Shown here piece after piece: positions 1 through 64,000 of a stretch of 64,000 bases of DNA; position 1 is the first letter of the stretch, and each line of letters opens with the position of its first letter. A program made the position numbers and the translations under genes. The notes below the pieces were generated by a model, which was given only the letters and a program-made list of their open reading frames with translations, ran no database searches and was not told the origin of the DNA. This DNA comes from Edaphobacter sp. (lineage in GTDB: Bacteria; Acidobacteriota; Terriglobia; Terriglobales; Acidobacteriaceae). The stretch covers positions 1,628,817 to 1,692,816 of the forward strand of contig OZ255826.1 of NCBI GenBank assembly GCA_965277545.1, written 5' to 3'.

Positions 1-596
1 TCTATGGCGCTGGCCAGGACGCTGTTCCCGTCGCCGTCGACCCCAAGGTCATCACCCGCATCCTCCACTCAGACTCCGGCCACAACACCATCTTCGACCT
101 GAACGTTGAAGGAGCCGCCGTCGTCAAGGCCATGATCGTCGACTGGCAGCATGAGCCCATTAAAGGCAAGCTGCTCCACATCGACCTCAAGCGCATCGCC
201 ATGGACAAGGCCATGCGCGTCTCCGTGCCAATTCAACTCACCGGTGTTCCTTCCGGCGTCAAAACCCAGGGCGGCATCCTTGAGCACGTCCTCCGCGAGG
301 TCGAAATCGAGTGCCTGCCGAGTGACATCCCGAGCCATCTCGACGTCGACGTCTCGAATCTCGCGCTTAATGAGAGCATCCACGTCTCCGACCTGCCGCA
401 CTCGGGCTCGATCAAATTCCTCGGCGATGAGCATGCCACCGTCGCCCACGTCACCGCCATCCGCGAAGAGGCCGTCGCCGAAGACGCCACCGCCACCGCC
501 GCCGTCGCAGAACCCGAGGTCGCCAAGAAAGGCAAGACCGATGCCCCCGCCGCTGCCGCGCCTGCTGCCGACGCCAAGGACGCCAAGAAGAAGTAG
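1..596 (+). CDS. rplY: 50S ribosomal protein L25 / general stress protein Ctc (5' end outside window)
   Basis: Frame 3 is open from the window edge. Translation ..HSDSGHNTIFDLNVEG..IVDWQHEPIKGKLLHIDLKRI..ECLPSDIP.. fits the L25/Ctc two-domain fold with an Ala/Lys-rich tail. It lies directly upstream of pth, as in many bacteria. Confidence 0.85.
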   Translation, partial: YGAGQDAVPVAVDPKVITRILHSDSGHNTIFDLNVEGAAVVKAMIVDWQHEPIKGKLLHIDLKRIAMDKAMRVSVPIQLTGVPSGVKTQGGILEHVLREVEIECLPSDIPSHLDVDVSNLALNESIHVSDLPHSGSIKFLGDEHATVAHVTAIREEAVAEDATATAAVAEPEVAKKGKTDAPAAAAPAADAKDAKKK

Positions 597-642
597 TCAC
601 GTAGCTCTACCCACTGTCGTCCCTGCTCTTGTTGCTGTACTT

Positions 643-760
643 GCTCTCTTGGTTGCCGCTGCCTTTGTTGTTGCCGTTGCCTTTGTTGTTGCCGTTGTCT
701 TTGTTGTTGCCGTTGCTTTTCTTGCTGTCATCCCCGCAGGGGATCTGCTGTTTCTTCTGC
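643..760 (+). repeat. Interspersed intergenic repeat family E, copy 1 (18-bp tandem units plus conserved hairpin core)
   Basis: Degenerate 18-mers (GCCTTTGTTGTTGCCGTT) at 643-732 run into TGTC-ATCCCC-GCA-GGGGAT-CTGCTGTTTC (hairpin 730-744). The same module recurs at 2650-2722, 24500-24610 and twice in 30540-30665. Confidence 0.8.
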
Positions 761-821
761 CCGGCGCATCGACGCTGACAGCGTAGTCGTACAGAGTTTT
801 TGTTCGAAAGGGAAGCAAAGC

Positions 822-1439
822 GTGAAGTTGATCGTCGGTCTCGGCAACCCCGGCATCGAATATCAGTTCACGCCGCACAATGCCGGCTTTCTGGCAGTGG
901 ATCGCATCGCGGACGTCTGCGGCGCGACCCTCTCCAACCGCCGGGGACGTGCACTCACGGCCAGAGCAAAGCTTGCAGGACACGACGTTCTGCTCGCCAA
1001 GCCGCAGACCTTCATGAATCTCAGTGGGGAGTCCGTCGCCGCTCTGCTGCATGAGCTTGAAATGCCCGTTCCGACCGAGGACCTGATCGTCCTCTACGAC
1101 GAGTTGGCCTTTCCGCTGGGCACGCTTCGCATCAGCGAGCGCGGCTCGGCAAACGGGCACAACGGAGTGAAGTCCATCTCCGGTGCGCTCGGCACAGAAC
1201 AATGGCTTCGCATCCGCATCGGCGTCGGAAAGGCTCCTTTGTCGGATGGGCGCGAGATCAAGGCCGGCGGCAGGGATTATCTGCTCACCCCCTACCGCAA
1301 GCAGGAGCTTGTGGTGCTCGACGAAGTCCTCGACCGCGCCCGGAGCGCCGTCGAAACGGTGCTTACCCAAGGAGTCAGCGCCGCGATGAATGAGTTCAAC
1401 CGCCGCTCGCCAGAATCAGGAGAGCCGGCGGGCAAGTAG
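822..1439 (+). CDS. pth: peptidyl-tRNA hydrolase
   Basis: GTG start. N-terminus MKLIVGLGNPGIEYQFTPHNAGF and ..GSANGHNGVKSI.. are the canonical Pth motifs. Confidence 0.95.
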   Translation: MKLIVGLGNPGIEYQFTPHNAGFLAVDRIADVCGATLSNRRGRALTARAKLAGHDVLLAKPQTFMNLSGESVAALLHELEMPVPTEDLIVLYDELAFPLGTLRISERGSANGHNGVKSISGALGTEQWLRIRIGVGKAPLSDGREIKAGGRDYLLTPYRKQELVVLDEVLDRARSAVETVLTQGVSAAMNEFNRRSPESGEPAGK

Positions 1440-1547
1440 AGGTTTGCTAAGACGCACCACAAACCGCAGCACATCTTCCAGACCGGCCCGGTGAGAACAA
1501 ACACCGTCCCGGTGCGAAGCAGAACTTCGCAGAAAGAAGTAAACCGA

Positions 1548-2039
1548 ATGAATCGCACCTACGAAATCATGTTCATCGTCCGCCCCGACACCGAAGAGGC
1601 CGAGCTCGACAAGCTCATCGAAGGCTTCAAGAAGAACGTTACCGATGGAGGCGGTGAAATCCTCTCCAAGCTCGAAGATGAAAAGATGGGTCGCCGCCGT
1701 CTCGCCTACACCGTCCGCAAGTTCAACGACGGCTTCTACGTTCTGCTGAAGGTCGGCGCCGCCGGCTCGCTGATCGCCGAGATCGAACGCCGCCTCCGCG
1801 TCTCCGAGCCGGTCATCAAGTTCATCACCGTTCGCATGGACGAAGAAGAGAAGCGCCTCGCCAAGGTCAAGGCCATCCGCGACACCAAGGTCAAGCGTAG
1901 CGCGCAGCCTATCGCCCAGCCGGTCCAGCCGCAGCCCACCGCGCCGGCCGCCGTCAACGAAGACGACAAGAAGCCCTCCGCTCCCGCCGCCCCGGTCGCC
2001 TCCGATGCGCCGCCCGAGCAGGTCGCCTCCGCCGTCTAG
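1548..2039 (+). CDS. rpsF: 30S ribosomal protein S6
   Basis: MNRTYEIMFIVRPD..RRLAYTV..GFYVLL.. is typical S6. Start taken at the internal ATG 1548 of ORF 1491-2039. The C-terminal Pro/Ala-rich extension is not typical S6. Confidence 0.9.
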   Translation: MNRTYEIMFIVRPDTEEAELDKLIEGFKKNVTDGGGEILSKLEDEKMGRRRLAYTVRKFNDGFYVLLKVGAAGSLIAEIERRLRVSEPVIKFITVRMDEEEKRLAKVKAIRDTKVKRSAQPIAQPVQPQPTAPAAVNEDDKKPSAPAAPVASDAPPEQVASAV

Positions 2040-2267
2040 CGACTCGCACGGAATGCGAATCGGGTGCCCCATGTCCCGCTTCTGGGACATGGGTTCGCCC
2101 GCAGGCTAAACCGCACAAGTCTCTGCGAAGCTGCAACGGCCTCGCACAACTTGTATCAACCCGCCGACCCGGCTTCCATGCCCGCCCTTCCAAGGCGAGC
2201 ATGTTCAGAGACTCCCCAGCGAGTCTGGAGCCGGCAAAGCCACAACGCATTTTGAAAGGGAAACATC

Positions 2268-2624
2268 ATGGCTGACGAAACCAGCACGCCGTCCACTGAG
2301 CAACCTCATGCAGCACCTACACCCCGCCCCGCCTACGCCGGCTCCGGTGGTCCTCGTCCCCCCCGCCCCGCCGGAGCTCCCGGAGCAGGCGGCCCTGGAG
2401 GACGCAAGTTCTTCCGCCGCAAGAAGGTCTGCAAGTTCTGCACCGAGAAGATCGACGCCATCTCCTACCGCGACGTCCGCCTGCTGCAGGGCTTCGTCGC
2501 CGAGCGCGGCAAGATCGTCCCTCGCCGCCTCACCGGCGTCTGCACCCGCCACCAGCGGAAGCTCAGCCTGGCCATCAAGCAGTCGCGCAACATCGCCCTG
2601 CTCGCCTTCGCCGCCCGCTTCTAG
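2268..2624 (+). CDS. rpsR: 30S ribosomal protein S18
   Basis: ..[65 protein letters not shown] is the S18 core, preceded by a Pro/Gly-rich N-terminal extension. Confidence 0.95.
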
Positions 2625-2649
2625 CTCGAAATCAACACGGCCGTACCCG

Positions 2650-2722
2650 TTGTGGTATTTGCTTTTCTTGTATCGGCACTTGCCTTTCTTGTTGTCATCC
2701 CCGAACGGGATCTGCTTTTTCC
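2650..2722 (+). repeat. Repeat family E, copy 2
   Basis: ..GCCTTTCTTGTTGTC-ATCCC-CGAAC-GGGAT-CTGCTTTTTCC (hairpin 2697-2711), between the rpsR stop and the rplI start. Confidence 0.75.
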
Positions 2723-2825
2723 AATTGGGTACACCCCCGTTGGAGTCGCTTCAACGTTCCCCCTGGGAACCGCAAACACTGGCCGCCCACATCGCCGCCA
2801 GAGAGGAAAGATCGGAGAAACTGCA

Positions 2826-3314
2826 ATGGAAGTCATTCTCAAGGAAGACGTCAACAAGCTCGGCCACCGTGGCGACGTTGTCAAAGTCGCTGACGGCTAC
2901 GGGCGCAATTTCCTGCTCCCCGAAAAGCTCGCCATCGAAGCCAACGCCGCCAACAAAGCCGTCATCGATCAGATGAAGGCCTCGGCCGTCCGCAAATCCG
3001 TCAAGGAAAAGGCCGGCGCCGAGCAGCTCGCCACCCAGCTCTCGCAGGTCGAGCTCGTCTTCGAGCGCAAGGTCGGCGAGAACGATCACCTCTTCGGCTC
3101 GGTCACCTCGGGCGACATCGCCCACCAGCTCGAAGCCCAGGGCTACACCATCGACCGCCGCAAGATCGCCCTCGAAGAGCCTCTCAAGAGCCTCGGCGAA
3201 TACCACGTCCCAATCAAGCTCCACCGCGAGGTCACCAGCCACGTCAAGGTCACTGTCAAAGGCGATCAGGACGAGACTGAAGCTCAGCCGAAAGCCGAGC
3301 CCGCCACCGCCTGA
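2826..3314 (+). CDS. rplI: 50S ribosomal protein L9
   Basis: MEVILKEDVNKLGHRGDVVKVADGYGRNFLLP is the L9 N-domain. Start taken at ATG 2826 inside ORF 2652-3314, because the upstream part of that ORF reads through repeat E2. Confidence 0.9.
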   Translation: MEVILKEDVNKLGHRGDVVKVADGYGRNFLLPEKLAIEANAANKAVIDQMKASAVRKSVKEKAGAEQLATQLSQVELVFERKVGENDHLFGSVTSGDIAHQLEAQGYTIDRRKIALEEPLKSLGEYHVPIKLHREVTSHVKVTVKGDQDETEAQPKAEPATA

Positions 3315-3325
3315 GGCGAGAACAC

Positions 3326-3523
3326 GTCCTGCCAGACGGGCCTCCTGCGCGGAGAGCGGTCACTTCGTGACATGTATACCGGCCTGGGCAGGATCGTTTT
3401 CATAGGGCCTTCCGTTGGTCGGCGGGAGAAATTCTTCATGCCGACCATCGGGCGGCCCACCCGAATGGGTATATAAACTACGAAGTGACCGCGTCGCTCG
3501 TAGCGGGCCGTCCCGCCGGACAG
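3326..3523. repeat. MITE-like palindromic repeat family A, copy 1
   Basis: Starts GTCCTGCCAGACGGGC..CGGTCACTTCGTGACATGTATACC and ends GGTATATAAACTACGAAGTGACCG..CCGTCCCGCCGGACAG. The long imperfect terminal inverted repeats begin 12 nt after the rplI stop. Confidence 0.8.
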
Positions 3524-3543
3524 ATCTTTTCAGTCTGTGGTCT

Positions 3544-4833
3544 CTACTCATATTTCAGCGTCTGCACCGGGTCCAGCCGCGCCGCCCGGTTCGCCGGCAG
3601 CGTTCCGAACAGCACCCCTACCAGCACCGAGGTTCCCAGCGCAAACACTGGCGACCACCAGCTGATCGGAATCTTGAACGGCGTCAATAAACCCAGCGTC
3701 ATCGGCAGCGCAAGCCCAAGCAGCGTCCCGGCCAGGCCACCCGACAACGACATAAACACCGCCTCAGTCAAAAACTGCAGCCGGATCTCGCGGCTTGTCG
3801 CCCCCAGCGCCTTGCGGATGCCGATCTCCTTGATGCGCGACTGCACGTTGGCCAGCATGCTGTTCATGATGCCCACCCCGCTGACCACCAGCGTGATCCC
3901 CGCGCCAAGCGTCAGCACGATCGTCAGCATATCGGCGATCTTCGCCATGCTCGTCAGCAGCTCGGTCAGCGTCTGCGCGTTGTACACCGAGCCGGCATAG
4001 TGGCGCGACCGGATGATCTCGAGAATGCGATCCTTCGCCGGCATGACCATGGACGCGTCGCGCATGGTGAAAAAGATCTCCTTCAACGCGGCGGTGCCGG
4101 TGAAATACTGCAGCACCGGATACGGCACCAGCATGGTCGTCTCGCTGATCTCCGACTGCCCGTAGGTATCGACACTCTCGCGGAATACCCCGATGATGAC
4201 AAAGGGAATGCCCTTGATGCTGATCGTCTTGCCGAGCGCGGCCTCGGAGGTCCCATAAAGCTCGTCCGCGAATGGCTTCACAATCACCGCCACGTGCTCA
4301 TGCGCGACCGAATCCTGATCGTCGAAGAAGCGGCCCGCGACCACGACCAGATTGCGAATCGCACGATACTGCGGCGAAACGCCAAGCAGCATCGTCGCCT
4401 TGGTCACGCCGCCGCCCACGCTCACGTTGTCATGGAACTCCAGCATCGGCGATGAGTCGACGATGCCCGGCACCTGATCCTCGACCGCATGCATATCGTC
4501 GAGCGTCAAAAAGTCCGGCGTACTTGTATTATCCGGTCCCGAGATATTGCCGCCGCCATACTGCAGCTCAATCTTATTCGGCCCAATGCTGTTCAGCTGG
4601 TCGAGCGCATACTGCTTGCCCGTCGAGCCGAGCGTCGCCACCAGAATGATCGACGCCGAACCGATCACCATCCCCAGCATGGTCAGCAGAAAGCGCGTCT
4701 TGCTGGCGCGAAAGCTGTCCACCGCCAGCCGGAAAACTTCGCTGAACAACATCGTCGAACGCGCGCTCGCTAGCGTGTGATCGAACGAGCTCAGTCGCGG
4801 AGTGTGTCTGATGGTCGCCATCGGGCTAGGCAA
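3544..4833 (-). CDS. ABC transporter permease, MacB/FtsX family
   Basis: N-terminal TM helix, large periplasmic MacB-like domain and C-terminal FtsX-type helices (..GIRKALGATSREIRLQFLTEAVFMSLSGGLAGTLLG..). The start is uncertain (4833, or Met-28 at 4752). Confidence 0.85.
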   Translation of the reverse strand: MPSPMATIRHTPRLSSFDHTLASARSTMLFSEVFRLAVDSFRASKTRFLLTMLGMVIGSASIILVATLGSTGKQYALDQLNSIGPNKIELQYGGGNISGPDNTSTPDFLTLDDMHAVEDQVPGIVDSSPMLEFHDNVSVGGGVTKATMLLGVSPQYRAIRNLVVVAGRFFDDQDSVAHEHVAVIVKPFADELYGTSEAALGKTISIKGIPFVIIGVFRESVDTYGQSEISETTMLVPYPVLQYFTGTAALKEIFFTMRDASMVMPAKDRILEIIRSRHYAGSVYNAQTLTELLTSMAKIADMLTIVLTLGAGITLVVSGVGIMNSMLANVQSRIKEIGIRKALGATSREIRLQFLTEAVFMSLSGGLAGTLLGLALPMTLGLLTPFKIPISWWSPVFALGTSVLVGVLFGTLPANRAARLDPVQTLKYE

Positions 4834-4896
4834 TTAGACGTCTTTCAGTATCGCAGCGGTGCACCAATCCCTGCTAACCTTAGAAGCACCTCACGC

Positions 4897-4986
4897 GGAG
4901 GGATGTGTGAGCGGTTGAAACAGGCGGTCTTGAAAACCGCTTAGCCTGAAAGGGCTACGGGGGTTCGAATCCCTCTCCCTCCGCCA
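4897..4986 (+). tRNA. tRNA-Ser (anticodon UGA)
   Basis: Acceptor GGAGGGA/TCCCTCC. Anticodon stem GCGGT/ACCGC with loop CTTGAAA. Long variable arm TAGCC-tgaaa-GGCTA. T arm GGGGG-TTCGAAT-CCCTC. Discriminator G and encoded CCA. Confidence 0.9.
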
Positions 4987-5202
4987 CAATCTCTAAAATC
5001 ACACTGTGCGCTAGGGGCTGTCGCAGCTCTTGGCAAACACGGCCACCGGACGCGTTTGCTCGTCTGACAATTCTTATCCGGCCGCAAGCAAACATCTCAA
5101 CGTTCCGCGGCGAATTCGAAGTGCGGAAGCTTTCGACTCTGTGCTCTCTGCTTTTGGTCCAGCCCGCTTTAGGATGGACTCAGCGACCACAGGAGCGGCT
5201 GT

Positions 5203-7518
5203 TTGTTCAAGCGACTCATCCCGTTCCTCTTCCTTCATGCCTTCCCGCTGCTCGCCCAAAGCAACAGCGGAGAGCTGCAGCTCCACGTGTCCGATCCATC
5301 CGGCATCGGCGTCCAATCCGCCATTGAAATCACAAGCCAGGCAAATTCCTATCGCCGGATACTGACCACCGACGAGCAGGGGGACCTGGAGGTCCAGCAC
5401 CTGCCCTATGGGCTCTATTTGTTCCACGTGGAACATTCCGGCTTCGCGGCCATCTCGGAGCCAGTCTCGATCCGCTCCTCGCTTCCAGTAAAACTCGCCC
5501 TCCGCCTCACCCTGACGACGGTCAGCCAGTCCGTCACCGTCACCGCGGAAAACACTCTGCTCGACACTGAGCAGGCCGGCTCCGTCAACCGCATCGGCTC
5601 GAGCGCCATCGAGCACCGGCTCAGCTCCCTTCCTGGCCGATCGCTCCAGGATCTGGTGAACTCGCAGCCCGGCTGGCTCTACGAGGGCAACGCCGTGCTG
5701 CACCCGCGCGGCTCCGAGTACCAGACGCAGTTTGTCATCGACGGCATCCCCCTCACCGACAATCGCTCCCCCAGCTTCGGCCCGGAGATCGAAGCCGACG
5801 ATGTCCAGTCGCTGAACATCTACACGGCCGGCATCCCGGCAGAGTACGGCCGTAAACTGGGCGGCGTGATCGAGGTGAATACAATTCAGGATTCCCAGGC
5901 CGGACTCCACGGGCAGGCCGTGCTCTCCGGCGGCAGCTTCGTCTCAGCCGGCGCCTTCCTCCAGGCCCAGTATGGCTGGAAGAACAGCACCCTCGGCGGC
6001 AGCGCGAGCGGCAGCAGGACCGACCATTACCTGAACCCTGTCGTGCCCGAAAATTACTCGAACACCGGAACCCTTGGCGATTTTTCCGTCAACGGCCAGC
6101 GCAATCTCACCCCGGACGATCGCGTGAACCTAGTCGTTCGCCACGAGCTCTCGCGCTACGACCTCCCCAACGAGTTCCTCCAGCAGGCCGCCGGCCAGCG
6201 TCAAACCGCGGCAAACGTCGAGACCATGGGCGTCATCTCCTATCAGCACGTCTTCTCGTCCACGATGCTTGCCAACCTCCGCGGCATGGTGCGCGACAAC
6301 GCCAACGACTTCAACTCCAATGCAGCCTCCACGCCCATCGAGGTCTTTCAACACAACGGATTCCGCGAAGGATATTTCAACGCCGCCGTGACCGTGGATC
6401 GCGGACGCCATGAGTGGAAGTTCGGCCTGGAATCCGACAACACCTTCCTCAAGGAAAACTTCCGCTACCTCATCACGGATCCTACCCGGTTCGACAGCGG
6501 CACGCCTAGCAGCTTCAGCTTCCTCGCAAACCGCCCTGATCTCGAACAGGCCGCCTTCGTGCAGGATCATATCCATCTCGGCGACTGGACCATCGAAGCC
6601 GGTCTCCGCTGGGACCACTACCAGCTTCTTCTGAACCGGCAGGCGTTCCAGCCGCGCCTTTCCGCCTCGCACTACTTTAAGTCCGTCGACACCGTCGTGC
6701 ACTTCTCCTATGACCGCATCTTTCAAACGCCCTCGTTTGAAAACATCCTGCTCTCCAGCTCTCCCGCGGTCGAAGCGCTGAGCCCGAACTTTCTGCGCTT
6801 TCCGGTCGAGCCTTCGCAAGGGGACTACTACGAAGCCGGCCTCACCAAAGCGTTCGCTGGAAAAATCAGGCTCGATGCCAACTACTTCCGCCGCTTCTTC
6901 AACAACTTTGCCGACGACAGCCAGCTCGACAACACCACGATCAGCTTCCCCATTTCATTCCGCAAAGCGGTCCTCTACGGCGCCGAGGGCAAGCTTACGG
7001 TTCCCGACTGGCGCCGCTTTTCCGGCTTCGTGAGCTACTCCTACAGCGTCGGCAACGCCTGGTATCCGGCTACCGGCGGCCTCTTTCTCGGCAACAACGC
7101 TGCGGCGGCCGCGGCACAGCTCACCGGCCACTTCCCGGTCTCGCAGGATCAGCGCAACACCCTTCGCGGGCGCGTCCGCTACCAGATCAAGCCGCGCGTC
7201 TGGATTGCAGGCGGCGTGCAGTACGACTCCGGACTGCCGTTTCAGTTCAATGGCGATTCAGCAACAGTGCTCGCGCAGTACGGCCAGCAGGTGCTCGACC
7301 GCATCAACTTCGACCGCGGCCGCATCTATCCTGCGCTGCTGTTCAACGCTACGGCCGGCGCAGACATCTATCAATCGGATCGAGTGAAGATGCACTTCCA
7401 GACCGACGGCGAGAACCTCACCAACACGCTCGATGTGCTCGACTTCGGCGGTCTCTTTTCGGGCAACGCCATCGGCCCCTCGCGCAGCTTCGCCCTGCGG
7501 CTCACCGCCAGTTTCTAG
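5203..7518 (+). CDS. TonB-dependent receptor with carboxypeptidase-regulatory-like N-domain
   Basis: Signal peptide, then CarboxypepD_reg-like segment (ELQLHVSDPSGIGVQSAIEI), plug-like segment (..FVIDGIPLTDN..) and a long beta-barrel ending ..FALRLTASF with terminal Phe. Confidence 0.85.
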   Translation: MFKRLIPFLFLHAFPLLAQSNSGELQLHVSDPSGIGVQSAIEITSQANSYRRILTTDEQGDLEVQHLPYGLYLFHVEHSGFAAISEPVSIRSSLPVKLALRLTLTTVSQSVTVTAENTLLDTEQAGSVNRIGSSAIEHRLSSLPGRSLQDLVNSQPGWLYEGNAVLHPRGSEYQTQFVIDGIPLTDNRSPSFGPEIEADDVQSLNIYTAGIPAEYGRKLGGVIEVNTIQDSQAGLHGQAVLSGGSFVSAGAFLQAQYGWKNSTLGGSASGSRTDHYLNPVVPENYSNTGTLGDFSVNGQRNLTPDDRVNLVVRHELSRYDLPNEFLQQAAGQRQTAANVETMGVISYQHVFSSTMLANLRGMVRDNANDFNSNAASTPIEVFQHNGFREGYFNAAVTVDRGRHEWKFGLESDNTFLKENFRYLITDPTRFDSGTPSSFSFLANRPDLEQAAFVQDHIHLGDWTIEAGLRWDHYQLLLNRQAFQPRLSASHYFKSVDTVVHFSYDRIFQTPSFENILLSSSPAVEALSPNFLRFPVEPSQGDYYEAGLTKAFAGKIRLDANYFRRFFNNFADDSQLDNTTISFPISFRKAVLYGAEGKLTVPDWRRFSGFVSYSYSVGNAWYPATGGLFLGNNAAAAAAQLTGHFPVSQDQRNTLRGRVRYQIKPRVWIAGGVQYDSGLPFQFNGDSATVLAQYGQQVLDRINFDRGRIYPALLFNATAGADIYQSDRVKMHFQTDGENLTNTLDVLDFGGLFSGNAIGPSRSFALRLTASF

Positions 7519-7606
7519 AGCGGTTCTCCAGAGGGTGTACACCAGACCAGCGCGTCATTCTGAGCGAAGCGAAGAATCCCCGCATTTTTCTCAACGCCGC
7601 ACCGTT
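7519..7606 (+). repeat. Repeat family B, copy 1 (GTCATTCTGAGCGAAGCGAAGAATCCCCGC core)
   Basis: Starts immediately after the receptor stop. About 90 nt are near-identical to 21189-21281. It is fused on its right to a right-half copy of family A. Confidence 0.8.
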
Positions 7607-7754
7607 GTATACCCCGGTGCGGTGAGCCTCCCGATCGTCGGTGTGAGAGCTTTTGCGCCGAGCATCGCGAGGCCCCATACCGCTCATCCTGCCCAAACCG
7701 GTATACGCGTCACGAAGTGACCGCCCTCCGCGCAGGAGGCTCGTCCGGCAGGAC
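7607..7754. repeat. Repeat family A, partial copy (right arm)
   Basis: ..GCCGAGCATCGCGAGGCC..CCGGTATACGCGTCACGAAGTGACCGCC..CTCGTCCGGCAGGAC matches the right halves of 16003-16198 and 61997-62193. Confidence 0.75.
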
Positions 7755-7761
7755 ATATTTT

Positions 7762-8847
7762 CTAGGTGGTCACTTCGAAGCGGTCGAAGCGGCGCCACTT
7801 GTAGATCGCGATCGACACAATCCAGCACAGCGCAAACAGCGCAATGATGCAGTATCCCAGCACGCCGAAGTTCTCGTTCAGCCGGCCCACCAATCGCCAG
7901 AAGACGCCCTTCAGGTGAAACTGTCCGGCGAGCAGCCCGAGCGCCTCGATGCCTCCGATCGCAAAAGCAACAACCACCGAGACAAAGGTGATGGTCAGGT
8001 TGTAATAGAGCTTGCGAATGGGCTTCACAAACGCCCAGCCATACGCTCCAAGCATCAGGATATTGTCCGTTGTATCGACCAGCGACATGCCCGCGGCAAA
8101 GAGCACCGGAAAGACCAGCGTCGACCACAGCGGCAGACCCTTCGACGCCTCCGCTGCGGAGATGCCCAGCAGGCCAATCTCGGTCGCCGTATCGAAGCCG
8201 AGGCCGAAGAGAAATCCCAGTGGATACATATGCCAGCTGCGCCGGATCATGCCGAAGATCGGCCGAAACAGACGGGAAAGAAAGCCGCGGCCGCTGAGCA
8301 GCAGATCGAAGTCTTCTTCGACGTAGCGGCCTCCGTGACGCACACGCTGGAACGTTTGATAGATCGATCGCAGAACGATGAGATTGACCGTAGCAATGCC
8401 GAACAGGAAAAGAGTCGAGACCAGCGTGCCGATCACTCCGCCAATCTCTCGCACCCCGTCGATGCGATGTTGCAGCGCGAGCGCCGTGGCGGCAATCGCG
8501 ATCGAGCCCAGCACGACGACCGTGGAGTGACCGAGCGAAAACATCAGCCCCACGGCCACCGGACGCTTGCCCTCCTGCATCAACTTGCGGGTAACGTTGT
8601 CGATCGCGGCAATGTGGTCGGCGTCCACCGCATGGCGGAGACCAAAGCTGTAAGCGAGAAAAGCCGTGCCCAGAAGCACAGGAAAGCCGTGAAACGCAAC
8701 CAGCGCCCAGCCCCAGGCCGCCGCATTGAACACGAGCAGCATGCCGTAGATAACCCCGACCTTCGCTTTGGTGCTCCCGGGTTCGTCGTCGAGCAGGCTG
8801 CGCAAGCCGGATGCCATAGGTCCCTTCAGGGTGCATGCATGGACCAC
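7762..8847 (-). CDS. nickel/cobalt transporter, NiCoT (HoxN/NixA) family
   Basis: Polytopic membrane protein carrying the NiCoT signature ..RHAVDADHIAAIDN.. and the second motif ..LGFDTATEI.. Confidence 0.9.
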   Translation of the reverse strand: MVHACTLKGPMASGLRSLLDDEPGSTKAKVGVIYGMLLVFNAAAWGWALVAFHGFPVLLGTAFLAYSFGLRHAVDADHIAAIDNVTRKLMQEGKRPVAVGLMFSLGHSTVVVLGSIAIAATALALQHRIDGVREIGGVIGTLVSTLFLFGIATVNLIVLRSIYQTFQRVRHGGRYVEEDFDLLLSGRGFLSRLFRPIFGMIRRSWHMYPLGFLFGLGFDTATEIGLLGISAAEASKGLPLWSTLVFPVLFAAGMSLVDTTDNILMLGAYGWAFVKPIRKLYYNLTITFVSVVVAFAIGGIEALGLLAGQFHLKGVFWRLVGRLNENFGVLGYCIIALFALCWIVSIAIYKWRRFDRFEVTT

Positions 8848-8923
8848 GCATCAACACGCATCGGGCCGCACGTCTTCTGAAGGATTGTAATATGTCCCGC
8901 TCACCCGAGCCGCTCCAGCGCGC

Positions 8924-10909
8924 CTACTTGACCTGCCGCTTCTGCCGCATGGACTCGTTCAGCTTGCGCATCTCCTCATTCGTCATCTTCCGCACCTTCT
9001 CGAGGTCAAGCTGTTGCACCTCCTGCATCTGCTTGCGAAACTCCGGACTATCGATCTGCGCTATCGCCTTTTGACCTTCCATCTGAATCTTCGGCAATTC
9101 GATCTTCATCTCCTCGGTTGTCTTCCGGACCTCGTCCAGCTGCTCTTTGAATCCGGCGCTATTCACAAATTCCCGGACCTTCTGCGTCTCTGCCTGAGCA
9201 TCCGCGATCTCCTCCTGGAACTCCGGGCTGTTCACCACCTGCTGGGCCTTCGCCGCCTGCGCCCGCGCATCTTCCATCGATTTTTTGTACTGCGCGTTAT
9301 TCACCATCTCCGACGTCTTCACCGCCTGCGCACGCACATCCTCGATCTGCTTCTTGAACTCCGGGCTGTGAATCTTCGCTGTCGCCTCTGCTATTTCGCG
9401 TCTTGCCCGAGCCATCGCCTCATCGACGCGGCGCTTCTCCTCGGAGGTGAGCGGCCGCCGCACGCCGTCCACGATCGCGAAGGGCTCTCCGTGCTGCGGC
9501 TCTCGTTGCTCCACAGCGGGTTGCTTTGGTGCATCGGAAGCCGGCTGGGTTGCCGTTGCGGCGGCAGCGGCCGGCCCGACCTGAGCGGATGTGGTCTCCG
9601 CGATGCCGGGCGCCGCGGAGGCGGCCAGAGCGGCGGACGCAGCAGTCGAGGCAGCCGACTGTTTCGCGGCGGCACGGGCAGATGCTGCGGCTGCGCGTGC
9701 GGCGATCGGGGGGGCGGCAGAATTTGCGGCAAGCGCAGGCGGAGATGTTTCGAGGCGGAGTGCCGCCGAGCTTGCTGCAGCCTGGGTCTGCGCGCCACTC
9801 GAGGCCAGCACCGGCGTCAAATGAAACATCACCGCGACTCCAGCTGCCGCAGCCATCGCCGCCGTACCGCCTGCCGCGCGCACCATCCTTGTCCGCATTG
9901 TTCCCCTCTTCTCAATCTTCACCAGTCGCATCACTCTCTCCTCCATCGCGTGATTGTTAAACCTACCGCTGAACAGCCCGGCATTCGCCGCCTGCCCTTT
10001 AAACGCACGCCGGTCGAACTCCGTTCCCTCGAGCATCTTCCGGGCAAGCGACAGCAGAGATCGCGCATAGACGAGATCAGATTGCATCTCGCCCGCGGCC
10101 ATCCGATCGCAAGCCATCTCCCGAGCCCGTCGCACCCTGCTCTGCACCCACACCGTAGCCGGATGCCAGGCCACGGGCAGCGCCGCAACCTGACAGATCG
10201 CGTTCTCCAGGGTGTCCCGCCGCTTCACATGGGCGAACTCATGCAGCAGAGCGGCTCTGATCTCCTCTGCGCTCCATGTATCAAACCGCTCCGGCAGCAG
10301 CAACACCGGCAGCATCACGCCGACGATCATCGGACTCGAGATCTCGACGCTCCCGCGCACCTCCGGCAGACGAACGCGCAATCTCCTGCCATAGTCCTCG
10401 AGCACCACGCGATGCTCGCCGGCCAGCGTGATCTCGCTTGCGCTCTCCACCATTCGTTGCGCCGCACGCCACGCCCCCACCACACGCGAAAGTGCGAAGA
10501 GCACAACGCCCGCGTACAGTCCCGTGATCCAATGCGCAGCCTTGGTCGAGATCGTCACGCGGTACGGCGCCAGCTTCGCGTAAAGCCGTACGGCACGGGC
10601 CTGCTCCACTCCACCGGGCAAGGACATAGACGCGGTCTCGGCCTCTGCCGCGGACGGGGGCGCTAACATCCCTGCTGCCTGTGCTCGAACTTCAAGCGTG
10701 GGCCGCGGCCGCGCCGGTGCTGCTCTCTGTGGAGCGCCCATGCCATGCAGGGGAAGCAACACAGCGAGCGACAGCACCGCAAGCCACACCCTGTACTCGG
10801 TCTGCGGTCCCGGCCTGCCCGCAGCCAGGAGCAACCAGGCGCCTGCGGCCAGCAAGGGAATCTGCCACAGCGCGTTCGCGAGATATTCGATCAGTGCGTG
10901 CTCCATCAT
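8924..10909 (-). CDS. BlaR1/MecR1-like M56 family signal-transducing metallopeptidase with repeat-containing C-terminal domain
   Basis: TM helices plus the HEFAHVKRRD zinc motif. Start taken at ATGATG 10909, a 4-bp ATGA overlap with the blaI-like stop; the longer track ORF (to 11263) is read-through over blaI. The C-terminus has about 5 repeats containing SPEF(K/Q/R). Confidence 0.85.
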   Translation of the reverse strand: MMEHALIEYLANALWQIPLLAAGAWLLLAAGRPGPQTEYRVWLAVLSLAVLLPLHGMGAPQRAAPARPRPTLEVRAQAAGMLAPPSAAEAETASMSLPGGVEQARAVRLYAKLAPYRVTISTKAAHWITGLYAGVVLFALSRVVGAWRAAQRMVESASEITLAGEHRVVLEDYGRRLRVRLPEVRGSVEISSPMIVGVMLPVLLLPERFDTWSAEEIRAALLHEFAHVKRRDTLENAICQVAALPVAWHPATVWVQSRVRRAREMACDRMAAGEMQSDLVYARSLLSLARKMLEGTEFDRRAFKGQAANAGLFSGRFNNHAMEERVMRLVKIEKRGTMRTRMVRAAGGTAAMAAAAGVAVMFHLTPVLASSGAQTQAAASSAALRLETSPPALAANSAAPPIAARAAAASARAAAKQSAASTAASAALAASAAPGIAETTSAQVGPAAAAATATQPASDAPKQPAVEQREPQHGEPFAIVDGVRRPLTSEEKRRVDEAMARARREIAEATAKIHSPEFKKQIEDVRAQAVKTSEMVNNAQYKKSMEDARAQAAKAQQVVNSPEFQEEIADAQAETQKVREFVNSAGFKEQLDEVRKTTEEMKIELPKIQMEGQKAIAQIDSPEFRKQMQEVQQLDLEKVRKMTNEEMRKLNESMRQKRQVK

Positions 10910-11334
10910 CGCCTCTCCTTTGCCTTTGCGCCCGCCGCCTTGACCGTCTCCTGCTCCGCCGCGGCCAGTCGCACCGCCACCCGCGACAGGTCCTCGGCGC
11001 TGATCTGCCGCGCATCGACCATCGCCATCACCAGCGCCTCGGGCGAGCCGCCGAACATGCGCTTCACCATATCGCTCAGAGCGCTCCCCGCAGCCCGCTC
11101 GCGGCTGACCGCCGCCCGGTAACGAAACGCCCGCCCCTCCCGCGCCCGCTTTACCTTGCCTTTGCGCAGCAGGACATTCAGCATCGTCTGCACTGTCGTG
11201 TAGGCGAGCTCCGCCTTCAGCCTGGGCTGCACCTCGCTTACGGTTAGTCCGCCGCTCGCCCACAGCACCTGCATGATCTCCAGTTCAAGCGGCGTCAGCG
11301 CCCGAGCTGTCTTCGCTAATCCGGTCACCATCAA
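10906..11334 (-). CDS. BlaI/MecI/CopY family transcriptional repressor
   Basis: LTPLELEIMQVLW..TVSEV..YTTVQTMLNVLLRKGKV.R.REGRAFRYR fits the penicillinase-repressor winged helix. ATG at 11331, with an in-frame TTG at 11334. Confidence 0.9.
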   Translation of the reverse strand: MMVTGLAKTARALTPLELEIMQVLWASGGLTVSEVQPRLKAELAYTTVQTMLNVLLRKGKVKRAREGRAFRYRAAVSRERAAGSALSDMVKRMFGGSPEALVMAMVDARQISAEDLSRVAVRLAAAEQETVKAAGAKAKERR

Positions 11335-11337
11335 CCT

Positions 11338-11396
11338 CCTAAAAACTTAGGCGATTGAACCACGCGATTACTGGCTTTGTCAACTAAGAGTTTAGG
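11338..11396 (-). promoter_or_regulatory. Candidate blaI promoter bracketed by a 13-nt dyad (possible BlaI operator)
   Basis: CCTAAAAACTTAG (11338-11350) and CTAAGAGTTTAGG (11384-11396) are inverted repeats, 11/13 matching. Between them on the minus strand lie TTGACA (11383-11378) and TTCAAT about 18 nt downstream. Confidence 0.3.
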
Positions 11397-11440
11397 ACAT
11401 CATGGCCGCTCTCCGGCCGGAAGAGGCAGCCGGGGCGGTC

Positions 11441-11536
11441 TTAGAACCTGTTGAGAAATTCCCAGGAAATCGTCATTTCGACCGAAGCCGCGCGGTCTCA
11501 TCGCGCGGCGCAGTGGAGAAATCCCCGCATTTCGCC
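11441..11536 (+). repeat. Repeat family C, copy 1 (REP-like, GC hairpin)
   Basis: AGAACCTGT..TCCC.GG..TCGTCATTTCGACCGAA-GCCGCGCG-gtctcat-CGCGCGGC-GCAGTGGAGAAATCCCCGCATTTCGCC. It recurs at 13969-14062, 22165-22265 and 22320-22386. Confidence 0.8.
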
Positions 11537-11585
11537 TTGCATGCCTTCCTCAGTCGCGTGGTTCCACAGATTTTATTTAAAGGCT

Positions 11586-12320
11586 CTAGGCAGGCAGATG
11601 AATGCGGAACATCGTGCCGCTCCGGCCCGGCCGCACGCTGCTGCGCATGCTGATCTTGCCGCGGTGGCGTTCCACGATGTTCTTCGAGAGCGCCAGGCCC
11701 AGTCCGGTACCGCGCTCGCCTTTGGTCGTGAAGAACGGCTGGAAGATGCGATCGCTGTGCTCGGCCCTGATCCCGTGTCCGTTGTCGGCGATCACGATGC
11801 GCACCGCTTCGCGACACCGCCGGACACGAAGCGAAAGCAGGCCCCCTATGGGCAGGGCATCGATCGCATTTACGATCAGGTTCGACAAGACCTGCAGCAT
11901 CTCCCCCAGATGCACGGCCGCCACCACATCGCCAGGCAGGTCTTTCATCAGCTGAACCTTCTTGATCTCAATCTCGCGGCGGTGAATGCGCAGTGCAGCC
12001 TCGGCCAGCTTGACCAGCGCGACAGAGCGCGGGGAGCTGGAGACCCGGGCAAATCCGAGCGTCTGGCCGGCGATCTGATGGACCGTCGCGAGCTGCTCCT
12101 GGGCCAAATCCATGTACTCCCGCACCTTCTTGCCGTTTTCGGCGTCTTCCCGAGCAAGGTACGCGAGATGTCCCACCGCTTCGAGCGGGTTCCTGATCTC
12201 ATGCATGATCTCGAGCGCAAGCCGCCCAGTTGTCGCTTGCTCTTCAGCGATTCGCAGAGCCTCGATGGCGTCCGCCAAGCGAGATTCCAGCTCTGGTATC
12301 GTGGCCCGATGCATACTCAA
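11586..12320 (-). CDS. soluble sensor histidine kinase (HisKA + HATPase_c only)
   Basis: H-box EIMHEIRNPLEAV, N-box LSNLIVNAIDA, G1 DNGHGI, F/G2 FQPFFTTKGERGTGLGLAL. No TM segment or recognisable input domain. Confidence 0.85.
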   Translation of the reverse strand: MSMHRATIPELESRLADAIEALRIAEEQATTGRLALEIMHEIRNPLEAVGHLAYLAREDAENGKKVREYMDLAQEQLATVHQIAGQTLGFARVSSSPRSVALVKLAEAALRIHRREIEIKKVQLMKDLPGDVVAAVHLGEMLQVLSNLIVNAIDALPIGGLLSLRVRRCREAVRIVIADNGHGIRAEHSDRIFQPFFTTKGERGTGLGLALSKNIVERHRGKISMRSSVRPGRSGTMFRIHLPA

Positions 12321-12541
12321 CCCCTCCTTAGGATGCTCAAGAGAACGCCTTACGACGCACCAGATGGAGGGGGCTTACGCGAACAAGGTCACCACCGTCT
12401 TGTTAAGAGGATGCAGCCTGGTGGCGCTTTGTTGCCCAACGCTTTGGATACACGTGGATACGCGACGAGTCTCTTCTCGCGGGTAGAGTCCGATAACGGT
12501 CGAAGAGAATGCGCGTGCGCGCTTGATCCCGGCGATTCGCT

Positions 12542-12988
12542 CTACAGTGCAGCCTGTTCGGGAACTTCACTGCGAACAAGCGTTCGCACGGCCGCAATCA
12601 GATCCATGGGATGAACAATGGTCTCAAGAACAGCCGCTGTCCTGTCTTCAGGGAACCGGGAGTATTCATCTGTCATCACCAGAATCCTCATCTGTTGCCG
12701 GAGTGCATCTGCCATCGTGATCGCGTCGCAGCGCTCTTGGTCGGAGAGTGTCTGGCAAAGAACAAAGGCATCCATCGGGTGGATGGCGATCATCTCAGCT
12801 GCTCTCGCCAGATCCTTTGCGACACTTACTTGAAATCCGGCCTTTTCCAGAATTAGACCCCGCGTGTCCAATAACGTTCCGTTGTGCCCGAACAGCAGAA
12901 CCCGAGCATGAGCGTACAATTGAGGTCCTCCGCATGCGGATAACCAATCCGCGAAGGAACAGCATAATCGTTGGTATCTTGTCTGCAC
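12542..12988 (-). CDS. receiver-like (pseudo-receiver) domain protein
   Basis: RVLLFGHNGTLLDTRGLILEKAGFQV..DAFVLCQTLS..ILVMTDE.. has a CheY-like beta-alpha pattern. The acidic pocket is GH and the phospho-Asp position is Cys. The start is uncertain. Confidence 0.5.
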   Translation of the reverse strand: MQTRYQRLCCSFADWLSACGGPQLYAHARVLLFGHNGTLLDTRGLILEKAGFQVSVAKDLARAAEMIAIHPMDAFVLCQTLSDQERCDAITMADALRQQMRILVMTDEYSRFPEDRTAAVLETIVHPMDLIAAVRTLVRSEVPEQAAL

Positions 12989-13217
12989 TGTCTTGTACTG
13001 GACACAGTGCTAATAAACGCGCCGTCCCTAACCCAAAGTGAAGGGGACCGCGCATCCTACTCGTAGATGTAATGTCTTGTAGCTGACAGAAATATTTTAT
13101 TTTCTTGCGTATGCTGACTTGTGTCGCTGGAAAATCAACCCTGATCAGAGACGTGATTAGCCGCAGCCCCCGACCGGGAGCTGTCGTCCTTTGCGAACTG
13201 AAGTTCAAGGACCGATC

Positions 13218-13970
13218 ATGTCTGCTCAAGTATCCAACCTCTTTCTCGCTGCCCTGTCTCCGAAGGCTCGTCAATCTCTCTTAACCGCTGCCACGGAAGT
13301 GGCTCTGCCGGTGAGATCCATGCTGTATGAGGCCGAGCAGACCCCGCGGTACGCCTACTTCATCACCTCCGGCATCGCCTCCGTCGTCACCGCCATGCCC
13401 GACGGCGCGACGGCCGAGGTGGGGCTCATCGGCAGAGAGGGCCTGGTCGGCAGCCTCCATCTTCTCGGGCCCGCGCCCGTCTCGACCAGCTGCTTCATTC
13501 AGCTCGAAGCAACTGGTCTCAGGATTCCGTTCTCGCATCTGCAAAAGGCCTTTCGCTCGTCCGACGAGATCCGCGATCGCGTGCTGGAGTTCGTCCAGAG
13601 CCAGACCTCCAGCCTCGCCCAACTCGCCGGCTGCCATCGCCTGCATGAGGCAGAGGAGCGGCTCGCGCGCTGGCTGCTCATGGCCCAGGACCGCACCCAG
13701 TCCGACGTGCTGCACTTTACCCAGGAGTTTCTGGCCATGATGCTCGGAGCGCGCCGCACCACCGTGACTCTGGTGGCAGGTTCGTTGCAGCGCAGCGGTC
13801 TCATCGAATACAGCCGCGGCCGCGTCAAGATCCTGGACCGCGCCAGCCTCGAGTCGGCCGCCTGCGACTGCTACTTCGTCACCCGGCACTTGTTGCAGGC
13901 GCTTTATCAGCAGGACCTGCCGTCTCCCCAAGCCATTATCGGCGCCAATGCCGCAAAAAACGGCGCGTAG
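13218..13970 (+). CDS. Crp/Fnr family transcriptional regulator
   Basis: cNMP-binding-like N-domain (..YFITSGIASVV..GATAEVGLIGREG..) and C-terminal HTH (..FTQEFLAMMLGARRTTVTLVAGSLQRSGLI). Start taken at ATG 13218. Confidence 0.85.
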   Translation: MSAQVSNLFLAALSPKARQSLLTAATEVALPVRSMLYEAEQTPRYAYFITSGIASVVTAMPDGATAEVGLIGREGLVGSLHLLGPAPVSTSCFIQLEATGLRIPFSHLQKAFRSSDEIRDRVLEFVQSQTSSLAQLAGCHRLHEAEERLARWLLMAQDRTQSDVLHFTQEFLAMMLGARRTTVTLVAGSLQRSGLIEYSRGRVKILDRASLESAACDCYFVTRHLLQALYQQDLPSPQAIIGANAAKNGA

Positions 13971-14062
13971 AACCTGTATAAAAACTCCCGGGCAGTCGTC
14001 ATTTCGACCGAAGCCGCGCAGTCGTATCGCGCGGCGCAGTGGAGAAATCCCCGCATTTTGCT
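13969..14062 (+). repeat. Repeat family C, copy 2
   Basis: AGAACCTGTATAAAAACTCCCGGGCAGTCGTCATTTCGACCGAAGCCGCGCAGTCGTATCGCGCGGCGCAGTGGAGAAATCCCCGCATTTTGC, overlapping the crp-like stop codon. Confidence 0.8.
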
Positions 14063-14208
14063 TTTGCATTTGCACTTAACTCGACCGCCAATTTCAATCG
14101 GCGCAGTTTCTTTAACACGCCGTCCAACGCGGCGTGGACGCTTTGTAGACTCGATCCAAGGTATGCTTTCTACTCCGCGACTCATCGCACGAACGGAGGA
14201 ATCTGTCG

Positions 14209-15993
14209 GTGCTCACATCTTCGCGAGGCGCAAGGATTCTAGCGTCCCTGCTCACGGCCGGTGTCTTGTGTCCTTCGCTCCTCGCAGCGGCGCAGTCGAG
14301 CCCCGGTGAGCAGCCCGCACGGGCCACGCATGCCATGGTGGTGACGATTCACCATGACGCCACCGATGCCGGCGTCGCGATTCTCAAGCAGGGCGGCAAT
14401 GCGGTCGATGCAGCAGTGGCCGTAGGCTTCGCGCTTGCCGTCGTGTATCCCGCGGCGGGAAATATCGGCGGCGGCGGCTTCATGCTGATTCGCGACAAGC
14501 ATGGGCGAACCCACTTCCTCGACTATCGCGAGAAGGCGCCGGCGGCCGCAACCCGCGACATGTATCTCGATGCGAACGGCGGCGTCGTGCCGGGGCTGTC
14601 GCTGGTCGGGTACAAGGCGAGCGGCGTCCCCGGCACGGTGGCGGGGCTGGCCTATGCGCAAAAGCACTTCGGCAAATTGACGCTCGCTGAGGATATGGCC
14701 CCGGCGATCCGGCTGGCCTCGGACGGCTATGTGCTCTCGGCGGCAGAGGCGCACGCGCTGCAAAGCCGCAACCTCACGCAGTTCCCCGCCTCCGCGCGCA
14801 TCTTTCAGCGCGACGGAAATTTTTACCAGGCCGGCGACACGTTCCAGCAGCCGGAGCTCGCCGCGACGTTGCAGCGCATTGCGGCCAACCCGGAGGACTT
14901 CTACAAGGGAGCCATGGCGCGGCAGATTGCGGCCTTTGAAAAGGCCGGCGGCGGCTTGATCACAACCGAAGATCTTGCCGCGTACGAGGTGAAGGACCGC
15001 AAGCCGATCTTCGGCAACTACCACGGTTACAAACTCATTACCGCTCCTCCGCCGTCTTCAGGCGGCATCGTCCTGGTGGAGATTCTCAACATCCTTTCCA
15101 CCTACGATCTGCCGAAGCTCGGCCCGGACCGTTCGGCCCCGCAGGTTCATATCATCACCGAAGCCTTTCGCCGCGCCTACATGGACCGCGCGGACTATCT
15201 CGGCGATCCGGACTTCAACACCCTGCCGCTGAAGCAGATGGCAAACCGGAAGTATGCCGCCGCGTGGCGCAGCTCGATCGATCGGGCGAAACCCACGCCG
15301 TCCAAGGACCTGGTGCGGCCGTCGGGTTTTCTGCCACCGCCGCCCCAAGCTGCGACGGCACAGGAGCCGACGCAGACCACGCACTTTTCCATCGTCGATC
15401 AGGACGGCAACGCAGTCTCGAATACCTACACGCTCAATGGCGGCTTCGGTTCCGGCGTGACCGTCGCGGACCTCGGCTTCCTCATGAACAACGAGATGGA
15501 CGACTTCACCTCCAAGGCCGGCGTGCCGAACACCTACGGCCTCGTCCAGAGCTCGGCCAACTCCATTGCGCCGGGCAAGCGGCCGCTTTCCGCGATGACG
15601 CCCACGATCGTGACGACGCGAGGCCACTGGTTCCGGCACGGCAGACTGGCGTACGTGCTGGGTAGCCCCGGCGGCTCGACGATCATCACCACGGTCGCAA
15701 ACGATCTGCTCAGCGTGGTCGATAACGAGCTGAACATTCAGCAGGCGGCCGATGCTCCGCGCTTTCACCATCAATATCTGCCGGACCGTCTGGACATCGA
15801 GAAGAAGTTCTCCGCAGATACCGCGGCGCAGCTTGCCGCGATGGGATACACGGTGAATCGGCTGGCCGTTGCGGATGAGCACAACCCCGGAATCTGGGGC
15901 GACAGCGAGTTGATCGCGATTGATCCGAAGACGCATGACCTGCTGGGCGGCCACGATCAGCGGCGCGACTACGGAAAAGCTGCCGGATACTGA
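14209..15993 (+). CDS. ggt: gamma-glutamyltransferase
   Basis: Signal peptide. ..QTTHFSIVDQDGNAVSNTYTLNGGFGS.. contains the autoprocessing/catalytic Thr motif. Small-subunit motifs ..GSPGGSTII.. are also present. Confidence 0.95.
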   Translation: MLTSSRGARILASLLTAGVLCPSLLAAAQSSPGEQPARATHAMVVTIHHDATDAGVAILKQGGNAVDAAVAVGFALAVVYPAAGNIGGGGFMLIRDKHGRTHFLDYREKAPAAATRDMYLDANGGVVPGLSLVGYKASGVPGTVAGLAYAQKHFGKLTLAEDMAPAIRLASDGYVLSAAEAHALQSRNLTQFPASARIFQRDGNFYQAGDTFQQPELAATLQRIAANPEDFYKGAMARQIAAFEKAGGGLITTEDLAAYEVKDRKPIFGNYHGYKLITAPPPSSGGIVLVEILNILSTYDLPKLGPDRSAPQVHIITEAFRRAYMDRADYLGDPDFNTLPLKQMANRKYAAAWRSSIDRAKPTPSKDLVRPSGFLPPPPQAATAQEPTQTTHFSIVDQDGNAVSNTYTLNGGFGSGVTVADLGFLMNNEMDDFTSKAGVPNTYGLVQSSANSIAPGKRPLSAMTPTIVTTRGHWFRHGRLAYVLGSPGGSTIITTVANDLLSVVDNELNIQQAADAPRFHHQYLPDRLDIEKKFSADTAAQLAAMGYTVNRLAVADEHNPGIWGDSELIAIDPKTHDLLGGHDQRRDYGKAAGY

Positions 15994-16002
15994 AAAAGCT
16001 AT

Positions 16003-16198
16003 GTCCTGCCGGACGGGCGTCCTGCGCGGACGGCGGCCACTTCGTGACGCGTATACCCCTTCGGGTGGCCCTTCCGATGGTCGGGAGGAAAAATCTTCGT
16101 GCCGAGCATCGCGAGGCCCTATGCAGATGATCCTGCCCAGACCGGTATACACGTCACGAAGTGACCGCCCGCCGCGCAGGCGGCCCGTCCGGCAGGAC
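16003..16198. repeat. Repeat family A, full copy
   Basis: GTCCTGCCGGACGGGC..GCCACTTCGTGACGCGTATACC ... GGTATACACGTCACGAAGTGACCGCC..CCCGTCCGGCAGGAC. 196 bp, starting 10 nt after the ggt stop. Confidence 0.85.
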
Positions 16199-16309
16199 AC
16201 GCGCTTCGCAAGACAAGCGAAGGGCGCTCTGCTAGTGTCAATCCTGAGAGCTTTTTTCTTCGCGCCGGGAAGATGCGCTTCCGCGCCAGAGAGAACTCTT
16301 TGGAGTTGG

Positions 16310-16645
16310 ATGCCGGGACAGTCACAACTTTTTCCAGATCCGGAGCCGGCGGTGCGCGTGAGTCCGGCCGCCGGCCCCGAGCCTGCCAGAAGAACAGCGC
16401 CGGTGTGGCTGCAGCGGCTCTCGCTCTTTGTGCTGGTTCTGTTCTGCGTCTACTTAGGCGTGCTGGTGATGATTCTGCCATGGTGGCCGCGGATCTGGGA
16501 TCGCAACGAATTTATCCTCGCCCATCCCATGCTGAAGTCGGTGCTGCACAACGGAGCGATGCGTGGGGTGATCTCGGGACTGGGGCTGCTCGACATCTGG
16601 ATCGGCATCTCCGAGGCGGTGCACTATCGGGACTTCCGCGGGTGA
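16310..16645 (+). CDS. hypothetical small membrane protein
   Basis: Start taken at ATG 16310, because the track ORF from 15920 reads through repeat A. One clear TM helix (LSLFVLVLFCVYLGVLVMILPWW). Immediately precedes the LOG-family gene. Confidence 0.45.
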   Translation: MPGQSQLFPDPEPAVRVSPAAGPEPARRTAPVWLQRLSLFVLVLFCVYLGVLVMILPWWPRIWDRNEFILAHPMLKSVLHNGAMRGVISGLGLLDIWIGISEAVHYRDFRG

Positions 16646-16661
16646 GATAGGTGAGATCGAG

Positions 16662-17639
16662 ATGACCGCGAGCAGGGACGAGGCGCCCGAAAATCCGCCG
16701 CTGGCCTATGAGAATGCCGAGTTTTTGAACTCGCCGGATGGGCGTATGCTGCGCATCCTGGCCGAGTACCAGGAGCCGATGGCGCGCTTCCGGCGCGAGC
16801 GCATTCAGGACACGGTGGTCTTCTTCGGGTCGGCCCGTTTTCGTGCGCTCGATGTCGCCAGCGCCGAGCTCGAGCGGCTCGAGAACACGGGTTCCTCGCG
16901 GCCGGCGCCCAGGCAGGAGCAGCCGGCAAGCACCGGCGAGATCGCCCGCGGCGAAGCGAGCGCCCGGAGACTGCAGCTCGCCGAAGCCGCCGTCGAGATG
17001 GCGCGATACTACGAAGATGCGCGCATCCTGGCCGGTATGGTGGCTGCGTGGTCGAAGACTCTGCCTGGGCGCAGGCATCGGTTTGTGGTCACCTCGGGCG
17101 GCGGTCCGGGCATCATGGAGGCCGCCAATCGCGGCGCGTTTGAAGCCGGCGCGAAGACCATCGGGCTCAACATCAAGCTGCCCTTCGAGCAGCATGCGAA
17201 TCCCTATCTCTCGCCCGGGTTGAGCTTCGACTTCCATTACTTCTTCATGCGCAAGTACTGGTTTGCCTATCTTGCCAAGGCACTGGTGGTCTTTCCGGGA
17301 GGCTTCGGGACCCTCGATGAGATGTTCGAGCTGCTGACCTTGGCCCAGACCGAGAAGCTCGCCAAAAAGATCACCGTGGTGATCTACGGATCGGAATATT
17401 GGAAGCAGGTGATCAACCTCGACCTGCTGGCGGAGAAGGGCGCCATCGCGGCGAAGGATATGGATCTGTTTCAGTTTGCGGACACGCCGGACGAAGCGTT
17501 CCGGCTGCTCCGGGAAGGCCTGACCGAGCATCATCTCAACTCGGAGTACGAGCGCGACCTGCGGCGGCGCGAGGACGCCGATGCGCCGCAACCGACAGCG
17601 CAGGAGATGCTGGGCCCGGATATCACGAAGACGCGCTAG
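16662..17639 (+). CDS. LOG family / TIGR00730-type nucleotide 5'-monophosphate nucleosidase
   Basis: ..FVVTSGGGPGIMEAANRGA..GLNI.LP.EQ..N.. and ..FPGGFGTLDEMFELLTL.QT.K are the LOG (PGGxGTxxE) motifs. Confidence 0.85.
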   Translation: MTASRDEAPENPPLAYENAEFLNSPDGRMLRILAEYQEPMARFRRERIQDTVVFFGSARFRALDVASAELERLENTGSSRPAPRQEQPASTGEIARGEASARRLQLAEAAVEMARYYEDARILAGMVAAWSKTLPGRRHRFVVTSGGGPGIMEAANRGAFEAGAKTIGLNIKLPFEQHANPYLSPGLSFDFHYFFMRKYWFAYLAKALVVFPGGFGTLDEMFELLTLAQTEKLAKKITVVIYGSEYWKQVINLDLLAEKGAIAAKDMDLFQFADTPDEAFRLLREGLTEHHLNSEYERDLRRREDADAPQPTAQEMLGPDITKTR

Positions 17640-17778
17640 AAAAGCCTGATACCGATCTGCACCGGGAACACCGAGCTCAAAACAGGCGAAGACAACAGCA
17701 GGCTCCCTGCGGGATGCAAGGAAAAATACAGGTCAAAGGCACGGCAGCATGGGATCGCCGTGCGGAGGGAAACCAGAC

Positions 17779-18435
17779 ATGTGCTTTTCGGCTGCGGCAA
17801 ATTTCACGGGCAGCGGAGCTCTCGGCGCCATCGGCGTGTTGACCTTGACGAAGGTAAAGCACCGGCGGGAGCTGTTGTTCGCCTCGCTGCCGACGCTGTT
17901 CGCGATTCACCAATTCATCGAAGGTTTTGTCTGGCTTGGACTCGATGGAAAGCTCTCCCCTGCGACGACGCACAACATGGGCGCGGCGTTCATGCTGTAT
18001 GCGCAGGGTCTGCTGCCGTTTCTGCTGCCGTTGTCCGTGGTGCTGTTCGAGCCGAATGGGCCCAGCCGCAGGCGGATGCTGCCGTTTCTCGCATTGGGCG
18101 TCTTGACCTCGCTCTACATTCTCTGGGGGCTGATGGCATATCCGCTTGAGATCTACGTCCAGGGCAACAGCATCGTCTACAGCAATCAGGCGACGAACAT
18201 CACTGCCGTAGCCGTCTTCTATGTCATCGCCACCTGCGGCTCGCTGCTGTTCTCGAAGGTGCGCGACATGGTGATCTTCGGCGTCGCCAATCTCGCCATT
18301 CTGCTTGTAGTGATGGCCATCAAGCGGTATGCCTTCACGTCCTTGTGGTGCGCCTACGCGGCGATCGCGAGTGTCATCATTCTGGCCTACTTCTGGAACA
18401 GTACAAAGCACCGCCCATTGCGCTACACCGAGTAG
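17779..18435 (+). CDS. hypothetical polytopic membrane protein
   Basis: MCFSAAANFTGSGALGAIGV.. followed by about 6 hydrophobic helices. Start is either Met-11 (17779) or 17749. No motif I can name with confidence. Confidence 0.55.
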   Translation: MCFSAAANFTGSGALGAIGVLTLTKVKHRRELLFASLPTLFAIHQFIEGFVWLGLDGKLSPATTHNMGAAFMLYAQGLLPFLLPLSVVLFEPNGPSRRRMLPFLALGVLTSLYILWGLMAYPLEIYVQGNSIVYSNQATNITAVAVFYVIATCGSLLFSKVRDMVIFGVANLAILLVVMAIKRYAFTSLWCAYAAIASVIILAYFWNSTKHRPLRYTE

Positions 18436-18582
18436 CCTCTACCACTTTCGTGGAATCCTTGTAAGCAATAGACTTAGCGATTTTGAAGCTCCATTGTTGG
18501 TGCAGTCATGAAGCCGTCACATCGACTCTCCACACTGACCTCGTAAGCAGCCTGTCTGGACTTGGTCCACGGGGGGTCTTCG

Positions 18583-19764
18583 ATGAGTCAATCGAGCGTA
18601 TCGTACCTTTGGCGGGAACCGGAGGCGGCGAAGGGCTTTACTACCGGCGTTTCGCTGCACAGCCATACCAACCAGTCCAAAGAGACTCTCGACTTCATCA
18701 ACGAGCTGTCGAAGCAGTGGAGCGTCCTGCAGCCGGTCATGCGTTGGGCGGAGCGGCGCGGCAAGCGGCTGACCGGGATCGATCCCGACTATGCGCGGGC
18801 TTACTGGACGCCGCCGCTGACGCCCATCCTGGCCTTCGATCTGGAGCGGCGGCAGATCGAGAATGAGTTGCAGCTGCCGGGCCTGGTCTCCTTGACCGAC
18901 CACGACGACATCAACGCGCCGATGCTGCTGCGGACCGTGCCCTCATCGCGCCATATCCCCGTTTCAGTCGAGTGGACGGTGCCGTTCGGCGAGACGGCCT
19001 TTCATCTCGGGATTCACAACCTGCCCAGCGCGACCGGCGCGGCCTGGATGCGGCGGCTGGCTCAATTTACTGCAACGCCCATCCAAACCCGCCCGCCGCG
19101 CGTGCTGCGAGAGATGCTGGCCGAGCTCGATGAAATTCCCAGCGTGCTCATTGTCTTCAACCATCCGCTGTGGGATCTCTACCGCGTCGGGCGCGAGCGG
19201 CACGAGGTGCTGGTCAACGAGTTTCTCGCGCTGTACGGCCAGTTCGTGCATGCGCTCGAGCTCAACGGCCTGCGCGACTGGAAGGAGAACCGCGAGACCG
19301 CAACGCTCGCCGGCAAGTGGAACCAGTTGACCATCAGCGGCGGCGACCGCCACGGCGTCGAGCCGAACGCCAATATCAACCTGACGCGAGCCGAAAGCTT
19401 CACCGGCTTCGTGCATGAGATCCGGCGCGAGCGGCAAAGTCATGTCCTGTTCATGCCGCAGTACGCCGAACCGTGGAAGCACAGAATTCTGCAGTCGACC
19501 CTCGACGCCATCCGCGACTATCCGAACTTTCCTGAAGGATCGCGCGGCTGGGACGAGCGCGTGTACCACCCGGACGCGCGGGGCGATATCCAGCCCATGA
19601 CGCGGCTGTGGACAACCGGGCAGGCGCCCGCGTTCTTCCGTGCCGCGCTCTTCGCCGTGCGCATGCTGGGAGCAGCACCTGTCTCAAGCGGCCTACGGAT
19701 GGCGTGGGAGATACAGGGTGGAGCAGAAGGGGGCGAGGGCGTAGTGAACTCAGCGCAGGTCTAG
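18583..19764 (+). CDS. PHP-domain-like metal-dependent phosphoesterase (hypothetical)
   Basis: ..GVSLHSHTNQS.. and ..VSLTDHDDINAP.. resemble PHP motifs I and II, and ..FHLGIHNLP.. also fits. The rest is unassigned. Start ambiguous (18562 or 18583). Confidence 0.5.
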   Translation: MSQSSVSYLWREPEAAKGFTTGVSLHSHTNQSKETLDFINELSKQWSVLQPVMRWAERRGKRLTGIDPDYARAYWTPPLTPILAFDLERRQIENELQLPGLVSLTDHDDINAPMLLRTVPSSRHIPVSVEWTVPFGETAFHLGIHNLPSATGAAWMRRLAQFTATPIQTRPPRVLREMLAELDEIPSVLIVFNHPLWDLYRVGRERHEVLVNEFLALYGQFVHALELNGLRDWKENRETATLAGKWNQLTISGGDRHGVEPNANINLTRAESFTGFVHEIRRERQSHVLFMPQYAEPWKHRILQSTLDAIRDYPNFPEGSRGWDERVYHPDARGDIQPMTRLWTTGQAPAFFRAALFAVRMLGAAPVSSGLRMAWEIQGGAEGGEGVVNSAQV

Positions 19765-19765
19765 G

Positions 19766-19881
19766 TCATTTTCATATCAAGTGTTAACAAAATGTGGGTG
19801 CCCCATCCCAGCCGCGCTCTTTGCGGTTAAGGTGGGAGACCACGACTCTTTCCCAACCGTTAACACCCTGACCGAAAATGA
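19766..19881. repeat. MITE-like repeat family D, copy 1
   Basis: TCATTTTCATATCAAGTGTTAAC ... GTTAACACCCTGACCGAAAATGA terminal inverted repeats around GGGTGCCCCATCC..GGTGGGAGACCACGACTCTTTCCC. Second copy at 27693-27807. Confidence 0.8.
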
Positions 19882-20003
19882 TCTAGTCCTTCCTCTTCAC
19901 AATTTATCTCCATCGAGACTCTTTCGAACTGCCCAGCGCAAGTGCTGGTTCGCTCTACCCTTCACCCTCTCCCCTCCACCCTGTTCTTCTGTACTCTGGA
20001 CCC

Positions 20004-21188
20004 ATGCGTGTCCCGCGCGTCGCCTATCTTCCCGACTCCTTCCACGAGGTGAACGGCGTCGCGCACACGAGCCGCAACTTTGTGGGGTTTGCGCAGAGGC
20101 GCGGGCTGCCCTTTCTGTGTGTGCGCGCGGGGACGCGGGAGATCTCCTTCGAGCAGGTGGGAGAGATGCGGACCCTCGAGCTCAGGCGCAGCCGCGGCTC
20201 GGTCCGCATGGAGAAAGATCTCGACTTCGACACGCTCTTCTGGCGCCACGCCGGCGCGATTCGACATGAGCTCGAGCGCTTCCGACCCGACATCCTCCAC
20301 ATCACAGGACCCAGCGAGCTTGGGCTCTTCGGCGCGTACTTCGCGTGGGAGCTGGGGATTCCGCTCGCCGCCTCCTGGCATACGAACCTGCATGAGTACG
20401 CAGCCCGCCGGATGGGCTGGCTGACGCGAAGGCTTTCGGCAAGCCAAGGCGCGTCGGTGGAACATGGCGTCGAGCGCGGCACGCTGTGGGCTACGTCGCA
20501 GTTCTACAAGCTGGCCAGAGTTCTCTTCGCGCCGAATGCCGAGCTTTGCCGCATGCTCGAGAAAGCAACCGGGCGCCAATGCTTTATGATGCAGCGCGGC
20601 GTCGACACCGCGATCTTCTCCCCGGCGCATCGCACCAGACCGCCGACGGACCCAACGTTTGTGCTTGGCTATGTAGGACGGCTCTCGGTCGAGAAGAACG
20701 TGGCGCTGCTGCCTCATCTGGAACGGGAGCTCGCCGCAATCGGCGCGGAGGGCGTTCGCTTTCTGATCGTCGGTCACGGAGAGGAAGAGGCCGCGTTGCG
20801 CAGGGAGATGAAGACGGCTAAGTTCGCGGGCGTGCTGCGCGGACCAGCTCTGGCCGAGGCTTACGCGAATATGGACGTGCTGGTCTTTCCCTCGCACACC
20901 GACACGTTCGGCAATGTCGTCCTCGAAGCTCTCGCCAGCGGTGTGCCTGCCGTCGTCACTCCCGATGGCGGCCCGAAGTTCATCGTGCAGGATGGCGAGA
21001 CGGGTTTCGTCGTGGCCGAGGACGGCTTTGCGGCAGCTATCGCGAAGCTGCTCCGGGATCGACCAGGCTTGCAGGAGATGCGCGCGAAAGCCCGGCAGTA
21101 CGCGCTGGGCTGCAGTTGGGATGCTGTCTTCGAGCGCGTGTACGCGGGCTATCGAACAGCCGCCATAGAGGCGGTGCGCCATGCTTAG
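20004..21188 (+). CDS. glycosyltransferase family 4 (GT-B, group 1)
   Basis: N-terminal ..FHEVNGVAHTSRN.., C-terminal ..FPSHTDTFGNVVLEALASGVPAVVT..GGPKFIV.DGETG (the EX7E region of GT4 enzymes). Confidence 0.9.
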   Translation: MRVPRVAYLPDSFHEVNGVAHTSRNFVGFAQRRGLPFLCVRAGTREISFEQVGEMRTLELRRSRGSVRMEKDLDFDTLFWRHAGAIRHELERFRPDILHITGPSELGLFGAYFAWELGIPLAASWHTNLHEYAARRMGWLTRRLSASQGASVEHGVERGTLWATSQFYKLARVLFAPNAELCRMLEKATGRQCFMMQRGVDTAIFSPAHRTRPPTDPTFVLGYVGRLSVEKNVALLPHLERELAAIGAEGVRFLIVGHGEEEAALRREMKTAKFAGVLRGPALAEAYANMDVLVFPSHTDTFGNVVLEALASGVPAVVTPDGGPKFIVQDGETGFVVAEDGFAAAIAKLLRDRPGLQEMRAKARQYALGCSWDAVFERVYAGYRTAAIEAVRHA

Positions 21189-21281
21189 ATCGGTTCTCCA
21201 GAGGATGTACCCCAAACCAGCGCGTCATTCTGAGCGAAGCGAAGAATCCCCGCATTTTTTTAACGCCGCACCGGTGTATAT
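21189..21281 (+). repeat. Repeat family B, copy 2
   Basis: ATCGGTTCTCCAGAGGATGTACCCCAAACCAGCGCGTCATTCTGAGCGAAGCGAAGAATCCCCGCATTTTT.., starting right after the GT4 stop. Confidence 0.8.
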
Positions 21282-21301
21282 CGAAAGGAAGACTGCTCTG
21301 A

Positions 21302-22060
21302 TCAGTCGCTCATGTACGACAGAGCACGCTGAAAGGCGAAGTCGCTGACGTGAACCCATCCCCGGAAGGGAAGGTTGACATCGTCGATGGCAAGCAGCAC
21401 CAAGGTGATCAGAAGCGTGAAGGAGAAGACCTGAACGGCATGCAGCGTTGCGTTTCCCGCTCCGAAGAGAGAAGCGGAGACGATCGTCAGGATGGCCCCG
21501 ACGATGAGAACGCACCAGAAGACGGCAGGAAGCTTATACACGCTCTGGTGCAGGCGGGTCCGGCGATGCTCGGTCATCGAGCTGAGTTCGGAGATCGCAT
21601 GGTCTTCGGCAAGGAGCTCGGAGGGAGCGGCAGCCTTCACCGACATCAGCGTTCTCCACATATCCTGATTGATGAAGTGGCTCTTCTCCGGAACTCGCCC
21701 CCTCGCCATCTCCGGCCAATCGTCGGAGACGACTGCCTCGGCGTAGGAGCGGCACTGCGCCTCAAGCAGCGTTCGTTGCGCCTCCGGAAGGCCTTCGGAT
21801 AAACGGTAGACGTTTCTCAGCGAATTCGCTTCCAGGTCGGCATTGAGGTTGGCTTCGCCGAAGGTCGTCCAGACGGTGTACAGCATAAACCCAAGGATCA
21901 CCGCGTAGGTGGTGCCGAGGATGCTGAGCTGCCATCCGATGATGTCGTTGTGCGCCCTGCGGCGATCGGGTGACCAGACGCGGTTGAGCAGCGCCATGAA
22001 GAGCATGGAGAAGGTCATGACGGCAAGCAGCAGGACGATGTTCTGTGCGAAGGTCAGCAT
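21302..22060 (-). CDS. membrane protein (DUF4239-like)
   Basis: Two N-terminal and two C-terminal TM helices flank a soluble segment. The pattern ..IIGWQLSILGTTYAVILGFMLY..W..F resembles DUF4239; this is a family assignment from memory only. Confidence 0.55.
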   Translation of the reverse strand: MLTFAQNIVLLLAVMTFSMLFMALLNRVWSPDRRRAHNDIIGWQLSILGTTYAVILGFMLYTVWTTFGEANLNADLEANSLRNVYRLSEGLPEAQRTLLEAQCRSYAEAVVSDDWPEMARGRVPEKSHFINQDMWRTLMSVKAAAPSELLAEDHAISELSSMTEHRRTRLHQSVYKLPAVFWCVLIVGAILTIVSASLFGAGNATLHAVQVFSFTLLITLVLLAIDDVNLPFRGWVHVSDFAFQRALSYMSD

Positions 22061-22164
22061 GGGCTACCCTTTTGGATTCTCCACGGTTATATACCTTCGC
22101 GTTGGGCATCGGTCCACAATCCCTGCCAAGAACCTTTCCAGGAACTTTGATATCGAAGCCGGAA

Positions 22165-22265
22165 TTTAAAACTCCCGGAGGTCGTCATTTCGACCGAAGC
22201 CGTGCGGTCTTATCGCGCGGCTCATCGCACGACCAAGTGGAGAAATCCCCGCATCTTGCCTTTGC
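22165..22265 (+). repeat. Repeat family C, copy 3
   Basis: TTTAAAACTCCCGGAGGTCGTCATTTCGACCGAAGCCGTGCGGTCTTATCGCGCGGC..GTGGAGAAATCCCCGCATCTTGCC. Confidence 0.75.
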
Positions 22266-22319
22266 CTGTTCTTCGATCCGTCTGATCCGTACCAAGCCGC
22301 GGTCGACCCCCCACACGTC

Positions 22320-22386
22320 GTCATTTCGACCGAAGCCGCGCGGTCTTATCGCGCGGCGTAGCGGAGAAACCCCCGCATTTCGCCTT
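22320..22386 (+). repeat. Repeat family C, copy 4
   Basis: GTCATTTCGACCGAAGCCGCGCGGTCTTATCGCGCGGCGTAGCGGAGAAACCCCCGCATTTCGCC. Confidence 0.75.
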
Positions 22387-22543
22387 TGCTTGCTGTCCCG
22401 ATCCGCTGCTTACGCGATTCTTAAACAGGTTCTTAGGCTGCCGAGAACAAACTATCCATCCTTCACGAAAAAAGCTCGGGACGGCGGGTGGTGTGAGTGA
22501 TAATGGGTGCTCTCACAAGCAGCAGGGGCACACGAGGCGCAAC

Positions 22544-24172
22544 ATGAGGACCATGGTCGATGGCGTTATTCGCGCGTTGTTGACGGCCCTCTTGGTGGGA
22601 GCGTGCGCGGCCTTGCCTCTCCAGGCGCAGGACGGTTGGTATCCCGGCCAATATCCCGGCCAGAGCGTACGGTGGCGCGGCGCACGGGCAGGCTTCACTC
22701 CCGGCCCAGGCGCGATCCAGGGCGGTCCTGGAAGCGATCCAAACCCCGGCTCCCCCATGTACCTCTGCCGCGCGCAGGATCAAGGCAGCCTGGTCCCCGG
22801 CAAATGGGTTGGAGGCAATTGCAACGTGGCCTTCAACAACCGCGAAGACGTCATGGGCTCCTACGAGGTGGCGTACGGACAAGCGCAGTGGGGCCCGTAT
22901 CAGGGCACCGTGCAGGGTCTGGTGCAGACCGGCCGCGAACCAGACGGTTCACCGCTCTTCTCCTGCCGCGTCGACTACATCACCAACTTCCCGCATAACG
23001 ACTTCGGCTTCCAGCCCGGCAAGCTCGTGCAGGATGGCACGTGTCACTTTCCTCTAGGCGGCGCCGAGATCGTCCAGGGCCCTCCCTTCGACGTGCTGTA
23101 TGCAAGCGGCGGAGCTTACCCCCCCAATCCCTATCCGCCGCAATATCCTTACCCTTACCCGTATCCCAATCCCTATCCGCCCCCGCAGCTTCCGCCCTGT
23201 CAGCTCAGCGACCCAGGCGTCGTGCTCAACAGCGACGGCCTGTGGGCTGGGCCGAACTGCACGCCAAGCGACGGCCGCGGACACATACCCGGCGCGCCGC
23301 CGCCCCCCAATCCGAATCAGCCGCCGCCCGGCCCCTGGCAGCCCGGACCCAGTTCGGTGAGCTGGCAGCAGGTGCAGTCGCCGTTCACGCCTGGCCCCAG
23401 CGCCGTCATGGGCGGCCCCGGGAACGGACCCAAGCCGGGTGCCCCGCTCTACGTCTGCCGCGCCTACTACGACGGTGCCTTGTACCCCGGCAAGTGGATC
23501 GAGGGTAAGTGCAGCTTCGCCGACGCGGCAAGCAAGGAAGAGAAGGTAGACCAGTATGAGGTAGCGAACGGCAGCGCCGCGTGGCAGGACTTCGACGGCA
23601 ACATCGGTGCGCTTGTCCCCGGCGGATACGACGTGGACGGCACCCCCCAGTACATCTGCCGCAAGCAGCTGAACTTCTTCGGCAACAAGGGCTTCCAGCC
23701 CGGACGCCTGGCAGCTGGCCAGTGCATCATCGCCTACGGCGGCATGGCAACCTCCTCCGGGCCGCCCTTCCAGGCGCTCTACAACGTCTTTCCCAACCCC
23801 GCACCCGGGCCGCAGCCGGGAGCCCCTGCGCCGGATGCGGCGGGCGCTCCCGATCATTCATCCGCGCAGGCGCAAGGAATTCCAGCGGAGCAAGGAATCC
23901 CAGCGGAGCAGGGAATCCAGCTAGAGTTCGTGTCGGGCACCGACGACGCCCCGGGTACGGCTTCGGTGACCAATGCCGCCAACGGCAAAACCGTCAGCCG
24001 GCCGCTGCATCCGCACTCCTCCTCCGCCGCGTGCGTGTTGGTGCTCGAGCAGGCGGCCCTAGCTGCGGGCCTGCAGATCCAGGCGCTGCCCGACGGCACC
24101 GGACTGCGGGTCTACGGCCGCAGCAACGTCGTGAACGTAACCGGAGCCTCCTTCACCGTCAGTCCGTTCTAA
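22544..24172 (+). CDS. secreted protein with two DM9/DUF3421-like double modules and a Pro/Tyr-rich linker
   Basis: Signal peptide from ATG 22544. The motif recurs: ..PMYLCRA..GSLVPGKW..GNC..YEV.., ..LFSCRV..FQPGKL..GTC..FDVLY.., ..PLYVCRAYYDGALYPGKWIEGKC..YEV.., ..QYICRK..FQPGRL..GQC..FQALY. Linker PNPYPPQYPYPYPYPNPYPPPQLPP. Confidence 0.65.
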   Translation: MRTMVDGVIRALLTALLVGACAALPLQAQDGWYPGQYPGQSVRWRGARAGFTPGPGAIQGGPGSDPNPGSPMYLCRAQDQGSLVPGKWVGGNCNVAFNNREDVMGSYEVAYGQAQWGPYQGTVQGLVQTGREPDGSPLFSCRVDYITNFPHNDFGFQPGKLVQDGTCHFPLGGAEIVQGPPFDVLYASGGAYPPNPYPPQYPYPYPYPNPYPPPQLPPCQLSDPGVVLNSDGLWAGPNCTPSDGRGHIPGAPPPPNPNQPPPGPWQPGPSSVSWQQVQSPFTPGPSAVMGGPGNGPKPGAPLYVCRAYYDGALYPGKWIEGKCSFADAASKEEKVDQYEVANGSAAWQDFDGNIGALVPGGYDVDGTPQYICRKQLNFFGNKGFQPGRLAAGQCIIAYGGMATSSGPPFQALYNVFPNPAPGPQPGAPAPDAAGAPDHSSAQAQGIPAEQGIPAEQGIQLEFVSGTDDAPGTASVTNAANGKTVSRPLHPHSSSAACVLVLEQAALAAGLQIQALPDGTGLRVYGRSNVVNVTGASFTVSPF

Positions 24173-24214
24173 GCAGCCTCTGATGAATGCTGTTCCCCAA
24201 TCCGTTCTATGATC

Positions 24215-24350
24215 CTGAGTTCCCACTTCTTGCCATCGTCTGAGCGCCCCAGTTCTCGCTGTCATTCAGAGGTCCCACTTCTTACTGTCATCTGAGCTCC
24301 CGAGTTCTTGCTGTCATCCTGACCCTCGAGCGAAGCGAAGGGGAAGGATC
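24215..24350 (+). repeat. Degenerate tandem half-sites related to repeat family B
   Basis: Four successive units CCCACTTCTTGCCATCGTCTGAGCG / CCCAGTTCTCGCTGTCATTCAGAGGT / CCCACTTCTTACTGTCATCTGAGCT / CCCGAGTTCTTGCTGTCATCCTGACCCTCGAGCGAAGCGAAGGGGAAGGATCC. Confidence 0.6.
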
Positions 24351-24499
24351 CCGATAAGCTTCACACGCCCATACCATCAAGACCTTTCTACCCCATCTTC
24401 CGGATTCCGAGCACCCCCACCCGCCACTTCCGGCTCATCAGACTTCCCGCTAAACGCAAACAAATGTGATTGCACTCGCTGTTGCACCTGCCCTTCTTG

Positions 24500-24610
24500 C
24501 CATCGGACCTTCCTTGCCCTTGCCCTTGCCCTTGCCATTGCCGTTGTACTTGCTTTTGCCCTAGCCTTTCTGGTTGTCATCCTCGAAGAGGATCTGCTTT
24601 TGCTCTTTCA
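24500..24610 (+). repeat. Repeat family E, copy 3
   Basis: (CCCTTG)x4 microsatellite, then ..GCCTTTCTGGTTGTC-ATCCTC-GAA-GAGGAT-CTGCTTTTGC (hairpin 24579-24593). Confidence 0.75.
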
Positions 24611-24935
24611 GAAGACCAACTTCAGCTCCCCAAACTATTTTTCTCGAAATCCGGGCCAAATTCGCATGTCAAGCCCCTGAACACGATAAATCAAAGTATC
24701 CAAAAAACTTACGCTTGGCGCATGAGTTTATATCCATTGCGTATAATTAAAATAGCAACGAAAGAGACGCCCAGCCAAGCTCCGTGCTGACCTAACTCCT
24801 TTGGAATCTAAATTTTTAGGGTTAATTCCCCTCGAATCTATATTTTGCGCGCCAAGATTCCCCCAAGGACAATTATACACTTGACACATAAATAGATTAG
24901 CGCGATACTTGAAAAAGTAGTCAAGAGGCGCAGCG

Positions 24936-25886
24936 ATGAATCTGATAGACGTAACCCGCGAGTTTCAGAACGATGATGATTGCCTCGCCTACCTTGAGAC
25001 CATGCGCTGGCCAGATGGTATCCGTTGCCCTATCTGCGGCGCAAAAGAAATCAGTAAGATCACCCGTAAGACTCCCTCCAAGAACAAGCGCACCCGGATC
25101 TACCAGTGCCTAGAGAAGACTTGCAAATCGCAGTTCTCTGCCACGAATGGAACGATCTTCAATGATTCTCATCTCCCCCTAACGAAGTGGTTCATGGCTC
25201 TGGCCATCGTCGTAGACGCGAAAAAAGGCATCTCCGCAAAGCAGCTACAGGAGCACTTAGGCATCGGCTCCTATCGCACCGCTTGGTACATGGCGCACCG
25301 CATCCGTAAGGCAATGACTGCCGATGGAGTCTTTCAGATGACCGGAACGGTCGAAATCGACGAGACCTTCATCGGGGGAACGGCCATACGCCGCTTTCAG
25401 AAAACTCCTAAGGTACGTGCACCTAAGGAAATGGTTCTGGGGATGCGCGAACGTAGCACTAAGGACAAGACGGGCCGGGTCCGCTACTTCCATATCCCAG
25501 ACGGCAAGCGGAGCACGATCCAGCCCATCATTGAAGCTAATGTTGCGCCGTGGGTCAAGCGGGTTTACACGGATTCCAGCGCGGTTTATGACTTCGCTAT
25601 AAACGAAACGCTTGCGCCGCGTCACCGCAAGGTCAATCACTCTGAGCAGTGGGTTGTGCCGGGTAGCCGTATCCACACGAACACGGTCGAGTCCAGCTTC
25701 TCACTCCTCAAGCGTGGTTTGATAGGCAGCTATCACCGCGTCTCGATAAAGCACCTGCACCGCTACCTTACGGAGTTTGAGTACCGTTTCAACGCACGTA
25801 AGGCGTCGGACCGCTTTAGCATGACGTTGGGGGAGATGATGAAGACATCCGCTATGCCTTACGCGGCTTTGACGGCGGGGGAATAG
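24936..25886 (+). CDS. IS1595 family (ISXO2-like) transposase
   Basis: N-terminal transposase zinc ribbon (..DDDCLAYLETMRWPDGIRCPICG..YQC..C), then the DDE domain (..VEIDETFIGG..VYTDSSAVY..) and C-terminal ..LKRGLIGSYHRVSIKHLHRYLTEFEYRFNAR, which is typical of the family. Confidence 0.85.
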   Translation: MNLIDVTREFQNDDDCLAYLETMRWPDGIRCPICGAKEISKITRKTPSKNKRTRIYQCLEKTCKSQFSATNGTIFNDSHLPLTKWFMALAIVVDAKKGISAKQLQEHLGIGSYRTAWYMAHRIRKAMTADGVFQMTGTVEIDETFIGGTAIRRFQKTPKVRAPKEMVLGMRERSTKDKTGRVRYFHIPDGKRSTIQPIIEANVAPWVKRVYTDSSAVYDFAINETLAPRHRKVNHSEQWVVPGSRIHTNTVESSFSLLKRGLIGSYHRVSIKHLHRYLTEFEYRFNARKASDRFSMTLGEMMKTSAMPYAALTAGE

Positions 25887-25936
25887 CGGGGATTATCTTC
25901 CCGGCTTTCCCCTGAGTCTTTATCCCAGCCTTAGGC

Positions 25937-26170
25937 TCAGGCGGTGACTTCATCATGCGCTGAAGTAGGCTGTCGAATTGTCCCTTGTCTACCTTCATAT
26001 CTCCTCACCTCCAAAGGCCTGAGCGACTCCCGGAATACGTGCTCTGCGCCGCATTTGTAGCATTTCACCATACCAGTGTAAGCTCCCGCAGTTTGGGAGA
26101 GACACGCGCCACACTCCATGCAACTGGACTCGACAACGGCCATCGGGAAACCCTCTAGCCCAACTCTCAC
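25937..26170 (-). CDS. hypothetical zinc-ribbon protein
   Basis: CMECGAC..(17 aa)..CYKCGAE forms two CxxC pairs. Start is GTG 26170 or Met-10. No homologue recognised. Confidence 0.4.
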   Translation of the reverse strand: MRVGLEGFPMAVVESSCMECGACLSQTAGAYTGMVKCYKCGAEHVFRESLRPLEVRRYEGRQGTIRQPTSAHDEVTA

Positions 26171-26265
26171 GCATCCATAAGTGACTTCAACTTTATTTTG
26201 ACGCCACCGGTTGACTTATAATGGGTCAGCGTGTCACTGTAGAGAGGTTGTTTTAGGAGACCACG

Positions 26266-26778
26266 ATGGAGACTACCAAAATTCGCATGAAGATTGGAAC
26301 TCACGAGTTTGAGGCCGAGGGTCCCGCTGAAACAGTAAAGGAGCAACTTGAGGCATTTCGCTCTCTTCTGAGTACAGGAGAGGCGATTGTGAAGACAATT
26401 GCATCTCCTGCCCAGCCTGAAAGTTCCGCTAAAACAGGCGATCCTACTCATGTCAGCCTAGAACGAATTATGCGAGTGCAAGGGCGCATTGTTTCGCTTA
26501 CTGCCATACCTGCCTCAGAGGGAGACGCGGCCCTGCTTGTGCTATTGGGAAACAAAGATATGCGAAACAACGAAGCCGTCACAGGTATGGAGATCGGAGA
26601 CGGCTTGGCGCAATCAGGACGCCCTGTCTCCCGCGTTGATCGGGTGATGGAGAAATTGAAAGAAGAGGCATTTGTCATGAAGTCTGGGTATCGGCGAGGC
26701 GTCAAGTACCGCCTCTCCAACTCGGGACACACAAAGGCTCTTGCTGTTGCAAGGGAGTTGATCGCGTCTCTTCCATAA
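26266..26778 (+). CDS. hypothetical protein with probable C-terminal winged-helix domain
   Basis: Strong AGGAG 7 nt upstream of the ATG. The C-terminal half (..AVTGMEIGDGLAQSGRPVSRVDRVMEKLKEEAFVMKSGYRRGVKYRLSNSG) looks like a wHTH; this is pattern recognition only. Confidence 0.55.
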   Translation: METTKIRMKIGTHEFEAEGPAETVKEQLEAFRSLLSTGEAIVKTIASPAQPESSAKTGDPTHVSLERIMRVQGRIVSLTAIPASEGDAALLVLLGNKDMRNNEAVTGMEIGDGLAQSGRPVSRVDRVMEKLKEEAFVMKSGYRRGVKYRLSNSGHTKALAVARELIASLP

Positions 26779-26863
26779 CGGGAGCGCGTTGGAGGGCACG
26801 ATGATAAGAAGAGCCGTAGCCCGTCGCCATCCCGTCCACCGTGACGGCGGGTGCAAGCAGAAA

Positions 26864-26906
26864 GCCTCGAATCGCTAACATCCTGTCGAGGGACGCGATT
26901 CGAGGC
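26864..26906 (+). other. Perfect 12-bp inverted repeat (hairpin) 14 nt upstream of the unusual tRNA
   Basis: GCCTCGAATCGC (26864-26875), 19-nt loop, GCGATTCGAGGC (26895-26906), followed by TTGGTGGTT. Confidence 0.6.
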
Positions 26907-26920
26907 TTGGTGGTTCCACT

Positions 26921-27010
26921 GGAGGGGTACTGTCGGCGGCGCGACTAGGAGCCTTATAAACTCCGAACGGCAGTGTGCAACCACTGCGGGTTCGACTCCC
27001 TACCTCTCCG
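26921..27010 (+). tRNA. Non-canonical tRNA-like gene, 9/3 (allo-tRNA-type) cloverleaf, anticodon UAU, Ser-type variable arm and G73
   Basis: Acceptor GGAGGGGTA (26921-29) pairs with TACCTCTCC (27001-09): 9 bp with one G-U. D stem GTCG/CGAC. Anticodon stem GGAGC/ACTCC, loop CTTATAA (anticodon TAT at 26955-57). Variable stem GCAGTG/CACTGC. T arm GGG-TTCGACT-CCC. Discriminator G 27010. No encoded CCA. Confidence 0.65.
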
Positions 27011-27059
27011 CTTCCCTCTAGTGTAAGCCAAGACTTGAGAAATTAATAGGGGTTTTGCG

Positions 27060-27299
27060 ATGGCGCTTTACAGATACAGTACCTTCCTGAGCATTCTTAA
27101 CAACGATGAATTCGACAAGATTTACAGTCCTGGCGACAGAACATCGTGGTCCGGCATATACAGATGCGAAGGCTGCGGACACGAGGCGGTACATACGATT
27201 GACAAGCCACTACCGCCTCAGAACCATCATCAACACAAACCAGGGCAAGGTTCTATTCGCTGGCGGTTGGTAGTAACTGATTCTGTCCCTCCTGCTTAG
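27060..27299 (+). CDS. hypothetical small protein (CxxC..H-rich)
   Basis: 79-aa ORF inside the AT-richer island with ..YRCEGCGHEAVH..NHHQH.. Its 3' end overlaps the convergent ORF 27253-27465 by 47 nt. Confidence 0.4.
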   Translation: MALYRYSTFLSILNNDEFDKIYSPGDRTSWSGIYRCEGCGHEAVHTIDKPLPPQNHHQHKPGQGSIRWRLVVTDSVPPA

Positions 27300-27465
27300 G
27301 CACACTTAGAAACATGGGTGTACACGGCTCCTGCGGACAGTTGCTCCAAAGGAGCCGTGCCATGTTGGGAAGAGCATCCGCAACCCCGATTGCACGTTCT
27401 GCTGGTACCTTATCCTTCATGAACTCCAGCACAGCCTTTACGTCCCTGTTCACCTCGATCTGCAT
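27253..27465 (-). CDS. hypothetical small protein
   Basis: 70-aa ORF. AGGAGG lies 6 nt upstream of its ATG (reverse complement of CCTCCT at 27472-27477). Confidence 0.45.
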   Translation of the reverse strand: MQIEVNRDVKAVLEFMKDKVPAERAIGVADALPNMARLLWSNCPQEPCTPMFLSVPKQEGQNQLLPTASE

Positions 27466-27692
27466 TTGATCCTCCTGTTAATCAGGAGATTAACATAAGT
27501 AAAATTATGTGTCAAGTGCATAATTCCCCCCCCCCAAGTGACTCATTATAGGCAACTTGCAAAATAGAGGGGGGAGGGGGGTACCCCCTCGTGATCCTAG
27601 TCTAAGTAATTCCCTCGCTGCGACGCCAAAATACCAGGGTGCCCCATAACCGGACTCTCGGACATGGGCCAACGACTTCGCCACCAAGCTAG

Positions 27693-27807
27693 ACCGTTTT
27701 CCTATCAAGTGTTAACAGAAATTGGGTGCCCCATCCTTTGTGCGTCCTTTGCACAAAGGGTGGGAGACCACGACTCTTTCCCCACCGTTCACACGCTGAC
27801 TGAAAAT
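27693..27807. repeat. MITE-like repeat family D, copy 2
   Basis: CCGTTTTCCTATCAAGTGTTAAC..GGGTGCCCCATCC..GGTGGGAGACCACGACTCTTTCCCC..GTTCACACGCTGACTGAAAATG. Confidence 0.8.
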
Positions 27808-27906
27808 GCTCTAAAACCGCAGCGAAGCCGCGATGAACAGCAGGGCGAGGCCAAAACGCAACTATCCTTCGGCTGCCCGCGAACCCAGCAAGGCGGACCC
27901 TCCGGC

Positions 27907-29244
27907 CTACCCCTGCTTGTTCACAATGACCTTGTTCTCGAAGTACGAAGCATTCGCCATGTGGCAGGCCGCGGCGGCATGATGGCCGAAGACGACATCC
28001 TCAGCCACCGGCTTGCGCGAGCGAACCGCATTGAAGAACGTCGCCAGATGCGGCTTCAGGTCGTCCCAGGTCGGTCCATGCCAGCTCGTCGTCTCGTCCA
28101 GCATGTGCTGGTCGAGAAAGGGATCGTGCTCGGCATGCCACTGCTTCTCGTAAGCCGCGTGCATCGCCGCGGGAAACCCGCGAATGCCATAGTCCGGCGA
28201 GCTGTCGATGCCGAGCTGCGGCATCAGCGTGGTCGTGTTATTCGAAACTTCGATCACCCCCTTCGGCCCCATCACGCGGGTCACTTCGGGAGTCTCGGTG
28301 CCGAGCGTCAGCCGCACCGTCACCGGCACGGCGCCATAGGAGAACGTGGTCACCATCATATCCGGCATGTTGCGGCCGTCTTTCCACCGCACAATGCCGC
28401 CGAAGGAGTACGCCTTGTCGGGAATCCGGTTGATGCCGGTGATGAACTGCATGCCGCTCAGCAGATGCACCATCAGGTCGCCCGCCATGCCCGTGCCGTA
28501 CTCGTGATACGCGCGCCAGCTGGCAAAGCGCTTCGGGTCGAAGTCTCGCTTCGGAGCATCGCCCAGCCAGGTCTTCCAGTCCAGCGTCGCCGGCGAGAGG
28601 TCGAGCGGCGGCGGATACTCCCACGCCCCGCCGGGCGAGTTGCGGCCGAGCTGCAGCTCCACCTGGTGCACGTCGCCGATCGCCCCGCTGTCGCAAAGCT
28701 CCTTCGCCTTGAGAAACAGCGCCGAGCTGACCCGCTGCGAGCCGACCTGGACGAAGTTCTTCGATGCCTGGACGGCGCGCACCATCTCCTCGCCCTCGGC
28801 GATCGAGTGCGACATCGGCTTTTCGCAGTGCACATCCTTGCCCGCTTTGATCGCATCGATCGTGATCTGCTTGTGCCAATGGTCGGGAACGGCGACGACG
28901 ACAGCCTCGATGTTCTTGTCGTCGAGAATCTCCTGGTAGCGCCGCGTGGTGCGGATCTCATCCCCGGCGATCTCGCGCGCCAGGGTGTGGCGCCCGTCAT
29001 AGAGATCGCAGGCCGCCACGCACTTGGCCTGCGGCAGGGTCACCGCGGCGCGCAGCAGCGAAGACCCTTCGATGCCGACGCCGATGCTGGCAAAACGCAC
29101 TGGATCGCCGCCCGCGGTATCGGCCGCCTGCTTGGCCTGCCCCTGAGTTTGCGCCTGGAGTGCGGAGTGCGCTCCCGGCAACACCGAAGCCACAGCCAGG
29201 CCGGTGCCGGACTGCAGGAAGTTTCTACGCGAAAACACTGTCAT
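27907..29244 (-). CDS. Gfo/Idh/MocA family oxidoreductase with Tat signal
   Basis: MTVFSRRNFLQSG.. is a twin-arginine leader. Rossmann segment ..RFASIGVGIEG.. and ..VVVAVPDHWH.. are typical of the family. Confidence 0.9.
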   Translation of the reverse strand: MTVFSRRNFLQSGTGLAVASVLPGAHSALQAQTQGQAKQAADTAGGDPVRFASIGVGIEGSSLLRAAVTLPQAKCVAACDLYDGRHTLAREIAGDEIRTTRRYQEILDDKNIEAVVVAVPDHWHKQITIDAIKAGKDVHCEKPMSHSIAEGEEMVRAVQASKNFVQVGSQRVSSALFLKAKELCDSGAIGDVHQVELQLGRNSPGGAWEYPPPLDLSPATLDWKTWLGDAPKRDFDPKRFASWRAYHEYGTGMAGDLMVHLLSGMQFITGINRIPDKAYSFGGIVRWKDGRNMPDMMVTTFSYGAVPVTVRLTLGTETPEVTRVMGPKGVIEVSNNTTTLMPQLGIDSSPDYGIRGFPAAMHAAYEKQWHAEHDPFLDQHMLDETTSWHGPTWDDLKPHLATFFNAVRSRKPVAEDVVFGHHAAAACHMANASYFENKVIVNKQG

Positions 29245-29419
29245 TCTTCAATCCCTTTTTGAGTGACTTCAGACATGGAGAGGTACGAGCGGCCGGGAAG
29301 AACGAGTTCAATCGCACGGCCAGACGGATGGATGCACTCAAGAGAAAGACTAAATGATCGGGAGCACCAGATGTCGAACCATCAGGCTCGCCGATCAATC
29401 TACGGAGGAAAAAGAAAGT

Positions 29420-29547
29420 TGTTCGGGACGACTAGATTCGAACTAGCGACCTCACCCACCATTGTGCGGAGCAAGGAAAAAGTTGGTCGGGACGACTAGA
29501 TTCGAACTAGCGACCTCACCCACCATTGTGCGGAGCAAGGAAAAAGT
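29420..29547 (-). repeat. Two tandem copies of the 3' 41 nt of tRNA-Pro plus a 23-nt spacer (64-bp period)
   Basis: TG(T/G)TCGGGACGACTAGATTCGAACTAGCGACCTCACCCACC at 29420-29460 and 29484-29524. Each is followed by ATTGTGCGGAGCAAGGAAAAAGT. The third unit is the real tRNA. Confidence 0.85.
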
Positions 29548-29624
29548 TGGTCGGGACGACTAGATTCGAACTAGCGACCTCACCCACCCCAAGGGTGCGC
29601 TCTACCAGGCTGAGCCACGTCCCG
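29548..29624 (-). tRNA. tRNA-Pro (anticodon GGG)
   Basis: Reverse complement: CGGGACG-TG-GCTC-AGCCTGGTA-GAGC-G-CACCC-TTGGGGT-GGGTG-AGGTC-GCTAG-TTCGAAT-CTAGT-CGTCCCG-A-CCA. Confidence 0.9.
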
Positions 29625-29714
29625 ACTGTTGCTTGGCACGTCAGCCCGGGCGGGCGACGGCGGGGTATCCTGTAGCCCTAAGTGTACACGAACCACTCAG
29701 CCGCTCGCGCTGCT

Positions 29715-29987
29715 TTACTTGCTCGGCGCGACGAACTCCTTCGGCAGTTCCCCTCCGCCGCCAAAGAAAAAGTCGTTCATCTGCTCCACCAGAAACTCCT
29801 GCGCCTCCCGCGTCCAGGGCTGCAGCCGGTACTCGTTCAACAGCATCTTCTGCCGCTCCACCCATTCGCCCCAGCTCTTCTTCGAGACGTTCTTGAAAAT
29901 CTTCTGCCCAAAGTCCGAATCGAACGGCGGCTCCTCCAGCCCTTCCATCTCCGTCTTGAACCGCGTATCGAAAACCATATGCGCCAT
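29715..29987 (-). CDS. yggX: Fe(2+)-trafficking / oxidative damage protection protein YggX
   Basis: 90 aa. ..GLEEPPF..FGQKIFKNVSKKSWGEWVERQKMLLNEYRL.PWT.EAQEFL.EQM..FFFG matches YggX along its whole length. Confidence 0.85.
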   Translation of the reverse strand: MAHMVFDTRFKTEMEGLEEPPFDSDFGQKIFKNVSKKSWGEWVERQKMLLNEYRLQPWTREAQEFLVEQMNDFFFGGGGELPKEFVAPSK

Positions 29988-30053
29988 GTTGTAAGCTCCC
30001 TTGGAACTTCTATCTTACGATGCCGTATCTCTCATTGCGCGCCGGGAAACCCA

Positions 30054-30530
30054 ATGACCATCGCCTACGACATAGCGACCGCAACGATAGCTGCCATGAT
30101 GACAGGCAGCGAATTCGCCATAGCCGCCTTCGTCCATCCGCAACTCCGGCGTTTGCATGACGCGGCGCACGCCCACACCGCTGTCCCTCTGGCACGCTCG
30201 CTCGGCAAAGTAATGCCCCTCTGGTACGCCGTTGCTCTCGCGCTCATCCTGGGAGCAGCCTTCGAGCATCGCCCCATCACGAACGGCCCGGGTCTTCTTA
30301 TCGCCGCCGCCGCCGCAATCTGGGCCGCCGTCATCGTATTCACCGTAACGGCGCTTGTACCTATTAACAATCGCATCGCAAAGATGAACCCCAACCAGCC
30401 TCACAGCGGATGGTTGCAGGATCGCGCCCGTTGGGACCGGTTCCATCGGATCAGAGTCATGCTCTTGATCGCCGCCCTCATTCTTCTGCTCACCGGCCTG
30501 CTCAGACACGCCGCAGCCGCGGCCCTCTAA
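30054..30530 (+). CDS. DUF1772-like membrane protein
   Basis: Start taken at ATG 30054, because the upstream part of track ORF 29682 is antisense to yggX. Four helices plus ..VPINNRIA.. as in DUF1772/anthrone-oxygenase-like proteins. Confidence 0.65.
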   Translation: MTIAYDIATATIAAMMTGSEFAIAAFVHPQLRRLHDAAHAHTAVPLARSLGKVMPLWYAVALALILGAAFEHRPITNGPGLLIAAAAAIWAAVIVFTVTALVPINNRIAKMNPNQPHSGWLQDRARWDRFHRIRVMLLIAALILLLTGLLRHAAAAAL

Positions 30531-30539
30531 AACAAAGTT

Positions 30540-30665
30540 CAGGTTGCTGTGCCCGGTCTTTGCCGTTGCTTTTCTGGTTGTCATCCTCGGAGAGGATCTG
30601 CTGTTCGCCTTTGCAGTTGCCGTTGCTTTTCTGGTAGTCAATCTCGAAGAGGATCTGCTGTTCTT
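30540..30665 (+). repeat. Repeat family E, copies 4a and 4b in tandem
   Basis: GCCGTTGCTTTTCTGGTTGTC-ATCCTC-GGA-GAGGAT-CTGCTGTTC (hairpin 30583-30597) and GCCGTTGCTTTTCTGGTAGTCA-ATCTC-GAA-GAGGAT-CTGCTGTTC (30641-30654). Confidence 0.8.
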
Positions 30666-30694
30666 GCCTCGGGTACAGCTATGTTGAGATTGCT

Positions 30695-33403
30695 CTAACG
30701 CCGCTTCCCCTTCGCCTTCTTGCTGCGCTCGCGCGCCTTCGACTTCGTCTTGCCCTTCTTTCCCGAGCGGTTCGGACTCGCATGAGGCCGCGCCCCATCG
30801 GCACTTGCCGCCGTCTTCGACCTCCTCAGTGAGCGCGACTCCACCACCACATCCTCCGCCCCCGGCAGCAGCGCAAATTGTAACCTGCGCTGTTGCCTGT
30901 CGATCCGGTCGAGCAGCACATGTACCCGCTGGCCCATCTTGAACACCCGCCCGTTGCGCGCGCCCACGATCCGCCGGTCTGTATCGCGAAACACATACCG
31001 GTCGTCTGCAAGCGAGGTCAGCGGCACGAGGCCTTCGATGAACAGGTTGTCGAGCTCCACGAAGAACCCGTACTTCGTGCACGACAGGATGATCGCATCG
31101 AAGTCCTCACCCACGCGATCCTGCATGAACTTGATCTTCTTCCACTCGATCAGCTCGCGCTCCGCATCATCGGCGCGCCTTTCGGCCTGGCTCGACTCGG
31201 TTGCGATCGCCTGCAGCTCCGTCTCCGGGATCGGCCCCTGCAACTCCGCTCTTTCTGGACGAACCGCTGGCCTCTCACTCCAGGGCTGCGGCGCATCCGA
31301 AAGGATCGCCCCGCCCCGCGTGTCCGTGCCGCTTCGAATCAGCTCCCGCAGCAGCCGATGCACAATCAAATCCGGATACCGCCGGATCGGCGACGTGAAG
31401 TGCGTGTAGCTCGGCGAAGCCAGCGCGAAGTGCCCCACGTTCTTCTCGCTGTACCGAGCCTGCTTCAACGACCGCAGCATTAGGTACGACAGAATCCGCT
31501 CCTCCGGCTTGCCCGCAATCTTCGCCGTCAGCCGCTGGTACATCTGCGGGGTGACTGGAATCGCCTCGGCCACCTCATGCGTCTTCGCCTGCTGCCCGCT
31601 CCCGCGAGCATCGCGCCGGTCGCCCTTCATCTGTATCCGCTTCACCGGCAGGCTGCTGAATCCAAGCGAATACCCGAACTGACTCGCCGTCTCCTCGAAG
31701 TCCACGATCCGCTTCGGATCGGGAATCTCATGAATCCGGTACACGCTCGCCACGCCCTGCGCCTCGATCCACGTCGCCACGCACTCATTCGCCGACAGCA
31801 TGAACTCCTCGATCAGCCGATGCGACCACCCGCGCTGCGAACGCACAATCGCCTCCATGTTGCCGTCCGGATCGAACTGGATGACCGGCTCCGGCAGATC
31901 GAAGTCGATTGACCCCCTTCGGTGCCGCTTCGCATTCAGCTTCAAGGCAAGCTCATACATGCGCTCGAACTCCGGCACCAGCTCCGCAAAATCAGCCCTC
32001 GTCGCCGCATCGCCATCGAGCACGGCCTGCACCTGCGTGTACGTCAGCCGCCGCGCGCTGCGAATGACGCCCTCGCACACCTCGTACCCAAGCACCTCGC
32101 CGCGCGCATCGATCTGCATGACGCAGCTCAGCACCAGCCGGTCCTCGTCCGGCCGCAGGCTGCACATCCCGCTTGAAAGCTGCGGCGGCAGCATCGGAAT
32201 CGCGCGATCGGGAAAGTAGACCGAAGTCCCACGCAGCCGCGCCTCGAGATCAAGCGCCGTCCCAGGCCGCACATACTGGCTCACATCGGCGATATGCACC
32301 TGCAGCTCCCACGTTCCATCGCCAAGCTCCCGCACCAGCACCGCATCGTCGAAGTCCCGCGCCGTCTCGCCATCGATCGTCACAATCGGCAAGCCGCGAA
32401 AGTCCCGCCTGCCCTTCGTCATCCCAGCACGAAGACTGGGCGGCTCAGAGCCCTCGGTCGGAAGATGCGTCTGCTCCGCGCTGGCCGAGGCCTCCGCCAG
32501 CACGTTCGCCGGAAAGACATGCGGCAGATGATGCTTGCGGATAATGATCTCGACATCGACACCGAACGCATCCGGCGGCCCGAGCACCTCGATCACGCGT
32601 CCCTTCGCCGGCCGCCCGACGCCGGGAAAGTCGGTGATCTCCACATCGACGGCGAGGCCCTCAAGAGGCCGGTGCAGGTCGAGCTCATCGGCCCAGTGCA
32701 CTTGCTGCACATGAGCCTCTTCGCCAAGCACGCGATGGGGCGTGGCCCTGGCGATCGAAGCCGCCTCCCCGCCTTCCGGAATGAGGATGGGCTGCGTCAT
32801 GCGTTCATCGAGCGGCTGCACATAGTTGCCGCGCATCATCGACGTATCGTCCCACGCACTGCCGCGATTGGCGCGGGCGTAATGGAAGATCCCGACAACG
32901 GTAGGATTCCTCCGATTGAGCACCCGCGCGACCCGCCCCGATCGCCGCCCATCCCGTCCCGGCGGCGCCTCGTCGACCAGCACTTCATCGCCCTGCATGG
33001 CGTCGTTGAGTTCGTTCGGCGGAATGAACAGATCGTCGCTGCGGTCCACGCTGCCGTTGGGCCGCACGAATCCATAGCCGTCGCGATGCAGATCAAGTCT
33101 TCCGGCTACCAGCCGGTCTCGCGTGGCGCGATGCTCAGCCGGGCGCTCCATGGCTCCCTCTCGCCTTATGCGCCTTGTCTTCTCCGGCACCGCGGCCGGC
33201 AGGCTCCATTGCTCGGTGTCGATCTTCACCAGCTCGCCGCGCGCAGTGATGCGGGCAAGCTGCTCCAGCAATAATCGGCGCTCACGTCCGCCGCCTAGCC
33301 CTAACTCACGAATCAACTGCTTGTACCCGGCGCGATGGCCAGGCGAACGCTCGATCAACCGCATCAGTGCGCGATCCGTCTGCGGATAGGGAGTCTGGGC
33401 CAT
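30695..33403 (-). CDS. rnr: ribonuclease R
   Basis: 902 aa with N-terminal HTH/cold-shock-like regions. RNB domain motifs (..TIDGETARDFDDAV.., ..VYFPDRAIPMLP.., ..HFALASPSYTHFTSPIRRYPDL..). S1 domain and Lys/Arg-rich tail. Confidence 0.95.
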   Translation of the reverse strand: MAQTPYPQTDRALMRLIERSPGHRAGYKQLIRELGLGGGRERRLLLEQLARITARGELVKIDTEQWSLPAAVPEKTRRIRREGAMERPAEHRATRDRLVAGRLDLHRDGYGFVRPNGSVDRSDDLFIPPNELNDAMQGDEVLVDEAPPGRDGRRSGRVARVLNRRNPTVVGIFHYARANRGSAWDDTSMMRGNYVQPLDERMTQPILIPEGGEAASIARATPHRVLGEEAHVQQVHWADELDLHRPLEGLAVDVEITDFPGVGRPAKGRVIEVLGPPDAFGVDVEIIIRKHHLPHVFPANVLAEASASAEQTHLPTEGSEPPSLRAGMTKGRRDFRGLPIVTIDGETARDFDDAVLVRELGDGTWELQVHIADVSQYVRPGTALDLEARLRGTSVYFPDRAIPMLPPQLSSGMCSLRPDEDRLVLSCVMQIDARGEVLGYEVCEGVIRSARRLTYTQVQAVLDGDAATRADFAELVPEFERMYELALKLNAKRHRRGSIDFDLPEPVIQFDPDGNMEAIVRSQRGWSHRLIEEFMLSANECVATWIEAQGVASVYRIHEIPDPKRIVDFEETASQFGYSLGFSSLPVKRIQMKGDRRDARGSGQQAKTHEVAEAIPVTPQMYQRLTAKIAGKPEERILSYLMLRSLKQARYSEKNVGHFALASPSYTHFTSPIRRYPDLIVHRLLRELIRSGTDTRGGAILSDAPQPWSERPAVRPERAELQGPIPETELQAIATESSQAERRADDAERELIEWKKIKFMQDRVGEDFDAIILSCTKYGFFVELDNLFIEGLVPLTSLADDRYVFRDTDRRIVGARNGRVFKMGQRVHVLLDRIDRQQRRLQFALLPGAEDVVVESRSLRRSKTAASADGARPHASPNRSGKKGKTKSKARERSKKAKGKRR

Positions 33404-33580
33404 TGTCTTCGAGAATACAAGAAGGGCAGGGAGGAGGAAGGAGGGTAGAGGGGATAGAAAACTAACAAGCCTCAGCTCGCGGCAACGATCATGCGGTCAT
33501 GACGGCATTAGTCGCACGGGCCTCAAGAATGGAAGCAACAGCACACCTCGAAGCATGACAAAAGGTGTTTTCTCCACCCT

Positions 33581-34405
33581 CTACCCTCCACCCTCGCCCC
33601 TGCCCTTCGACATCTCGGCGGCCTGCTCGAGTGTCGTGCCCGCCGGCACTCGGGTGAATTCTGTCTGCACTTCATCCTGCTGCTGTCCGATGTTTTTGAA
33701 GAACAGCGCCTTGCCCTCGATATGCACATGGGTCTCGGTAATTTGCCAGAGTCCCGGCGCCACCTGCCTCCGCTCGACGCGAAACGTTCCGCCCTGTTTC
33801 ATCCGTCCCAGCAGCCCCCAGCCGATCGTCACATCCTGCGTCAGCCGTCCGCTGATCGTCTCGATCCGATGCTGCCCCCTGTCCACCACCAGTTCTCCGG
33901 CCATCGCGCCGAGAACACGCGACTGGATGTCCGGAGGATTGAAGCCTGGGTTCGGCACAAAGTGCAGCGTGATGGTTTCCGCGTCTTCGCGCTCGAGGTT
34001 CCACAGGAACGCCTCCGGCAAAATTCTCAGAAGCTCCGCGGCGCTCTTGCCGTCCTGCGCTGCATCCTTCTTCTGCTTCTCCATCGCGGACGGGTCACGG
34101 ATCAAGCTCTGCACCTTTGCCTCTTCGTTGCGGGCCTCGGCCTCGCTTAGCGGTTGACCTCCTTTGCGGATCAGCCGCTTGACGGAACCCTGATCGGTTT
34201 GCACCACAATGAAGACGAGGCCGAGATCCGTCTGATCGTCTTTATATTTCCAGCGCGAGTGGTCGTTCGCATCCGCGGCGAGCTCTGCCTGCATCGCCGT
34301 CGTGACGATCGCCTTCGCATCACGATCCTGCGCTTGCCACGCGGACGACCCAGCCAGCCAAAAACCACCCAACGCCATCAGGCCTAACAACGATCTCACG
34401 TGCAT
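33581..34405 (-). CDS. hypothetical exported protein
   Basis: Signal peptide MHVRSLLGLMALGGFWLAGSSAWQAQ. No motif recognised. Confidence 0.55.
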   Translation of the reverse strand: MHVRSLLGLMALGGFWLAGSSAWQAQDRDAKAIVTTAMQAELAADANDHSRWKYKDDQTDLGLVFIVVQTDQGSVKRLIRKGGQPLSEAEARNEEAKVQSLIRDPSAMEKQKKDAAQDGKSAAELLRILPEAFLWNLEREDAETITLHFVPNPGFNPPDIQSRVLGAMAGELVVDRGQHRIETISGRLTQDVTIGWGLLGRMKQGGTFRVERRQVAPGLWQITETHVHIEGKALFFKNIGQQQDEVQTEFTRVPAGTTLEQAAEMSKGRGEGGG

Positions 34406-34539
34406 ACTCCCGCATCTTTGACGATACAGGCTCCTCGATCGTATGCGCGTGACGAAGCGTAAAGATCCACGTAATTGGCCGCTGTAATCATCTGTGCACG
34501 GTTGTCATACCGCGCGTTGCCCGCTACTGGTTTCTTCGT

Positions 34540-35799
34540 TCAGTTGACCCATTTCACCCGCACACTTTTCTTCCCCACCCGCAAGACAGGATCAACTCCG
34601 AGTACTTCCGCAGTAGTCGACATCCCGCGAAACTTCTCGCCGTTTGCGCTCACTGCATTCTCGCCGATCTTCCTGTTTGCCTCACCAACCGAACTCGCCA
34701 GCCCCGCAAGTTGTAACAGCCTGCCAGTCTTAAGCACTGTTTCCGTCGGAGTATGAAGTACTACTAGTCCCTCGGCAGATCGTGACACCTCCACCACAGG
34801 CACGTCCTCGCTCACCCCGCGTTGCTGAAACATCTTCGCCCAGCCCTCCGCCGCCGTATCCGCCTCCTGCTGCGAATGAAAGTCGCGCGTGATCGTCCAG
34901 GCCAGATTCTTCTTTGCCTGCATCGGATGCAGCTTGCCGCTGGCGACCTCGTCCTGCATCGCAGCAATCTCCGAGCCGCGCAAGTCCGTCAGCAGGGTCC
35001 AATAGCGCCACATCAGTTCATCCGAAATCGACATCAGCTTGCCGTACATCTCGCCTGCGGGCTCGTGAACCCCGATGGCATTGCCGAGGGACTTCGACAT
35101 CTTCTGTACGCCGTCGAGCCCCTCAATGATCGGCATCATCAGCACAATCTGCTGCGGCTGGCCATCTTTCCGCTGCAGCTCGCGGCCCATCAGCAGGTTG
35201 AACTTCTGGTCCGTCCCTCCCAGTTCCACGTCGCTGCGCAGCATCACCGAATCGTATCCCTGCGCCAGCGGATAGAGCAGCTCATGCAGCGAGATATCCT
35301 CCTCCGCCTGGAACCGCGTCAGAAAATCCTTGCGATCCAGAATCTGCGACAGCGTCACCTTCGCCGCCAGCCCAATCATTCCTGCATAGCCCAGGTTGTC
35401 CAGCCACTCGGAGTTGTATCGCACCTCGGTCTTCTCGCGGTCGAGAATTTGGAACACCTGCTCCTTGTACGTCTCCGCATTGGCAGCGATCTGCTCGCGG
35501 GTCAGCGGCTTGCGCGTGACGTTTCTTCCTGTCGGATCGCCGATCAGCGCGGTCGAATCGCCGATAAGGAAGATCACGGTATGGCCGAGCGTCTGAAAGT
35601 GCCGCAGCTTTCTGAGCAGCACCGTATGCCCCAGGTGCAGGTCCGGCGCGGTCGGATCGAATCCAGCCTTGATCCGCATCGGCACCCCCGACGCAATCGA
35701 CTGCGCAATCCGCTCCTTGAGCGCCTCCAGCGGTACGATCTCCGCAGCGCCCTTCGTAATCAAATCCAGTTGCTCTTCCAGCGAAGCAAACGTAGCCAT
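34540..35799 (-). CDS. tyrS: tyrosine--tRNA ligase
   Basis: HIGH motif (PDLHLGHTV), KMSKS motif (QKMSKSLGN), C-terminal S4-like domain. Confidence 0.95.
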   Translation of the reverse strand: MATFASLEEQLDLITKGAAEIVPLEALKERIAQSIASGVPMRIKAGFDPTAPDLHLGHTVLLRKLRHFQTLGHTVIFLIGDSTALIGDPTGRNVTRKPLTREQIAANAETYKEQVFQILDREKTEVRYNSEWLDNLGYAGMIGLAAKVTLSQILDRKDFLTRFQAEEDISLHELLYPLAQGYDSVMLRSDVELGGTDQKFNLLMGRELQRKDGQPQQIVLMMPIIEGLDGVQKMSKSLGNAIGVHEPAGEMYGKLMSISDELMWRYWTLLTDLRGSEIAAMQDEVASGKLHPMQAKKNLAWTITRDFHSQQEADTAAEGWAKMFQQRGVSEDVPVVEVSRSAEGLVVLHTPTETVLKTGRLLQLAGLASSVGEANRKIGENAVSANGEKFRGMSTTAEVLGVDPVLRVGKKSVRVKWVN

Positions 35800-35898
35800 A
35801 TCCCTAAAGTATAGAGACTGAAGTCATCTTGCCCGATGTGCCGACAGGCAGTGATACATTTGTCACGCGCGGCGTTATCTATCTTCTGAGGTTCCCGC

Positions 35899-36774
35899 AT
35901 GCGACCGGCGCTGAAGACTCTCTGTTGTCTATCGCTCTTCCTTGCGGCATACGCCCAGGAGCAAAGCTCGCCGCTTGTTGAAATCGACAACGCGCCGCAA
36001 CCCTCTGACCGCTTTCCAGCAAGCTGGTACCCTCCCAATGACAGCGTCACCTACCCAGTATCCATTCAGAAGAACGTGCCATACACCGGAACGCTCGTCA
36101 CAACGTACCTGGATGAGGTTGACGGGAAGATCGTTCCGCGCTCGACTAGTACCCTGCAGGCACGCGGCTCCGCAGGCAGGATGCGGGACGAAGTCGTCAG
36201 CGGTGGTCATACCACGAAGGAAGGCGTACAAATCATCGACAGATCCGTCACGGTTGTCGATCCCGTATCGCACTGCAAGTTCCAATGGCGTGAGCCAGCA
36301 GACGCTCCACGCAGCGGTTCTGAAAATCCTCCGCCAGACAGCCAGGAACAGCTTCTTGCGGTCGTCGATTGCATGCCACTGACGATCCAGTACGTCAATG
36401 AGAATATTGGGAACGATGCGTTTGCCTCTCTCATCGTCAATGAGCGCAAAGAGGAGCACCACGAACTCTGGTCGTCGGTTGAGCAGCCACTGGGCAGGCG
36501 AACTTTCGGAGATGTACAGGCCTTGGGCATGCGATCGACCGTGGTAAACACAAAACCCGGGACTGCTGAGACCTTCGAGACGATGAGGGAATTCTGGTAC
36601 TCTCGGGAGATCGGGCAGGTGGTGGAAATGTTGGACAGAGAGCCGGTCGTGGGAACGAAAACTCTCCATGACAATCTCATTCCTGACATCGAGCTTACGG
36701 ACATCAAACGCACTGAGCCTCCGGTATCACTCTTCTACCCGCCTGCAGGCTGTGTGATCGTGAAGACGCCTTGA
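35899..36774 (+). CDS. hypothetical exported protein
   Basis: Signal peptide MRPALKTLCCLSLFLAAYAQ. No motif recognised. Confidence 0.55.
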   Translation: MRPALKTLCCLSLFLAAYAQEQSSPLVEIDNAPQPSDRFPASWYPPNDSVTYPVSIQKNVPYTGTLVTTYLDEVDGKIVPRSTSTLQARGSAGRMRDEVVSGGHTTKEGVQIIDRSVTVVDPVSHCKFQWREPADAPRSGSENPPPDSQEQLLAVVDCMPLTIQYVNENIGNDAFASLIVNERKEEHHELWSSVEQPLGRRTFGDVQALGMRSTVVNTKPGTAETFETMREFWYSREIGQVVEMLDREPVVGTKTLHDNLIPDIELTDIKRTEPPVSLFYPPAGCVIVKTP

Positions 36775-36812
36775 TAGCAACGACTCGCACCGAGAACGCT
36801 CCCAAATGATCT

Positions 36813-37235
36813 ATGCCGGATCGCAAACCCAAATCCGAACGGCTCACCACACGCAAGGAAAAGATCTGCAAAACTTGCGGACGCGCCTTCGCCTGGCGTA
36901 AGAAGTGGGAGCAGGACTGGGATGTCGTCAAATACTGCAGCGACGCCTGCCGTGGGCACAAACCGGGAGCCACAGGCAATGCCCTCGAAGCGGCTATCCT
37001 TTCGCTTCTCGCCGAACGCAACCTAACCGGCGGCAGCGTCAAAACCATCTGTCCCTCCGAAGCCGCGAAGGCGGTTGGCGGGACCGAAGCTCGCCACGAT
37101 TGGGAATCTCTCATGGAGCCCGCCCGCGCCGCCGCCCGCCGTCTCGTTGCCCAAAGCAGAATCGTCATCACCCAGCACAATCAGATCGTCGATCCCTCGA
37201 CGGCAAAAGGCCCTATCCGTCTACGCCTGCGCTGA
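36813..37235 (+). CDS. DUF2256 zinc-finger plus DUF3253-like protein
   Basis: ..KICKTCGRAFAWRKKWEQDWDVVKYCSDACR.. is the DUF2256-type Cys4 pattern. The C-terminal ..CPSEAA..W..LMEP.R.AARRL matches DUF3253 as I remember it. Confidence 0.6.
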   Translation: MPDRKPKSERLTTRKEKICKTCGRAFAWRKKWEQDWDVVKYCSDACRGHKPGATGNALEAAILSLLAERNLTGGSVKTICPSEAAKAVGGTEARHDWESLMEPARAAARRLVAQSRIVITQHNQIVDPSTAKGPIRLRLR

Positions 37236-37250
37236 GTCCAGCGGGAGAGA

Positions 37251-37997
37251 TCACCTGCCGAACGTATAAGTCACCTTGAACAGCCCGCTGTTCACGCCGG
37301 GGTTCGATGAGGCCGTGTAGGCATTTGAGAAATGCTGTATCTGATACTCAAACCGCATCGACTGAGCCGCCGTCTGAAAATACTCCAGCCCCACTCCAGC
37401 TTGATACGTGAAGTTGAACGAGCCCGCCGAATCAATCGGAATTTTCTTGGCCGAAAGGAGCAGCCCCGTCAGCAGACTCGCCGTAGGCTGCCATCGGCTT
37501 CTTGGGCGGAAGTTGATGCGCATTCCCAGCGGCGAAAGGCCTTCCACGTACGTCCATCGGCGTCCGCAGGTAATGCTTACCGTGCCCGCGTAGAAGACCT
37601 GCTGGATGGGGTCGGTGAACGAAAAGTTTTGTGAAAACGGGACGCACCCAAGCACGGCTGCGGGCTTGCTGGTGACCGTCCCGAAAAAAGGCGGCGACGT
37701 ATAGGCGGTCGTGGAGGTCAGTGTAAGATCGCTCTCCGCGATCAGCGGCCGGAACTCTCCCATGTACTTCCAGACAATCTCGCGGCTCGCCTTCAGCCGG
37801 TACTCGTACTGCAAACCCACCTCGGTGAACCTGCGATCCGGAGCTCCGCCCAGGCTGCTCCAATCCGTAGTCGAATAGTCGAAAAACGCGGCAAACGTCT
37901 GACGCCGTCCATAAACCGGCTGATCCCGGGCTTGAGCAAATGCAGCAGAACTCTCAACCAGCACGAGAAACAGACACACGATCCCCAATGGCCGCAT
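37251..37997 (-). CDS. outer-membrane beta-barrel, PagL/acyloxyacyl-hydrolase-like
   Basis: Signal peptide, alternating beta-strand pattern, ..QIQHFSNAY.. (HxSN as in lipid A deacylase PagL-type proteins), C-terminus ..KVTYTFGR. Confidence 0.55.
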   Translation of the reverse strand: MRPLGIVCLFLVLVESSAAFAQARDQPVYGRRQTFAAFFDYSTTDWSSLGGAPDRRFTEVGLQYEYRLKASREIVWKYMGEFRPLIAESDLTLTSTTAYTSPPFFGTVTSKPAAVLGCVPFSQNFSFTDPIQQVFYAGTVSITCGRRWTYVEGLSPLGMRINFRPRSRWQPTASLLTGLLLSAKKIPIDSAGSFNFTYQAGVGLEYFQTAAQSMRFEYQIQHFSNAYTASSNPGVNSGLFKVTYTFGR

Positions 37998-38095
37998 TCA
38001 CTCCCCATTGTGCTCACAAGGTACGAGGATTGTACCGCGGTGAAGTTACGGCCTCCGCATCCCGCCCAATAAAGTCAGACTTCGAACAGAGTGTT

Positions 38096-41000
38096 TCACG
38101 CGGTCGACTTCGGGCTGAACTTCGGATAGAGGATCGGGAGAAGGTAAAGCGTCAACAGCGTAGCGGTGATGAGGCCGCCGATGACGACCGTCGCAAGCGG
38201 CCGCTGCACCTCGGCGCCGCGCGAGGTGGCGAGCGCCATGGGGATGAAGCCGAGCGAGGCGACCAGCGCGGTGATGAGGACGGGGCGGAGACGGTCGGAG
38301 GCGCCCTGACGGACCGCCTCTTCGATGTCTTTGCCTTCGTCGCGCAGGGAGTTAATGTGTGAGACCATCACGACGCCGTTGAGTACGGCGACCCCGAAGA
38401 GGGCAATGAAGCCCACGCAGGCAGAGAGATTGAGGTTGATCCCGCGAAGCCAAAGCGCCGCGATGCCGCCGACGAGCGCGAACGGAACGATGGTGAGGAT
38501 GAGGAGCATCTGCTTTGCATTGCGGAAGGTGGCGTAGAGCAGCGCGGCGATGATGAGGATCGAGACCGGGAAGACAATGAGCAGACGCTGCTGGGCGCGG
38601 CGCTGGTTCTCGTATTGGCCTCCCCACTCCAGCCGGTAGCCGCCGGGGAGCTTGAGCCCTGACTGAACAGCGGCCTGCGCATCCTTGACGAAGCTGCCGA
38701 GATCGCGTCCTTCGACGTTTGAGGTGATGGCGGCGCGGCGGTGGGCGTTCTCGCGATTGATCAGGATCGGGCCACGTACCTGTTCGATGTCGGCGAGCTG
38801 GTCGAGCCGGACGAGCTCGCCCTGGGGGGTCTTGATCTGAAGCGAGCGGAGATTCTCCGGATCGTCGCGAAACTTCAGGGGGAGTCGGATGGCGATGGGG
38901 AAGCGCTCTTCGCCCAGCAGCATCTCGGAGAGCTGACGGCCCCCGTAGAGCGCCTCGATATCCTGCTGGATGTCGGCGACGTTGATGCCGTACTGCGCGA
39001 TCGCAGCGCGGTCGATGCGGATCTGCAGCTCTTCGGCTCCGGAGATAAGCTCCATCTGGGTTTCGGATGCGCCTTTGACGCCGGAGATGATGGCATTGGC
39101 CCGGTGGCCCAGCTGCTCGAGTGTGTCGAGGCTGCCGCCGTTTTCGGGCGCGAAGATCTTGAGGGCGAGGTCGCCGCGCGTGCCGGTGATGGTCTCGTCC
39201 ATGCGCATCTCCATAGGCTGGGTGAACTCGTAGGAAACACCCGGAATCTTGTCGAGCGCGGTCTGCAGGTGGTCGTAGAGAGGCTGGCGTTTCGCGATGG
39301 ATTGGTTCTGGACCTTGGGCGTGAAGGTGAGATAGGAGTCCGATTCGTATTCGCCCATGGCCTCAGTAGCAAGGTCCGGCCGGCCGAGCTTGGTGACGAC
39401 ACCTTGCACTCCCGGGAAGGTCAGGATGGTTTTTTCGATCTGGTTGCCGATGGCGACCGATTCCGTGAGCGAGATGCCGGGCAGCTTCTTCGACGTGATG
39501 ACGAGCGAACCCTCGTCGAGCTTTGGCATGAACTCGGTGCCGATGAATTTGAGCGACCCGAGGGCGAGAACGATGAGCACGCCGGCGGTGCTCAAGATGA
39601 CGCGCGTGTGCTTGCCTGCGCGTTCGAGCGAGCGCACGTAATGAGTGCGCAGTCTGTCGAACCAGTTTTCCTTCTTGCGCCTGGTCTTTTCCTCTGCGTC
39701 TTTATCGTTGGAGGCGAGGATTTTTGCGCGGTGTTTCAGCGCGATGGTGCAGAGTGTCGGGACGACCAAAAGCGCAAGGAAGAGCGATCCGGTAAGTGCG
39801 GAGACAACCGTGATGGCCATCGGGCGGAACATGCGGCCTTCAAGACTCCTCAGCGTGAGGATGGGAAGGTAGACGGCGATGATGATAAGGACGCCGAAGA
39901 TGATCGGCCGGGCGACCTCCCCGGCGGCGTCGCGGACGATGTCGATGAGATTGCCCTTGCCGTCGCTGAGTTCGAGACGGTGCATGCAATTCTCCACCAT
40001 CACGACCGAGCCGTCGACGATGGTGCCGAAGTCGATCGCGCCGAGGCTCATGAGGTTGATCGAGATGCCGAACGCGCCCATGCCGAGGAAGGCGAAGAGC
40101 AGCGACAGCGGGATCGTCACGGCGACCACGAGCGCGGCGCGCCAGTCGCCGAGGAAGATCAGCAGGATCACAACGACGAGGAAGGCGGCCTCCAGGAGAT
40201 TCTTCTTGACCGTATGGATGGTTGCGTCGATAACGTCGGACTGATCGTAGAAGGGAATGATCTTCGCGCCTTCCGGGAGCTTGAGCGCGGCGATCTTTTG
40301 CTTGATCTCCTTGATGATCTTTTGGCCGTTCGCGCCGCGCAGGATGATCACTTCTCCGGACACGGTCTCGCCACGGCCATCGCGCATGATGGCGCCATGG
40401 CGCGGAATCGGCTCGAGCTTGAGCTCGGCAAGTTGACTGAGATAGGTCGGTATGCCGTTGGCGGTGGAGACGACGATCCGGCCAAGGTCGTCGAGCGACT
40501 GCGTGCGGCCGATGCCGCGGATGGTGTACTGCTGCTCGGCATGCTCGATGTAGCTGCCGCCGAAGTTGGCGTTGTTGCTGGAGACGGCCTGGGCGACATC
40601 GTGCAGAGTAAGGTTGAAGCGGCGCAGAGATTCGGGATCGACCACGATGGTGTACTGCTTGGACTCGCCGCCCCAGGAGTTGATCTCGCTGACGTCGGGC
40701 ACGGTGAGGAGCTGATAGCGGATAAGCCAGTCGTGCAGGGTTTTGATCTGCATGAGCGACATCTGCGGTGCGGCGACGGTGTACTGGTACACCTCTCCGA
40801 AGGCCGTGGACATGGGCCCCATCTGCGGTTGCAGACCGGATGGTATGCGGCCCTGCATCTGATTGAGGCGCTCGGCGACAAGCTGACGAACGAGGTACTT
40901 GTCCATGGAGTCGTCGAAGATGACGGTGACCATGGAGAGATCGAGCTTGGAGGTGGAGCGCACCATCTGCAGCTTGGGCATGCCCATCAGCGAGGTCTCG

Positions 41001-41203
41001 AGCGGGTAGGTGACCAGCTGTTCGACCTCTACCGGCGACATGCCAGGGCACTGCACCGTGACAACGACCTGATTGTTGGTGAGGTCGGGAAAAGCTTCGA
41101 GCGGAAGCTGAAACATGACGTAGATGCCGCCCGCGATCAGCGTAAGCAGCACGGCAGCGACGAGCCAGCGGTTTTCGAGCAGGAAGTGGATAATCTTCTT
41201 CAT
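38096..41203 (-). CDS. RND efflux permease, CzcA/CusA heavy-metal efflux family
   Basis: 1035 aa. The N-terminus MKKIIHFLLENRWLV..EAFPDLTNNQVVV..CPGMSPVEVEQLVTYPLE is characteristic of the HME-RND subfamily. 12-TM architecture. Confidence 0.95.
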   Translation of the reverse strand: MKKIIHFLLENRWLVAAVLLTLIAGGIYVMFQLPLEAFPDLTNNQVVVTVQCPGMSPVEVEQLVTYPLETSLMGMPKLQMVRSTSKLDLSMVTVIFDDSMDKYLVRQLVAERLNQMQGRIPSGLQPQMGPMSTAFGEVYQYTVAAPQMSLMQIKTLHDWLIRYQLLTVPDVSEINSWGGESKQYTIVVDPESLRRFNLTLHDVAQAVSSNNANFGGSYIEHAEQQYTIRGIGRTQSLDDLGRIVVSTANGIPTYLSQLAELKLEPIPRHGAIMRDGRGETVSGEVIILRGANGQKIIKEIKQKIAALKLPEGAKIIPFYDQSDVIDATIHTVKKNLLEAAFLVVVILLIFLGDWRAALVVAVTIPLSLLFAFLGMGAFGISINLMSLGAIDFGTIVDGSVVMVENCMHRLELSDGKGNLIDIVRDAAGEVARPIIFGVLIIIAVYLPILTLRSLEGRMFRPMAITVVSALTGSLFLALLVVPTLCTIALKHRAKILASNDKDAEEKTRRKKENWFDRLRTHYVRSLERAGKHTRVILSTAGVLIVLALGSLKFIGTEFMPKLDEGSLVITSKKLPGISLTESVAIGNQIEKTILTFPGVQGVVTKLGRPDLATEAMGEYESDSYLTFTPKVQNQSIAKRQPLYDHLQTALDKIPGVSYEFTQPMEMRMDETITGTRGDLALKIFAPENGGSLDTLEQLGHRANAIISGVKGASETQMELISGAEELQIRIDRAAIAQYGINVADIQQDIEALYGGRQLSEMLLGEERFPIAIRLPLKFRDDPENLRSLQIKTPQGELVRLDQLADIEQVRGPILINRENAHRRAAITSNVEGRDLGSFVKDAQAAVQSGLKLPGGYRLEWGGQYENQRRAQQRLLIVFPVSILIIAALLYATFRNAKQMLLILTIVPFALVGGIAALWLRGINLNLSACVGFIALFGVAVLNGVVMVSHINSLRDEGKDIEEAVRQGASDRLRPVLITALVASLGFIPMALATSRGAEVQRPLATVVIGGLITATLLTLYLLPILYPKFSPKSTA

Positions 41204-41206
41204 CGC

Positions 41207-42463
41207 CTAGCTGTCTCCGACCGTGCCCTTGAGCAGCTCGCCCTTGACCATGAACGCGCCGTTCACGACAATATGGTCGCCGGGTTTGAGTCCTTCGATC
41301 ACCTCGACGCGGCCTTCAGAGCGGGTGCCGAGCTTGACGATCTGCGTGCGGAAGGTTGAGCCGTCCACGGTAGTGAAGACAACCTGATTGCCGTTGATGT
41401 CCTGCAGCGCGTCTTCAGGGATGAAGAGGGCGGTGCGGGACTTCGGTCCGGTGATGTGGGCGCTGGCAAACATGCCGGGGCGCAGGCGGGTGCCGGGATT
41501 TCGCACCGCGATGCGAACCGGGATGGTGCGGGTCTGCGGGTCGAGCGTGTCGCCGACCATCGCCACGCGCGCCGGGAAGGCGGTGTCCGCGAAGGCTTGG
41601 GTGATGACGTCGGCGGCAGCGCCGTTGTGCACCAGAGCGAGGTCCTTTTCATTCACAGCAGCCATGACCCAGACGGAGCTGAGATTGGAAACCGCAAACG
41701 CTTCGAATCCCGTGGCGACCACCTGTCCCACGGTGACGTTGCGGTTGACGACCACGCCGTCTACCGGAGACCGGATCGGGATCAGCTCCCGGTCATACAA
41801 ATTCGTTCGCGTCAGCGACTGCGGAGAGATCTGCAGCAGCTCGGAGAGATGTTCGCGCTCCATGTGGACGTTGGCCTCAGCATCGGCGAGGTCCTGGCGG
41901 GATTGCGCGAGCATCTGATCGGCGTGCTGCTTTTCTTCAAGCGATGCCGCCTGGATGGCATAGAGATGCGCGTAGCGATCCACCGCCTGCTCGGAGAAGA
42001 CGACAGCGCTGCGCTGACGATCCTCCGCGGCAAAAGCCTGGACGAGCGCGCCTACGGTCTCATGCACAAAGTGGCTGTGCAGCTCGGCAAGCTTGGTTCC
42101 CCGGTGAACCAGCGCGCCGGGAAGCACATAGACCGAGGTAATGCGGCCGTCGGCGATGGCGCCGATGTGCGAGGTATGCTGTTCGTCCATGGCGACCTGC
42201 CCCGCGACGGTGAGCAGCTGCGGCATGCTGCGCACGTCGACCGGCGCGATCACGATGCCGGCCCTTTGCTGATCCTGCGGCTCGATCTTCAAGGTGCCGG
42301 GATCCTGCTGCTGCTTGCTGCCTGCCTTGTTTGGGCTCGCGGCTGAGCCGCCGGAGCCGCCCTGCTTCTTCGAACTTTGAGCGTCAGGAGTATCGCTGCT
42401 TTGCTTCGAGCAGGCAGCGAGGCAGAGCACGAGCAGGAAAGCCGCCGCATGATAGATCCTCAT
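41207..42463 (-). CDS. RND efflux periplasmic adaptor (CzcB/CusB type)
   Basis: Lipoprotein-like N-terminus (LAAC). Barrel-sandwich/coiled-coil/beta-barrel pattern. 3-nt gap to the permease and 4-nt overlap with the upstream OMF gene. Confidence 0.9.
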   Translation of the reverse strand: MRIYHAAAFLLVLCLAACSKQSSDTPDAQSSKKQGGSGGSAASPNKAGSKQQQDPGTLKIEPQDQQRAGIVIAPVDVRSMPQLLTVAGQVAMDEQHTSHIGAIADGRITSVYVLPGALVHRGTKLAELHSHFVHETVGALVQAFAAEDRQRSAVVFSEQAVDRYAHLYAIQAASLEEKQHADQMLAQSRQDLADAEANVHMEREHLSELLQISPQSLTRTNLYDRELIPIRSPVDGVVVNRNVTVGQVVATGFEAFAVSNLSSVWVMAAVNEKDLALVHNGAAADVITQAFADTAFPARVAMVGDTLDPQTRTIPVRIAVRNPGTRLRPGMFASAHITGPKSRTALFIPEDALQDINGNQVVFTTVDGSTFRTQIVKLGTRSEGRVEVIEGLKPGDHIVVNGAFMVKGELLKGTVGDS

Positions 42464-43761
42464 GGCTGAGCTCCGTAGGCAAGCTGCAGGCGGACCACAG
42501 CCTGGTGATAGTCGGCGAGTGTGCGGATGGCGGTGACCTCCACGTCAATGTTCGTGCGCTCGGCATCGAGATACCGGAGCAGGTCCACCCCACCGATGCG
42601 GTAAGCCTCGGTGAGGATATTGAGATTCTGCCTGGCGCGCGCCCGCATCGGCGGCAGCGTGTCCTGGACAATTGCGAGTTCGCGCTGGTAGCTCTCGGTG
42701 GCGGCGTCGATGTCCGTGCGCACGATAAGCTCGGCCTGCTGGAGGGAAGCGTGCGCGATGTGGAGCTGAGCCTGGGCGCGTTCAATCCCGCCCTGATTGC
42801 GGCTGCTGAACGGCAGCGGAATCTGAATGGCCGCATAGAACGTGTTCACGCCGATGTTGCGCTTGTAGCCGCCGAGCACGTCGGGATCGGGGACGGCGAG
42901 GGCATGCTGCAGCTTCAGATCGGCCTCGGCGGCGGCAACGTCATCGTGCGCAGCCGCAATCTCAGCACGCTGAGCGAGTGCCGTGGCCAGTTCGATGGCA
43001 GGGACCTGGTCCGTGGTTGTGATGTCGTCGGTGAGGCTGGTGTCCTTCGGCAGGGTGCGGCCGATCTGTCTGAAGAGATTGACACGAGCCAGCTCTGCGT
43101 CGCGCCGGGCTGCCTGGAGCGAGAGGAAGATGCGGTCGCGCTCGATCTGGATGCGGATCAGGTCCACACCGCGCGTGGCCCCCGCGTCCACTCGCGCCTT
43201 GCTGTAGCGAACCATGTCGTCGACGTCGGCGAGGTCCTTTTGCAGAAGATCCGCAATGTGTCCGGTCGCGGCCGCAGACCAGTACGCCGCGGCGACCGAG
43301 CCCGCAATCTGGCGCATGCGCAGCGTGCGTTCGGCTTCGGTGCGGTGCAGGTAGGCGCTCGCAACGGCGACTCGCTTTCCGCGCTTGCCATCGATCTCTA
43401 TGGTTTGGCTAACGTAGCCATAGTCCTCGGTGCTGTTGGGAAAGGAGAAGTCGCTGGCCCAGGGGCGGAGGTCTTCCGACTGCAGGAAGAGGCGCGGGTT
43501 GGGACGAAGGCCGGCCTGGCGAACGTCGCCTTGAGCCGCTTCTACCTGGCCATTGGCAATCTGCGCGCTTGGACTCTCGAGTGCAGCTTCGATCGCGCTA
43601 TGGAGGCTCAGGTTCTGCTGGCAGAGGGCCATCGGGCTCAGGAGAATCGCCGTCACCGCCACCGCGAGCCAACCCGCCAGGCAAAAGCGCGTCTTGCGTG
43701 CGGGGAAGTTGTCAAGAGGCGCTGCGGCCCTGCCGCTGGGAATGGGTGCGAAAGACGTCAT
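42460..43761 (-). CDS. TolC-family outer membrane efflux protein (CzcC type)
   Basis: Two OEP repeats. Start taken at Met-114 of the track ORF (ATG 43761, MTSFAPIPS..), which gives a signal-like segment. The longer ORF overlaps the divergent gene. Confidence 0.85.
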   Translation of the reverse strand: MTSFAPIPSGRAAAPLDNFPARKTRFCLAGWLAVAVTAILLSPMALCQQNLSLHSAIEAALESPSAQIANGQVEAAQGDVRQAGLRPNPRLFLQSEDLRPWASDFSFPNSTEDYGYVSQTIEIDGKRGKRVAVASAYLHRTEAERTLRMRQIAGSVAAAYWSAAATGHIADLLQKDLADVDDMVRYSKARVDAGATRGVDLIRIQIERDRIFLSLQAARRDAELARVNLFRQIGRTLPKDTSLTDDITTTDQVPAIELATALAQRAEIAAAHDDVAAAEADLKLQHALAVPDPDVLGGYKRNIGVNTFYAAIQIPLPFSSRNQGGIERAQAQLHIAHASLQQAELIVRTDIDAATESYQRELAIVQDTLPPMRARARQNLNILTEAYRIGGVDLLRYLDAERTNIDVEVTAIRTLADYHQAVVRLQLAYGAQP

Positions 43762-43903
43762 ATTCGTTCTGAGCTTGTTAAGATGCAGGATGGAGCAATC
43801 CGGATGGTGACGAGACCGTAAGCCCCCTCCGATCACACCCCCGTAAATTCTCGAGTCTTTAATACCGATCATTTCAGCTCTGCTGCCGCAGTCCCACTTT
43901 CGA

Positions 43904-45580
43904 GTGAGCTCTCCTCGCAACTTTCTGTGGATTCGCCGCTTTCTCCCGGATATATTCGTGGACGTGAACGCCTCTTTGATCCTCGGCCGCGCGGTTTTGT
44001 TGTCCTTGACTGTCTTCCTGGTTCTCCCTTCGAACAGCTCCGCGCAGACGTCCTCGACGGCAGGCAAGGCAGCGTGCAAAGTCGATCCGCGCGCGTCCAC
44101 CGAAATAGAACTTGCCTTCGATCGCGGGGCGTATGGGAAGGCGATCGAACTGGCGGCCGCCGCCTACAAAGCCAATCCGGCGGATCGCCTCAGCCGGCAG
44201 CTCGAGATCGACAGCCTGATTGCCGAGGGCAAACTGGACGACGCGAGAAAGAAGACGGACGCCTGGACGGCGGCCGAGCCCACCGAGCCTGTTGCTATCG
44301 TCACCGCAGGCGAGCTCCGGCACGCAGAAGGCGACTGGCTGGAAGCCTACGCGCTGACCCTCAAGGCGCTGAAGATCGATCCGTGCTTTGCCTCGGCCTA
44401 CGAGGACTTGGCCGAGTTCGAATCGCTCGCCGGCTATCACGCCACCGCGCAGAAGCACCTCGCGCTCGCCCATCGCCTGCTGCCCAACAATGAAAACATT
44501 CGCCTCGCGTGGATCGGCTCGCTGAGCCAGGACCAGTCCCTGGCCGAGTTCTCCAGCTACCTGCATGAGGCAAAGTCAGTCGACGACAAACGCCGTGCCA
44601 CGCTCTCTGCCCGGCTCGAAAAGCAACAAGGGCGCGTGAAGGATCGCTGTGAGCTTTCCTCCGTGACCGGCCCTTTGCGCATTCCCATGACGCCGGTCTA
44701 CGGGGCCAACGTCGGAATCGATTACTATGGGCTCGAAGTCGCCTTCAACGGGCACAAGCGAATTCTGCAGATCGATACCGGCGCCTCCGGTTTTCTGGTG
44801 ACGCATAGCGTCTACGCGGGGATGGGCCTGCGTAAGGTGGACACCACGCGGGTGTGGGGATTCGGCGATCAGGGATCAAACTCGGTCGATCAATACGTCG
44901 CGGACTCGGTTCGCATCGGGGGCGTTGAATTCAAGAATTGCTCCGTCGAAGCTCTCAACAACTTCAGCGTACTCGGCGGCGGCCACATCGGCCAGGCGAT
45001 GGATAGCGGCGACGGGCTGGTCGGCGCCGACATCTTCTCCCGTTATCTGGTCACGCTCGATTACATCAAGCACGAGATCCGTCTCGAGCCGCTGCCGCCG
45101 CCGCCGGCTGCCGCCGCAGGGCCGCTCGATGCGCTTGGCGGGAGTCCGGACAACGATCTGAGCAGCTTCGACCGCTACAAAGCGCCCTCCATGCAGAGCT
45201 GGACGAGCATCTACCGTCGCGATCACGAGATCATCATGCCCACCGTCATCAACAGCAGCAAACCGACGCTGTTCATCGTCGATACCGGGTCCTCCATGAA
45301 CCTGATCGACGACAAGTTCGCGAGACAGGTGACCCGCTCGCAGGAGAGCATCTATGGACTCCGCGGTCTCTCCGGTTCGAGCAGGCTCTCGGAAACGGGC
45401 AGCTTCACCGCCGATTTCGCCGGGCTGCGGCTGCCCGTGACCGGCATGAACTCGACCGATCTTTCGCGGTTCGCCGGCGTCCATGGCTTTCTCGGTTATC
45501 CCACGCTCGAACAGCTGGTGATGCACATCGACTACCGCGACAACCTCGTTCTCTTCGAGGCACCCAACGCTCACAAGTAG
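43904..45580 (+). CDS. TPR repeat plus tandem retropepsin-like aspartyl protease domain protein
   Basis: N-terminal signal/TM and TPR-like helices. Two DTG sites (..ILQIDTGASGFLV.. and ..LFIVDTGSSMNLI..). The start may be the GTG at 43964 (VNASLILGRAVLL..). Confidence 0.7.
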   Translation: MSSPRNFLWIRRFLPDIFVDVNASLILGRAVLLSLTVFLVLPSNSSAQTSSTAGKAACKVDPRASTEIELAFDRGAYGKAIELAAAAYKANPADRLSRQLEIDSLIAEGKLDDARKKTDAWTAAEPTEPVAIVTAGELRHAEGDWLEAYALTLKALKIDPCFASAYEDLAEFESLAGYHATAQKHLALAHRLLPNNENIRLAWIGSLSQDQSLAEFSSYLHEAKSVDDKRRATLSARLEKQQGRVKDRCELSSVTGPLRIPMTPVYGANVGIDYYGLEVAFNGHKRILQIDTGASGFLVTHSVYAGMGLRKVDTTRVWGFGDQGSNSVDQYVADSVRIGGVEFKNCSVEALNNFSVLGGGHIGQAMDSGDGLVGADIFSRYLVTLDYIKHEIRLEPLPPPPAAAAGPLDALGGSPDNDLSSFDRYKAPSMQSWTSIYRRDHEIIMPTVINSSKPTLFIVDTGSSMNLIDDKFARQVTRSQESIYGLRGLSGSSRLSETGSFTADFAGLRLPVTGMNSTDLSRFAGVHGFLGYPTLEQLVMHIDYRDNLVLFEAPNAHK

Positions 45581-45677
45581 AGGACGCAGTCTGGTGCGCG
45601 TCGCGGCTGAGCTTTGCGCCGTGCGCTCTGGTGGTGCACACTGGCTTCATGGGAGTTGCGTCGATTGAGGAGTCTGG

Positions 45678-46997
45678 GTGATGCGTGTTGGTCGTGGACT
45701 GGCGTTGGCGGCTGCTGTGATTGCGCTGACGTGGGCCGCGGTGGCGGCGCAGAGAACGACCCCGGCGGAGGCTGAGGCGCTGCGGGAGGCGGCGCGGAAT
45801 GCAACGGCGTATACGCTGACGCCCGCAAAATTGAAGTTGGCCCAGGAGCTGTTTCGCGCGCGGACGATGTTGTACTTTGCCGGGACCGCCTGGGCGATAG
45901 TGCAGCTTGTGCTGGTGCTGGCCTTTGGCGTTGCAGCTCGGATGCGCGATGCGGCGGAGAAGCTGACGGCGAATCGCTGGGGACAGTGCTTCGGATTCGT
46001 GTTTCTTTTTCTGTCATTGATTACGCTGCTCGATGCGCCGCTGCGGGTGTACGGACATCATGTCGGCCTTGCGTTCGGGCTGTCGGTGCAGGGGTGGGGA
46101 AGCTGGGTATTGGATCAGGCGAAGATTTTTCTGCTGACGTGGCTGCTTGCGGGACTGCTGGTGATGGTGTTGTTCTGGGTCATCGGGCGCTCGCCTCGGC
46201 ATTGGTGGTTCTGGTTCTGGATCCCAACGATGGCGTCGGTGCTGTGCGGGGTGTTGCTTTCACCGATCCTGGTCGATCCGCTGTTCAACAAGTTTGAGCC
46301 GCTTGCCGAACGCGATCCCGCGCTGGTGAAGGAACTCGAGAAGGTCGCGGTGCGCAGCGGCGTCGAGCTGCCGCCGGACAGGATGTTCTTCATGCAGGCG
46401 AGCCGGAAGGTGACCAGCCTGAATGCGTACGTAACCGGCGTGGGACCTTCGAAGCGGCTGGTGCTCTGGGACACGACCATCGCCGCCTCTCCGCCCGATG
46501 AGCTGGCAGGCATCTTCGGCCATGAGCTTGGGCACTATGCGCTGCACCATATTTCAGAAGGCCTGCTGTTCAGCGCGGTGCTGCTGCTGATCGGCTTTTC
46601 CCTGGGTCAGCAGACCGCGCAGGGGCTGCTTGAGAGATACGGTGCGCGGTGGGGCATTGGTTCGCAGCACGACTGGGCGTTTCTGGTGGTGCTGGTGTTC
46701 GTGGTGCAGGTCTTCGGATCTCTCGCCGAGCCGATTGATAACGCCTTCAGCCGGTCGATCGAGCACGCCGCGGACGTATACGGAGAAGAAGCGATTCACG
46801 GCATTGTCGCGGACCCGCAGGGCACGACCGCGCTCGGGTTTCAACGGTTGGGCGAGGCTTCGCTCGACGATCCCACGCCGCACCCGTGGATCGAGTTCTG
46901 GACCTCGAGCCATCCTCCGCTTCGCGAGCGGGCTGCCTTCGCGGCGGCTTACAACCCGTGGCGAACCGGTCTGCATCCGAAATACATTGATCGATGA
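45678..46997 (+). CDS. M48 family (Ste24/HtpX-like) zinc metallopeptidase
   Basis: Multi-TM N-terminal part. HELGHYALHH (HExxH) and downstream ..EHAADVYG.. Confidence 0.85.
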   Translation: MMRVGRGLALAAAVIALTWAAVAAQRTTPAEAEALREAARNATAYTLTPAKLKLAQELFRARTMLYFAGTAWAIVQLVLVLAFGVAARMRDAAEKLTANRWGQCFGFVFLFLSLITLLDAPLRVYGHHVGLAFGLSVQGWGSWVLDQAKIFLLTWLLAGLLVMVLFWVIGRSPRHWWFWFWIPTMASVLCGVLLSPILVDPLFNKFEPLAERDPALVKELEKVAVRSGVELPPDRMFFMQASRKVTSLNAYVTGVGPSKRLVLWDTTIAASPPDELAGIFGHELGHYALHHISEGLLFSAVLLLIGFSLGQQTAQGLLERYGARWGIGSQHDWAFLVVLVFVVQVFGSLAEPIDNAFSRSIEHAADVYGEEAIHGIVADPQGTTALGFQRLGEASLDDPTPHPWIEFWTSSHPPLRERAAFAAAYNPWRTGLHPKYIDR

Positions 46998-47035
46998 CTG
47001 ATTACAAATGACCGACGCGGCACAAACGATAAAAC

Positions 47036-47410
47036 ATGAAAACCAAACTGCAGCCTTTTTCTTCCTCGTCTCCTGACTGCCTGTTCTGCAAGATCGTAAA
47101 GGGAATCCTTCCAGCTAACCGCGTCTATGAGGACGAGTGCTGTATCGGTTTTCCTGACATCAATCCTCAGGCGCCGACGCACATCGTTGTTATTCCGAAA
47201 CAGCACATCGCGTCGCACGCGAAGGCCGTGGCTGAAGACACAACCTTACTCGGCCATCTAATGGCGGCTGCGGCTTCGATTGCGCGCGACCACAAACTGG
47301 ACCGCGGGTACAGAATCGTGCTGAATACAGGTGCCGATGGCGGCCAGACGGTGAATCATCTCCATCTTCATCTGCTCGGCGGCCGCTTGATGAGTTGGCC
47401 TCCAGGCTAG
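47036..47410 (+). CDS. HIT family protein
   Basis: ..CLFCKI....P...VYEDE..IGF.DINPQAP.H..VIPK.H.. and the histidine triad NHLHLHLLGG. Confidence 0.9.
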   Translation: MKTKLQPFSSSSPDCLFCKIVKGILPANRVYEDECCIGFPDINPQAPTHIVVIPKQHIASHAKAVAEDTTLLGHLMAAAASIARDHKLDRGYRIVLNTGADGGQTVNHLHLHLLGGRLMSWPPG

Positions 47411-47525
47411 CCCAGGCTGCTCGTCGTAGGACCAGGGTGGGAAGTTCGGCCTAACCTGCTGCCGGCGCGTAGGAAACGCCTTCCACGAATGGTTACGCCC
47501 TCGGACCGACTAGGGACGTGGTGAT

Positions 47526-47930
47526 TTATAAAAAAGCTTTTAGTCGTCGGATGAGGCCGTCAGAGTTCTTGGTTTGACACTCCCAAAGAACAAGGACCTT
47601 CCAGCCCGCCTTTCGAAGCTCTCTGATGTGCTGCTTGTCTCTCTGAACGTTTCTCTGTCTCTTGGCGTTCCAGTAATCAATATTCGATTTCGGTGAGACC
47701 GTTCCGTGTCGGCAGTTGTGGCTATGCCAGAAGCAACCATGGACGAAGATTACTTTCCGTCGAGAGATAAATGCGAGGTCGGGTTTTCCAGGGAGTTCAG
47801 CAACATGGAGCACATAGCGATGGCCCATGGAATGTGCGAGCCTTCTCACCCGCATCTCAGGCCCTGTGTTCTTGCTGCCAACTGCGCGCATACATGCGCT
47901 GCGTTGTTCCGCACTCAGGACATCTGTCAT
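47526..47930 (-). CDS. vsr: very short patch repair endonuclease
   Basis: ..RSACMRAV.SKNT.PE...R.....G.R......LPGKPD..F...R.VIFVHGCFWH.H.C..G..P..N..YW..K...N..RD......L...GW.VLV.WEC is collinear with E. coli Vsr. Confidence 0.9.
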   Translation of the reverse strand: MTDVLSAEQRSACMRAVGSKNTGPEMRVRRLAHSMGHRYVLHVAELPGKPDLAFISRRKVIFVHGCFWHSHNCRHGTVSPKSNIDYWNAKRQRNVQRDKQHIRELRKAGWKVLVLWECQTKNSDGLIRRLKAFL

Positions 47931-47939
47931 GCGATCCGC

Positions 47940-48542
47940 CTATTCGTCTTGGTCCGGGTCTACGCCCTCGGCAGTGGGCATGGAGGGTGTGCTCTCCGCA
48001 GATAAGTTGGGAAAGATCACCTCCCCGTCCTTAAGACTCATCAGCAGCGTTCCGTTCTGCTTGACAAAGCGATAAGGAACGTTTTTCCGATAGCGTTGCG
48101 GGTATGGGTCCGGATATTCTTCACGCCACCTGTTAAAGAATTCTGCCAACTGAGATCCGTGTAAGTAGCGGAGGTCGACTTCCTTCAGGTTGTCGTAATA
48201 GTCGAAGAATAGATGGCCTACTTGGGCGTCCTTTGCCAGTTTTTCCGGTCCTGTGTTGCGATGGTACTGGTATTCGTAGCTGCTGCCCCGCTTCGCTGAT
48301 TTAACTTCATGATTGGTCAAATCGATTCCCGCTCCGAACTTTCGACCCAAGTCGTTGACCAGCATCGAAGCGAAAACCTCCCAGTCCGACGACATGGCAA
48401 CGGATCCTCCAGGGATACCGCGCAAACCATACAGGCGAAGCTTGCCTTGTAGTGGACCGTACATGTAGGCATGAAAAAACATGAGCGACTTCTCAAAATC
48501 AAGATCTGTCGGCGGAGTCCAAAAACGCTCCGATTCAGACAT
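47940..48542 (-). CDS. putative type II restriction endonuclease (family not identified)
   Basis: 200-aa ORF overlapping the methyltransferase stop by 8 nt and followed 9 nt later by vsr. Possible PD-(D/E)xK-like segment ..GIDLTNHEVKSAK.. Called by context only. Confidence 0.5.
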   Translation of the reverse strand: MSESERFWTPPTDLDFEKSLMFFHAYMYGPLQGKLRLYGLRGIPGGSVAMSSDWEVFASMLVNDLGRKFGAGIDLTNHEVKSAKRGSSYEYQYHRNTGPEKLAKDAQVGHLFFDYYDNLKEVDLRYLHGSQLAEFFNRWREEYPDPYPQRYRKNVPYRFVKQNGTLLMSLKDGEVIFPNLSAESTPSMPTAEGVDPDQDE

Positions 48543-49806
48543 CGAGGTTACGTCCCGTGGCGACCTGCGATTCGTAAACAGTGGTGCAACTTTCGACGAT
48601 CTCGGCGGTGTTAGTCCCGATTTTCGCTCGTTCGGCTAACGGAGCTAATAGATGGCGTGTGAGCCAACGCGTGACGGGAACAGCAACCCCGTCCCCCATA
48701 GCACGATACCCGTCGTTATACGAACCGGGGATTTGATAGGAATCTGGCGCTCCCATCAGCCTTGCGCACTCCTTTATCGTCATGAGGCGCGAACGCACGG
48801 TACCCCGATCAACAATAATCACTGTTTGGCGGCTGCTGCCTCCATTCGGGGTCCGCAAACAACCGGCGACGCCGTCGAAACGTATTTCCAAGCATTGGGT
48901 CTTATTGCCAGCCTCATCGGGTCTGGTTCGCCTGTAAGCAGTACCAGCAAAGAAAGTTTTTGCCCTCCTCGCCGCATCAAGCTTCTTCCTGTTCACGGGC
49001 GAGAGCATAGAACAAAGTTCTTTCGTCTTGTCTGGCGGATCGCAAAGCGCGTCGGGGTCGCACACGGTGCTGAACGCAGGCCGGACCTCCTTCGGAAGCG
49101 GAAGCGACCACCATACCCACTGCGGATCGTCTATGAGAAAGGAGGATCGTACCAAGTTTTTGGGATGGAATGGACTAGAAGGGAGTTGCTGAACTAAGCC
49201 ACTGAGAGGAACATTTTCTGCCGCGGCGATGATGAATGCCCGTCGCCGGCTTTGCGGAACGAAGTAGTCAGCGTTGACTACTACCGCGCCCAAGCGGTAC
49301 CCCAGTTCTCGCAGTGCGTAGTATGCCTGTCTGAAATGTCTTCCTTGATCTGCCACGACAAAACCTACGACATTTTCCGCCACCAGAACAGAAGGCTTTT
49401 TCCCTTGCTCCTGCATTTCTTGAAGAATCCGTATCCACTCCCAGAACAGACCTGACCGTGTCCCCCTGCTCATGCCGCTCAGGTTCCCGGCGAGAGAAAG
49501 ATCTTGGCACGGGAACGAGGCCCACGCCAGATCAACATTCGGAACATCGCGGCCTTTGACAACTTTAATATCGGATAAGAGGAACTCATCGCTGGGATAA
49601 TTCGCTGTATAGGTAGCTCGCTTTTTGGCGCAATTATCGTTGGCCCAGAGCGTTTCGAACTCCGGCGTGAGTCCCAAGCGCACCAAACCGCTTCCGGCGA
49701 AGAAATCTAAAGCCGTAAACATACTTGAGCCGACTTTATCAGCGTAAGAATAGCGCGTCAAAGACTCAATGGAGTTCGCCGACTTGCGAGTTCCATAAGC
49801 GAACAC
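48535..49806 (-). CDS. DNA (cytosine-5)-methyltransferase
   Basis: Motif I FTALDFFAGSGL, motif IV SFPCQDLSLAG, motif VI LVAENVVGF, motif VIII QSRRRAFII, motifs IX/X ..RLMTIKECARLMG.. and GDGVAVPV. The start may be Met-29 (49722). Confidence 0.9.
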   Translation of the reverse strand: MFAYGTRKSANSIESLTRYSYADKVGSSMFTALDFFAGSGLVRLGLTPEFETLWANDNCAKKRATYTANYPSDEFLLSDIKVVKGRDVPNVDLAWASFPCQDLSLAGNLSGMSRGTRSGLFWEWIRILQEMQEQGKKPSVLVAENVVGFVVADQGRHFRQAYYALRELGYRLGAVVVNADYFVPQSRRRAFIIAAAENVPLSGLVQQLPSSPFHPKNLVRSSFLIDDPQWVWWSLPLPKEVRPAFSTVCDPDALCDPPDKTKELCSMLSPVNRKKLDAARRAKTFFAGTAYRRTRPDEAGNKTQCLEIRFDGVAGCLRTPNGGSSRQTVIIVDRGTVRSRLMTIKECARLMGAPDSYQIPGSYNDGYRAMGDGVAVPVTRWLTRHLLAPLAERAKIGTNTAEIVESCTTVYESQVATGRNLDV

Positions 49807-49939
49807 AATACTGACTTCGGCTAGTCAGCCTCGATGTCTGAGCTGCCATGCCAGCCGGCAGATGAAGAATAGGGACCGTATCATCCATGGTGAATAGTGA
49901 GCGCAGGCGGTTGTATGCTGGGGAGAAGGAAAAACGAAG

Positions 49940-51448
49940 ATGTTGGGAGCTTTGCTGGCGGTTGCGGTGGCGAGTCTGGTTTGTCTGATCGTGCTTCTGC
50001 TGCGCGGGAGAGCGCCTGCGGTCGTGGCGCAGGATCTGCGGGTGGGGGAGAAGGTAGAGGCGTTGGCGGGGCAGGTGGGCCGGTTGGATGCGGGGTTTGC
50101 GGCGCTCGACCGGCAGCTGCGCGGGGAGCTGGCGGGAATTCGCAGCGAAATGGCCGAAGAGGCGCGGCGGACGCGGGGGACGAGCGGGGAGGAGTTTGCG
50201 GCACTGCGTGGCGAGGTGACGCGGAATATCGCGGAGCTGAGCGGTCTGCTGCAGGTGGGGCTGGGCGGATTTCGCACCGACAATAAGGCTTCAGACGAGG
50301 CGCTGCGGCGGGCGGTGCAGGAGAACCTGGACGGGATCTCGCAGCGGCTGGCTGGATTTGTGACGGAGGCAAACGCGGCTCAACTTGATGCGCGGGAGTC
50401 GCTGCATGCGCGGCTGAACGAGCTTTCGGTGTCGGCGAATGCGCAGCAGGAAAAACTGCGCGGCACGATGGAGGAGCGGCTGACGAGGCTGAACGATTCG
50501 AATGCGGCGAAGCTCGAAGAGATGCGGGCGACGGTGGATGAGAAGCTGCAGGCGACGCTGCATACGCGGTTGAACGAGAGCTTCGGACAGGTGACCGACC
50601 AGCTCAGCAAGGTGCACAGCGGGCTCGGCGAGATGACCAAGCTGTCTGCCGGTGTGAATGACCTGAGCCGCATCTTTACCAACGTCAAATCGCGTGGCGG
50701 ATTTGCCGAGGTGCAGCTGGGCATGCTGCTGGAGCAGATGCTGGCTCCCGGGCAGTTCGTTCGCAACGCGCGAGTGAAGGAGGGGACCATCGAGGCCGTT
50801 GAGTTTGCCGTGCGATTTCCCGGACACGCAGGCGAAACGCTGCTTCCGATCGACGCCAAGTTTCCGCGCGAGGCATGGGAGCGGCTGGAGACGGCCTATG
50901 AAGGCAATGTTCCGGAGCAGATCGCCTCGGCGGGAAAAGCCTTTGAAAGTGCCATTCGCATCGAGGGCGAGCGCATCTGCAGGAAGTACATCAATCCTCC
51001 GGTCACGACTCCGCATGCGATCATGTTTCTGCCGACCGAGGGTCTCTACGCCGAGGTGATGCGCCGCGATAGTCTGCAGGCCGAGATCCAGTCGAGGTGC
51101 CAGGTCACCATCGCGGGGCCAAGCACTTTGTCGGCGATCCTGACCAGCTTTCAAATGGGTTTCCAGATGCTCGCCCTGCAGGAGAAGGGAGACGAGGTCT
51201 GGAAGGTGCTGCAGTCGGCCAAGACGGAGTTCGGTAAATTCGGCACGCTGATGGACAAGGTGGGGAGCGACCTGCTGAAGGTGCATGGCAAGCTCTCGGA
51301 TGTCGGCGTGCGGACACGGGCCATTCATCGCACCTTGCGCGAGGTAGGGGAGTCGGACGCTGAAGCAGGAAACTCGAGCCTGCTGAGCTTTGAGGAGATT
51401 GCGGGAGTGGCGCCGCTGCTGGCGGCTGCGACTGAGGAGGAGGGCTGA
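49940..51448 (+). CDS. rmuC: DNA recombination protein RmuC
   Basis: N-terminal TM helix, long coiled coil, and the C-terminal RmuC nuclease-like domain (..VEFAVRFPG...LPIDAKFP..Y.., ..AIMFLPTEGLYAE..). Confidence 0.9.
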   Translation: MLGALLAVAVASLVCLIVLLLRGRAPAVVAQDLRVGEKVEALAGQVGRLDAGFAALDRQLRGELAGIRSEMAEEARRTRGTSGEEFAALRGEVTRNIAELSGLLQVGLGGFRTDNKASDEALRRAVQENLDGISQRLAGFVTEANAAQLDARESLHARLNELSVSANAQQEKLRGTMEERLTRLNDSNAAKLEEMRATVDEKLQATLHTRLNESFGQVTDQLSKVHSGLGEMTKLSAGVNDLSRIFTNVKSRGGFAEVQLGMLLEQMLAPGQFVRNARVKEGTIEAVEFAVRFPGHAGETLLPIDAKFPREAWERLETAYEGNVPEQIASAGKAFESAIRIEGERICRKYINPPVTTPHAIMFLPTEGLYAEVMRRDSLQAEIQSRCQVTIAGPSTLSAILTSFQMGFQMLALQEKGDEVWKVLQSAKTEFGKFGTLMDKVGSDLLKVHGKLSDVGVRTRAIHRTLREVGESDAEAGNSSLLSFEEIAGVAPLLAAATEEEG

Positions 51449-51724
51449 AGGCTTACCACAGAGAAAACGGAAAAAGGGATCGCTACGGAATTGGGATGAC
51501 AGAGGATATTGACTGCAAGTCCGCGTCGATCCTTCTTTTCCTTCTTTCCGCCCTATCCGTGGCAGGCCTTGCGCGGCTCGTCCGGCAGGACACCAGCCTT
51601 CTCCCTCGATGTGCGGCTTTGCTTTACACTCACCGAGGCGCTCAGTATGCTTGATGCTGGCCCGCTCGCGCGGGGCGCGGACAACTTTCAGGCATGGATT
51701 TCAGAGAAAAACAGGAGAATTCGA

Positions 51725-51970
51725 ATGGCAGCAGTTGACGAAAAGGTGAAGCAGATTATTGTCGAGCAACTTCAGGTGGACGAGGCTGAAGTCACACCGG
51801 GCGCAAGCTTTCAGGAGGATCTTGGCGCCGATTCGCTCGATGTCGTCGAACTGGTGATGCAGTTTGAAGAAGCGTTCGATATCCAGATTCCGGACGAGGA
51901 TGCGGAGAAGATCAAGACGGTGAAGGACGCGGTCGACTACATCGAAAAGAACCAGAAGGCGGCCAAGTAA
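51725..51970 (+). CDS. acpP: acyl carrier protein
   Basis: ..[35 protein letters not shown] has the DSLD phosphopantetheine site. Start taken at ATG 51725 inside track ORF 51509. Confidence 0.95.
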
Positions 51971-51974
51971 ACAA

Positions 51975-53225
51975 ATGGAGCAACGTCGCGTCGTCGTAAC
52001 CGGCCTCGGGCTGATCTGCGGGGTCGGCAAAACTGCCCCTGAGCTGTGGGATGGGCTGATGGCGGGCCGCAGCGGGATGGCGGAGATCAAGGCCTTCGAT
52101 CTGACAGGCCACCCGGTGCGCTTTGCCGCGGAGGTGAAGGACTTCGATCCGCTGCTGTTTGTGGACAAGAAAGAGGCGCGCAAGATGGGGCGCTTCATTC
52201 ATTTCGCGCTGGCCGCGTCGGCCGAGGCCATGAAGCACTCGGGCCTGGTGGTGGACGAGGGCAATCGCGACCGGATCGGGGTGCATATCGGGTCGGGGAT
52301 TGGCGGCTTCGATGTGATCGAGCGGGAGCACCAGAATCTGCTGTCGGGTGGGCCGAGAAAGGTTTCGCCGTTTTTCATTCCCGGGTCGATCATCAATCTG
52401 GCCGCGGGACATGTTTCCATCCAATACGGCGCGCGCGGGCCGAATGAGGCAACGGCGACGGCGTGTACGACCTCGGCGCATGCGATCGGCGACGCATTTC
52501 GGCTAATTCAGCGCGGGGATGCGGAGGTGATGATCGCGGGCGGCACGGAGGCTTCGATTACGCCACTGGGCGTGGCCGGGTTTGCGGCGATGCGTGCGCT
52601 TTCGACGCGCAATGACGATCCCGAACATGCCAGCCGGCCGTTCGACAAAGACCGCGACGGTTTTGTAGTAGGCGAGGGCGCGGGGATTCTGATCCTCGAA
52701 GAGCTTGAGTTTGCCAAGGCACGCGGGGCGAAGATTCTGGCCGAGATCATTGGCTACGGCCTGTCGGCGGATGCGTTCCACATGACGGGCATGGCTCCCG
52801 AGGGCGAGGGGTGCTACCGGTCGATGAAACATGCGCTGAAGGTGGCGGGGATTTCGCCCGATCAGATCGATTATGTGAATGCGCATGCCACCTCGACGCC
52901 GCTGGGCGATGCGCTGGAGTCGAGAGCGATTGAGAATGTGTTTGGCGAGCGGGCGACCAATCACACGCTGCTGGTGAGCTCGACCAAGTCGATGACCGGG
53001 CATCTGCTTGGCGGCGCTGGTGGCCTGGAGGCGGGAATCACGATTATGGCGATGCAGCACCAGATCGCGCCGCCGACCATGAATATCGTCGAGCTCGATC
53101 CGCAGTGCCGGCTGAACTATGTGCCGAACAAGCCGCAGCCGGCGAAGATCGACTATGCGCTGTCGAACTCGTTCGGGTTCGGCGGGACCAACGGGTCGCT
53201 GGTGTTCAAGCGCTGGGTGGAGTAG
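51975..53225 (+). CDS. fabF: beta-ketoacyl-ACP synthase II
   Basis: ..RRVVVTGLG.., active-site ..ATACTTSAHAIG.., ..NAHATSTPLGD.., ..SSTKSMTGHLLGGAG.., ..NSFGFGGTN. Confidence 0.95.
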   Translation: MEQRRVVVTGLGLICGVGKTAPELWDGLMAGRSGMAEIKAFDLTGHPVRFAAEVKDFDPLLFVDKKEARKMGRFIHFALAASAEAMKHSGLVVDEGNRDRIGVHIGSGIGGFDVIEREHQNLLSGGPRKVSPFFIPGSIINLAAGHVSIQYGARGPNEATATACTTSAHAIGDAFRLIQRGDAEVMIAGGTEASITPLGVAGFAAMRALSTRNDDPEHASRPFDKDRDGFVVGEGAGILILEELEFAKARGAKILAEIIGYGLSADAFHMTGMAPEGEGCYRSMKHALKVAGISPDQIDYVNAHATSTPLGDALESRAIENVFGERATNHTLLVSSTKSMTGHLLGGAGGLEAGITIMAMQHQIAPPTMNIVELDPQCRLNYVPNKPQPAKIDYALSNSFGFGGTNGSLVFKRWVE

Positions 53226-53333
53226 TCCTGCCGGACGGGCCCGCTGCGCGCGGTGCGACCACTTCGTGGGGTGTATACCGGTCGTGGCAAGGCAAGCGGC
53301 TTGGGGCCTCGCGATGCTCGGCGCGGTATTCGC
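53225..53333. repeat. Repeat family A, rearranged partial copy
   Basis: GTCCTGCCGGACGGGCCCGCTGCGCGCGG..CCACTTCGTGGGGTGTATACCGG is the left arm, followed by GGCCTCGCGATGCTCGGC, which is the inverted form of the GCCGAGCATCGCGAGGCC box. It fills the gap between two convergent stop codons. Confidence 0.7.
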
Positions 53334-53334
53334 G

Positions 53335-54096
53335 CTAGCTGAAGGCAGCAGTGGTGGCGATGCTGATGAAAAAGATCAGGATCCACCAGCCCAGGATGAC
53401 GGCAGCGGCTTTGCCTCGGCTCACCTTGGCGACGATGGCCGTGCCGAGGATCAGCAGGAGCAGATTCCAGATGCCGATGATGTCCAAGAAGCTGAGCGCG
53501 GTCTTGAGCGCGGGCGAGGCATCGGCCAGATAGTAGGCAGGGTTGGTGCCGACGGCATTCTTGAGATCAAAGCTGTCCTGGTTACTCCCGAAGGCGAGGG
53601 TGAGCATAGTCAGCAGGCCGCTGAGGAGCCTGGGCAGCGAGGCGTACATCCAGAGGCAGAACATCTGCGCGAACGTAGTCTGCGCGCCGAGGCCGAAGTT
53701 GACGGTGCCCATCAGCACGAGGGCGCCGATCGCCGAGAAGGCGAGGATGAACAAGGGTGAGGCATACGAGGTGTAGCGATAGCCGGCCGCCATGCCTTTG
53801 ACGCGGGCGGCGCGCTGGTCCGGCGTGAGGCTCGCGAGCTGATCTTCTTGTTTCGGGCTCGCGTGGATGGTGTTCTCGACGACGCGGTCGAAACCTACCC
53901 GGCGGTCGATAGTGAAGGTGACGGCGAGGGTCACGATCACGGCGAGCAGAAAGGGCACCCACCAGGTCGTGCTGCGGAGGATATCGGCGAAGGTCTTGGA
54001 GGGGGCGAGGAAGGTATCGACGACGCGCTCGGTCTGGGTGAGGCCGGCCGCGGCGGGCTGGTCGTGGGTGGCGGCGAGGGAGGCGGGGTCATTCAT
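53335..54096 (-). CDS. Yip1-domain membrane protein
   Basis: Start taken at ATG 54096 (MNDPAS..). A soluble N-terminus is followed by 5 TM helices in the Yip1/DUF1282 arrangement (pattern recognition only). Confidence 0.6.
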   Translation of the reverse strand: MNDPASLAATHDQPAAAGLTQTERVVDTFLAPSKTFADILRSTTWWVPFLLAVIVTLAVTFTIDRRVGFDRVVENTIHASPKQEDQLASLTPDQRAARVKGMAAGYRYTSYASPLFILAFSAIGALVLMGTVNFGLGAQTTFAQMFCLWMYASLPRLLSGLLTMLTLAFGSNQDSFDLKNAVGTNPAYYLADASPALKTALSFLDIIGIWNLLLLILGTAIVAKVSRGKAAAVILGWWILIFFISIATTAAFS

Positions 54097-54258
54097 GCCT
54101 GGTCTCCTTGCAAATTCGGTTCGCTGGCTGCTTCTCGTTTCCTGATGCTTGCGGCTCTTTGCGCTGCGGTGCCGTTTTGCCTGATGTTTCCCTCTGTGCC
54201 AGTCCGCCTTCGTTGCGGACAGCGTAGGGTTTGCGGTGCTGCCGGATTGTAGCCCGCT

Positions 54259-54867
54259 TTGGCGGCTCATCCCACGGAAATTTCGCGTCAGGACGGCGAA
54301 GGTTTAGGAATGGCTCGAAGTCCGCTGATGGTTTGCGGTGGTCTTGCCGATGACCAGAGCAGACGAACGATGATTGCCGGAGCGGATGTGGATTCGAGCC
54401 AGAGTATGGACGAGGACTTAGCGGAGATAATGACTGCGGATTCGGCCTCGGACGAACAGGCAGCTCCGAATGCGGCGCAGGCTGGCGGCGAAGATGCTGC
54501 TGGATTCGCCGGCCTCAACGACAGGCGTCACGCGCTGGAGGGCTCGGTCGATCGGCGGGAGCATACCCGGTACACGGTCGATGCATGGGCTGAGGTGATG
54601 GTGAAGGACGGCACGATGTTGTTTCGCGGACGCGTGCTGGACCTGAGCCTGGGCGGATGTTATGTGGAGACCGAGGCGCGGCTGCGACTGGCTCCGGGCA
54701 CTCCGGTGGAGATGGTCTTTCGGCTCGGAGAGCGGGTGTTCCGGTGCGAGGCGGTGAGCCGGATGATGCGGACGCATGGGGCCGGGTTCTTGTTTGACAT
54801 GGAGGGTGGAAGAATGCGGCGGCAGCTCGAAGGATTTCTGGAAGCGTTGAGCACGTGTGATGCTTAG
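54259..54867 (+). CDS. PilZ domain protein
   Basis: ..RREHTRYTV.. (RxxxR) and ..VLDLSLGGCYVE.. (D/NxSxxG) are the c-di-GMP-binding PilZ motifs. The start is uncertain (54259, 54310 or later). Confidence 0.7.
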   Translation: MAAHPTEISRQDGEGLGMARSPLMVCGGLADDQSRRTMIAGADVDSSQSMDEDLAEIMTADSASDEQAAPNAAQAGGEDAAGFAGLNDRRHALEGSVDRREHTRYTVDAWAEVMVKDGTMLFRGRVLDLSLGGCYVETEARLRLAPGTPVEMVFRLGERVFRCEAVSRMMRTHGAGFLFDMEGGRMRRQLEGFLEALSTCDA

Positions 54868-54962
54868 AGAGGTCCGGTGCCTAGCGTCCTTGTTGTCAGC
54901 TGGATTGAAACCCATGTCTGAGAATCCAGACATGGGGCACCCGGTACCCGGCAAGTATTTCA

Positions 54963-55338
54963 TCACACTACTATGCCCGCGTGGGCGGCTATAACTTGCC
55001 AAGTCTTGTGAGGAGAAAGGGCCCAAACCGTGTGAACCGAAAATCGCCATTGGCGGGATTGCCACCGTAGGTGCCTGACAACTGCATTCTTACCGATACG
55101 ACCGCAACGTCATCATCGAGTCAACGTGCTGCTCGGAAGGCTTCAACTCCTTGACCTTGAGCATTCCTGATCGGTGAGCCGACAGATCATCTTCCTTCCC
55201 TTGCAACTGGCCTAGATGGTTTGTGAAGATCAGCTCAGGGGCTAACAACTAGTCCAAGGCGCTTACATCCGAGCCAATCATCGCCGCTCTGAGCCTATCT
55301 TCTGCATCAATGATCTGAGCTTCCACTGTCTGATTCAT
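54963..55338 (-). pseudogene. Decayed DUF4440/NTF2-like gene (nonsense codon plus frameshifts)
   Basis: Minus strand from ATG 55338: MNQTVEAQIIDAEDRLRAAMIGSDVSALD-TAG(55251-55249)-LLAPELIFTNHLGQLQGKEDDLSAHRSGMLKVKELKPSEQHV.. then a stop at 55092. Other frames continue ..GTYGGNPANGDFRFTR.. and ..HTVWALSPHKTWQVIAAHAGIVV-stop (54965-54963). Confidence 0.6.
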
Positions 55339-55386
55339 AGAGTCTCTTGTAAACAGTGTAAACCGGTTGCCCGAGCGCGTTTCGAC

Positions 55387-55869
55387 TTACGTCGTGTGAT
55401 CGATGATGATCTTCCAGCCTTTGTCCGTCTTTTCGAAGACGAGGGAGAAGAGACCGTCGGCATTGCCGCCCTCTTTTTTGACGCGGTCGAGGTGGTATTT
55501 GCCGAGGACGACAGCGTAGTTCTCGTCGAGCGGACGCACTTCGAGCTCGGAGAAGGTGAGGGTGCCCATGGCGGCACGGGTGGGATAGTCGTGCTTGTAG
55601 GAATCGAGCAGGCCGGCGTAGCCGCGGGCGATGCTGCGCGTGATGAAGAGCGTGTCGGGCGCGTCCTTGTAGCCGCTGGCGAAACCGGCGAGATCGCCTT
55701 TGTTCCAGGCCTTCTCCTGTGCGAGGAGCACCTTGATGACGTCGAGCTCCTGGCGGGTGGCGGTGTGGAGCGGGTTCGGCTGCTGCGCATGGAGCCGGGC
55801 CGGCAGCAGAGCGGGAGTGAGCAGCGGAACGGCAAGAAGAGCGGCGCGCAGGCGAGAGCGTGAGAGCAT
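55387..55869 (-). CDS. exported DUF4440/SnoaL-like (NTF2 fold) protein
   Basis: Signal peptide. ..ELDVIKVLLAQEKAWNKGDLAGFASGY.. and ..GLFSLVFEKTDKGWKIIIDH are typical of the NTF2-like DUF4440 family. Confidence 0.7.
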   Translation of the reverse strand: MLSRSRLRAALLAVPLLTPALLPARLHAQQPNPLHTATRQELDVIKVLLAQEKAWNKGDLAGFASGYKDAPDTLFITRSIARGYAGLLDSYKHDYPTRAAMGTLTFSELEVRPLDENYAVVLGKYHLDRVKKEGGNADGLFSLVFEKTDKGWKIIIDHTT

Positions 55870-56161
55870 GATGAAACCTCGGAGTGGCCAGAGCCTGGTT
55901 CAGGCTCGTTTCGATCGCGGCGAATGCGTTTCCACCGTGAGTGTACCCGACAGAAGAAACACCATGACGCCGCATGGGAGGAACAACAAGAAGGACAAGC
56001 GCAACATCGCGTGCTGTGGCGTTGCCTCAGTCTAGACGGCGGTCAGAACGGTAATCCGGAGAAATCGGCGGATTGCATTCCACGGGACAACGGCGGGGCC
56101 ACACTTTGTGAAACGATCTTTGCCCCTTGGCGGATTCTCCACAGCATGGGGCAGCGGTGAT

Positions 56162-56770
56162 TCAGCCGTGTTCTGGTGGTCTCTTCTGAAAGTGGGTGAC
56201 GGCGGCAGTGGGATAAACCCAGACCAGCGTGACCAGCGCGATCACTCCGAGGGCGAGATAGGAGTGACGGAGGGCGAGCGGAATGGCCGTGAGATACAGC
56301 AGGAGCGAGAGATAGTTCTTGCGTTCGACGGCGATATCCTCGGTCTCGATAAGGCCGTTCTTTGCCAAGCGATGACGAATGGCGATGCGCAGCAGCAGAA
56401 AGCTGAAGCCGATGAAGAGGAGCGAGACGATGTAGAGGATGACGGCGAAGGCGTCCATTTTTTTGTCGATGAGGTAGGACGTGAAAAATGGAATGAGGGA
56501 AAGGAAGAACAGGAAGACGAGGTTGGCGTAGAGGATCGCGGTGTCGGCCTCTTCCGTGCGGTGGAGGAGGTGGTGGTGGTTGATCCAGTAAATGCTCACG
56601 AAGGCAAAAGAGAGCGCGTAGACGCCGAGCGTGGGCAGCACGGCGCGCAGGCCTGGGAGACCGTCCTGGCGGGGAACCTTGAGCTCGAGCACCATGATGG
56701 TGATGATGACGGCGATGACTCCATCGGAGAAGGCTTCGAGGCGGGCTGGGGAACTTGGTTTGTGGCTCAT
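56162..56770 (-). CDS. TMEM175 family potassium channel (DUF1211)
   Basis: Start taken at ATG 56770. RLEAFSDGVIAVIITIMVLEL is the family signature helix, and six TM segments are present. The upstream part of track ORF 56162-57151 reads through repeat A and is antisense to the neighbouring gene. Confidence 0.8.
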   Translation of the reverse strand: MSHKPSSPARLEAFSDGVIAVIITIMVLELKVPRQDGLPGLRAVLPTLGVYALSFAFVSIYWINHHHLLHRTEEADTAILYANLVFLFFLSLIPFFTSYLIDKKMDAFAVILYIVSLLFIGFSFLLLRIAIRHRLAKNGLIETEDIAVERKNYLSLLLYLTAIPLALRHSYLALGVIALVTLVWVYPTAAVTHFQKRPPEHG

Positions 56771-56776
56771 AAGTGT

Positions 56777-56895
56777 GTCCTGCCGGACGGGCTCGCTGCG
56801 CGCAGCGCGGTCGCTTCGTGACGTGTTTACCCTTTCTCGGCGAGTGGAATGCTCCGGGCCTCCCATCGGTCGGCATGACACCTCTTCGGCAGGAC
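56777..56895. repeat. Repeat family A, short (internally deleted) copy
   Basis: GTCCTGCCGGACGGGCTCGCTGCGCGCAGCGCGGTCGCTTCGTGACGTGT...CTCTTCGGCAGGAC, lying between two divergent start codons. Confidence 0.75.
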
Positions 56896-56907
56896 TAGAA
56901 TAATCGC

Positions 56908-59100
56908 ATGGGAACAACTTCCACGCCATCCACGCGAGTCGTCCATGCCGTGTGTTCGCTGGACTGTCCGGACTCGTGCGGCGTGTTGGTGACAGTGGAC
57001 GAAGGATCGGGCCGGGCGGTGAAGGTGCAGGGCGATCCGGCGCATCCGGTGACGCGTGGCTTTCTGTGCGGCAAGGTGGCGAAGTATCTGGACCGCGTGT
57101 ACTCGCCGGAGCGGCTGCTGTACCCGATGCGCCGCAGAGCCGGAGTGCCAAAGGGGCCGCTGGTTCATGGGCGCGAGGCAGAGGCGTTTGAGCGGATCTC
57201 TTGGGACGAGGCGCTCGACGAGATTGCGGCGAAGCTGACGCGGATCGCGGCGGAGTATGGGCCCGAGAGCATCCTGCCGTACAGCTATGCCGGGACGATC
57301 GGGCAGCTGAGCTTCGGGTCGATGGACCGCCGCTTCTTTCATCGGTCGGGCGCTTCGCAGCTGGACCGGACGATCTGCTCGACCACCGGCGGCGCGGCGC
57401 TGACCAGCGTGTACGGTGTCAAGCTGGGCACGGCTCCCGAGAACTTTGCGCATGCGGGGCTGATCCTCGCGTGGGGCGCGAACATCCATGGGAACAACGT
57501 TCACCTGTGGCCGTTTATTGAAGAGGCGAGGCGTGCGGGAGCGAAGCTGGTAGTGATTGACCCATACCGGACGCGAACGGCGGCTCTCGCGGATGAGCAT
57601 CTGGCGATCCATCCCGGCACCGACGCGGCGCTGGCGCTCGGCATGATGCATGTGATCTTGCGCGAGGGCCTCGAGGATCGCGAGTATCTTGCGGAGTGCA
57701 CGAAGGGATTTGCCGAGCTGCGCATCCATGCCCTGCGGCCGGAGCATGCGGCGGAGCGGGTGGCCGCGGTGACGGGCATTGCAGCCGATGCGATCGTGCG
57801 ACTGGCGAGAGCGTATGGGACGGCGGGACGCGGTGGGGCTGAGAACGTCGCGGAAGCGTCACGGCCAGCGGTCATTCGGCTGAACTACGGCATTCAGCGG
57901 AGCGAGTTCGGCGGCGCCGCGGCGCGGGCGGTCTGCATGCTGCCGCTGCTGACCGGCTCGTGGAAACGCAGGGGCGGCGGCCTGCAGCTTTCCACCTCGG
58001 GCGCATTTCCCTTCGATGCGAAGGCGCTGCAAATGCCGGAGCTGATGCTGGCCGGCCCGCTGGGACGCGCTGCGCGGGTGGTGAATATGACGCAGCTCGG
58101 CGCGGCTTTGACGAAGCTGGGTGCGAATGGAGCTGCGGACGGGCCGCCGGTCAAGGCGCTGTTTGTCTACAACTCGAATGCGGCGGCGGTGGCTCCAAAC
58201 CAGAACGATGTGCTGCGCGGATTACGGCGCGAGGATTTGTTTACCGTGGTGCACGAGCAGTTCTTTACCGATACGGCGGACTATGCGGATGTGCTGCTGC
58301 CGGCGCCGACGTTCCTCGAGGTGAAGGATGTGCAGGGCGCATATGGGCATACCTTCGTGCAGGTGAGCTCGCGGGCCATCGCGCCGCTGGGCGAGGCGCG
58401 GAGCAATGTGGCGATGTTCGGCGCGCTGGCGCAGCACATGGGATTTGCCGAGGCGTGCTTTCGCGATACCGAGGACGAGCTGATCGATCAGGCGCTGGGC
58501 TCGGGTGATGCATGGTTTGCGGGAGTGACGCGGGAGCGGCTGGAGCGCGAGGAACATATACCGCTGGCGTTGCCGGCGAACGCGGCCGGCGAGGTGCTGC
58601 CCTTCAGCACTGCGGATTGGTTTCGCACGCCCAGCGGACGCGGCGAGCTGACGCCGGTGCCGGTCTTTACCGCGCCGAGAGAGTCGCGCGCGCATGCCGC
58701 GGAAGGCGAGTATCCGCTGGAGTTTTTACCGCGCAAGGCGGACAACTATATGAACTCGACGTTCGCGAATCTTGCGGCTCATCGCAAAATGGAGTTGCGG
58801 ACGGCGGGGGTGCTCGAGATGCATGCGGTGGATGCGGCCGCGCGATCGATTGCGACGGGCGATGCTGTCGAGGTTTTCAACGGGCGCGGCAGCATCGAGC
58901 TGCAAGCGATGGTCAATGCGCAGGTGACCGCAGGCGTGGTGGCGGCGCGGCTGGACTGGAACAAGCTTTCCCCCCGTGGGGCCAAGTACGGCGGGAATGT
59001 GAATGCGTTGACGTCTGAGCGGCTGACCGATCTCGGAGGCGGGGCCACATTTTATTCGACTCTGGTCGAGGTGAGGAAAGTGAACGATGCAGGCAGGTGA
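56908..59100 (+). CDS. molybdopterin (bis-MGD) oxidoreductase family protein
   Basis: N-terminal 4Fe-4S motif HAVCSLDCPDSCGV..(x)..FLCGK. Molybdopterin-binding and C-terminal MopB_CT-like barrel (..VEVFNGRGSIEL.A.V..). No Tat leader. Confidence 0.85.
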   Translation: MGTTSTPSTRVVHAVCSLDCPDSCGVLVTVDEGSGRAVKVQGDPAHPVTRGFLCGKVAKYLDRVYSPERLLYPMRRRAGVPKGPLVHGREAEAFERISWDEALDEIAAKLTRIAAEYGPESILPYSYAGTIGQLSFGSMDRRFFHRSGASQLDRTICSTTGGAALTSVYGVKLGTAPENFAHAGLILAWGANIHGNNVHLWPFIEEARRAGAKLVVIDPYRTRTAALADEHLAIHPGTDAALALGMMHVILREGLEDREYLAECTKGFAELRIHALRPEHAAERVAAVTGIAADAIVRLARAYGTAGRGGAENVAEASRPAVIRLNYGIQRSEFGGAAARAVCMLPLLTGSWKRRGGGLQLSTSGAFPFDAKALQMPELMLAGPLGRAARVVNMTQLGAALTKLGANGAADGPPVKALFVYNSNAAAVAPNQNDVLRGLRREDLFTVVHEQFFTDTADYADVLLPAPTFLEVKDVQGAYGHTFVQVSSRAIAPLGEARSNVAMFGALAQHMGFAEACFRDTEDELIDQALGSGDAWFAGVTRERLEREEHIPLALPANAAGEVLPFSTADWFRTPSGRGELTPVPVFTAPRESRAHAAEGEYPLEFLPRKADNYMNSTFANLAAHRKMELRTAGVLEMHAVDAAARSIATGDAVEVFNGRGSIELQAMVNAQVTAGVVAARLDWNKLSPRGAKYGGNVNALTSERLTDLGGGATFYSTLVEVRKVNDAGR

Positions 59101-60094
59101 AGCGGTGGTGCTGCCGGGCCTCGAAGAGATTCGAGCGGCGGCAAGCTTGATCTATCAGACGATGCCGGCGACGCCGCAGTATAGCTGGCCGCTGATCAAC
59201 GAGCGGGCTTCGGCTTCGGGCGAGCTGACCGAGGTATGGGTGAAGCATGAGAACCATACGCCGGTGGGCGCGTTCAAGGTGCGCGGCGGCCTCGTGTATA
59301 TGGAGTGGCTGCGGCGCGAGCGGCCGGAGGTGAAGACTGTCGTGTCCGCGACGCGCGGCAATCATGGGCAGTCGATGGCCTTTGCCGCCGCGCAGTATGG
59401 CATTCACGTGGTCATTGTCGTGCCGCGGGGCAACAGCCTGGAGAAAAACCATGCGATGCGGGCTCTAGGAGCGGAGCTGGTGGAGGCAGGAGACGACTTC
59501 CAAGAGGCGGTCGAACATGCGACGCATCTGGAGCAGGAGAATGGGTGGCATCGGGTGCCGAGCTTCGATCTGCGGCTGGTGACGGGCGTGGCCACGTATG
59601 CTCTCGAGATGTTTGAGGCGAGTCCGCCGCTCGAGACGGTGTACGTGCCCATCGGGATGGGCTCGGGAGTGTGCGGAACGATTGCGGCGCGCAATGCGCT
59701 GAGACTGAAGACCAAGGTGGTGGGCGTGGTGTCACGGCATGCGCCCGCCTACGCGCTGTCGTTTGCCGCGGGGCATGTGATCGAGCATGAAGCGCGAACC
59801 GAGATCGCCGATGGCGTGGCCTGCCGCAAGCCCGACGCGGCGACGCTTGAGGTGATGAAGGCGGGCATGGATCGCGTGCTGATGATCGACGACGAGGAGG
59901 TAAAGAATGCGATGCGGGCGTACTTCGTCGATACGCATAATGTTGCGGAAGGCGCGGGGGCGATCGGTCTGGCGGCGCTGCTGAAGGATCGCGGCGAAGG
60001 CGGCCGGGTGGTGGGTACGGTGCTGTGCGGCGGCAATGTGGATAGCGATGTCTTCGCGGAAATCCTCTGCCGCGACGGCGTGAGGGCGATATAG
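59087..60094 (+). CDS. PLP-dependent threonine/serine dehydratase family protein
   Basis: ..KHENHTPVGAFKVRGG.. holds the PLP lysine. ..ATRGNHGQS.. and ..GMGSG.CG.. fit the fold-type II family. No ACT domain. Overlaps the upstream gene by 14 nt. Confidence 0.85.
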   Translation: MQAGEAVVLPGLEEIRAAASLIYQTMPATPQYSWPLINERASASGELTEVWVKHENHTPVGAFKVRGGLVYMEWLRRERPEVKTVVSATRGNHGQSMAFAAAQYGIHVVIVVPRGNSLEKNHAMRALGAELVEAGDDFQEAVEHATHLEQENGWHRVPSFDLRLVTGVATYALEMFEASPPLETVYVPIGMGSGVCGTIAARNALRLKTKVVGVVSRHAPAYALSFAAGHVIEHEARTEIADGVACRKPDAATLEVMKAGMDRVLMIDDEEVKNAMRAYFVDTHNVAEGAGAIGLAALLKDRGEGGRVVGTVLCGGNVDSDVFAEILCRDGVRAI

Positions 60095-60096
60095 CG

Positions 60097-60282
60097 ATGC
60101 ATGCGGCGGGGTTCCAGTGTGCGGGGTGTGGGGAGTGGGTGGAGACAACGGTGGATGAGTCGGCTGGGTCCAAGCAGCAGTATGTGGAGGACTGCCAAGT
60201 GTGCTGCCAGCCGAATGTGCTGACGGTGCGGTGGGACGGGTCGGCGCAGGAGTTTACAATTTCGGCTGAGCTGGAGAGCTGA
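60097..60282 (+). CDS. CPXCG-motif cysteine-rich small protein
   Basis: ..FQCAGCGEW..(x)..YVEDCQVCCQPN.. matches the CPXCG family pattern. Starts 3 nt after the dehydratase stop. Confidence 0.7.
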   Translation: MHAAGFQCAGCGEWVETTVDESAGSKQQYVEDCQVCCQPNVLTVRWDGSAQEFTISAELES

Positions 60283-60369
60283 AACATCTTGAGCAGACGG
60301 CCATCCTGCGTGAAGTCTCAAGCGCGCACACCGGGTGGACCGCTCGCCGACCTTCTCATCTAGAATCGT

Positions 60370-61995
60370 TTGAGCATGTCTGCAGTGGACTCCGGAACCG
60401 AGGCGAAGAGACGAGTTCCGCGATGGATCACGCATCCAGCGACGGTTGCGTTCGGTTTGGCGAATCTGTATCTGATCGATCTGACCGAGCCGGTGATCGC
60501 GTCCAATCACGAGCTTCTCTATCACCTCACCGGGGCAGCGTCGTCGATTCTCGTTCCCATCATGGTTTATCTGGTGGGGCTCTCGATTTTAATTGCGGGG
60601 CTGCTCCGCCTGGCGGAGAGTCCAGGCAGGCTGCGGATCGCGGTATGGTCAGGCTTCGTCCTGGCGCTGCCTTCGGTTCTCGTGCACACAACGGCGAATC
60701 TCTCCGACCAGGATGTGCCGGACTGGCTGACCTGGCTCATTGCGTCGCTTTGTCTCGCGGCTTTCCTCGCAGCGTGCCTCTTCTGGCGGCGGTTTCAGCC
60801 GCGATTTGAAGCGATCCAGCCGGCGGCGGCGACCATCCTTGGCTTCTTCGCGCTGAGCGGCCTCTTCATCTTCGGGCAGGTGGCCTGGAATGCCTGGCAG
60901 ACGCGCGAGCTGAACGCGCCTCGTCCGCTGCACCAGGCGCGAGCTTCATCGAGTCCGCGTCCGCGCGTGATCTGGCTGCTGCTCGACGAGCTGTCCTATC
61001 AGCAGTTGTTCGAGAGGCGATTTCCCGGGCTCGAGCTGCCGGCCTTCGATCGGCTGGCCGCGCAGTCGACGGTCTTTACGCACGCGGTGGCAGCAGGCCA
61101 GTTTACGCGCTATGTCCTTCCTGCGCTCATTACCGGAATGCCGGCGGAGGAGATTCGTGTCTCGGCCAGCGGCCTTCAGCTCTCGCTCCAGGATCCCGCG
61201 ACCGGCAAGTGGAATCGCTTTCACCAGCATGAGACGGTCTTTCAAGACGCGATCGATGCCGGCTACGGCACTGCGCTCGCCGGGTGGTACAACCCCTACT
61301 GCCGCATTCTGCCGGAGGTGCTCGACCGCTGTGTCTGGACCTACCAGGCGGCGACCCATGGCGATCTTTCCTCGCGTCGTTCGATCGCGGTCAATCTGGT
61401 CCGGCCATTCCGCGATCTTCTTCTCGATCTCGAACACCTCTTCGGACATGGCCCCGGCTCGCCGTCCGAAGAGACCATCGATGTCGAGCAGCACACCTCG
61501 GACTATCTGCGGCTGGTCGCGGCAGGCGACGCCGACCTGAATGATCCGGCGATCACCTTCCTGTTTCTGCATATGCCGATCCCGCATCCGTACGGCTTCT
61601 ACGACCGTCGCACTAGGAGCTTTTCCGCGACGCGTACGTCGTATGTCGACAACCTGGCGCTCGCCGACGTCTATCTCGCGCATCTCCGCAGCGTTCTCGA
61701 GCAGCGGCGCGAGTGGGACTCTGCGACGCTGCTGGTGATGGGCGATCACTCGTGGCGCACAACGGCGATCTGGAAAGACTCGCTGAGCTGGACCGACGAG
61801 GACCAGGCGGCGAGCCATGGTGGGCAGTTCGACGATCGCCCTGCAATGATCCTGAAGCTGCCGCATCAGCGGACGGCGGCTCGGATCGACCAGACCTTCT
61901 CGGCGATCCGGACCCGCGCTCTGCTGGATGCTCTGCTGGCACAGCGCCTTCAGAATCCGCTCGAGCTCGAGCGCTGGGTGACGGAGCAAAGATAG
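60370..61995 (+). CDS. membrane-anchored sulfatase-like (alkaline phosphatase superfamily) hydrolase/transferase
   Basis: About 5 N-terminal TM helices. The catalytic-domain start ..RVIWLLLDELSY.. and the late ..LLVMGDHSW.. resemble metal-ligand motifs of the LTA-synthase/PEtN-transferase-like group. Confidence 0.65.
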   Translation: MSMSAVDSGTEAKRRVPRWITHPATVAFGLANLYLIDLTEPVIASNHELLYHLTGAASSILVPIMVYLVGLSILIAGLLRLAESPGRLRIAVWSGFVLALPSVLVHTTANLSDQDVPDWLTWLIASLCLAAFLAACLFWRRFQPRFEAIQPAAATILGFFALSGLFIFGQVAWNAWQTRELNAPRPLHQARASSSPRPRVIWLLLDELSYQQLFERRFPGLELPAFDRLAAQSTVFTHAVAAGQFTRYVLPALITGMPAEEIRVSASGLQLSLQDPATGKWNRFHQHETVFQDAIDAGYGTALAGWYNPYCRILPEVLDRCVWTYQAATHGDLSSRRSIAVNLVRPFRDLLLDLEHLFGHGPGSPSEETIDVEQHTSDYLRLVAAGDADLNDPAITFLFLHMPIPHPYGFYDRRTRSFSATRTSYVDNLALADVYLAHLRSVLEQRREWDSATLLVMGDHSWRTTAIWKDSLSWTDEDQAASHGGQFDDRPAMILKLPHQRTAARIDQTFSAIRTRALLDALLAQRLQNPLELERWVTEQR

Positions 61996-61996
61996 T

Positions 61997-62193
61997 GTCG
62001 TGCCGGACGGGCCCGCTGCGCGCGGGGCGGTCACTTCGTAACGCGTATACCTTGTCTCGGCGGGGCTTGCAGCATGGGGCCTTCCGTTGGTCGGCGCGAA
62101 GATCTGTGATCCCGACCAACGGGAGGGCCAACCGAAGGGGTATACACGCCACGAAGTGGCCGCCGTCCGCGTAGGACGCTCGTCCGGCAGGAC
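61997..62193. repeat. Repeat family A, full copy
   Basis: GTCGTGCCGGACGGGCCCGCTGCGCGCGGGGCGGTCACTTCGTAACGCGTATACC ... GGTATACACGCCACGAAGTGGCCGCCGTCCGCGTAGGACGCTCGTCCGGCAGGAC. It fills the gap between convergent stop codons (61995 and 62201). Confidence 0.85.
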
Positions 62194-62200
62194 ATGTGCC

Positions 62201-62623
62201 TCAAAAAAAATCCTCGCGTTTGGGCATGACCGCTCCAGCCTTCACCCATCGCTCAACCGTGGCGATGTCGGCCTCCGGCAGCTTGGCGCCCTTCGACGGC
62301 ATCGGCATCGGATTCCCGGCCGGTCCTTCGTGCCGGATCAGGCGCACCAGCAGGCTCTTCTCGGGGTCGCCCGGCACCAGCGCGGGGCCGCTCTTGCCGC
62401 CCTTCAACATGGCCTCGCGCGTCTCCAGGTTGAGGCCGCCGCGATGGTTCATCCAGCCATGGCAGCGATAGCAGTCGGATTGGAAGATCGGCTGCACGGC
62501 CTGGGTGTAGAAGGCAGGGTTGGCGGGATCGGTCACCGTCACCGTGGGACGCATCGCCGTTCCCGAATCGCATCCCGCCAGCACGGCCGCAAACAAACTC
62601 AACGCAACCGCTTCGGCCTTCAT
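62201..62623 (-). CDS. lipoprotein with c-type cytochrome (PSCyt1-like) domain
   Basis: Start taken at Met-19 of the track ORF (MKAEAVALSLFAAVLAGC lipobox). Heme motif CYRCHG, followed by ..GGL.L.TREAMLKGG.SGPALVPGDPEKSLL. Confidence 0.7.
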   Translation of the reverse strand: MKAEAVALSLFAAVLAGCDSGTAMRPTVTVTDPANPAFYTQAVQPIFQSDCYRCHGWMNHRGGLNLETREAMLKGGKSGPALVPGDPEKSLLVRLIRHEGPAGNPMPMPSKGAKLPEADIATVERWVKAGAVMPKREDFF

Positions 62624-62695
62624 GCGAACTCCCCTGTTGCCTGTTAATAGATAAGTATACGGAACCCACCTGAACACTTACACTGGAAGTGGTTC

Positions 62696-63832
62696 GTGCC
62701 TAACGTGGAAGTTGCTCTGGCGCTTCGCGCCTCCAAAATCATCATGCGTTCGAAGGCTTCCATCGCCGCGCTGACCGTGCTTGCGTTCCTGCTGTTCTCG
62801 TCCCGCGGCCTGCTCGCAGTGCCGACGCACCATCTCGTCCGGCGGCCGTCTGCGCGAAGAGCCGCGGTGCATGAGGCTGTCTCCTATCGTCATTCCGTGC
62901 GGCATCATGGGGCGGCGCGACGAAGCATCGAGGTGCGTGGTTCGAAGCGCCATCCACGAAGAGCAGCGCGCGAGGGGAAGGCGCGTCTGGAGACGGTCTC
63001 GCGTCATCCTCACGTGTCCGATCCTCTGGCAATTCACGGAACGTCGCGCCCAGATGAGCCGCGGGAGGTGAGCCTGAAGAGCCGCCGGGGTGAGGCTGTC
63101 TCGCGGCCGGTCGCGGTCGTCAGCGTCATCCGCCCAGCCGCGCGAACGCCGCACCTGAACAGCATCGAGGAGGAAGCGTCTACACCCGTCATTCTGCCGG
63201 CGCTGTATAACAAGCGCGGCCGCCTCATCGTACCGCGGCCCTTGAAGGGCTCGCACGAGATCCTCATTCACCAGAACGAAGTAGCCGACCGCGACGGGCT
63301 CGAGCGCATTCAGAACGACGATGACCTGGACGGCATGCGCGGCCGCGGACTGCTGGTCGCTCTGCCGCTCAACACCGGCCTGGGCGTCGATGAGCGTCTT
63401 CCCGTCAATCGCCGCTACTGCCGCCCGTGGACGGCGCAGTTCCTCGCGAATCTTTCGCGCGCCCACTACGCCCGTTTTCATACGCCGCTGCAGGTCAACT
63501 CGGCCGTGCGAACGGTGGAGTTTCAGGCACACCTGATGCACATCAACGGTAACGCCGCGCCGGCCGACGGCGACACCGCCTCTCCGCACCTCACCGGCCA
63601 GGCCGTCGATCTGGCCAAGCACGGGCTGTCGCTCTCCGAGATCGCCTGGATGCGCGGCTACCTGCTGCCGCTGGTGCAGGAGGGCAAGATCGACGTGGAG
63701 GAGGAATTCAAGCAGTCCTGCTTCCACATCAGCGTGTATAGGCGATATCTGCCGTCGGCCGATGCTCCGGAGCGCGACCTGGCGTCTTCACACCGGGAGA
63801 GCGTTGCGGCTCTAGCGGCGGCCGTGCGATAG
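62696..63832 (+). CDS. exported LAS-superfamily (VanY/M15-like) zinc peptidase domain protein
   Basis: Signal-like N-terminus, Arg/His-rich region, C-terminal ..VNSAVRT.E.Q..L......A......SPHLTGQAVDL.. and ..CFHISV (H-x6-D ... H pattern). Confidence 0.5.
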   Translation: MPNVEVALALRASKIIMRSKASIAALTVLAFLLFSSRGLLAVPTHHLVRRPSARRAAVHEAVSYRHSVRHHGAARRSIEVRGSKRHPRRAAREGKARLETVSRHPHVSDPLAIHGTSRPDEPREVSLKSRRGEAVSRPVAVVSVIRPAARTPHLNSIEEEASTPVILPALYNKRGRLIVPRPLKGSHEILIHQNEVADRDGLERIQNDDDLDGMRGRGLLVALPLNTGLGVDERLPVNRRYCRPWTAQFLANLSRAHYARFHTPLQVNSAVRTVEFQAHLMHINGNAAPADGDTASPHLTGQAVDLAKHGLSLSEIAWMRGYLLPLVQEGKIDVEEEFKQSCFHISVYRRYLPSADAPERDLASSHRESVAALAAAVR

Positions 63833-63839
63833 CGCAAGC

Positions 63840-64000
63840 TCAAACCACTTCGCGGGTTCCACTACGCCAGCTCCGGTACGCGGCATCGAGCACGCGCATG
63901 TTGTGCACGCCGTCCTCGCCCGTAGCCGCAAACGTTTCCTGTCCGCGTGAGGCCAACGCGAAGCTGTCGAGCATCCGCGCATAGCCGTCTCCGTTGTCGA
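63840..64000 (-). CDS. 3' end of a Gfo/Idh/MocA-like oxidoreductase (5' part outside window)
   Basis: Minus-strand frame ending at TGA (63842-63840) reads DNGDGYARMLDSFALASRGQETFAATGEDGVHNMRVLDAAYRSWRSGTREVV, a typical C-terminus of the family. Too short for the ORF track. Confidence 0.45.
   Translation of the reverse strand, partial: DNGDGYARMLDSFALASRGQETFAATGEDGVHNMRVLDAAYRSWRSGTREVV

Follow-up and report, generated by a model that had tools for sequence, protein, structure and literature searches.

The 64-kb window, the whole stretch of DNA analysed here, harbours between two ordinary convergent host genes a segment of ~2.66 kb, from 24868 to ~27528, that by its sequence is one intact 'transporter IS', an insertion sequence with additional genes, of the IS1595 family. 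Its first gene (24936-25886, + strand) codes for an intact DDE transposase of 316 residues. The protein covers the full Pfam profile DDE_Tnp_IS1595 (PF12762; 2e-30), matches Zn_ribbon_IS1595 (PF12760; 1.4e-11) with its N-terminal residues 12-66, and scores 182.9 bits against a cutoff of 75 with NCBIfam NF033547 (7e-54). These matches uphold the family assignment made in an earlier, sequence-only reading of this region. Plasmid-borne proteins labelled 'IS1595 family transposase' are the nearest annotated relatives that we searched, and none of them exceeds 39% identity with it.

That reading had also proposed that the unit is bounded by 21-bp inverted repeats, and both are indeed present. The left one, AATTATACACTTGACACATAA, lies at 24871-24891 and ends 44 nt before the transposase ATG at 24936, and its reverse complement is found at 27505-27525 with 20 of 21 positions matching (one mismatch). 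No further copy of the 21-mer with up to three mismatches was detected in the 64-kb window, with 0 expected from shuffled sequences. Comparison with the related elements described below sets the start of the repeats 4 nt before ATTAT, which moves the ends of the element ~3 nt outwards, to 24868 and ~27528. Based on the repeat pair and the family consensus, the terminal repeats are thus GACAATTATACACTTGACACATAA on the left (24868-24891, + strand) and, on the right, the reverse complement GGGAATTATGCACTTGACACATAA (27505-27528, - strand), where a stretch of ten C leaves the outer edge of the latter uncertain by ~2 nt. The consensus across the family is G-N-N-G-ATTATGCACTTGACACAGA. The window ends read GACAATTAT on the left and GGGAATTAT on the right; the GACA terminus is shared with L091 and L092, where it is accompanied by a clean duplication. 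Other family ends (GATGATTAT, GAAGATTAT, GGCGATTAT and GGGGATTAT) have the form G-N-N-G-ATTAT. The element ends fit the form GGnnATTAT given in the ISfinder family table for the ISNwi1-type subgroup, the putative subgroup of this element. The left repeat contains a -35-like TTGACA (24881-24886), followed after 17 nt by GATACT (24881-24909 in all; 10 of 12 positions match).

Although no clean 8-bp target duplication had been noted previously, we found CCCCCAAG on both sides, at 24860-24867 and 27531-27538. The left copy abuts the repeat, following the rule drawn from 47 perfect family cases, but two additional C (27529-27530, within the run of ten C) stand between the right repeat and its copy, and the 8 bp directly abutting the right repeat match the left flank at only 5 of 8 positions. 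Our search for an empty insertion site found none. The AT-richness reported for this stretch is borne out, with a GC content of 0.43-0.58 over 24.4-27.8 kb compared with 0.60-0.70 in the adjoining genes; the AT-rich zone runs a few hundred bases past both ends of the element. A hairpin outside the right end, previously placed at 27573-27589, is at 27574-27590.

An imperfect duplication and an AT-rich zone that exceeds both repeats would suit the idea that a 1-kb IS has lost its right end, that the repeat at 27505 is another remnant and that the genes between them are host DNA. We compared the window with 115 related loci, 80 from genomes and 35 from metagenomes, the latter returned by a search started from the tRNA described below rather than from the transposase. 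Of the 80 genome loci, almost every one has the consensus ends, and the units bounded by common ends measure 1.7-6.3 kb. Perfect 8-bp duplications at different sites flank 47 units, 37 in the close clade and 10 in a distant clade. None of the intact members has an alternative right end near the transposase, the shortest tail being ~840 bp after the stop codon. The 21-mer is not a common unrelated repeat but occurs essentially only as inverted pairs around a transposase, and a chance pairing of the two repeats was rejected by the 115-locus comparison. No locus with the internal genes but without the transposase was found. Next to the tRNA, 24 of the 35 metagenome loci have a transposase, small ORF or terminal repeat; the other 11 comprise ten contigs shorter than 3 kb and L107 (10.3 kb), in which the tRNA lies 1.3 kb from one end. 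Finally, at a different site flanked by the duplication ATATTTTG, L114 has the same gene order as the window (transposase, small ORF, zinc-ribbon ORF, wHTH ORF and tRNA), and the small ORF, the leader RNA and the tRNA of the window are family parts. These data contradict the idea of two fragments around host DNA, which we regard as scarcely credible, and from the alignments we consider the boundaries of the unit, and the mobility of whole units in the family, to be established.

Members of the IS1595 family that carry unrelated passenger genes form a recognized category, as summarized in PMC3129680 (citing Siguier et al. 2009). Like such transporter IS of the family (Siguier, Gagnevin & Chandler 2009), the element of the window has a DDE_Tnp_IS1595 domain and a zinc ribbon at the N terminus of its transposase, together with short inverted repeats at its ends and passengers between the transposase gene and the right end; the 8-bp target duplication is perfect in 47 related units and offset in the window. 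It differs from the known transporter IS in that the constant passenger is a tRNA gene rather than a protein gene, that this tRNA is matched by conserved codons of the transposase, and that the core includes a conserved antisense small ORF.

Besides a tRNA and a leader RNA, the 1.64 kb between the transposase stop codon and the right repeat contain four ORFs. The small ORF of the core, which the sequence-only reading had missed, codes for 48 residues (MKVDKGQFDSLLQRMMKSPPEPKAGIKTQGKAGKIIPAIPPPSKPRKA; 25852-25998, - strand). It is convergent with the transposase gene, overlaps its 3' end, and also overlaps the tail of the zinc-ribbon ORF in another frame. We found it in 45 elements, with the substitution pattern of a coding frame, and it has no family match in Pfam.

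The other ORFs, a zinc-ribbon ORF, a wHTH ORF and two convergent small ORFs, are all present as first described, and they are variable passengers. The CxxC...CxxC zinc-ribbon ORF (25937-26170, - strand; weak zinc-ribbon matches), which shares its strand with the 48-aa ORF and lies upstream of it, has no counterpart among the 80 genome loci, but L114 has a 56% identical copy at the same position. The 170-aa wHTH ORF, with a weak TrmB-like winged-helix match (26266-26778, + strand; E = 0.002, below cutoff), is similarly unique among genome loci, with a 62% identical copy in L114. The 79-aa CxxC ORF (27060-27299, + strand) recurs in the family: it is paired with the 70-aa ORF in L010, L017, L038 and L068 and stands without it in L031, and it is found in metagenome elements too. 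The 70-aa ORF (27253-27465, - strand) has a weak DUF2267-like match and a strong ribosome-binding site, and the TTGACA of the right repeat, which faces inwards, lies upstream of it. Passengers elsewhere in the family include HigB/HigA-like pairs, XRE proteins with M78 peptidases, DUF3467 proteins and others.

Between the wHTH and CxxC ORFs lies a tRNA gene of unusual shape (26921-27011, + strand), and both its 9/3 fold and its position between the repeats agree with what had been proposed. ARAGORN calls it a tRNA-Ile(UAU) of 91 nt, with the anticodon at 26955-26957. In its minimum-energy fold the acceptor stem has 9 bp and the T stem 3 bp, and the variable arm is long; a G follows the acceptor stem and CCA is not encoded. 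The canonical features of tRNA-Ile (7/5 cloverleaf, short variable loop, A73) are thus missing, and the closing pair of the anticodon loop is a C-A mismatch in this copy. The Rfam tRNA model does not match it, and the sole Rfam match is to tRNA-Sec, at 31 bits, under the gathering threshold of 47. With a covariance model, the window copy scores 89 bits. Among 11 tRNA sequences of the subgroup, 96.9% of the cells are paired. In these relatives, pairing of the 9-bp acceptor helix reaches 100%, pairs 5, 6, 7 and 9 show compensatory changes, and the variable-arm helix of 6-7 bp covaries. The D arms of the subgroup differ in length and failed to align. Across the family, the tRNA bodies are of both the 8/4 and 9/3 types, and the loop core TTATA (U33-UAU-A37) is constant in the ~50 copies inspected, except for an extra UUA-type tRNA in L040.

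A structured leader RNA, as indicated by covariation, directly precedes the tRNA (26816-26919, + strand). It is composed of a first helix (26819-26828 with 26843-26852), a second one that corresponds to a perfect hairpin noted earlier (26863-26875 with 26895-26907), and a pseudoknot pairing CCACC (26836-26840) with GGTGG (26909-26913). The leader was found in 38 loci, always beside the allo-tRNA, and in those inspected it is located immediately 5' of it on the same strand. Its cells are paired at 81%, as compared with 73% in shuffled alignments, none of which reached that value (0/500), and 22 of 33 pairs have changes on both sides. The pseudoknot helix is 93% paired, with compensatory changes at 5 of its 6 pairs. 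No Rfam match was found for this RNA.

The tRNA had been regarded as cargo that moves with the transposon. Its mobility with the unit is supported by its position inside the terminal repeats of 44 of the 50 delimited elements of the close (acidobacterial) clade, by the 47 perfect duplications and by L114. The transposases of tRNA-bearing elements have a median identity of 60%, down to 49%. The covariance model detected no tRNA in L037, L045, L047 and the clade at ~40% identity. The comparisons thus establish that the tRNA is conserved and structurally constrained. The term 'cargo' understates its status: as judged from these alignments, it is a conserved core part of the element, linked to ATA codons that the element's own genes conserve.

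Those codons are found at positions 4 (24945-24947), 263 (25722-25724) and 271 (25746-25748) of the transposase gene and at positions 26 and 35 of the 48-aa ORF. In an alignment of 45 tRNA-bearing transposases, Ile at these three conserved columns is written ATA in 126 of 126 cases; at nine further columns with conserved Ile the codon is ATC or ATT, with a single ATA in 320. ATA represents 6% of the remaining Ile codons of these genes. The enrichment at the fixed columns gives a Fisher p of ~1e-114, a value computed from related sequences that are not phylogenetically independent. Likewise, Ile is written ATA in 40/41 and 42/42 cases at the two positions of the 48-aa ORF, and the adjacent Ile is ATC or ATT. 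The metagenome copies agree on this pattern. Neighbouring synonymous sites vary, and therefore it is the codon itself, rather than a more extended DNA motif, that is constrained. ATA occurs at ~3 per 1000 codons in the other genes of the window, versus 16 in the transposase gene. L037, which has no tRNA but is nested within the tRNA-bearing clade, has 0 of the 5 ATA codons; among other tRNA-less elements, L047 has none of the five and L045 keeps one. ATA loss thus goes with tRNA loss, a correlation backed by only two independent tRNA-loss events.

We favour, at a probability of roughly 65%, the explanation that translation of the transposon's genes is coupled to its own AUA-decoding tRNA. The core of the element consists of ~24-bp repeats with TTGACA as an inward -35 box, the DDE transposase, the antisense 48-aa ORF and the allo-tRNA, which the leader RNA precedes in this subgroup; the zinc-ribbon ORF, the wHTH ORF and the CxxC/DUF2267-like pair are the passengers of this particular copy. 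Given the AUA codons retained at fixed sites of its genes, the transposon probably needs the tRNA that it carries in order to be translated. This tRNA would be charged, used on ribosomes, and read AUA at codons 4, 263 and 271 of the transposase and 26 and 35 of the small ORF. AUA being rare in the GC-rich host, the fixed codons suggest that the output of transposition proteins is coupled to the element's tRNA, and probably gated by its expression and maturation. The leader may control the output of tRNA, and the codon-tRNA coupling would then regulate transposition. The C-A mismatch that closes the anticodon stem, the imperfect target duplication in the window, the lack of independence among the sequences behind the codon statistics, and the negative results with related tRNAs in Escherichia coli (Mukai et al., PMC5389517) count against this explanation. 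If AUA is decoded as Ile by both a host tRNA and the allo-tRNA, the exclusion of ATC and ATT must be assumed to bring a regulatory benefit.

The tRNA might instead be a passive hitch-hiker, captured once and without a role in expression, with the ATA codons acting as unrelated rare-codon throttles. The known carriage of unrelated passengers by IS1595 elements, as summarized in PMC3129680 (citing Siguier et al. 2009), the free variation of the protein passengers in the family and the negative tests of related tRNAs in Escherichia coli (PMC5389517) are consistent with this view. However, the tRNA stays while the protein passengers turn over, its anticodon-loop core remains constant though its body switches between 8/4 and 9/3, and the five ATA codons match the anticodon exactly and vanish when the tRNA is lost. 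We therefore consider passive carriage rather unlikely.

Another possibility is that this tRNA-like RNA does not function in translation but, together with the leader, represents a regulatory or toxin-antitoxin-type RNA that stabilizes the element. Mukai et al. proposed that allo-tRNA(UAU) is not used in translation and suggested a decoy or a processing signal; six allo-tRNA(UAU) species that they made into amber suppressors all failed in E. coli, two of them were toxic, and toxin-antitoxin neighbours were frequent (PMC5389517). The HigB/HigA-like and XRE-M78 modules of the family, the presence of the tRNA on either strand relative to the transposase gene, and the structured leader point in the same direction. 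Nevertheless, the toxin-antitoxin modules are variable and missing from many elements, including that of the window. This explanation also leaves unaccounted for the fixation of the UAU anticodon, as well as that of the complementary codon at five sites in two core genes and its loss with the tRNA. The fixed ATA codons argue for a use in decoding, against the proposal of Mukai et al., and we consider a purely non-translational role unlikely.

A private recoding, in which the tRNA carries something different from Ile and AUA within the element has another meaning than in host genes, was also considered. The obvious candidate is Ser, given the long variable arm and the G after the acceptor stem. 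ATA never swaps with ATC or ATT at conserved columns, as if it formed a separate codon class, and the ATA columns of tRNA-bearing transposases do not resemble Ile columns: in 55% of 20 columns Ser has a higher score than Ile, with p = 0.006 relative to ATC/ATT columns and p = 0.0002 relative to the ATA columns of relatives that lack the tRNA, in which Ile has the top score. Furthermore, 8 sequences belonging to 3 lineages have ATA in place of the conserved Ser of the VNH[S] motif, and none has ATC or ATT there. Nevertheless, these 20 columns are few and heterogeneous, such replacements as occur at the three conserved sites in tRNA-bearing elements are mostly Val (GTA/GTG), codon 4 is hydrophobic in distant relatives, and polar positions free of constraint may just be places where rare codons build up. 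Ser-type suppression also failed in E. coli (PMC5389517). Recoding of this type appears quite improbable. A version in which AUA at the five sites is read as a residue different from Ile, most plausibly Ser or a mixture, with the leader RNA controlling the timing, is improbable too; if true, correct synthesis of the element's proteins would require the presence of its own tRNA.

Returning to the coupling of the fixed codons to the element's tRNA, related situations are found in other systems. Phage- and plasmid-borne tRNA genes that match the element's codon usage serve codons that are rare in the host and more frequent in the element's own genes. The carrier here differs from these in being an IS of 2.7 kb, the match is to five fixed codon positions rather than to codon usage as a whole, and the tRNA is non-canonical. 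Bacterial tRNA-Ile(UAU), as in Mycoplasma mobile, reads AUA through an unmodified-type UAU anticodon and without the lysidine pathway, as the tRNA of the window would; it is a canonical 7/5 tRNA with A73 that belongs to the host set, unlike the 9/3 tRNA of the window with its long variable arm and discriminator G.

The closest counterparts are the allo-tRNA(UAU) species of Acidobacteria (Mukai et al. 2017, PMC5389517; reviewed in PMC7609411), which share the 12-bp acceptor branch, of the 9/3 type (8/4 in other members of the IS family). They also have a long variable arm, a resemblance to tRNA-Sec, the UAU anticodon and an acidobacterial origin, and the toxin-antitoxin neighbours and 'transposon-related protein' reported for them are found in our family as well (PMC5389517). 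The D arm of the window tRNA (4 bp with a 6-nt loop) differs from the long D stem and tetraloop of typical allo-tRNAs, and Mukai et al. noted that the UAU group deviates from the standard allo-tRNA shape (PMC5389517). The element, its ends and its family were not defined in that work (PMC5389517), whereas the tRNA is placed here in a defined IS1595-family unit. The UAU group is more abundant than any other allo-tRNA group (PMC5389517), and residence in a mobile IS1595-family unit would explain this abundance. As for the proposed horizontal mobility, movement within genomes, attested by independent copies, holds; transfer between species is only plausible on these sequences, because the family spans several acidobacterial genera and the module types do not follow the transposase tree.

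The 21-mer AATTATACACTTGACACATAA is present at positions 24871–24891, and its reverse complement, with one mismatch, at 27505–27525; no further copies were detected within the 64-kb window at up to three mismatches, the chance expectation being 0. Using the transposase as a scan query against one genome per species, we collected 80 related loci (L numbers below, used also for the metagenome loci), most of them from Acidobacteriaceae genome bins and with identities from 82 down to 39%. In almost every locus with a long enough contig, an inverted pair of one motif flanks the transposase gene, with the family consensus G-N-N-G-ATTATGCACTTGACACAGA. We therefore rejected the idea that the 21-mer is a general genomic repeat, given that the pair is unique in the window and that inverted pairs surround the transposase genes of the relatives. 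With the repeat start set four bases before ATTAT for the scoring of target duplications, perfect 8-bp direct repeats were found to flank 47 units of 1.7 to 6.3 kb, at differing sites. The transposase stop and the right repeat are separated by 0.84 to 5.3 kb in intact members and never adjoin. Thus, a right end near the transposase gene in other copies, which the sequence-only reading had named as evidence against its proposal, was not seen among intact members, and its claim that inverted repeats bound a unit comprising both the transposase gene and the tRNA gene is borne out by the pair at 24871–24891 and 27505–27525. Together, the 47 perfect duplications and the distant right ends indicate that the whole repeat-to-repeat unit transposes, and we regard this unit and its mobility as near-certain.

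Applying the family end rule to the window places the ends of the element at 24868 and ~27528. The sequence CCCCCAAG occurs on both flanks, its right copy lying two C further out within a ten-C run, an offset that could be a slippage or assembly effect. The absence of a clean duplication reported earlier is thus nearly resolved: the right copy is indeed shifted, but the sequence is present on both sides. No syntenic relative or empty site, expected to read ...GATTCCCCCAAGTGACTC..., was obtained from the genome-collection scan, which had the transposase as its query. In a subgroup with GAAG termini (L023, L026–L030, L033–L035 and L060), one flank reads TGTTTAY, and most or all of the 8-bp duplication sits between this motif and the repeat, which suggests a preferred target sequence. 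In several genome bins, family members that have diverged from one another, two or three per bin, sit on separate contigs (L004 and L007; L019 and L055; L063, L065 and L071), and distinct element lineages therefore coexist in single genomes. Cultured strains that carry family members include Acidicapsa dinghuensis 4GSKX and Acidobacteriaceae strain dw_441, the latter with the tRNA-less L037.

The ORF at 24936–25886 codes for a full-length IS1595-family transposase (PF12762, 2e-30; PF12760, 1.4e-11; NF033547, 7e-54). The element belongs to the IS1595 family, whose other tested features it shows, with a target duplication that is clean in relatives and near-clean in the window. An exact-sequence look-up of the transposase matched no record, and a plasmid search returned relatives of at most 39% identity with generic annotation, so that no ISfinder name can be given to the element. 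Its ends fit GGnnATTAT, the form of the ISNwi1 subgroup, which on this basis is its probable assignment. In both terminal repeats (24881–24909; 27505–27525), conservation is highest in an inward-facing TTGACA. In the left repeat, TTGACA followed after 17 nt by GATACT (24881–24909) forms a promoter-like site pointing at the transposase gene. The TTGACA of the right repeat faces a DUF2267-like ORF with a strong AGGAGG ribosome-binding site. The element has the same architecture as the ‘transporter IS’ (Siguier et al. 2009, cited in PMC3129680).

ARAGORN identified a 91-nt tRNA-Ile(UAU) at 26921–27011, whose fold combines an acceptor stem of 9 bp and a T stem of 3 bp with a long variable arm. This is the shape of the ‘(9/3) allo-tRNA’ of Mukai et al. 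(PMC5389517), and by its acceptor branch and variable arm the window tRNA is an allo-tRNA, although its D arm differs. The Rfam search over the region yielded a sub-threshold resemblance to tRNA-Sec alone. In the 9/3 subgroup to which the window belongs, 96.9% of cells are paired, the 9-bp acceptor helix is 100% paired, and both sides have changed in 13 of 24 pairs, a value that no shuffle reaches. The tRNA body varies across the family, with 8/4 and 9/3 forms and differing D and variable arms. The core of the anticodon loop, TTATA (U33-UAU-A37), is kept in essentially all inspected copies, the exception being an extra UUA-type tRNA in L040. Some 8/4-type copies have the loop AUUUAUAC or CUUUAUAU (L006, L011, L012, L016, L021, L024, L033, L035, L036, L041 and L060), for which ARAGORN calls either an 8-nt loop with a four-base anticodon or UUA (ochre); UAU followed by A is still there.

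ARAGORN detected a UAU (or UUA/8-nt-loop) tRNA downstream of the transposase gene in ~30 loci, and a profile combined with a covariance model found it in 44 of the 50 delimited elements of the close, acidobacterial clade, on either strand and always within the repeats. It is absent from the clade at ~40% identity (Deltaproteobacteria and other phyla), which has other passengers such as DUF3800, as well as from the deletion remnants L058 and L059 and the truncated element L013. Three intact elements also lack it (L037, L045 and L047). For a reverse test, metagenomes were scanned with the tRNA pattern as the starting point, which gave 35 loci. A transposase gene, small ORF or repeat adjoins the tRNA in 24 of them; ten of the other 11 are contigs shorter than 3 kb, and in the last, L107 (10.3 kb), the tRNA lies 1.3 kb from one end. 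The metagenome locus L114 has the same order as the window, namely transposase, small ORF, Zn-ribbon (56%), wHTH (62%) and tRNA, with the duplication ATATTTTG. By this distribution, the tRNA is a constant part of the element rather than an accident. The initial view that the unusual tRNA sits in a transposon and moves with the unit is upheld by the 44 of 50 elements, the 37 perfect duplications of the close clade and L114. The transposase tree does not group the elements by tRNA type, which implies that right-hand modules have been exchanged between elements. A second irregular tRNA-like gene lies beside the UAU one in L030 (1293–1366), L034 (~7170–7250), L040 (7866–7952), L023 (7268–7342, minus strand) and L043 (8562–8640, minus strand), with Ala-GGC, Stop-UUA, Asp-GUC and Ala-CGC among the ARAGORN calls; these genes recall the ‘polycistrons of irregular tRNAs’ of Mukai et al.

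Alignment of the transposases revealed that three Ile positions (window codons 4, 263 and 271) are ATA in nearly all tRNA-bearing elements. Over 45 tRNA-bearing sequences, these three conserved columns contain 126 ATA and no ATC or ATT, and nine other conserved Ile columns contain one ATA and 319 ATC or ATT, with free switching between the latter two. Elsewhere in the same transposase genes ATA represents 6% of Ile codons, and it occurs about three times per 1000 codons in the other genes of the window. A second core gene of the element shows the same feature. Clustering of all tail ORFs yielded one family, present in 45 elements and coding for 46 to 50 residues (48 in the window, 25852–25998, minus strand), with the consensus MKVDKxxFDxLLxRLMxxPP...GKAGKIIP. 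This small ORF is convergent with the transposase gene, whose 3′ end it overlaps; in the window it also shares sequence, in a different frame, with the tail of the Zn-ribbon ORF. Pfam and NCBIfam searches with the 48-residue protein gave no family match. Its synonymous/nonsynonymous ratio is 0.42 in frame versus 0.15 and 0.04 in the shifted frames, a substitution pattern that, by this measure, is that of a coding frame. It harbours two fixed ATA positions (40 of 41 and 42 of 42 sequences), next to an Ile that is ATC or ATT, and the metagenome copies agree. A conserved GATA DNA motif was considered as the origin of the ATA codons and rejected: synonymous changes occur in the codons on either side of the ATA sites, which argues against a longer DNA motif as the constraint.

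The tRNA-less intact elements are informative in this respect. In L037, which is nested in the tRNA-bearing clade, all five ATA codons are missing, as they are in L047, and L045 has kept one. Decoding best explains why an invariant UAU anticodon goes with five AUA codons fixed in two core genes, and why tRNA and codons are lost together; we consider such a link between the tRNA and the fixed codons likely (roughly 65%). The element's own tRNA would then help translate the transposon proteins at AUA. This reading runs contrary to the suggestion of Mukai et al. that allo-tRNA(UAU) plays no part in translation, which was based on negative amber-suppression tests in E. coli (PMC5389517). If AUA is read as Ile, the strict exclusion of ATC and ATT points to a regulatory benefit of dependence on the tRNA.

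A minority possibility is that AUA is read as something other than Ile in tRNA-bearing elements. Our small codon-meaning inference, which assigned ten control codons to their correct class, returned Ile for ATA in tRNA-less relatives and no clear answer for ATA in tRNA-bearing elements. Of 20 ATA columns in the latter, 55% gave Ser a higher score than Ile (p = 0.006 in comparison with the ATC/ATT columns, p = 0.0002 in comparison with the ATA columns of tRNA-less relatives), which is suggestive, not decisive. In the same direction, the Ser of a VNHS motif (alignment column 291, window codon ~232), which both clades conserve, gives way to ATA, and never to ATC or ATT, in eight tRNA-bearing sequences of three lineages; tRNA-less sisters have Gly or Ala. 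Nevertheless, the substitutes at the three fixed ATA sites are mostly Val, and distant relatives have a hydrophobic residue at codon 4. Once a lineage has lost the tRNA, its replacements are uninformative, because the host then reads ATA as Ile.

The analysis thus confirms the observation made from the sequence alone and supports its interpretation, which can be taken further. The role of allo-tRNA(UAU), the most abundant group of odd-shaped tRNAs in soil metagenomes (Mukai et al., PMC5389517), has been open since 2017. A home in a defined, multiplying IS1595-family element would explain this abundance, as well as the reported neighbours, a ‘transposon-related protein’ and toxin-antitoxin genes. 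The fixed ATA codons make its function, for which a non-translational role has been considered, experimentally addressable. Among the papers searched, none described an insertion sequence whose tRNA matches codons kept at fixed positions, and an insertion sequence carrying its own decoder for deliberately kept codons would be a new control of transposition. Should the inserted amino acid not be Ile, this would represent a natural, element-specific codon reassignment.

Immediately 5′ of the allo-tRNA, on the same strand in every inspected locus, is a structured leader of ~100 nt (26816–26919 in the window). We found it beside the tRNA in 38 loci, including L003, L010, L031, L038, L054, L087, L114 and ~30 more; it is absent upstream of most 8/4-type copies. 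It comprises helix 1, helix 2, which corresponds to the ‘perfect hairpin’ noticed at this place in the initial reading, and a pseudoknot in which CCACC of the helix-1 loop pairs with GGTGG directly 3′ of helix 2. Covariation is seen in all three, with pseudoknot examples such as CAUC/GAUG and AGCC/GGCU. In total, 81% of cells are paired versus 73% in shuffles, with changes on both sides in 22 of 33 pairs, and none of 500 shuffles matches this. The leader has no match in Rfam, and neither ARAGORN nor Rfam supports its being a tmRNA or a known ribozyme. A natural guess is that it would control processing of the tRNA. A 25-codon ORF (26801–26878) starts with ATG ATA AGA AGA and ends in the helix-2 loop, and the ATG-ATA start is common to the window, L003, L031, L038, L054 and L087; such an ORF overlapping the leader is confined to the closest relatives of the window. 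An AUA-sensing attenuator with an ATG-ATA-AGA leader peptide was set aside, because L114, L017, L023, L027 and further loci lack the ORF or have it out of frame. At the ATG-ATA site, the box that is conserved (GATAAG, TATAAG or GATATT) may be a −10 element rather than part of a leader peptide.

The other ORFs of the unit were also found where the first reading had placed them. The Zn-ribbon and wHTH ORFs are common to the window and L114 only; no wHTH relative turned up when metagenomes were scanned with that protein, and the one in L114 came from the later tRNA-pattern scan. The CxxC ORF is present in five other genome loci, four of which also have the DUF2267-like ORF, and the pair occurs in metagenome elements as well. 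Pfam and NCBIfam searches gave weak, sub-threshold matches alone for these four ORFs. Passengers of other members include HigB/Gp49-like and HTH pairs, XRE with M78 peptidase, DUF3467 and DUF5343, which accounts for the toxin-antitoxin genes that Mukai et al. saw nearby.

The GC content is 0.43–0.58 over ~24.4–27.8 kb and 0.60–0.70 in the adjoining genes, in agreement with the AT-richness noted at first sight. The flanking genes, which code for a DM9-repeat protein and a GFO/IDH/MocA oxidoreductase, are ordinary and convergent. The GC-rich palindrome GAGGGGGGTACCCCCTC (27574–27590) lies outside the element and has no second copy in the window. A T-rich tail follows it on the minus strand, with the oxidoreductase gene ~320 nt upstream, and the palindrome reads as a terminator-like site for that gene. 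The L024 element is likewise inserted in a GGCCCCCCCCGGGG string. On the left, also outside the element (24195–24298 and 24512–24535), are two tandem 52-nt copies (71% identical), together with related 16-nt repeats and CCTTGCCCTTGC repeats.

Follow-up and report, generated by a model that had tools for sequence, protein, structure and literature searches.

The locus at positions 26921-27010 of the Edaphobacter sp. DNA analyzed here, a stretch of 64,000 nucleotides referred to below as the window, combines serine-type identity features with an isoleucine anticodon (UAU) and an unusual cloverleaf. The question is whether such a sequence is a genuine tRNA gene and, if so, which codons, and in which genes, it may serve.

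Allo-tRNAs, which have 8/4 or 9/3 acceptor/T branches, were described by Mukai et al. (Nucleic Acids Res 2017; PMC5389517), a paper whose content the first-pass annotation of the locus had given correctly. In their survey UAU is the most abundant allo-tRNA anticodon group and is tabulated under the 8/4 form, the 9/3 form being listed for Arg, Leu and UAA anticodons only; the cloverleaves of allo-tRNA(UAU) are called 'slightly different', with occasional stem mismatches. Six UAU members, recoded to CUA, gave no amber suppression in E. coli, with no insertion of Ser or Ala, and two of them were toxic, while other allo-tRNAs put Ser at Leu codons and killed the cells. The authors proposed a non-translational role for allo-tRNA(UAU), pointed out its link to transposon-related ORFs and to toxin-antitoxin genes, and cited one Edaphobacter pseudogene overlapping a transposon-related ORF (PMC5389517). 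A 2020 review restates the findings on allo-tRNA(UAU) (PMC7609411). These negative tests in E. coli are the sole reported experiments on its function.

The tRNA gene, its fold and its homologues

The acceptor stem is formed by GGAGGGGTA (26921-26929) and TACCTCTCC (27001-27009), which pair over 9 bp, eight of them Watson-Crick and one (pair 5) G.U. After a 2-nt linker follows the D arm, GTCG/CGAC (26932-35/26942-45), whose 6-nt loop, GCGGCG, contains GG. The anticodon stem, GGAGC/ACTCC (26948-52/26960-64), is closed by a C.A mismatch (C31.A39), and its 7-nt loop, CTTATAA (26953-59), has TAT at 26955-57, with U33, A37 and A38. The variable arm is made up of five unpaired bases and a 6-bp stem, GCAGTG/CACTGC (26970-75/26982-87), which directly abuts the three pairs of the T arm, GGG-TTCGACT-CCC (26988-90/26998-27000). 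The discriminator, G73, is the G at 27010, and the next bases are CTT instead of CCA; the two canonical tRNAs of the window, Ser-UGA at 4897 and Pro-GGG at 29548, both encode CCA. The first six bases, GGAGGG, are identical to those of the tRNA-Ser(UGA) at 4897-4986. The acceptor pairing, the T and variable arms, the 9 + 3 = 12 bp branch, the discriminator, the anticodon loop, the match to tRNA-Ser and the absence of CCA had all been put forward in the first-pass annotation and are present as described there; coordinates for the T arm are added here.

ARAGORN, the first of the checks suggested at that time, predicts a tRNA-Ile(tat) at 26921-27011, and the minimum-free-energy structure is the 9/3 cloverleaf (z = -2.4). 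The general tRNA model of Rfam (RF00005) misses the gene at its gathering score; with the same model, 53.7 bits were obtained for the true tRNA-Ser at 4897. The best Rfam match is the tRNA-Sec model (RF01852), with 31.1 bits and E = 1.9e-4, below the cut-off of 47.

Comparison with the known classes places the gene among allo-tRNAs, as first proposed: a 12-bp branch split 8/4 or 9/3, in place of 7/5, is what defines them, and the long variable arm, G73 and GGAG start support the assignment. The 6-bp V stem and a G discriminator, found in all 30 aligned sequences of the closest group of homologues (type A, below), correspond to the Ser-type set (long V arm with G73 or U73). The 9/3 branch, the UAU anticodon and the RF00005 score below gathering separate the gene from a canonical tRNA-Ser. 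With tRNA-Sec it shares an extended acceptor stem, a long V arm and, less clearly, a compact D arm, but the bacterial tRNA-Sec branch is 8/5 and its anticodon UCA; against the tRNA-Sec-like D arm of allo-tRNAs, with long stem and small loop, the window gene has 4 bp and 6 nt, and the relatives 5-6 bp and 3-4 nt. UAU, A37 and A38 match a bacterial tRNA-Ile(UAU), whereas the G discriminator stands in place of A73 and the long V arm in place of a short V loop.

Homologues were collected by one exact-pattern scan each of a genome collection and a metagenome collection, in which the fixed parts were the T arm and, in the anticodon arm, the 5' half including UAU. A looser pattern, CTTATAA..GGGTTCGANTCCC, had been applied to viral contigs, where most listed matches belonged to another tRNA(UAU) class, with an 'AGAU' V loop and encoded CCA, and for this reason the pattern was tightened. 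The matches form three classes. Type A includes about 35 window-like loci from Acidobacteriota, one of which (L138) differs from the window by a single base; type B includes 15 loci from Planctomycetia/Pirellulales with a 9/3 tRNA(UAU); type C is an unrelated tRNA class, in which CCA is encoded and the V loop is 'AGAU'. BLAST comparison of the tRNA region against plasmids gave zero matches.

The shared GGAGGG, the C.A mismatch in the anticodon stem and single acceptor-stem mismatches in a few relatives might suggest a pseudogene decaying from a canonical tRNA-Ser, with a 9/3 appearance that is accidental. Against this, all nine acceptor pairs are formed in 29 of the 35 type A copies, and the fold is kept in a MAFFT alignment of 30 distinct type A sequences, where 96.8% of the cells are paired, compared with only 43-56% for slid-structure controls. 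Twelve pairs are changed on both sides, a number reached by none of 500 shuffles. Covarying pairs include six of the nine in the acceptor stem, where pair 8 occurs as U-A, U.G, C-G or A-U and pair 9 as A-U or G-C, and five of the six in the V stem. The last base of the V stem covaries with its V-stem partner, so that no base is left for a fourth T pair, and RNAalifold, run independently on the alignment, returned the same 9/3 structure. Since the GGG/CCC T stem was imposed on the type A sample by the search pattern, as was the UAU anticodon, the invariance of the T stem is uninformative for or against the structure. The D stem was left out of the counted structure because MAFFT misaligned the D arm between subfamilies; inspected sequence by sequence, it measures 4-6 bp across relatives, with differing sequences and GG in every D loop.

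The compensatory changes that the 30 distinct sequences show in their acceptor, D and V stems, in a family kept in two phyla, thus effectively refute a pseudogene origin, which we find scarcely credible; the first-pass annotation had listed a degraded fragment of a canonical tRNA among the alternatives, and had suggested a covariation test on homologous loci. The sequence at 26921-27010 is a real, structurally conserved, non-canonical (9/3) allo-tRNA with anticodon UAU. The class as such is known, allo-tRNA(UAU) being the most abundant published allo-tRNA group. The window gene resembles that group in its 12-bp branch, long V arm, G73, UAU anticodon, acidobacterial origin and link with transposon ORFs, but the published members are 8/4, whereas the window gene and about 30 relatives are 9/3.

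An IS1595-family transposon and its linked tRNA

It had been stated in the first-pass annotation that genes of this type often lie near mobile elements. The mobile link is borne out, but 'near' is too weak a word: the tRNA is a passenger inside an IS1595-family transposon, with terminal inverted repeats and an 8-bp target duplication (Table 1). The ends emerged when the sequence preceding the transposase was aligned with the reverse-complemented downstream sequence. Bounded by the paired inverted repeats and the duplication, the element spans approximately 24868-27528 (2.66 kb), with a G+C content of 52.8%, against 61.1% for the window. The window has just two copies of the inverted-repeat core ATTATRCACTTGACACA, at 24872 (+) and 27524 (-), where 0.03 are expected. 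The flanking sequences, CCCCCAAG and C10-AAG, represent the same duplication, blurred by a homopolymer run. Perfect 8-bp flanking duplications were found in three other elements (L131, GAGCTAAG; L166, GTTGCGCT; L219, TTCTTTTT), and the core ATTATGCACTTGACACAGA is present in the terminal repeats of the window element and of L131, L136, L152, L166 and L219. The left inverted repeat holds an inward-facing TTGACA -35 hexamer, within a promoter-like site at 24881-24909 (10/12 matches). An alternative placement of the element end at the 3' end of the tRNA, where nucleotide homology to other loci stops, was dropped, the true repeats being located 500 nt further.

Table 1. Features of the transposon and of the tRNA gene in the window
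Feature	Position	Strand	Basis and remarks
Target-site duplication, left copy, CCCCCAAG	24860-24867	.	flank reading
Left terminal inverted repeat, GACAATTATACACTTGACACATAA	24868-24892	+	local alignment of element ends
IS1595-family DDE transposase, 316 aa	24936-25886	+	Pfam DDE_Tnp_IS1595 2e-30, Zn_ribbon_IS1595 1.4e-11
Fixed ATA codon 1 (transposase codon 4)	24945-24947	+	ATA in 17/18 diverged elements
Fixed ATA codon 2 (transposase codon 263)	25722-25724	+	ATA in 17/18; exception GTG
Fixed ATA codon 3 (transposase codon 271)	25746-25748	+	ATA in 14/18; others GTA, GTA, ACC, GCG
Passenger ORF, 170 aa, weak winged-helix match	26266-26778	+	Pfam TrmB E = 0.0021, below cut-off
Long imperfect hairpin (inverted repeat I1, 25-nt arms, 84% complementary)	26851-26919	+	ends 1 nt before tRNA 5' end
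(9/3) allo-tRNA, anticodon UAU, G73, CCA not encoded	26921-27010	+	family-model score 98.2 bits; ARAGORN, fold, covariation
Passenger ORF, 79 aa, CxxC motif	27060-27299	+	homologues in L131/L215, L218
Passenger ORF, 70 aa, strong AGGAGG ribosome-binding site, inward from right end	27253-27465	-	sequence reading
Right terminal inverted repeat, reverse complement GGGAATTATGCACTTGACACATAA	27504-27528	-	alignment of element ends
Right flank C7+AAG, right copy of CCCCCAAG duplication, homopolymer-lengthened	27529-27538	.	junction ambiguous by 2 nt

The transposase, located about 1 kb upstream of the tRNA on the same strand, carries an N-terminal Zn ribbon and matches the NCBIfam model transpos_IS1595 (7.3e-54), which assigns it to the IS1595 family. 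It is followed, in order, by the 170-aa ORF, the hairpin, the tRNA, the 79-aa ORF and the convergent 70-aa ORF. The ORFs between the fixed parts vary from copy to copy: the slot of the 170-aa ORF, for which no match was found in NCBIfam or PADLOC, is occupied by different ORFs in other copies, and the cargo of sister elements includes HTH/antidote-like proteins. Homologues of the 79-aa ORF, 59-63% identical, are located downstream of the tRNA in L131/L215 and L218, with no family match in Pfam, NCBIfam or PADLOC; the 70-aa ORF has a homologue in L131 (47% over 58 aa) and no significant family match. The hairpin sequence GCGATTCGAGSCTTGGTGG is also present in L127 and L138, and GC-rich, terminator-like hairpins are found at the equivalent place in L131, L136 and L142. 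Two minus-strand ORFs overlying the tRNA (178 aa and 94 aa) were discarded as spurious; they have no family matches, and their homology is the antisense of conserved DNA.

In its Zn-ribbon and DDE_Tnp_IS1595 domains, inverted repeats, 8-bp target duplication and variable passenger ORFs, the element resembles IS1595 elements with passenger genes; a full-text literature search found no description of a conserved tRNA passenger in IS1595 elements.

Upstream sequence of 900 nt or more was available for 25 type A loci, and 19 of these have the transposase or its remnants on the same strand, the homologues being 48-83% identical to the transposase of the window. No IS1595 transposase homologue was found upstream, on the same strand, in type B or type C loci. 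At E<=1e-30, more than 7000 relatives of the transposase were counted; for nine, chosen without reference to the tRNA, contigs were searched for tRNAs by ARAGORN and by a covariance model built from the type A sequences. As sampling started from the transposase, the bias introduced by the anchor pattern is removed. The results are reported in Table 2.

Table 2. tRNA content of elements sampled through their transposase
Transposase	Loci	tRNA	Remarks
P0034	L252-L254	8/4 tRNA(UAU)	downstream
P0024	L272, L273	8/4 tRNA(UAU)	downstream
P0084	L258	8/4	8-nt anticodon loop CUUUAUAU
P0005	L260, L261	8/4	8-nt anticodon loop CUUUAUAU
P0040	L268-L270	8/4	8-nt anticodon loop CUUUAUAU
P0017	L242-L251	7/5 long-V-arm tRNA(UAU), G73	opposite strand, ~220 nt inside right repeat, heads cargo operon
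P0098	L271	tRNA-like match	covariance model 35.7 bits, no ARAGORN call, anticodon not read
P0032	L259		contig ends before tRNA region could be judged
P0108	L256, L257	no tRNA(UAU) within 5 kb	

Counting the window, and including the tRNA-like match of P0098, whose anticodon was not read, a tRNA is present in eight of the nine evaluable elements. It is located between both inverted repeats in L242, L252, L254, L260, L271 and L272; in L271 the match lies beyond a nested IS3-type insertion, with HTH_Tnp_1 and rve domains. In the seven elements in which the tRNA sequence was read, the anticodon loop, G73 and the GGAG/GGAA start are retained under an acceptor/T split of 7/5, 8/4 or 9/3, always with a sum of 12. 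An identical P0017 transposase was found in several different flanking contexts. The transposase clade is thus near-obligately linked with a long-V-arm tRNA(UAU).

Fixed ATA codons in the transposase

The transposase genes of 18 elements for which DNA was available were aligned by codons; the pairwise identity of the proteins ranges between 48 and 83%, with a median of 64%. Three columns, corresponding to codons 4, 263 and 271, are occupied by ATA in 48 of 54 cells, and by ATC or ATT in none. The six remaining cells are TGT, GTG, GCG, GTA, GTA and ACC, Val being the commonest replacement. The 13 other conserved Ile columns contain 176 ATC/ATT codons and ATA in 0/176. In 167 conserved degenerate columns the major codon averages 65% of the sequences and only seven columns show a single codon; three of these are the ATA columns, and they alone are fixed on a codon that is not the preferred one. 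The sequences share descent, and for this reason the ATA counts do not represent independent events.

An extended nucleotide motif was considered as the cause of the ATA triplets and ruled out, because the codons beside them vary freely (CTG/CTT/CTA/ATC/GTG before, GGC/GGA/GGG after), neighboring synonymous sites being saturated. In six distant, plasmid-borne IS1595 transposases (28-39% identity) the residues at codons 4, 263 and 271 are L/Q/V/F/P, K/Q/V/R/S and E/K/H/A/G, none of them encoded by ATA, and in the wider IS1595 family mostly polar residues are found at two of the three sites. At the level of the codon alignment it is therefore the codon, and not the residue, that is conserved at the three positions, a pattern that indicates codon-level selection for ATA at tolerant sites.

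P0108, the close relative with no tRNA(UAU) within 5 kb, has GTC at all three positions and one ATA elsewhere; the joint loss of tRNA and ATA rests on this one lineage (L256/L257). Relatives with the 8-nt anticodon loop CUUUAUAU still keep two of the three ATA codons.

ATA is the rarest Ile codon of the host, accounting for 35 of 13,163 codons in host ORFs (2.66 per 1000) and for 35 of their 575 Ile codons, compared with about 11 per 1000 in the ORFs of the element and five in the 316 codons of the window transposase. A further 20 ATA codons are scattered over non-conserved columns of the alignment. These figures, together with the difference in G+C content, would fit a generic, phage-like helper of codon usage, carried by an AT-richer element in a GC-rich host, with no specific gate and with the fixed ATA codons being incidental. 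As with the tRNAs of phages and plasmids, a mobile element brings the decoder of a codon used sparingly by the host and more often by the element itself. Here, however, a 2.7-kb insertion sequence carries just one tRNA, the cognate codons are at set positions, and the tRNA has a non-canonical fold, a Ser-type discriminator and a Ser-type V arm. Moreover, relaxed usage predicts a mixture of ATA, ATT and ATC at each Ile column, whereas three columns are ATA only (48/48 Ile codons) and 13 have none in 176; that the synonymous sites beside the ATA columns are saturated argues in the same direction. We thus consider a generic helper decidedly unlikely.

A comparable arrangement was found for the planctomycete homologues. 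In 10 of the 15 type B loci an ORF of 294-348 aa, in the same orientation as the tRNA and beginning about 400 nt downstream of it, codes for an IS1-family transposase (Pfam DDE_Tnp_IS1, 5.8e-10; InsA-type Zn ribbon). In nine such genes one column is ATA in 7/7 sequences with Ile, the other two having ATG, and the next column is ATA in 4/5 Ile. Three other Ile-rich columns are almost all ATC or ATT, with one ATA among 20 Ile codons, and a fourth (column 298) is a mixture of ATT, ATC and ATA. Within this small sample of nine genes, the codon pattern points the same way as the acidobacterial one, in another IS family and another phylum.

Possible roles of the tRNA and their significance

On balance, we consider it probable that the tRNA decodes AUA codons of its own element and thereby gates the synthesis of the transposase, a reading based on comparative sequence data. 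The tRNA would be matured by RNase P and RNase Z cleavage, followed by CCA addition, then charged and used on the ribosome at the AUA codons of the transposase. As the proposed decoder of these codons, it would tie transposase synthesis to the tRNA supply of the element. Codon 4 would act as the principal bottleneck, since slow decoding at that place would block new rounds of initiation, and the hairpin abutting the 5' end of the tRNA may set the yield of tRNA from read-through transcription. The gate would not be absolute, because the host already decodes AUA in its own genes. What the element would gain from such a gate is a matter of conjecture.

In Streptomyces, the bldA tRNA-Leu(UAA) is the single dedicated tRNA for TTA, a rare codon in a GC-rich genome, and controls a few TTA-containing genes. 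By analogy, the supply of a dedicated tRNA would control here the translation of genes with a rare codon. The two cases differ in that bldA is canonical, chromosomal and devoted to host development, whereas here tRNA and client gene are on one transposon and the tRNA is non-canonical, with an amino-acid identity that may mismatch the codon.

Charging with Ser is expected from G73, the G1-G2-A3 start of the acceptor and the long V arm, and would agree with the polar residues of the wider family; charging with Ile, through recognition of the anticodon by IleRS, is possible; Val is the commonest replacement of ATA, and the published CUA variants would have lost any charging that depends on the anticodon. 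The residues replacing ATA (Val, Thr, Ala and Cys, mostly Val) do not discriminate between the two, fitting Ile equally well. The transposase would be expected to be active with either amino acid, in view of the many residues accepted at the three positions in the wider family.

Observations that weigh against the gate are the C31.A39 mismatch and the missing CCA of the window tRNA, the stable hairpin at its 5' end, which could hinder RNase P, the 8-nt anticodon loop in relatives that keep two ATA codons, and the inactivity in E. coli of six allo-tRNA(UAU) members as CUA variants (PMC5389517).

Several of these observations, namely the hairpin, the absence of encoded CCA and the 8-nt loops, are also what might be expected if the tRNA-like RNA had a non-translational role, serving as a signal for RNase P/Z processing or for stabilization, or as a regulatory or decoy RNA for cargo of the toxin-antitoxin type; the HTH/antidote-like proteins of sister elements, as well as the failure of the six CUA-converted UAU members to suppress in E. 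coli and the toxicity of two of them (PMC5389517), would agree with it. However, the E. coli test altered the anticodon, and this change alone would have abolished any anticodon-dependent charging of the variants. A processing signal needs no anticodon loop, whereas CUUAUAA with UAU, G73 and GGAG are kept across 7/5, 8/4 and 9/3 forms in elements found through their transposase, and a non-translational role leaves both the fixed ATA codons and their loss together with the tRNA unexplained. We regard this explanation, the main rival of the gate, as rather unlikely.

The conserved Ser identity elements (G73, G1-G2-A3 and the long V arm) could instead be put to selfish use, if a Ser-charged tRNA(UAU) misread the AUA codons of the host, so that toxicity would aid maintenance of the element, or would damp the transposase as copies rise. 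E. coli was killed by other allo-tRNAs, which placed Ser at Leu codons, and two UAU variants were toxic (PMC5389517). Yet no conserved antidote partner accompanies the tRNA, the cargo differing between copies, and the three ATA positions are tolerant, not critical; Ser at these sites is for this reason unlikely to inactivate the transposase. Addiction by mistranslation thus appears very improbable.

The gate may also be stated in a bolder form, in which two unrelated insertion-sequence families, IS1595 in Acidobacteriota and IS1 in Planctomycetota, carry a private code device, made up of AUA codons fixed at tolerant positions of their own transposase and of a Ser-type tRNA(UAU) that recodes AUA from Ile to Ser and gates the transposase; this is offered as a tentative possibility, to which we give clearly less credit than to gating as such.

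Neither the 9/3-UAU combination nor the transposon setting nor the fixed AUA codons are present in the two papers on the group (PMC5389517 and PMC7609411), and none was found in a literature search; in particular, the paper of Mukai et al. describes the tRNA neither as regular cargo of IS1595 or IS1 elements nor in connection with fixed AUA codons in a transposase. As far as the literature was searched, these three features, along with the IS1 parallel, are new.

Among non-canonical tRNAs of soil metagenomes allo-tRNA(UAU) is the commonest class, and the transposon with its three fixed cognate codons provides it with a specific candidate client that can be tested. If the coupling of tRNA and transposase is true, the element would be the first insertion sequence found to control its own transposase via its own tRNA, possibly a natural, element-restricted reassignment of a sense codon, and would provide a compact, natural orthogonal tRNA/codon pair for engineering. 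The abundance of the class would then be explained, because the tRNA multiplies with the insertion sequence. Should the recoding of AUA to Ser also prove true, the most abundant class of allo-tRNAs would represent a working part of transposon self-regulation, and not inactive debris.

tRNA(UAU) variation and element structure in the IS1595 clade

Within the IS1595 clade to which the window transposase belongs, a subfamily of elements carries an 8/4 tRNA (8 bp acceptor, 4 bp T stem), marked by an 8-nt anticodon loop, CUUUAUAU. ARAGORN called a four-base anticodon, 'ttat', in L260 and L261 only, and reported no gene for the 8-nt-loop tRNA in L258 or L268. The ATA codons fixed in the window transposase (codons 4, 263 and 271) are all retained in L268; the third is lost in two of the three 8-nt-loop elements, being GTA in L258 and ACC in L260, while both keep the first two.

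Loci L242-L251 represent one IS with an identical transposase, P0017, found next to at least two left and at least two right flanks, in combinations mixed across samples, which suggests that this IS is present in multiple copies per genome, or that its copies recombine. One product of its cargo operon is a dnstrm_HI1420 (addiction-module-associated) protein. In another tRNA-carrying IS1595 copy, an IS3-type element is nested between the transposase and the tRNA.

Two tRNA genes, either cargo or host genes, lie immediately upstream of P0108, a related transposase lacking a tRNA(UAU). One of them has the anticodon GUC, which is among the predominant allo-tRNA anticodons (Mukai et al., PMC5389517).

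Features located in the window and in the compared loci
Locus	Position	Strand	Feature	Details
L258	6263-6346		8/4 tRNA	8-nt anticodon loop
L260	5963-6044		8/4 tRNA	8-nt anticodon loop
L268	5741-5824		8/4 tRNA	8-nt anticodon loop
L271	5958-7141		Nested IS3-type element	HTH_Tnp_1 and rve domains
L256	within 4724-4939	-	Class II tRNA, 87 nt	Asp anticodon (GUC), A73, CCA
L256	within 4724-4939	-	'tRNA-Ser(GGA)', 76 nt	
L231	6494-6580	-	tRNA-Ser-type gene, UAU anticodon	canonical-looking, 7/5
L232	1017-1107		Type A tRNA(UAU) copy	GCACCA in next 6 nt
L126, L129, L130, L135, L141, L150, L176, L202, L217, L225			Planctomycete 9/3 tRNA(UAU)	with IS1-family transposase
Window	24510-24545		(GCCCTT)n hexamers in a short tandem run	close to insertion site, on its left
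Window	22493-24172	+	559-aa ORF	three DM9 repeats (Pfam, 1e-23)

Surroundings of the insertion in the window

The hexamer run gives rise to a Cys/Pro-rich ORF (24470-24790) that is spurious. The better-known source of the DM9 domain, found in the 559-aa ORF, is eukaryotes.

Other tRNA(UAU) genes

In the planctomycete loci, the IS1-family transposases are located about 400 nt downstream of the 9/3 tRNA(UAU) genes (GGAGAGCGG...), in which acceptor pair 7 is frequently mismatched. The L231 gene starts with GGAGAGG and has a long V arm and G73. The L232 copy, of type A (the Acidobacteriota 9/3 genes resembling that of the window), shows degeneration of the D arm and contains a U within the 3' strand of the acceptor stem; it may have arisen by retro-copying or recombination.

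A distinct and abundant class of tRNA(UAU) genes, about 90-95 nt long and separate from type A, features a conserved AGAU in the loop of the long variable arm (e.g. GCGCCAGATTAGCGC), with A73 and an encoded CCA in most cases. Its members come from the viral contigs L001-L120, where they make up about 79 of the 120 hits among the matches listed, from L133, L134, L137, L139 and L144, and from about 60 of the loci L145-L241. Some of these genes seem to have a T stem of just 3 bp. In Bryobacterales, Solibacter and Granulicella MAGs another tRNA is found directly 5' of them (upstream sequence ...GGCACCA), and the AGAU-loop genes may represent the 'polycistrons of irregular tRNAs' described by Mukai et al. 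(PMC5389517).
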